Source: Candidatus Thorarchaeota archaeon (lineage in GTDB: Archaea; Asgardarchaeota; Thorarchaeia; Thorarchaeales; Thorarchaeaceae). Taken from it: a stretch of 10,763 bases of DNA. The notes beneath the pieces are model-generated. The model worked only from the letters and a program-made list of their open reading frames with translations, was not told where the DNA came from and did not search any database. The stretch is taken from NCBI GenBank assembly GCA_048882485.1, contig JBHLRP010000082.1, forward strand, positions 1 to 10,763, written 5' to 3'. Both the position numbers and the translations under genes were made by a program. Positions within the stretch are counted from its first letter, which is position 1; every line of letters starts with the position of its first letter. This document shows, piece after piece, positions 1 through 10,763 of this stretch.

Positions 1-159
1 AGGTTGAGAAGTTGACAGAATCGTTCGAATTTCTCTTCACTCATTGGATTACAGAGTACATGATGCTTGTGTGTAATGTCATAATACTTCCATTTGTCCA
101 TTTACATCAACTCCATACCTGTTGACTCGAAGACGCTCTTGGAAATAAATATTCGAGGA

Positions 160-182
160 TTCAAATCCCACCTGGCCCGCCA
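160..182 (+). repeat. tRNA 3'-end-like direct repeat, copy 1 (23/23 to consensus)
   Basis: ttcaaatcccacctggcccgcca, followed by a further CCA and a T-rich tract. Confidence 0.95.
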
Positions 183-220
183 CCAATCCATTTTTGCTCA
201 ATTTTGATTACACGGTAAAT

Positions 221-874
221 TTACAGACCCATTGCTATGAGGAATACTAGAAATGGGAGATTCACACAATACATGAAGAAGCTACTTGCTGGATGAGTGG
301 TTGGCGTCCTGCAGACCAACCTGGCGTAGTCTGCAATTTCTTCAGTACTTGAAAAGAGAGCCAATGGCTCAAGTCGATGCCTTACATTTTCGATTCTAAT
401 CTGCTTCAACTCATTTTCTTGTCGCATTCTCCAAAACGATGTGGGCAAAACCATGACTGAAAAAAAGAGAGGGCCTAATACCGATGAGTCTAGTCCTGAT
501 GGAGCGAATGCCACCAAGTAGATTGAGATGACGAGAACAATCAGGGGATACAACCAGGGATAAAAGAAATCGTGCATAAAGTACTCACGATATGATGCAA
601 ACCCTGACCTTGCTTCTATTTGACTTGCAGATGATGCAAGGCAGAGCTTGACGCCTGAGTCTAGATCCGTGTCCCTTAATCGAATCTTTAAGATTCCTTC
701 AGCATCAATGAAATAATCACATGAGCGCTTTCTAAGGGAGTCGACCTCTTCAAACTCAATCTCAACCCCCTGCAGTTTAATATCTTTGTACTCCTCTAGC
801 CCCATCTCACGACTCTTGTTGAGGACCATCTCTTCAGATGCAATCTTTAGTTCTCCATCTGAAAGTGCAGTCAC
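221..874 (-). CDS. hypothetical membrane protein (about 3 TM segments in the C-terminal half)
   Basis: 217-aa ORF filling the interval between repeats 1 and 2; hydrophobic stretches; no family recognised. Confidence 0.7.
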   Translation of the reverse strand: MTALSDGELKIASEEMVLNKSREMGLEEYKDIKLQGVEIEFEEVDSLRKRSCDYFIDAEGILKIRLRDTDLDSGVKLCLASSASQIEARSGFASYREYFMHDFFYPWLYPLIVLVISIYLVAFAPSGLDSSVLGPLFFSVMVLPTSFWRMRQENELKQIRIENVRHRLEPLALFSSTEEIADYARLVCRTPTTHPASSFFMYCVNLPFLVFLIAMGL

Positions 875-957
875 CTCTTACATGCCTCGAATCTGAGTTC
901 TTCAAGCAACCATTTGCCTTAATCAAGATAAACTATAGCAAGGATGTTTTCAGGTGG

Positions 958-980
958 TTCAACCCCTACCTGTCCCACCA
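958..980 (+). repeat. tRNA 3'-end-like repeat, copy 2 (18/23)
   Basis: (gg)ttcaacccctacctgtcccacca in an intergenic gap. Confidence 0.8.
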
Positions 981-1019
981 TCTGATTTTGAGTAGTTCAG
1001 CTTCTTTTGGGGTATGGAA

Positions 1020-1541
1020 TCATTGATACTTGTACAGTCTTGAATCGACCTTTCTCCATATGCCGGTCTGGTTGCTGAAAGCCTTTCTTTCTTCTTCAGT
1101 TGTGGGCAATATATCAAAAGTACAATTCTCATCGCCACAGGCTTCGCACGTCAGATGAATCAGTTTCGTTTCAGGACTCTCTGCCATGCTCTTAGCTGCA
1201 TCCATATAACAATACAAATAGCCCACATCAGACGCATCCTGCTCTTGGAAAACCTTGGCTAGATTACATCCTCTTGCGAAATAACGTCCCTCTTCGTCTT
1301 GGCCTGAGTCATCATAAACACCGAAAGATGGTAGGTCGGGTAGGCTGCTCTGAACTCTTTTTGCTATTCTCTGACCATAGTCAATGATTGCCTTGGCAAC
1401 CAGATCCTTTCCTCTTTCTTCACTTAGCTCCTGAACTATGGTCTTCGAGAAAGCTATGTGAAGCAGAGCTAGCCTCGAAACCAAGCCCTCAACAGCCCGC
1501 TTTGCTTCTTGCATTGATATAGTATTGAATTGCTCATTCAT
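1020..1541 (-). CDS. L-2-amino-thiazoline-4-carboxylic acid hydrolase-like (ATC hydrolase / V4R-like) protein
   Basis: Motif pattern A..YG.RIA, C.LA..F, GYLYC..D.A and C..GD..C.F typical of this family; GGTGG SD-like motif upstream. Confidence 0.7.
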   Translation of the reverse strand: MNEQFNTISMQEAKRAVEGLVSRLALLHIAFSKTIVQELSEERGKDLVAKAIIDYGQRIAKRVQSSLPDLPSFGVYDDSGQDEEGRYFARGCNLAKVFQEQDASDVGYLYCYMDAAKSMAESPETKLIHLTCEACGDENCTFDILPTTEEERKAFSNQTGIWRKVDSRLYKYQ

Positions 1542-1615
1542 TGGTAGCTGCCACCACTTGGGTAAACAAAACAGATGAGAATTCCTGACAATTTATCTGT
1601 CTTATCATCCTAGTA

Positions 1616-1638
1616 TTCAAATCCCACCTGGCCAGCTT
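1616..1638 (+). repeat. tRNA 3'-end-like repeat, copy 3 (20/23)
   Basis: ttcaaatcccacctggccagctt. Confidence 0.92.
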
Positions 1639-1752
1639 TTCCCGCGAGATGCTCCTCGAAGTGCTCAGCTTTGGAGCAAGACTCATTACAGAGTTCCTTT
1701 CATCACTGTATTTCGGAAATAGGGGGAGATCAACCTGTCTATTCCCACCGAA

Positions 1753-2481
1753 GTGATGCTTGTCCTAATGGCGATAACGATTGCAATCTATCTCGTGGTA
1801 ATTCTAGGTATCATTCTAATTGTGCGAAGAATCACTCGTCCTCCAGACCAAGAGCTCTTGGCAGGAGTGTCTGTTCGTGTTGCTGCATTTGGTATCGATT
1901 TTGCAATCATAGCAGTTTTCCATGAGATCCTGCTGTCTGTAATAGCCGGATACCCCCCAGTAATTCTGTTTTCTTTTCTCTATATGGGACCATACGCTAT
2001 TTTTTCATTTCCCATAATGATACTAACCGTCATGTTTTCCTATTTGTTCTTCTTTCTCTATCTTCTCTTTCCATATGGGATAATCTACTTTGGGAGTACA
2101 TTCTATATCATGGCAGTTGGCTTCGGGTATTTTCTCTTACTCGAGTCGCTTACTAGAGGAAAGACAGTGGGTAAGGCAATACTGAGAATCAGAACAGTCA
2201 AACGTGATGGCAAGAATCCAATCTCAGTAAGAGAGGGGGTCATGAACGCGCTTGGGAAATCTGTTCTCTTGTGGGACCTAATAATTGGACTAGTGGCACG
2301 TTCTATGCACGCATCTCGCGCGGAACAAAAGCAAATCCGAGCCACGCAGCAGCTTTCAGATGTGGTTGTGGTAAACACGCGCCTCGATAGCACACAACAA
2401 GTCCAGTTTGAGGGACCAGACTGGTGGAAAGAGCAAGACTCCAAAGAATCGGATATTTGGGAGGATGAGAAAGGTGGTTGA
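1753..2481 (+). CDS. RDD family membrane protein
   Basis: LAGVSVRVAAFGIDFAI (RDD signature R..A..ID) and YFLLLES..G.TVGK.IL.IRTV. Confidence 0.85.
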   Translation: MMLVLMAITIAIYLVVILGIILIVRRITRPPDQELLAGVSVRVAAFGIDFAIIAVFHEILLSVIAGYPPVILFSFLYMGPYAIFSFPIMILTVMFSYLFFFLYLLFPYGIIYFGSTFYIMAVGFGYFLLLESLTRGKTVGKAILRIRTVKRDGKNPISVREGVMNALGKSVLLWDLIIGLVARSMHASRAEQKQIRATQQLSDVVVVNTRLDSTQQVQFEGPDWWKEQDSKESDIWEDEKGG

Positions 2482-2497
2482 AGAACGCGGACCCCGT

Positions 2498-3175
2498 TTG
2501 GGAAATGATACGAGAAGAAGATCATTTCTCCTGACGATGTTTGGAGCCATCCAGTCATTTGTCCTGATACCTATTGCCGCACTATGCTATGCTGGTGGGA
2601 CCGAGTCCAACGCGAGTTCTCCCGGATTTTCAATTACTGAGAATTTTCTGAGCGACTTGGGAATGATCACAGCTTATTCAGGTCAGCCAAACCTCGTCTC
2701 ATCACTTCTCTTCAATATAACATTGTTCTTGCTTGGAGCCCTTCTAATTCTCTATTTTCTTACCATGCCCAACTTCTTCAAAGGGCATAAGGAGGCTAAA
2801 TGGCTTAGTATCGCGGGCTCCGCAACTGGAGTTTTCATGGCTGCTACATTCATAGGGGGAAGTCTTACACCTGCAGATATCTTTCGGCCAATTCATCTCA
2901 TGTTTGGCGCAATGGCATTTGCATCCGCACTTCCTGTGGTGATATTCTATACATTGGCAATTCTCTTGGATAGTGATTATCCCAACTGGAATGCGATTGG
3001 ATTTGCACTTTTGGGAGCTGTTATCCTTGTCTATCTGGTTCTTTTGCTGAATGGGGGAGCGTCAGGTGAAATCGCGATTTACTTCACCCTAGGACAGAAG
3101 ATAGTGGTCTTCTCCATCCTTCTATGTTTCTTGATAGAGGCTTATGGTGCATTGCTAGTCACGAAGGAAAGCTAA
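2498..3175 (+). CDS. DUF998-like multi-pass membrane protein (start uncertain: 2465, 2498 or 2537)
   Basis: FS.TENFLSDLG motif, H...G..AF and terminal GQK motifs, about 6 TM helices; the 2408 start overlaps the RDD gene and is unlikely. Confidence 0.7.
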   Translation: MGNDTRRRSFLLTMFGAIQSFVLIPIAALCYAGGTESNASSPGFSITENFLSDLGMITAYSGQPNLVSSLLFNITLFLLGALLILYFLTMPNFFKGHKEAKWLSIAGSATGVFMAATFIGGSLTPADIFRPIHLMFGAMAFASALPVVIFYTLAILLDSDYPNWNAIGFALLGAVILVYLVLLLNGGASGEIAIYFTLGQKIVVFSILLCFLIEAYGALLVTKES

Positions 3176-3198
3176 CGCAGTCTTTTCGTCACGTGGGC

Positions 3199-3221
3199 TT
3201 GAAATCCCACCTTGCCCGCCA
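3199..3221 (+). repeat. tRNA 3'-end-like repeat, copy 4 (21/23), preceded by GTGGG complementary to CCCAC
   Basis: gtgggc-ttgaaatcccaccttgcccgcca; nearly intact T-arm hairpin. Confidence 0.92.
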
Positions 3222-3225
3222 TATA

Positions 3226-4194
3226 CTACTCAACCCTCCAGGCATAGTATTGCTGAGTGTATTGTTCTTTGAAACCAAACTTTGTGTACAGACCAATTGC
3301 TGGGTTGCTGCTCTTGTCCGCTTCAAGTGTAGCAATTTTGATTCCATCTTCTTGAAGTCGTTTAAATGACTCATGGAGAACCGATTTCATTATTCCTTGT
3401 CTGTGATGTTTTGGAACAACACCGACAGGGCCAAAGTGTGCACTATCCTCGTTCACTCTAACGACATTGAAACCTACCACTTCATCATCTTTCATTACAA
3501 GAATCGTAGATCTATGAAATGGTTGGCTTCTTCTAAACCAATAATTGAATACGGTCTTTTGTTGGGAACTTGTCAAATCCACGAATGCTCTATCTGATTC
3601 TACTGAAAACGAATCTAAGACTGGTGACTCAAGATCATCATTGGTAACATTATCTATGCTTTCGAAACGGAATCCCTCTGGAAGTGAAGGTTGAGCAGAT
3701 GGTAGTTGATGATTCTGTATATCCACCTGCATGAACACCTCTTCAGTTGTTCTGTAAAGACCAGACTTCTCACACCAAGACTTGTACTCCCTGTAAACCT
3801 CTGCATGTTCTTGTTTAATTGGAATAAGGTTCATTTCGAATCTCCTGAATCCGTTTTCCTTAGCGTAGTCCTTGCAGAACTGAATCATTTCCATTGCAAT
3901 TTCTTCTCTTTTATCACCATAATGGATTCTTGGATGCCAATTTCCTGCTAGGACCATTTCTGGAAATCCAGTAAAGATTCTCAATACTCCTACAATTTTC
4001 CCTTTGGCTGTCGCAATCAAAACTAGTGCATTCTCATTATTCACCATTCTCTGGAATGATTGTTCAAGACTCTCTCTTGTTCGATCCTCTCTGTGAAAGA
4101 CTGTATCTTTTGCAGCTTCGAACATGAATGAAGCCAATTTAGGAATATCCACATCTTTGAATTTGCTAATTGTAATTTCGACCATAGGTATCAC
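3226..4194 (-). CDS. tandem-domain GNAT family N-acetyltransferase (start 4194 GTG or 4185 ATG)
   Basis: C-terminal VGVVPKHHRQGIMK acetyl-CoA motif A and N.PAIGLYTKFGF motif B; second GNAT-like domain in the N-terminal half. Confidence 0.9.
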   Translation of the reverse strand: MIPMVEITISKFKDVDIPKLASFMFEAAKDTVFHREDRTRESLEQSFQRMVNNENALVLIATAKGKIVGVLRIFTGFPEMVLAGNWHPRIHYGDKREEIAMEMIQFCKDYAKENGFRRFEMNLIPIKQEHAEVYREYKSWCEKSGLYRTTEEVFMQVDIQNHQLPSAQPSLPEGFRFESIDNVTNDDLESPVLDSFSVESDRAFVDLTSSQQKTVFNYWFRRSQPFHRSTILVMKDDEVVGFNVVRVNEDSAHFGPVGVVPKHHRQGIMKSVLHESFKRLQEDGIKIATLEADKSSNPAIGLYTKFGFKEQYTQQYYAWRVE

Positions 4195-4231
4195 GCTCCT
4201 ACTCGAGTAGGGACTGATTCAATAGACATAG

Positions 4232-4241
4232 GATAACTTTC
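4232..4241 (-). promoter_or_regulatory. putative archaeal BRE/TATA-like element for the GNAT gene
   Basis: GAAAGTTATC on the minus strand about 40 nt upstream of the start; identical decamer upstream of the divergent 4453 gene. Confidence 0.4.
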
Positions 4242-4380
4242 TGAAACTGACTGCACCTAGGTAGATGAATGCAGCTTGAAAAAGTTGGGGTTCACTCACA
4301 ACTTGGAGATAGTATCAAGCCAATGATAGAAGTAACTATATTCCTACGTAATGTCATTGTCTTCAGCATACCATTAGGGG

Positions 4381-4403
4381 TTCGAATCCCACCTGGCCCG
4401 CCA
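4381..4403 (+). repeat. tRNA 3'-end-like repeat, copy 5 (23/23)
   Basis: (gggg)ttcgaatcccacctggcccgcca. Confidence 0.97.
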
Positions 4404-4412
4404 TATACTTCT

Positions 4413-4422
4413 GAAAGTTATC
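4413..4422 (+). promoter_or_regulatory. putative archaeal BRE/TATA-like element for the 4453 gene
   Basis: GAAAGTTATC ending 30 nt before the ATG at 4453. Confidence 0.4.
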
Positions 4423-4452
4423 AATAGACTCCGACGAAATTCTCAAAGCAAT

Positions 4453-5187
4453 ATGATGCATATAGAAACTAGACGCTTGAATGGAGGTTCGCAATTGACC
4501 GGAGACGGTGCAGAGGTTGATGCAGTCCCTGACGAGGTTGCAGCACTAGCCAATCTGTTCCAAGTCTTTGGTGGAGTATTGCTGATTCTTTTCTCTATGT
4601 TGCTTTTCATGACAACCGGTCTCCTGATGAATTGGATAGGAAGGACCTTCTTTGGCGTAGATCTTATACAAGCGCAGTATCCTTCAATATTAGAGATATC
4701 AATCAGCATTGTATTCAGTATCGGTTTGTTCGTTCTGTTTCTAATGGTCATTTTCTGGGCCCTTCCAATCAAGATGCATCAATTGAATGATAGCTTGTTA
4801 CAGGGCACTGGGCTAATTCTTCTTGTTTACCCATTGATGACTGTTAAACAGGTTATTCATTATGATCTGCCCGCAATTTTCACCTTTGGCATAGAAACAC
4901 CCTACTGGTTTGTCTACTCGATTATTGGATTCATTCTGCTTTTGCACCCAATGATGATGAAAAACAATCGTTTGAGGAGAGAGGTTGATTCAATTTTGCT
5001 TGTTTTGCCAGTGGTTCTTAGTATATTGATTGTCATCTTGACTTTTCTACAGATTGCGGAGGTAGTCATTGCTGGGGCGATTTACACGGCTTTTCTAATC
5101 ATCTCCCCCCTCGCTGTGATTTCCTCCACAATCATGCATATTCTACTTCCTGATGAACTTGGTAAGAAGACATTCTCAATGTCCTAA
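4453..5187 (+). CDS. hypothetical multi-pass membrane protein (about 6 TM)
   Basis: 244-aa hydrophobic ORF filling the interval between repeats 5 and 6; the true start may be downstream. Confidence 0.7.
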   Translation: MMHIETRRLNGGSQLTGDGAEVDAVPDEVAALANLFQVFGGVLLILFSMLLFMTTGLLMNWIGRTFFGVDLIQAQYPSILEISISIVFSIGLFVLFLMVIFWALPIKMHQLNDSLLQGTGLILLVYPLMTVKQVIHYDLPAIFTFGIETPYWFVYSIIGFILLLHPMMMKNNRLRREVDSILLVLPVVLSILIVILTFLQIAEVVIAGAIYTAFLIISPLAVISSTIMHILLPDELGKKTFSMS

Positions 5188-5200
5188 AGACCAGATGGAG

Positions 5201-5223
5201 CGAAATTCCCGCCTAGCCCGCCA
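5201..5223 (+). repeat. tRNA 3'-end-like repeat, copy 6 (17/23)
   Basis: cgaaattcccgcctagcccgcca. Confidence 0.8.
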
Positions 5224-5285
5224 TTTCTCTGAATTTTCAGTTTCTCAAGCAACATCTATAGGCTAGTGTGTTTCGAAGTTGGTGC

Positions 5286-5768
5286 ATGAGCCTCTCAATC
5301 AGGAAAGGTCTTAGTTTTGGTCTGACATCTGGAGTCATAACAACACTTGGAATGGTGGTAGGAGTTAATGCGAGCACGAGTTCACGCCTAGCTGTGATCG
5401 CTGGCATTGTTGCGATAGCGATTGCTGATGCATTCTCCGATGCGGTCGCTATGCATGTGTCAGAGGAATCGGAAGGTGGTCATTCCCGACGAGAAGTCAT
5501 GGAGGCAACAACAACAACATTTCTCGCCAAGTTCATATTCGCTATGACATTTGTGCTCCCAATTTGGTACTTGCCACTTGATGTAGCAGTCATGATAGAT
5601 ATTGTCTGGGGACTATCAATTATGACAGTGTTCAATTTTCTGCTAGCACGTTCACAGGATGAAAGCAAATTCAGGGTAATCGTAGAACATTTGGCAATAG
5701 CCATTGTCGTCATTTTGATAACATATATCGTGGGATTATCTCTTTCCACAATTATCTCAGACGCATGA
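5286..5768 (+). CDS. VIT1/CCC1 family transporter-like membrane protein
   Basis: FGLTSGVITTLG..VG and AIAIADAFSDA.AMHVSEES motifs; ATG at 5286 preceded by GGTG. Confidence 0.85.
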   Translation: MSLSIRKGLSFGLTSGVITTLGMVVGVNASTSSRLAVIAGIVAIAIADAFSDAVAMHVSEESEGGHSRREVMEATTTTFLAKFIFAMTFVLPIWYLPLDVAVMIDIVWGLSIMTVFNFLLARSQDESKFRVIVEHLAIAIVVILITYIVGLSLSTIISDA

Positions 5769-5790
5769 AAACCTGTTACCACAAAAACTC

Positions 5791-5813
5791 TTCAAATCCC
5801 ACCTAGCCCGCCA
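5791..5813 (+). repeat. tRNA 3'-end-like repeat, copy 7 (22/23)
   Basis: ttcaaatcccacctagcccgcca. Confidence 0.95.
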
Positions 5814-5827
5814 TCAACTCTCTTTAT

Positions 5828-6481
5828 TCATAAATACCGGCGAACCCGCTTCTTGTATGCACGATAGTCCTCACCAAAACGGTCCTCAAGGAACTTCTCT
5901 TCTAGTAGAATTCTGAAATGTTGATTGACGAGGAATATGACAAGTGCTAGGCCTGTAAGAAGACTCGGGAGAATGAATACCCACCCAATCATCGCAATAT
6001 GTATGCCCAGATAGAGCGGATTTCGAGAGTGAGCATACCACCCATCTGTCATCAGCCTCGTTCCCTCCTCCTCTTCAGGGATGAGCAATCTGATACTGCT
6101 ACCAAGATGGAAGAATGCAGTCAAAAATATCAATGTTCCAATAAACGTCAATCCAGCACCTACAAGCCTCAAGGCCTCCAGTATGCTTGTGTCCAAGGGC
6201 ACCATGATAAAGACAAAGTCGATTGCGATTGCTGGGACCCAGATGTAGAGTACCGTAAGAGCCGTAAGATAGAGAAAACTTAGCAAAGCTAAGGGTATGA
6301 CCACATACCCCCACTTTGGAATATCACTAGGCATTATTCCAACAAAACTCGAAATACCGTCGAGTCTTCTCTTAATTACAATTAATCCAAGGATTGTTGC
6401 GACCAACCAGAATAACGCCAGAGAGATTCTTGCAATCAACGCTCTCCCCAATCTTGGTGGTAGGCCATAGTGCTTATACAT
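5828..6481 (-). CDS. isoprenylcysteine carboxyl methyltransferase / PEMT family membrane protein (probable true start TTG at 6439)
   Basis: L.TDGWYAHSRNPLYLG and RILLEEKFLEDRFGEDYRAYKKRVRRYL signatures; GGGGAG SD before TTG 6439 and TATAAG at 6478-6473. Confidence 0.88.
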   Translation of the reverse strand: MYKHYGLPPRLGRALIARISLALFWLVATILGLIVIKRRLDGISSFVGIMPSDIPKWGYVVIPLALLSFLYLTALTVLYIWVPAIAIDFVFIMVPLDTSILEALRLVGAGLTFIGTLIFLTAFFHLGSSIRLLIPEEEEGTRLMTDGWYAHSRNPLYLGIHIAMIGWVFILPSLLTGLALVIFLVNQHFRILLEEKFLEDRFGEDYRAYKKRVRRYL

Positions 6482-6504
6482 CTAATCATACGCTGTGATC
6501 CAAT

Positions 6505-6527
6505 CTCGAATCTCACTTGGCTCGCCA
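6505..6527 (+). repeat. tRNA 3'-end-like repeat, copy 8 (19/23)
   Basis: ctcgaatctcacttggctcgcca; all mismatches are transitions. Confidence 0.85.
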
Positions 6528-6550
6528 TTCTACTTTGAGCTATGCAGGGC

Positions 6551-7117
6551 TCAAAAACTGTCATTCAAAGGATGGTCATATTTCTCCAAAAACTCTGTCC
6601 TTAGAATGTCCATGATGACAACGTCATGTCGTTCCCCATCGCGGCATCCCAGCTCACGCAGTCTGCCCTGTGACTTGAACCCGATATTCTCATAGAAGCT
6701 GATTGCCCCCTTATTGAATGCTTCAACCCACAGGTAGACACTATGAAGTTCCAACACTGAGAAGGCCATGTTTAGCAAGACCTTCAATGCATCTGCTCCA
6801 TATCCTCTGCCTCTGCGCTCTAAATCAAAGATCGCAAAATGACCAATCTCGCCAAATCGACTAATCCAACTGATGCTTGCAAGACTTATGACTCCTATCA
6901 GCTGATTATCTTCTAGAGTTTCAATCCCAAATGTTATCATGCTGCTATTTTCAAACGCCTCGTTTATACTCTCGATATACCTGACCATGTCTTCGTTGCT
7001 CATAGGAAGGGAAATGGGCAGATACCTATCCAAATCGTAGACATTCCAGTGGGGTAGGATTGTGGGCGCATCGCTCGGATTTAGTTTCCGGAGTCGCACC
7101 ACTTTTCCTTGATACAT
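6551..7117 (-). CDS. RimJ/RimL-type GNAT N-acetyltransferase
   Basis: G..V.LR.L N-terminus; RRGRGYGADAL, N.GAISFYENIGFKSQGRLRE and G.RHDVVIMDILR.EF motifs. Confidence 0.92.
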   Translation of the reverse strand: MYQGKVVRLRKLNPSDAPTILPHWNVYDLDRYLPISLPMSNEDMVRYIESINEAFENSSMITFGIETLEDNQLIGVISLASISWISRFGEIGHFAIFDLERRGRGYGADALKVLLNMAFSVLELHSVYLWVEAFNKGAISFYENIGFKSQGRLRELGCRDGERHDVVIMDILRTEFLEKYDHPLNDSF

Positions 7118-7143
7118 GCGCTATCGCATATACTTCCTAGTGA

Positions 7144-7153
7144 ACGTATTTAA
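7144..7153 (-). promoter_or_regulatory. putative TATA box (TTAAATACGT)
   Basis: About 30 nt upstream of ATG 7117; identical decamer at 8083-8074 upstream of the 8030 gene. Confidence 0.5.
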
Positions 7154-7192
7154 TGGTTATGAATCATGATTCTTAATCATTCAGACTGGCCG

Positions 7193-7215
7193 TCCGAATT
7201 CCAATTGGCCCGCAA
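7193..7215 (+). repeat. tRNA 3'-end-like repeat, copy 9 (18/23)
   Basis: tccgaattccaattggcccgcaa. Confidence 0.8.
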
Positions 7216-7225
7216 TCTAATTCTC

Positions 7226-7606
7226 TCAGGTCTGGTTCTGTGCCAAGAATGAAGAAACATCCACTTGGGAGGGATCCTCTATCTTTAGTAGAGCCATGAG
7301 GAGACTATGAACGAATATCTCACTCATCCCAAATGTTGGGCATATTACGAAGACCTCAGAGCCTTCAAGATTTGAATCAATCCAGAACATAGCTGTCAAT
7401 AATAGAGGCTCTGGTTTAAACAGCAGCTCCCACTCCCATATTATTAGATGCCTACCATCTATACGACGATTGACCTTGGATTTCATTGTAAGTCGTGAAT
7501 TCCATGATCGGCCTCTGACTTTATTCCAATGAATTGGAACACTGACAAGGTTCCGGTCAATTTGATCCAAATCGACGTCTTTGAGTGTAAGTGATATCAT
7601 ACGCAA
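7226..7606 (-). CDS. hypothetical protein (ATG 7600 is an alternative start)
   Basis: 126-aa ORF fitting neatly between repeats 9 and 10; no family recognised. Confidence 0.55.
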   Translation of the reverse strand: MRMISLTLKDVDLDQIDRNLVSVPIHWNKVRGRSWNSRLTMKSKVNRRIDGRHLIIWEWELLFKPEPLLLTAMFWIDSNLEGSEVFVICPTFGMSEIFVHSLLMALLKIEDPSQVDVSSFLAQNQT

Positions 7607-7661
7607 ATTGGAGTCAGACTATGCAGAGATAAGGGTTAGCACGAACATCACCTTGATACGG

Positions 7662-7684
7662 TTCGAATCCCACCTGGCCCGCCA
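7662..7684 (+). repeat. tRNA 3'-end-like repeat, copy 10 (23/23)
   Basis: (gg)ttcgaatcccacctggcccgcca. Confidence 0.97.
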
Positions 7685-7802
7685 ACTTCTTCTAATTATG
7701 CCTCATCTAGCAAAAAGAGATAGGGAGTTTCCCAAAGATGCTCCCTTTATCGAATTGTACTTCAAAAATGCTCAGAACAATCAATCTTGGCTGGGCTGGA
7801 AT

Positions 7803-8030
7803 CTAGTCCGCATTACGCATCGTGGTGTAGGCATCGATGATACGCCACAATCCATGCACAACTACGAACGCTAGCACACTCCATGTTATCATATTCGCAT
7901 AAGTGCTTGTTGTAAATAGTGTGCCACCAATTTCGTATATGTATGGAATCACAGCAAAAATCAGGATAATTTCCAAAATTCCCATGATTAGTTGACCTAC
8001 AAAACGTGGTTTTGCTACTCCTTTCTTCAT
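7803..8030 (-). CDS. small two-TM membrane protein
   Basis: 75 aa with two hydrophobic helices; strong SD GGGGAGGT (8048-8041) and TATA-like box upstream. Confidence 0.75.
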   Translation of the reverse strand: MKKGVAKPRFVGQLIMGILEIILIFAVIPYIYEIGGTLFTTSTYANMITWSVLAFVVVHGLWRIIDAYTTMRNAD

Positions 8031-8073
8031 TTTTCCGAAGACCTCCCCTTAGGGTGTGTATTCGTTCATTAAC

Positions 8074-8083
8074 ACGTATTTAA
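8074..8083 (-). promoter_or_regulatory. putative TATA box (TTAAATACGT)
   Basis: Upstream of the SD and ATG of the 8030 gene; same decamer as 7153-7144. Confidence 0.5.
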
Positions 8084-8110
8084 CTGGTATCTCTGCTTTG
8101 ACTATTTGCT

Positions 8111-8133
8111 CAAAAATCCTACCTAGCCCTCCA
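8111..8133 (+). repeat. tRNA 3'-end-like repeat, copy 11 (17/23)
   Basis: caaaaatcctacctagccctcca. Confidence 0.75.
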
Positions 8134-8240
8134 TCAAATCTCGATTCTCATAGATACGATTTCAATAATCAAACTAGACACCATTCTGTTTGAATCCCCT
8201 TTCTACTCCTAGAATTCGAGTATCAATCTGGCTGGCCATC

Positions 8241-9215
8241 TTATTTGGGAATCTTGCTTAGCCTTAAGATTACTTCTTCGGCCTCACTCATCACTCTGTC
8301 CAGCAGTTCCTTGACCGTGGGAATATCCTTGACCAGGCCTACACCTTGACCACAGGCGACAACCCCATGGTCGATATCCCCTTCTCTGTACATTTCCTCT
8401 GATTTGTCACCAGATGCAGCCTGAATGAGTTGGAAAAGAGGGGCTCCCTGCGCCTCTAGTTCAAGCACTTTCTGTACTGCTTTATTCTTCCAGAACCTGT
8501 GTGTATTTCCAACAGAACGCAAGGCGAGAGTTGTATCGGTTTCCGCTGCTTCGACGAAGGCCTTTTTGAGATTGTCATGGATGGGACACTCTCTAGTAGC
8601 CAACAGTCTTGTGCCCATAATCACTCCTTCAGCACCAAGTGCCAGAGCCGCTGCGATACCTCTTCCATCTGTTATTCCGCCCCCAGCAATTACAGGAACA
8701 TCCAGGGCATCAACGACGGATGGAGTCATCACCATTGTTCCAATGTCTAGAATCCCAGTAGCTCCACCATTCTCATATCCAACAACGGTCACTATGTCGG
8801 CACCCAAGGACGCTCCTTTCTTCGCATATCTCACTCCGGCGCACTTATGAATCCAGATGGCACCTCCATCCCTAAATTTGGGGACCAAGTCCTCTGGCGC
8901 CTTATGGCCGCTCGTTTCAATGATTTTCACACCCTCAGCTAGTGTGGCATCCACGTAGTCCTCCAGCTTGTCCTGAGGCATCAGAGCAGGAAACAGATTG
9001 ATGTTCACCGCAAATGGGCGATCTGTAAGAGATTGGGTCTTTTTGATAGCATCACGCAGGTCATCAGGTGTCTTGAAGTTCGCACTGGCTAAAACTGCAC
9101 AGGCACCAGCATTACTTGCTGCGGCGGTGAATTCGGGACTAGAAATCCTTGCCATGGTCCCTGCTATGATTGGATACTTACACCCCAACATCTCAGTTAC
9201 TTTCGTCTTTATCAT
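8241..9215 (-). CDS. nitronate monooxygenase / enoyl-ACP reductase FabK-like flavoprotein
   Basis: KT..TEMLG.KYPII.G.M, AASNAG, T.RPFAVN, G.E.GG, PVIAGGGITDGRGIAAALALGAEGVIMGTR and CGQGVGLVKDIPTVKEL; SD GGGTGAGG at 9227-9220. Confidence 0.93.
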   Translation of the reverse strand: MIKTKVTEMLGCKYPIIAGTMARISSPEFTAAASNAGACAVLASANFKTPDDLRDAIKKTQSLTDRPFAVNINLFPALMPQDKLEDYVDATLAEGVKIIETSGHKAPEDLVPKFRDGGAIWIHKCAGVRYAKKGASLGADIVTVVGYENGGATGILDIGTMVMTPSVVDALDVPVIAGGGITDGRGIAAALALGAEGVIMGTRLLATRECPIHDNLKKAFVEAAETDTTLALRSVGNTHRFWKNKAVQKVLELEAQGAPLFQLIQAASGDKSEEMYREGDIDHGVVACGQGVGLVKDIPTVKELLDRVMSEAEEVILRLSKIPK

Positions 9216-9317
9216 TTGGCCTCACCCACAAATCCTTCGACCAGTGACAATATTCCCATAGATAAATCTCATCATCAGATAGAACAATCACAACGAAGTT
9301 TGACCGCCATCGTTTAG

Positions 9318-9340
9318 TTCGAATCTCACTCAGCCCGTCA
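9318..9340 (+). repeat. tRNA 3'-end-like repeat, copy 12 (18/23)
   Basis: (g)ttcgaatctcactcagcccgtca. Confidence 0.82.
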
Positions 9341-9350
9341 ACCTTGTTTT

Positions 9351-9851
9351 CTACTCTCTATTGAAAAGGTACCTTAGCGTAGCTACTCGATGTCGTAGCT
9401 TTGATAGCAACACGTACGTGTACGGTACTACCAGAGCTTCCACTTCTTCAGAATATTCAATGTCTTCATAATCACTACTACCTTTAGCTGGTTTCTGATT
9501 TCGGGTGTTACATCCCCTAGCTATTCCCTTCAAACTGAGAAAGATGGTCTGAGTTTCTTCTATTTGAGAGGGGGCATCATGACTATTACGACAGAATACA
9601 AGAACATCAAAGATGGAGAGCCCAAGGTAGACTTCTGTTATACACATCAAATCAAAACCCAAAGTGATTGCTGATGCAATCATGAATGGGAGAAGAGATA
9701 CTATGAAAAGCTGATGTCTAATAATGGGATGCCTATTCTTCTCAAAATGTTCAGCTGAGTGATCACGAGGCCAATCAGATACTCCCACATCTGTGATATC
9801 CAACCAATCTAGCGCCTGCGAGCCATAGTTTCGATTCTTTCTGGCCATCAA
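9351..9851 (-). CDS. hypothetical membrane protein, possibly decaying or frameshifted
   Basis: 166-aa ORF filling the interval between repeats 12 and 13; one or two hydrophobic segments; central part looks less protein-like. Confidence 0.45.
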   Translation of the reverse strand: MMARKNRNYGSQALDWLDITDVGVSDWPRDHSAEHFEKNRHPIIRHQLFIVSLLPFMIASAITLGFDLMCITEVYLGLSIFDVLVFCRNSHDAPSQIEETQTIFLSLKGIARGCNTRNQKPAKGSSDYEDIEYSEEVEALVVPYTYVLLSKLRHRVATLRYLFNRE

Positions 9852-9946
9852 CGGTGATCAAATCCTTGTTCTCAGGATTGATTCTTGGTGACACTCCAGC
9901 CATAAATTGCATCATAGTTCAACTAATGAACTAGTAACAGTATTTT

Positions 9947-9969
9947 TTCGAATCCTGCCCCGTGTGTCA
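9947..9969 (+). repeat. tRNA 3'-end-like repeat, copy 13 (15/23, highly degenerate)
   Basis: ttcgaatcctgccccgtgtgtca; lies in the expected intergenic position, last 3 nt overlap the nfi stop codon. Confidence 0.55.
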
Positions 9970-10608
9970 ATCCTGCCCTCTCAATGCTAAGCTTTTCGCA
10001 GTTCTATGAGCAATGCGAAGAGGTTCAGGATATCCATCAACATAGCAATCTTTCACAATCTTCACAGAAGTAGAGAGCGTGATGTTATTCCCCACCGATA
10101 CGAACACAGGCTTCACTTTTCCCAGCCAGACAGCCATGCCTATAAGTTCATCTTCGTCGCGGATGGTGGCCTCATCACCATCGCGAAGGCCCATGGTACC
10201 AATATGAAGGCTCTTTGCAACGCCAATAGTCTGAGTATTCGAAACCACGCCAACATACGATGCCAGACCTAGTCTTCTGGGATGAAGCACTCCATTTCCG
10301 TCGATAAGCACAGGTCCTGTGACATCCAAGAGTTTCAGAAGGTCAAGTACGATGGGCCCTTCTCGAAGATAGAGATATCCTGGGATGTAGTCAAACTGCA
10401 CTTCTCTATCCAAGGTCACAGTTTGAACTGGCCTCAGTGTTTCAACGTCTATTACAACTGCACACCCAAATGCGAGAAAGCCATGATAGTGTACATCCAC
10501 TCCTGTCACTATGCCCCTATCGTAGGGCGGCAAGTCTTTCTTGACAACCCGTTTTGCAAGATCTACTTGTTCTCTGGACGCATTTTTCAGCTTCGTTTGA
10601 TTATCCAT
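9967..10608 (-). CDS. nfi: endonuclease V (deoxyinosine 3'-endonuclease); ATG 10608 preferred over TTG 10662
   Basis: GVDV.Y, YIPGYLYLREGP, VLIDGNGVLHPRRLGLASYVG, TIGVAKS, PVFVSVG and PEPLRIAH motifs with the catalytic D/E/D/H residues present. Confidence 0.95.
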   Translation of the reverse strand: MDNQTKLKNASREQVDLAKRVVKKDLPPYDRGIVTGVDVHYHGFLAFGCAVVIDVETLRPVQTVTLDREVQFDYIPGYLYLREGPIVLDLLKLLDVTGPVLIDGNGVLHPRRLGLASYVGVVSNTQTIGVAKSLHIGTMGLRDGDEATIRDEDELIGMAVWLGKVKPVFVSVGNNITLSTSVKIVKDCYVDGYPEPLRIAHRTAKSLALRGQD

Positions 10609-10763
10609 AATGTATGATTCCACAAGGGGGTCATTTCGGAACCTGATGAACCTGCTGTTCAATCAAATTGACGACTAATAGGAGGACACAATCCAGTCAT
10701 CCTGTGGGACTAGGGACGTACCCTCTGTGTAATCTGTGTGATATACCCCTCCTTGTACATCAC

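Follow-up and report, generated by a model that had tools for sequence, protein, structure and literature searches.

The locus analyzed here raises the question of how an uncultured Thorarchaeota archaeon (Asgard) could carry an array that, judging by its sequence, appears to collect genes in the manner of an integron, with no integrase found. The window, i.e., the whole analyzed stretch of 10,763 nt from contig C82, had been described in a sequence-only reading as holding at least 13 copies of a 23-nt repeat. Repeat copies were scored against the 23-nt consensus on both strands of the window, with shuffled windows as control. Twelve copies were confirmed, all on the + strand and each with at most six mismatches to the consensus, a level at which 0.015 sites were expected in shuffled windows; the minus strand held no site with eight or fewer mismatches. 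The copy at 9947 (9947–9969, + strand) proved doubtful, with eight mismatches (0.86 sites expected in a shuffled window) and a score of 9.6 bits, compared with 22–40 bits for the remaining copies. Not significant on its own, it may be a decayed repeat. As previously described, all repeats were placed between long ORFs at a spacing of 449–1583 nt, and each repeat-to-repeat unit held one long ORF, the sole exception being the unit at 1616–3199 with two. Contig C103, which overlaps the start of the window by 77 nt, carries two further copies, at 4876 and 5481. In all, approximately 14 small gene modules stand in a row between repeats, nearly all of them single-gene.

Three of the repeats in the window are exact (160–182, 4381–4403, and 7662–7684). 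The others show one mismatch (5791–5813), two (3199–3221), three (1616–1638, with loss of the CCA end), four (6505–6527), five (958–980, 7193–7215, and 9318–9340), or six (5201–5223 and 8111–8133, the latter with a start similar to that of tRNA alleles with a T-loop intron). The window opens with the upstream region and 5′ end of a SAM-methyltransferase cassette (1–159, minus strand), which continues on C103 and spans C103 position 5481 to window position 160. It is followed by a gene for a 217-aa protein without family assignment, present in five loci and matching L045 from repeat to repeat (221–874, minus), an ATC-hydrolase-like gene (PF14196; 1020–1541, minus), and the two-gene cassette, whose RDD-like (1753–2481, plus) and Frag1-like (2408–3175, plus, start uncertain) membrane proteins both scored below the Pfam cut-off and are shared as a pair with L079. 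Further downstream lie genes for a 322-aa GNAT acetyltransferase (3226–4194, minus), a 244-aa hydrophobic protein without family (4453–5187, plus), a VIT1-family protein matching L045 from repeat to repeat (5268–5768, plus), a PEMT/ICMT-like membrane methyltransferase (5828–6481, minus), and a GNAT acetyltransferase (PF13302) with a repeat-to-repeat match to L053 (6551–7117, minus). The distal units encode a 126-aa protein without family, absent at this place from the close relatives L051 and L053 (7226–7606, minus), a 75-aa hydrophobic protein from a cluster of 12 members (7803–8030, minus), a nitronate monooxygenase family protein (PF03060; 8241–9215, minus), and a 166-aa protein without family that L051 and L052 lack at this place (9351–9851, minus). 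With an Endonuclease V gene (9967–10662, minus), a distal variable region without clear repeats begins.

The repeat corresponds to the last 23 nt (T54–A76) of tRNA-Lys(CTT) from a Thorarchaeota genome, in agreement with the earlier proposal of a tRNA 3′ end. An intact + strand tRNA had been expected directly left of the array. Instead, no tRNA or Rfam family was detected inside the window, and tRNA-Lys(CTT) was found inverted on C103 (c1175–1281), ahead of the array at a distance of approximately 3.6 kb. Many relatives have this tRNA at the head of the array: approximately 15 show an intact tRNA with same-orientation 3′ fragments downstream, and the tRNA is inverted in about as many others. 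Within the 90.5%-complete genome, close repeat matches were confined to C82, C103, and other tRNA genes; a repeat-like match on C144 was put aside, as it lies inside an ORF. Dispersed palindromic copies in both orientations, as in REP/MITE elements, were absent, and eight repeat regions, compared with shuffled sequences, showed no excess folding (z −0.5 to 1.5) and no hairpin; a REP/MITE reading was therefore rejected, as was, on the folding comparison only, an attC reading.

Comparison with relatives showed mostly one-gene units with their own flanks, which are joined in 23-nt tRNA tails, reordered, and moving between genera. Relatives carry the same cassettes in different orders, and homology stops at the repeats; joints occur inside degenerate copies as well. 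The predicted cassette gain, loss, and reordering with joints in repeats were thus seen, with both orders found for 47 of 129 gene pairs. Units had a median length of 914 nt and held genes of mixed orientation (59 antisense, 42 sense), with a single gene in 59 of 80 repeat-to-repeat intervals. A methyltransferase cassette was 95–97% identical across genera in which core genes are 64–76% identical. Near-identical versions occurred immediately after different tRNA alleles, some of them with a T-loop intron, and the T-stem was still paired in each of these alleles. The same layout was found at at least nine other tRNAs and at several unrelated non-tRNA anchors. Purely serial insertion at the tRNA, as first proposed, is too simple a description, since the tRNA is inverted, the array shows only weak decay along its length (rho −0.50, p 0.07), and differences occur at internal array positions.

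Among the assembled contigs, which were the only material searched for this and were read over covered stretches, no convincing joint of an excised single-cassette circle was seen. A back-joint from 5821 to 5286 was rejected as a circle because a VIT1 cassette of a relative explains it better. One contig run, at 90% likeness, links 3186 to 4378 with the GNAT cassette missing, and many loose contig ends lie at repeats, also at 90% likeness; both are weak observations, since at this likeness they may represent relatives or other repeat copies.

The absence of an integrase adjoining the array was confirmed. No match to PF00589, PF16795, PF07508, PF00239, PF02371, PF01867, or PF00078 was found in the 90.5%-complete genome, nor any tyrosine or serine recombinase, IS110, Cas1, or reverse transcriptase; a reverse-transcriptase route was therefore dropped. 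With a profile built from 20 integrases of the family, the only matches in this genome were to unrelated ORFs, all weak, and to a broken N-terminus; the latter, frameshifted and located on C13, was its only integrase trace. The cassette units scanned contained no integrase family, and core XerA is absent from the family. PF00589 was present in 29 of 86 family genomes and in 44 of 49 other Asgard genomes at ≥90% completeness. RadA is present in the genome; a Rad52-type annealer and ComEC were not found. In IMG/VR, the VIT1 cassette had no relative.

These results are best, if tentatively, explained by the tail of tRNA-Lys(CTT) acting as a site where genes are added and swapped, with host recombination using this short tail as homology; we place this reading slightly below an even chance. 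DNA from other Thorarchaeota would enter the cell, and host recombination or repair, for which RadA is available, would insert, remove, or replace cassettes. The tRNA tail would provide short homology on one side and often a long anchor (tRNA, core genes, or a shared cassette) would do so on the other. Because the tail from T54 lies 3′ of the variable introns, it is nearly the only block common to all tRNA alleles, which may account for the length of the repeat. Since any repeat could serve as a joint, an array could go on changing after inversion of its tRNA. Classical integrating elements may have seeded the first gain of a repeat by a cassette.

Evidence counted in favor of host recombination comprises the lack of a recombinase in the genome and the scarcity of PF00589 in the family relative to other Asgard genomes, the recurrence of the layout at other tRNAs and unrelated non-tRNA repeats, and the near-identical cassettes behind different tRNA alleles with paired T-stems. 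In addition, tRNA position 64 in the repeats tracks the host (0.70 within genomes, baseline 0.36) and not the cassette (0.33 and 0.41), in counts of pairs that are not independent. Clear remnants of upstream tRNA or intron sequence, present at approximately 6% of repeats, also count in its favor, as do the joints in degenerate copies and RadA. Against host recombination, a mismatched stretch of 23 nt is short for RadA-type exchange, the missing Rad52-type annealer and ComEC weigh on the same side, and the left edge of the repeats is sharp at T54 across many cassettes, as in tyrosine-integrase sites. The position-64 pattern could also arise if crossover took place at the T-stem/acceptor junction and selection kept the tRNA functional. 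It is possible, though we would lean against it, that the locus belongs to a lineage-wide, integrase-free Thorarchaeota cassette system that uses short duplicates of essential-gene ends (tRNAs, 5S rRNA, and other anchors) as exchange joints, is driven either by the repair machinery of the host or by a homology-guided recombinase not yet recognised, and lets single genes cross genera.

The main rival, which we doubt without dismissing it, is a tyrosine integrase acting in trans, either brought by a virus or an island or being a single enzyme of relaxed specificity, which would insert and excise small one-att circles, with crossover at the T loop or the T-stem/acceptor junction. The sharp T54 edge, with its partial G-rich left arm, fits such an enzyme, as do the movement of the left flank and first repeat bases with the upstream gene and of the right flank with the downstream gene, and the longer duplications, beginning at the anticodon, at tRNA-Tyr in L037. 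Integration subsites at the T loop and at the junction have been documented (PMC4383910), low sequence specificity is a feature of recombination by some archaeal integrases (PMC8371274), and mobile elements are often missing from MAGs. However, besides the lack of an intact integrase in the genome, a tRNA was found near only one of 20 Thorarchaeota integrase loci (up to approximately 10 kb on each side), and that one was tRNA-Ser. IMG/VR contained no exact repeat match, the many unrelated anchors would demand many enzymes, and some of the tRNA alleles followed by cassettes have an intron that interrupts the T loop. The original proposal of an integrase in trans is thus not supported so far.

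According to a further explanation, which we consider unlikely, the array is what passively remained after large islands with integrases had piled up at the tRNA and each had been reduced to one gene, with genome differences caused by deletion between repeats. This corresponds to the tycheposon island model (10.1101/2020.12.28.424599) and agrees with the distal fading of repeats and with the larger islands (HerA-like ATPase region) that relatives carry at this tRNA. However, the gene pairs found in both orders make deletion alone insufficient, and the cross-genus cassette identity bounded exactly by repeats, the predominance of single-gene intervals, and the integrase-free units likewise oppose it; as sole cause, it is already weakened. 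Copying of 23 nt of host sequence at each insertion by a Cas1/casposase-like or other integrase, a CRISPR-like target-site duplication, is very improbable: host-tracking at position 64 and two sharp repeat edges, left and right, would fit, but Cas1 was not found, no terminal inverted repeats occurred among the cassette ends listed, the repeat behind the first cassette differs from the tRNA ahead of it in L217 and L293, and intron-type repeat starts move with particular cassettes.

The array is not an integron; among tRNA-anchored additive islands, it represents a minimal variant free of integrase. Additive flexible genomic islands with tRNA-part repeats have been described at tRNA genes of Alteromonas (PMC4898812), and their features (a fixed location, a changing number and order of cassettes, repeats of tRNA parts, and sharing across species) are present here. 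To regard the architecture as lacking any named system was therefore an overstatement, although the islands described do not consist of one-gene, integrase-free units. In contrast to the Alteromonas islands, the archaeal arrays consist mostly of one-gene units with a repeat at nearly every joint and up to 14–15 repeats in a row, no integrase was found, and inversion can separate the tRNA from its array. Islander tandems (PMC4383910), of which only four comprise three or more elements, and tycheposons likewise have ends marked by displaced tRNA 3′ fragments, and growth and variability highest near the tRNA, but their elements exceed 2 kb and bring their own integrase, which was found neither in the units here (0.45–1.6 kb) nor in the genome. 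Integrons and CALINs, including archaeal ones (PMC9668308), share one-gene mobile cassettes in variable order and sites more similar within than between genomes. They rely, however, on IntI, attI, and attC hairpins, with genes pointing one way, whereas the sites here are tRNA tails with neither attI nor an attC hairpin, genes point both ways, and the 90.5%-complete genome showed no PF00589 match, as would be expected of an IntI-type recombinase. CRISPR arrays and casposons have a similar repeat-unit-repeat layout, but here no Cas1 was found, units are whole genes, their order is shuffled, and they cross genera. Casposons also target tRNA 3′ ends. In the archaeon Haloquadratum, DNA is likewise gained and lost at short direct repeats with no enzyme known for the process, by repeat-mediated deletion and deletion-coupled insertion (PMC3119063), in scattered single events rather than persistent arrays with a common cassette pool. 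Aloposons (PMC8813620) did not match, and the literature covered, which was incomplete, held no description of these arrays.

Island finders that demand an integrase and more than 2 kb (PMC4383910) would miss such arrays. For the uptake of many foreign genes by Asgard archaea, this locus offers a concrete route with exact joints. Its cassettes and repeats are named and its cross-genus transfers young, which makes the route accessible to long-read sequencing and junction PCR. Should host recombination be responsible, 23 nt of homology would suffice to make gene exchange a routine process in these cells; were an enzyme responsible instead, a tRNA-tail recombinase serving many anchors would have been missed by current profiles.

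Scanning the window with the consensus of the 23-nt repeat, the 3' tail (T54-A76) of tRNA-Lys(CTT), recovered 12 of the 13 copies claimed by the sequence-only reading at 0-6 mismatches, where shuffled controls predicted 0.015 sites; the copy at 9947 (8 mismatches, 9.6 bits) was not significant alone. All 12 were intergenic and on the + strand, and the minus strand held no copy at ≤8 mismatches. As proposed, the units between repeats encoded unrelated functions: two GNATs, VIT1, a PEMT-like methyltransferase, a nitronate monooxygenase, an ATC-hydrolase-like protein and an RDD/Frag1-like pair, together with five ORFs without family.

The source genome (3.96 Mb, 90.5% complete), whose nearest genomes are mostly named Thorarchaeota, contains the window as contig C82, joined to contigs C144, C103 and C106 by exact 77-nt overlaps in the order C144, C103, C82, C106. 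Two further repeats on C103 flank a GNAT cassette and a SAM-methyltransferase cassette. The source tRNA-Lys (C103 c1175-1281, Rfam 58 bits) has an anticodon read as CTT, is mislabeled by ARAGORN because of an intron, and ends in 23 nt that match the repeat exactly. It had been expected on the + strand of the left flank; instead, it is inverted relative to the array and lies approximately 3.6 kb ahead of the first copy. The repeat was not scattered genome-wide, as its only other close matches in the genome were other tRNA ends.

Relatives commonly showed the order SHMT region, tRNA-Lys, repeat-bounded cassettes, older repeat-less cassettes, and core genes. In about 15 genomes or contigs, tRNA-Lys stood at the head of the array; in a similar number it was inverted. 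Its CTT alleles (L011-L110, L037, L039) carried zero to four introns, located in the D loop, anticodon arm, variable loop, at 53/54, or in the T loop. Downstream of the inverted tRNA, two relatives carry a larger island that encodes a HerA-like ATPase (L037:773-7308, L038:4895-9130). Intervals between repeats (n = 80; median 914 nt) mostly contained one gene (59) or two (14). The predicted reordering of cassettes with breakpoints at repeats was borne out: both orders were seen for 47 of the 129 gene pairs present in at least three loci, an upper figure given paralogues inside some clusters, and 17% of alignment starts and 22% of ends lay between 10 nt before and 30 nt after the start of a repeat (background 4.7%), with maxima at the terminal bases of the repeat. 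The left flank of a repeat moved with the preceding gene and the right flank with the following gene. A hybrid repeat in the related locus L045 combines the left flank of repeat 958 with repeat 5201, from which it has both the core and the right flank; L045 accordingly lacks the four units that separate these two repeats in the window.

The methyltransferase cassette shared 95 and 97% identity with copies from another genus, while core genes of that genus pair were only 64-76% identical (L084) and a same-genus copy of the cassette only 69%. Matches to L041 and L069 spanned exactly one repeat to the next. These findings support recent movement of single units between genera.

In the same genome, 3' duplicates were found behind at least nine other tRNAs, including Ala, Leu, Tyr, Phe, Arg, Pro, and Ser. 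A tRNA-Ala array occupies L034:1373-11145 (C71; at least six copies), with three more copies on L035 (C132), and a 5S rRNA end is duplicated at L190 (C14). Repeat-bounded gene rows with unrelated non-tRNA repeats of 20-75 nt occur there and at L183 (C6:68762-72278), L182 (C15), L184 (C85), L185 (C92), and L186 (C141); the anchors of C15, C85, C92, and C141 had no Rfam match. The gene in cassette 1137-2227 of L065, part of a tRNA-Lys array, is 71% identical to one at C26:42716-43178 between tRNA-Asp-like ends; gene families can therefore occupy different anchors. On C103, a 2.7-kb insert (L031:1288-4050) encoding an unassigned 493-aa protein and a protein kinase is flanked by duplicates of a tRNA-Lys segment comprising promoter, leader and the first 11 nt of the gene, which makes it a 5'-anchored form of the same layout. 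A 50-nt direct repeat on C96 (L188:2364-2440 and 6345-6420), without Rfam match, resembles by eye a hammerhead ribozyme core.

Unit structure, in-repeat joints, reordering, cross-genus transfer and the many anchors were thus observed, with no enzyme found. We tentatively favor exchange by host recombination, in which short tRNA tails would serve as exchange sites; the range of anchors points away from an integrase and toward a sequence-independent mechanism. Near-identical cassettes immediately followed tRNA alleles that differed in the T-stem or had an intron in the T loop, all tRNAs keeping a paired stem, and agreement at position 64 was 0.70 within genomes and 0.33 and 0.41 among repeats sharing neighbor genes (baseline 0.36). 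This pattern argues against a single fixed T-loop crossover importing a foreign 3' end and fits variable crossovers.

The same pattern could be obtained from a junction-type integrase plus selection, and an integrase acting in trans is a possible, somewhat less probable explanation. Conservation jumped at T54 with only partial G-richness upstream, in a profile whose matrix is itself weighted to positions 0-22; such a sharp edge is the appearance expected of a T-loop or junction integrase site (PMC4383910). The 53/54 intron of many tRNA alleles ends at this same edge, and clear upstream tRNA or intron remnants accompanied about 6% of repeats versus 0.2% of controls. The tyrosine recombinase anticipated nearby was not found anywhere in the genome: the 90.5%-complete assembly held no detected tyrosine or serine recombinase, IS110, Cas1, or RT, its sole integrase trace being a frameshifted N-terminus. 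This is not proof of absence, because a MAG can omit mobile elements. PF00589 was present in 29 of 86 genomes of the Thorarchaeota family versus 44 of 49 well-assembled Asgard genomes from other families, and Thorarchaeota therefore seem to lack the core XerA-like recombinase common to most other Asgard families. Only one of 20 family integrase loci had a tRNA nearby, a tRNA-Ser. A tyrosine integrase ORF at L176:9519-10535 overlaps tRNA-Ser(GCT) (10387-10474) and resembles SSV-type split integrases. Pure decay of large islands fits the observations less well and is improbable; target duplication, which also fits less well, is very improbable.

At least 10 relatives carry a TnpB-like gene arranged tail to tail with tRNA-Lys, the two 3' ends lying about 100 nt apart (L192:1501-3648, L193, L194, L079, L110, L316-L322, L330, L222, L224). 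The TnpB/Cas12f-like protein (~716 aa; RuvC D-E-D present by alignment), which has a divergent partner of ~1800 aa, had matches in 44 of 86 family genomes. Wherever the array was in view, the adjacent tRNA-Lys(CTT) was inverted relative to it. An 18-nt copy of the tRNA-Lys 5' end lies directly past the element's end, in guide position, and is nearer the common tRNA allele, with 4-6 mismatches to the linked tRNA. This arrangement suggests a possible RNA-guided homing drive with a resistant tRNA. Because the source genome keeps a putative element end without the 18-nt copy, its tRNA inversion may be a relic of such an element.

The proposed analogy with integrons holds for how the array works and fails for membership, as the array lacks IntI and attC hairpins and its cassette genes face both ways. 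The sequence-only reading knew of no named system with this architecture; the description of additive flexible islands (PMC4898812) nevertheless covers the array, whose distinguishing features are its length and its one-gene units with no integrase. Unlike the array units, elements of the tycheposon (10.1101/2020.12.28.424599) and Islander-tandem types carry integrases. The array is not described in the searched passages of two Asgard mobile-element papers (PMC8813620, PMC11529989), and the main text of the archaeal integron paper (PMC9668308) mentions neither tRNA nor Thorarchaeota. The array is real, mobile and lineage-wide, and represents a variant form of tRNA-anchored additive islands.

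Follow-up and report, generated by a model that had tools for sequence, protein, structure and literature searches.

The stretch of DNA examined here (10,763 nt; hereafter the window) is the entire contig C82 of a Thorarchaeota MAG from the Asgard archaea, referred to as G000 (3.96 Mb, 157 contigs, 90.5% complete), and it carries small gene cassettes bracketed by copies of a single tRNA 3′ end, i.e., tails (Table 1). The other G numbers denote genomes of the same genus (17 genus genomes were compared), and the L numbers denote compared contigs, including those from metagenomes. The end of contig C103 coincides with the start of the window over an exact 77-nt overlap, and contigs C144 and C106 attach to the outer ends by like overlaps, giving a joined scaffold of 25.8 kb. 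At every one of these contig breaks, at the window ends and at C103, C106 and C144, the overlap is exact over 77 nt and leads to one partner only. The assembler halted inside the array, which may reflect differences in cassette order among coexisting strains.

On this scaffold, an intact tRNA-Lys gene points left, inverted relative to the copies, and an array of 14 right-pointing tails starts 3.6 kb to its right. The 14 tails, two of which lie on C103, bracket 13 cassettes of one or two genes, such that nearly every gene is bracketed. The cassette units measure 0.45–1.6 kb, resulting in 14 junctions within about 10.6 kb. The genes fit tightly between the tails and are found on both strands, whereas the tails are found on one. 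Cassettes 1–7 encode, in order, a GNAT acetyltransferase (214 aa), a SAM methyltransferase, a 217-aa ORF, an ATC_hydrolase, RDD plus Frag1-like proteins, a GNAT (322 aa) and a 244-aa ORF; cassettes 8–13 encode VIT1, a PEMT/ICMT methyltransferase, a GNAT (188 aa), a 126-aa ORF, a 75-aa ORF and a nitronate monooxygenase (NMO). The NMO cassette is followed by a 166-aa ORF and then by endonuclease V. NCBIfam and PHROGs searches of the unnamed ORFs gave no match, and no mobile-element hallmark gene was seen among the examined cassette genes. At 9945–9967, beside the endonuclease V stop codon, a further stretch resembles a tail in highly degenerate form (it reads TTCGAATCC and diverges thereafter); together with the tail at 9318–9340, it would bracket the 166-aa ORF.

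Two further features surround the intact tRNA-Lys gene. Downstream of it lies a block of ~4 kb, missing from G005, with a radical SAM/SPASM gene and an endonuclease/exonuclease/phosphatase-family gene; no clear closing tail of this block was found, the only candidate being a single marginal match of 9.6 bits. Upstream of it, at a distance of 2.7 kb, the tRNA-Lys promoter box (CCGAAACCTCTATAACCGA) occurs again together with tRNA nt 1–11, and the two promoter copies bound an insert that encodes a protein kinase and has a 493-aa ORF with no family match. This duplicated promoter with nt 1–11 is the 5′-side counterpart of the 3′ tails.

Table 1. Features of the window, listed in order, and of the other contigs named in the text. 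The last position of each of the 12 window tails is its CCA end.
Feature	Position	Strand	Remarks
Tail copy T54–A76, perfect, A57	160..182	+	46.9 bits
217-aa cassette gene, no family match	221..874	-	homologous cassette in G002:C304, G014:C248
Degenerate tail copy	958..980	+	25.2 bits
ATC_hydrolase-family cassette gene	1020..1541	-	
Degenerate tail copy, CCA lost	1616..1638	+	25.8 bits
Two-gene cassette, RDD-family and Frag1-like membrane proteins	1753..3175	+	Pfam scores just under curated cut-offs
Older tail copy, 2 mismatches	3199..3221	+	39.1 bits; GTGGG T-stem 5′ strand still upstream
GNAT acetyltransferase, 322 aa, single-gene cassette	3226..4194	-	
Perfect tail copy, G57, GGGG in front	4381..4403	+	52.4 bits; copy of the preliminary description
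244-aa single-gene cassette, no family match	4453..5187	+	
Degenerate tail copy	5201..5223	+	24.6 bits
VIT1-family single-gene cassette	5268..5768	+	same cassette in G002, G011, G014, G020
Tail copy, 1 mismatch	5791..5813	+	43.3 bits
PEMT/ICMT-type membrane methyltransferase, single-gene cassette	5828..6481	-	
Degenerate tail copy	6505..6527	+	27.7 bits
GNAT, 188 aa, single-gene cassette	6551..7117	-	in G015, G002, G011, G014 beside other neighbours
Degenerate tail copy	7193..7215	+	23.9 bits
126-aa cassette gene	7226..7606	-	missing from G011
Perfect tail copy, G57	7662..7684	+	49.3 bits
75-aa cassette ORF, no family match	7803..8030	-	missing from G011
Degenerate tail copy	8111..8133	+	23.6 bits
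Nitronate monooxygenase (NMO) cassette	8241..9215	-	most widely kept cassette
Last clear tail copy, degenerate	9318..9340	+	21.8 bits
166-aa ORF	9351..9851	-	missing from G011
Endonuclease V	9967..10662	-	syntenic flank in relatives
Tail copies on C103 (n = 2)	C103, CCA ends 4898 and 5503		
Parent tRNA-Lys(CUU) gene	C103, 1175..1281	complement	Rfam tRNA score 58.4 bits
Second promoter box and tRNA nt 1–11	L009 (G000:C103), ~3962–4013	complement	
Endonuclease/exonuclease/phosphatase-family gene	C103, 119–1120		
Radical SAM/SPASM gene	L059 (G000:C144), 252–1601	complement	
TnpB/Cas12f-like genes	L040 (G001:C5), 5719–7872; L053 (G006:C149), 4499–6544		also L064, L074 (G003)
HNH endonuclease, 190 aa	L045 (G002:C119), 7854–8426	complement	
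Intron-bearing tRNA-Lys genes	L042 (G005:C88), 6369–6590; L045 (G002:C119), 7368–7590		also L047, L053, L056, L076, L082
tRNA-Ala with 53/54 intron	G000:C71, ~1300–1395		
Extra tails of other tRNAs	G000 contigs C71, C132, C20, C63, C6, C58		Ala 5, Leu 2, Phe 1, His 1, Ser 1

The repeated tail and its parent tRNA

At window positions 4377–4403, leading Gs (GGGG) are followed by a T-loop (TTCGAAT, positions 54–60), the 3′ strand of a T-stem (CCCAC, 61–65), the 3′ strand of an acceptor stem (CTGGCCC, 66–72), G73 and CCA. A preliminary description of this DNA had parsed the repeat in this way, as the 3′ end (positions 54–76) of a tRNA, and the parse is borne out by the parent tRNA that was found. 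The 25-mer at 4379–4403, with R at position 57, gave five plus-strand matches with ≤ 3 mismatches, starting at 158, 3197, 4379, 5789 and 7660, and no match in 200 dinucleotide shuffles. The copies at 4379 and 7660 are identical and both carry G57, and the copy at 158 carries A57. Since the latter differs from T54 onward at this position only, the proposed R57 variation among otherwise perfect copies holds. An alignment of the flanks showed that conservation stops outside T54–A76. A weight matrix made from 52 tails of the genus, for which the shuffle maximum is 7.4 bits, detected 12 tail copies in the window, all on the plus strand, with scores of 21.8–52.4 bits; the earlier count of five was therefore too low. 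The information content of the matrix goes up at T54 and down after A76, and the 5′ arm of the T-stem is weakly kept in the copies, at 0.3–0.4 bits per position. No tRNA gene was found inside the window by ARAGORN or Rfam.

The parent is the intact tRNA-Lys(CUU) gene on C103. Its acceptor 5′ strand is GGGCCAG, its T-stem is GTGGG/CCCAC, its discriminator base is G73, its CCA is encoded, and its anticodon loop is CUCUUAA, corresponding to Lys(CUU). The gene has an insert of ~31 nt in the variable region, i.e., an intron, and ARAGORN miscalled the unspliced gene as Gly; upon removal of the insert, ARAGORN called tRNA-Lys(ctt) in all plausible splice registers. The copy at 4381–4403 matches positions 54–76 of the parent at 22/23 positions, the difference being A57 in the parent vs. 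G57 in the copy, and the A57 copies match the parent tail at 23/23; G57 alleles of the tRNA-Lys gene are present in relatives. No second tRNA in G000 was found with the same tail. The repeat is thus the last 23 bases of the host tRNA-Lys gene. From the repeat alone, a tRNA beginning GGGCYRG, with GTGGG as the 5′ strand of its T-stem and probably charged with Lys or Arg, had been predicted, along with a near-exact match of the tail to a single host tRNA. As GGGCCAG, GTGGG and a Lys anticodon are all found in the C103 gene, the one gene of G000 that ends in this way, these predictions all came true, and the claim that the parent tRNA can be read from the repeat stands on firm ground. That the parent lies outside the window in inverted orientation, and that the copies are the boundaries of integrase-less cassettes, had not been foreseen.

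Cassette order among relatives and tails of other tRNAs

A BLASTN comparison of the joined locus with contigs of the same genus revealed the same cassettes, at 66–97% identity, in arrangements that differ from that of G000, and the homology ends at the tails. The order is RDD-end, 217 aa, VIT1, GNAT188 in G002:C304, where the end of the RDD/Frag1-like cassette is located ahead of another neighbour; VIT1, PEMT, GNAT188, NMO in G011:C29, which lacks the 126-aa and 75-aa cassettes between flanks of 91–92% identity; and GNAT214, an unrelated 0.5-kb unit, GNAT188, NMO in G015:C47. Metagenome contig L079 has methyltransferase, GNAT214, 217 aa, whereas G000 has GNAT214, methyltransferase, 217 aa; L079 and G000 are 95–97% identical in the two swapped cassettes and 80% identical in the third (217 aa). 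The unit directly behind the intact tRNA-Lys varies as well, being the GNAT214 or methyltransferase cassette in G011 and G009, the NMO cassette in metagenome contig L082 and a truncated NMO remnant in G004.

At each boundary, the sequence left of the tail moves with the preceding cassette, and the sequence right of the CCA moves with the following cassette. As in integrons, cassettes are thus shuffled between relatives. Because tail copies fence modules of one or two genes whose orders differ in relatives, the locus is an integron-like gene-swapping site. Perfect tails are found beside variable cassettes and decayed tails beside the widely kept NMO cassette, a pattern which fits sites that were made at insertion and drifted later. 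An attempt to map the crossover point from the degenerate tails at the 126-aa/75-aa indel was abandoned, these tails being too diverged. Moreover, variants within the tail go together with neither the preceding nor the following cassette, and hence do not reveal a fixed crossover point.

An intact tRNA-Lys heads the co-oriented array in G011, G009, G007 and G013. In G002, the head copy is reduced to the part from anticodon to CCA and faces a second, intact, divergent tRNA-Lys, and G005 and G000 retain nothing of the head copy beyond its tail, such that the array head in G000 is without an intact co-oriented tRNA. By such steps, the head tRNA-Lys was probably pared down to its tail.

The tails are not limited to tRNA-Lys. 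Extra tails of tRNA-Ala, Leu, Phe, His and Ser occur in G000, each running from T54 (± 1–3 nt) to CCA, so that the phenomenon is genome-wide in G000. The cassettes at these tails are small and likewise carry genes of the ordinary enzyme type, encoding NosD-like, luciferase-like monooxygenase, GNAT, LVIVD, Staygreen and PNPOx proteins. Arrays with Lys tails are found in most of the 17 genus genomes as well as in other families of the phylum, and the exact tail was found in Thorarchaeota/Promethearchaeota MAGs, one Hermodarchaeota, two entries labelled ‘uncultured archaeon’ and one chance bacterial match.

The tRNA-Lys(CUU) genes of relatives contain up to four introns, i.e., in the D-loop, anticodon stem, variable region and T-arm, and such intron-rich tRNA genes are missed by ARAGORN. 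A recurrent intron lies exactly between G53 and T54, which is the start point of all tails, and a tRNA-Ala of G000 also has an intron at 53/54. The idea that this intron shields the gene against insertion is not supported as a rule. Among the contigs examined, co-oriented tails are located behind 0/7 tRNA-Lys genes with the 53/54 intron and 5/7 without it, counts which comprise orthologous groups rather than independent cases and include G011 and G009 contigs that end within the first cassette. Counter to the shield idea, the intron-bearing tRNA-Ala of G000 is followed by two co-oriented tails. A retro-origin of the tails from mature tRNA, considered on account of the CCA and of A/G57 as a trace of inosine, was also rejected, because all tRNA genes of G000 encode CCA, G57 gene alleles exist in relatives, and the longer partial copy in G002 has retained two introns.

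Possible modes of cassette entry

The tails are probably junctions from the serial, Campbell-type insertion of cassettes without an integrase at the tail of tRNA-Lys(CUU), and from their reshuffling. This reading starts from the identity of the repeat and its parent, the bracketing of the genes, the sharing and reordering of cassettes with breaks at tails, the T54-to-CCA rule at five other tRNAs and the absence of a local recombinase gene. Each tail copy would be a recombination junction, and modules of one or two genes would enter one by one via a crossover inside the 54–76 segment. Each entry would add one tail copy, as the incoming DNA would restore the tRNA end and push the old end downstream. 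In this way, at least 13 cassettes, none with an integrase, would have piled up along some 10.6 kb. The tRNA at their head would later have lost its 5′ part, with the second, inverted tRNA-Lys 3.6 kb away supplying its function. Recombination between tails would delete, insert and reorder cassettes, so that related strains would hold different cassette sets.

A block of identity from T-loop to tRNA 3′ end is the classical signature of the T-loop-type att sites of tyrosine integrases, a class of tRNA sites reportedly set out by Williams in 2002. As at such sites, the repeat is the 3′ end of a host tRNA and the identity runs from the T-loop to the tRNA end, with the same limits at Ala, Leu, Phe, His and Ser; no integrase gene was found within the inserted DNA beside the att site. 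Tyrosine and serine recombinase genes (PF00589, PF00239) were found neither at the locus nor in the 90.5%-complete G000. PF00589 occurs in 4/17 genus genomes, with five genes in total, and none of the five lies closer than about 10 kb to a tRNA or tail. The 17 genus MAGs, 13 metagenome contigs and IMG/VR were also searched for a helper element whose cognate integrase would act at the same att site, and none was found. A viral or plasmid attP was rejected, the exact tail being absent from IMG/VR viral contigs; a looser 18-mer gave only chance matches in unrelated contigs, five of 57–64% G+C and two of 33% G+C. An attC-like or mini-helix fold was likewise sought in 12 tail regions folded as DNA, and none was found (z − 1.3 to + 1.1). 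The missing recombinase and hallmark genes, the absence of the tail from IMG/VR, the weak conservation of the 5′ T-stem arm that would make up the other half of a symmetric core site, the tail variants unlinked to either cassette and the lack of an intact co-oriented head tRNA all speak against the tails being insertion junctions. However, MAGs often lose plasmids and viruses, and the absence of a recombinase is therefore weak evidence. We tentatively infer a crossover by a site-specific recombinase acting in trans, from a helper element or from a gene unassembled in these MAGs, over nuclease-triggered or plain homologous recombination.

A nuclease might also build such an array. If a TnpB/Cas12f-like or HNH enzyme cut tRNA-Lys, repair would copy the donor allele with its cargo and an additional piece of tRNA by which the gene stays complete, and repeated rounds would stack cassettes and tails without an integrase. 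A 717-aa TnpB/Cas12f-like gene (Pfam OrfB_IS605 + TNB) is convergent with the intact tRNA-Lys in G001:C5 and G006:C149, and in G006 the element lies between a tRNA-Lys stub (promoter plus GGGC) and nt 5–20. The 16 nt past the conserved 3′ scaffold of the TnpB-like element, which ends in AATGARCGRC, resemble tRNA-Lys positions 5–20 with 2–5 mismatches, the resident allele being the worst match, and related copies in G003 adjoin tRNA-His and tRNA-Ser with similar guide-like stretches. Such a process is also suggested by the duplicated promoter and tRNA-Lys nt 1–11 around the 2.7-kb insert on C103, and by an HNH gene in G002 located between the intact tRNA-Lys and a divergent 5′-truncated copy, still with two introns. 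However, the tRNA-Lys-linked TnpB-like gene occurs in only 2/17 genus genomes, the copy of G000 itself (C50) is not beside a tRNA, and the HNH gene is confined to G002 (1/17 genus genomes), for which reason the HNH endonuclease was rejected as a general driver. Furthermore, the guide-like stretches aim at the D-arm or anticodon region rather than at 53/54, the cargo consists of intact cellular-type enzymes instead of decayed nuclease genes, and the cleavage is predicted. We regard nuclease-driven homing of this kind as unlikely.

Host homologous recombination alone, by which RadA-dependent exchange between the 23-nt tails would loop out cassettes as circles that re-insert at any tail, is a distinctly improbable source of the array. 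It is able to reshuffle cassettes and would account for the lack of a dedicated enzyme, for tail variants unlinked to their neighbours, as expected if exchange occurs anywhere in the repeat, and for perfect tails deep in the array, such that any tail can be a target. However, it leaves unexplained both the first acquisition of a tail by a new gene and the T54 start in six different tRNAs, and a 23-nt repeat is short for homologous exchange to be efficient. The copies might instead be functional pieces of RNA, serving as the 3′ exon or 3′ half of a split tRNA gene or, in tRNA-like form, as 3′ processing signals of adjacent genes, and the intron of relatives at exactly 53/54 does make T54–A76 a real 3′ exon there. 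This is hardly credible for the array, in which the copies have no conserved leader or complementary flank upstream, fold no better than chance over the z range given above, have no Rfam or ARAGORN match, are decayed in half of the cases, and lie on one strand beside neighbour genes on both. Split-tRNA 3′ halves in particular were rejected, given no leader, no matching structure and many decayed copies.

Comparison with known systems

Reading the tails as insertion junctions places the locus close to the tandem accretion of integrative elements that She and colleagues are said to have described in 2001 as gene capture in archaeal chromosomes. As in that case and at T-loop att sites, the direct repeat runs from T-loop to tRNA 3′ end, copies mark successive insertions, and the incoming copy restores the tRNA. 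Unlike tandem accretion, no unit here contains an integrase or a fragment of one; the units are 0.45–1.6 kb with one or two ordinary enzyme genes, 14 junctions fall in about 10.6 kb, the tRNA at the head has been truncated, and the working copy has the opposite orientation. The CIMEs of streptococcal ICE/IME systems are cis-mobilisable and thought to be moved by the integrase of a helper. Like CIMEs, the cassettes are att-bounded units without recombination genes of their own, stacked at one site, whereas the host here is archaeal, the cassettes are far smaller, and no helper with a cognate integrase was found in the 17 genus genomes. The tRNA islands of Prochlorococcus remodelled by tycheposons are similar in being islands of flexible genes by tRNA genes, where partial tRNA repeats occur along with units consisting of cargo only; the recombinase and replication genes that tycheposons themselves encode were not seen at this locus.

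Archaeal integrons, reportedly described by Ghaly and colleagues in 2022, invite a further comparison. Like integron arrays and CALINs, the locus holds mostly single-gene cassettes, often for GNATs and methyltransferases, that are reshuffled between relatives. Unlike integrons, it has no IntI beside the array, its sites are 23-nt tRNA tails without attC-like structure, and its genes cannot depend on one array promoter because they point both ways. Thus, the locus combines the att logic of tRNA accretion with the cassette behaviour of integrons, and lacks the integrase, the IntI and the attC that would place it in either class. In Caldiarchaeum subterraneum, a tRNA gene is disrupted by a mobile element, with an insert that encodes a recombinase and a leftover 5′ fragment (Sugahara et al. 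2012, PMC3293823). That locus and the present one share tRNA fragments, intron gain, population heterogeneity at one tRNA locus and insertion of foreign DNA, whereas many 3′ tails and no recombinase are found here. In the literature searched, no account was found of Asgard archaea with cassette arrays of this density that are built on tRNA tails and lack an integrase.

A bolder proposal, which we hold to be doubtful at present, is that Thorarchaeota have a genome-wide, integrase-independent cassette system with any tRNA gene as a dock. Entry at 53/54 with a spare T54–CCA tail would then also yield 53/54 introns, as shrunken, spliceable inserts, and scattered tRNA fragments. If true, gene capture would be linked to the way in which non-canonical archaeal tRNA introns arose.

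No known organisms are more closely related to eukaryotes than the Asgard archaea, whose gene gain and swapping are poorly understood. The locus described here is a dense and orderly gene-exchange site on a tRNA tail with no recombinase gene nearby, it differs at the level of cassettes even between populations of 95–97% identity, and one tail rule applies at six tRNAs in one genome. The identity between the repeat and its parent tRNA provides an anchor for work on this exchange. As the cassette junction is also a recurrent non-canonical intron position (53/54), the origin of such introns becomes testable. Should the responsible enzyme prove new, or should an RNA-guided nuclease and subsequent repair be responsible, the array would represent a new route of gene capture.
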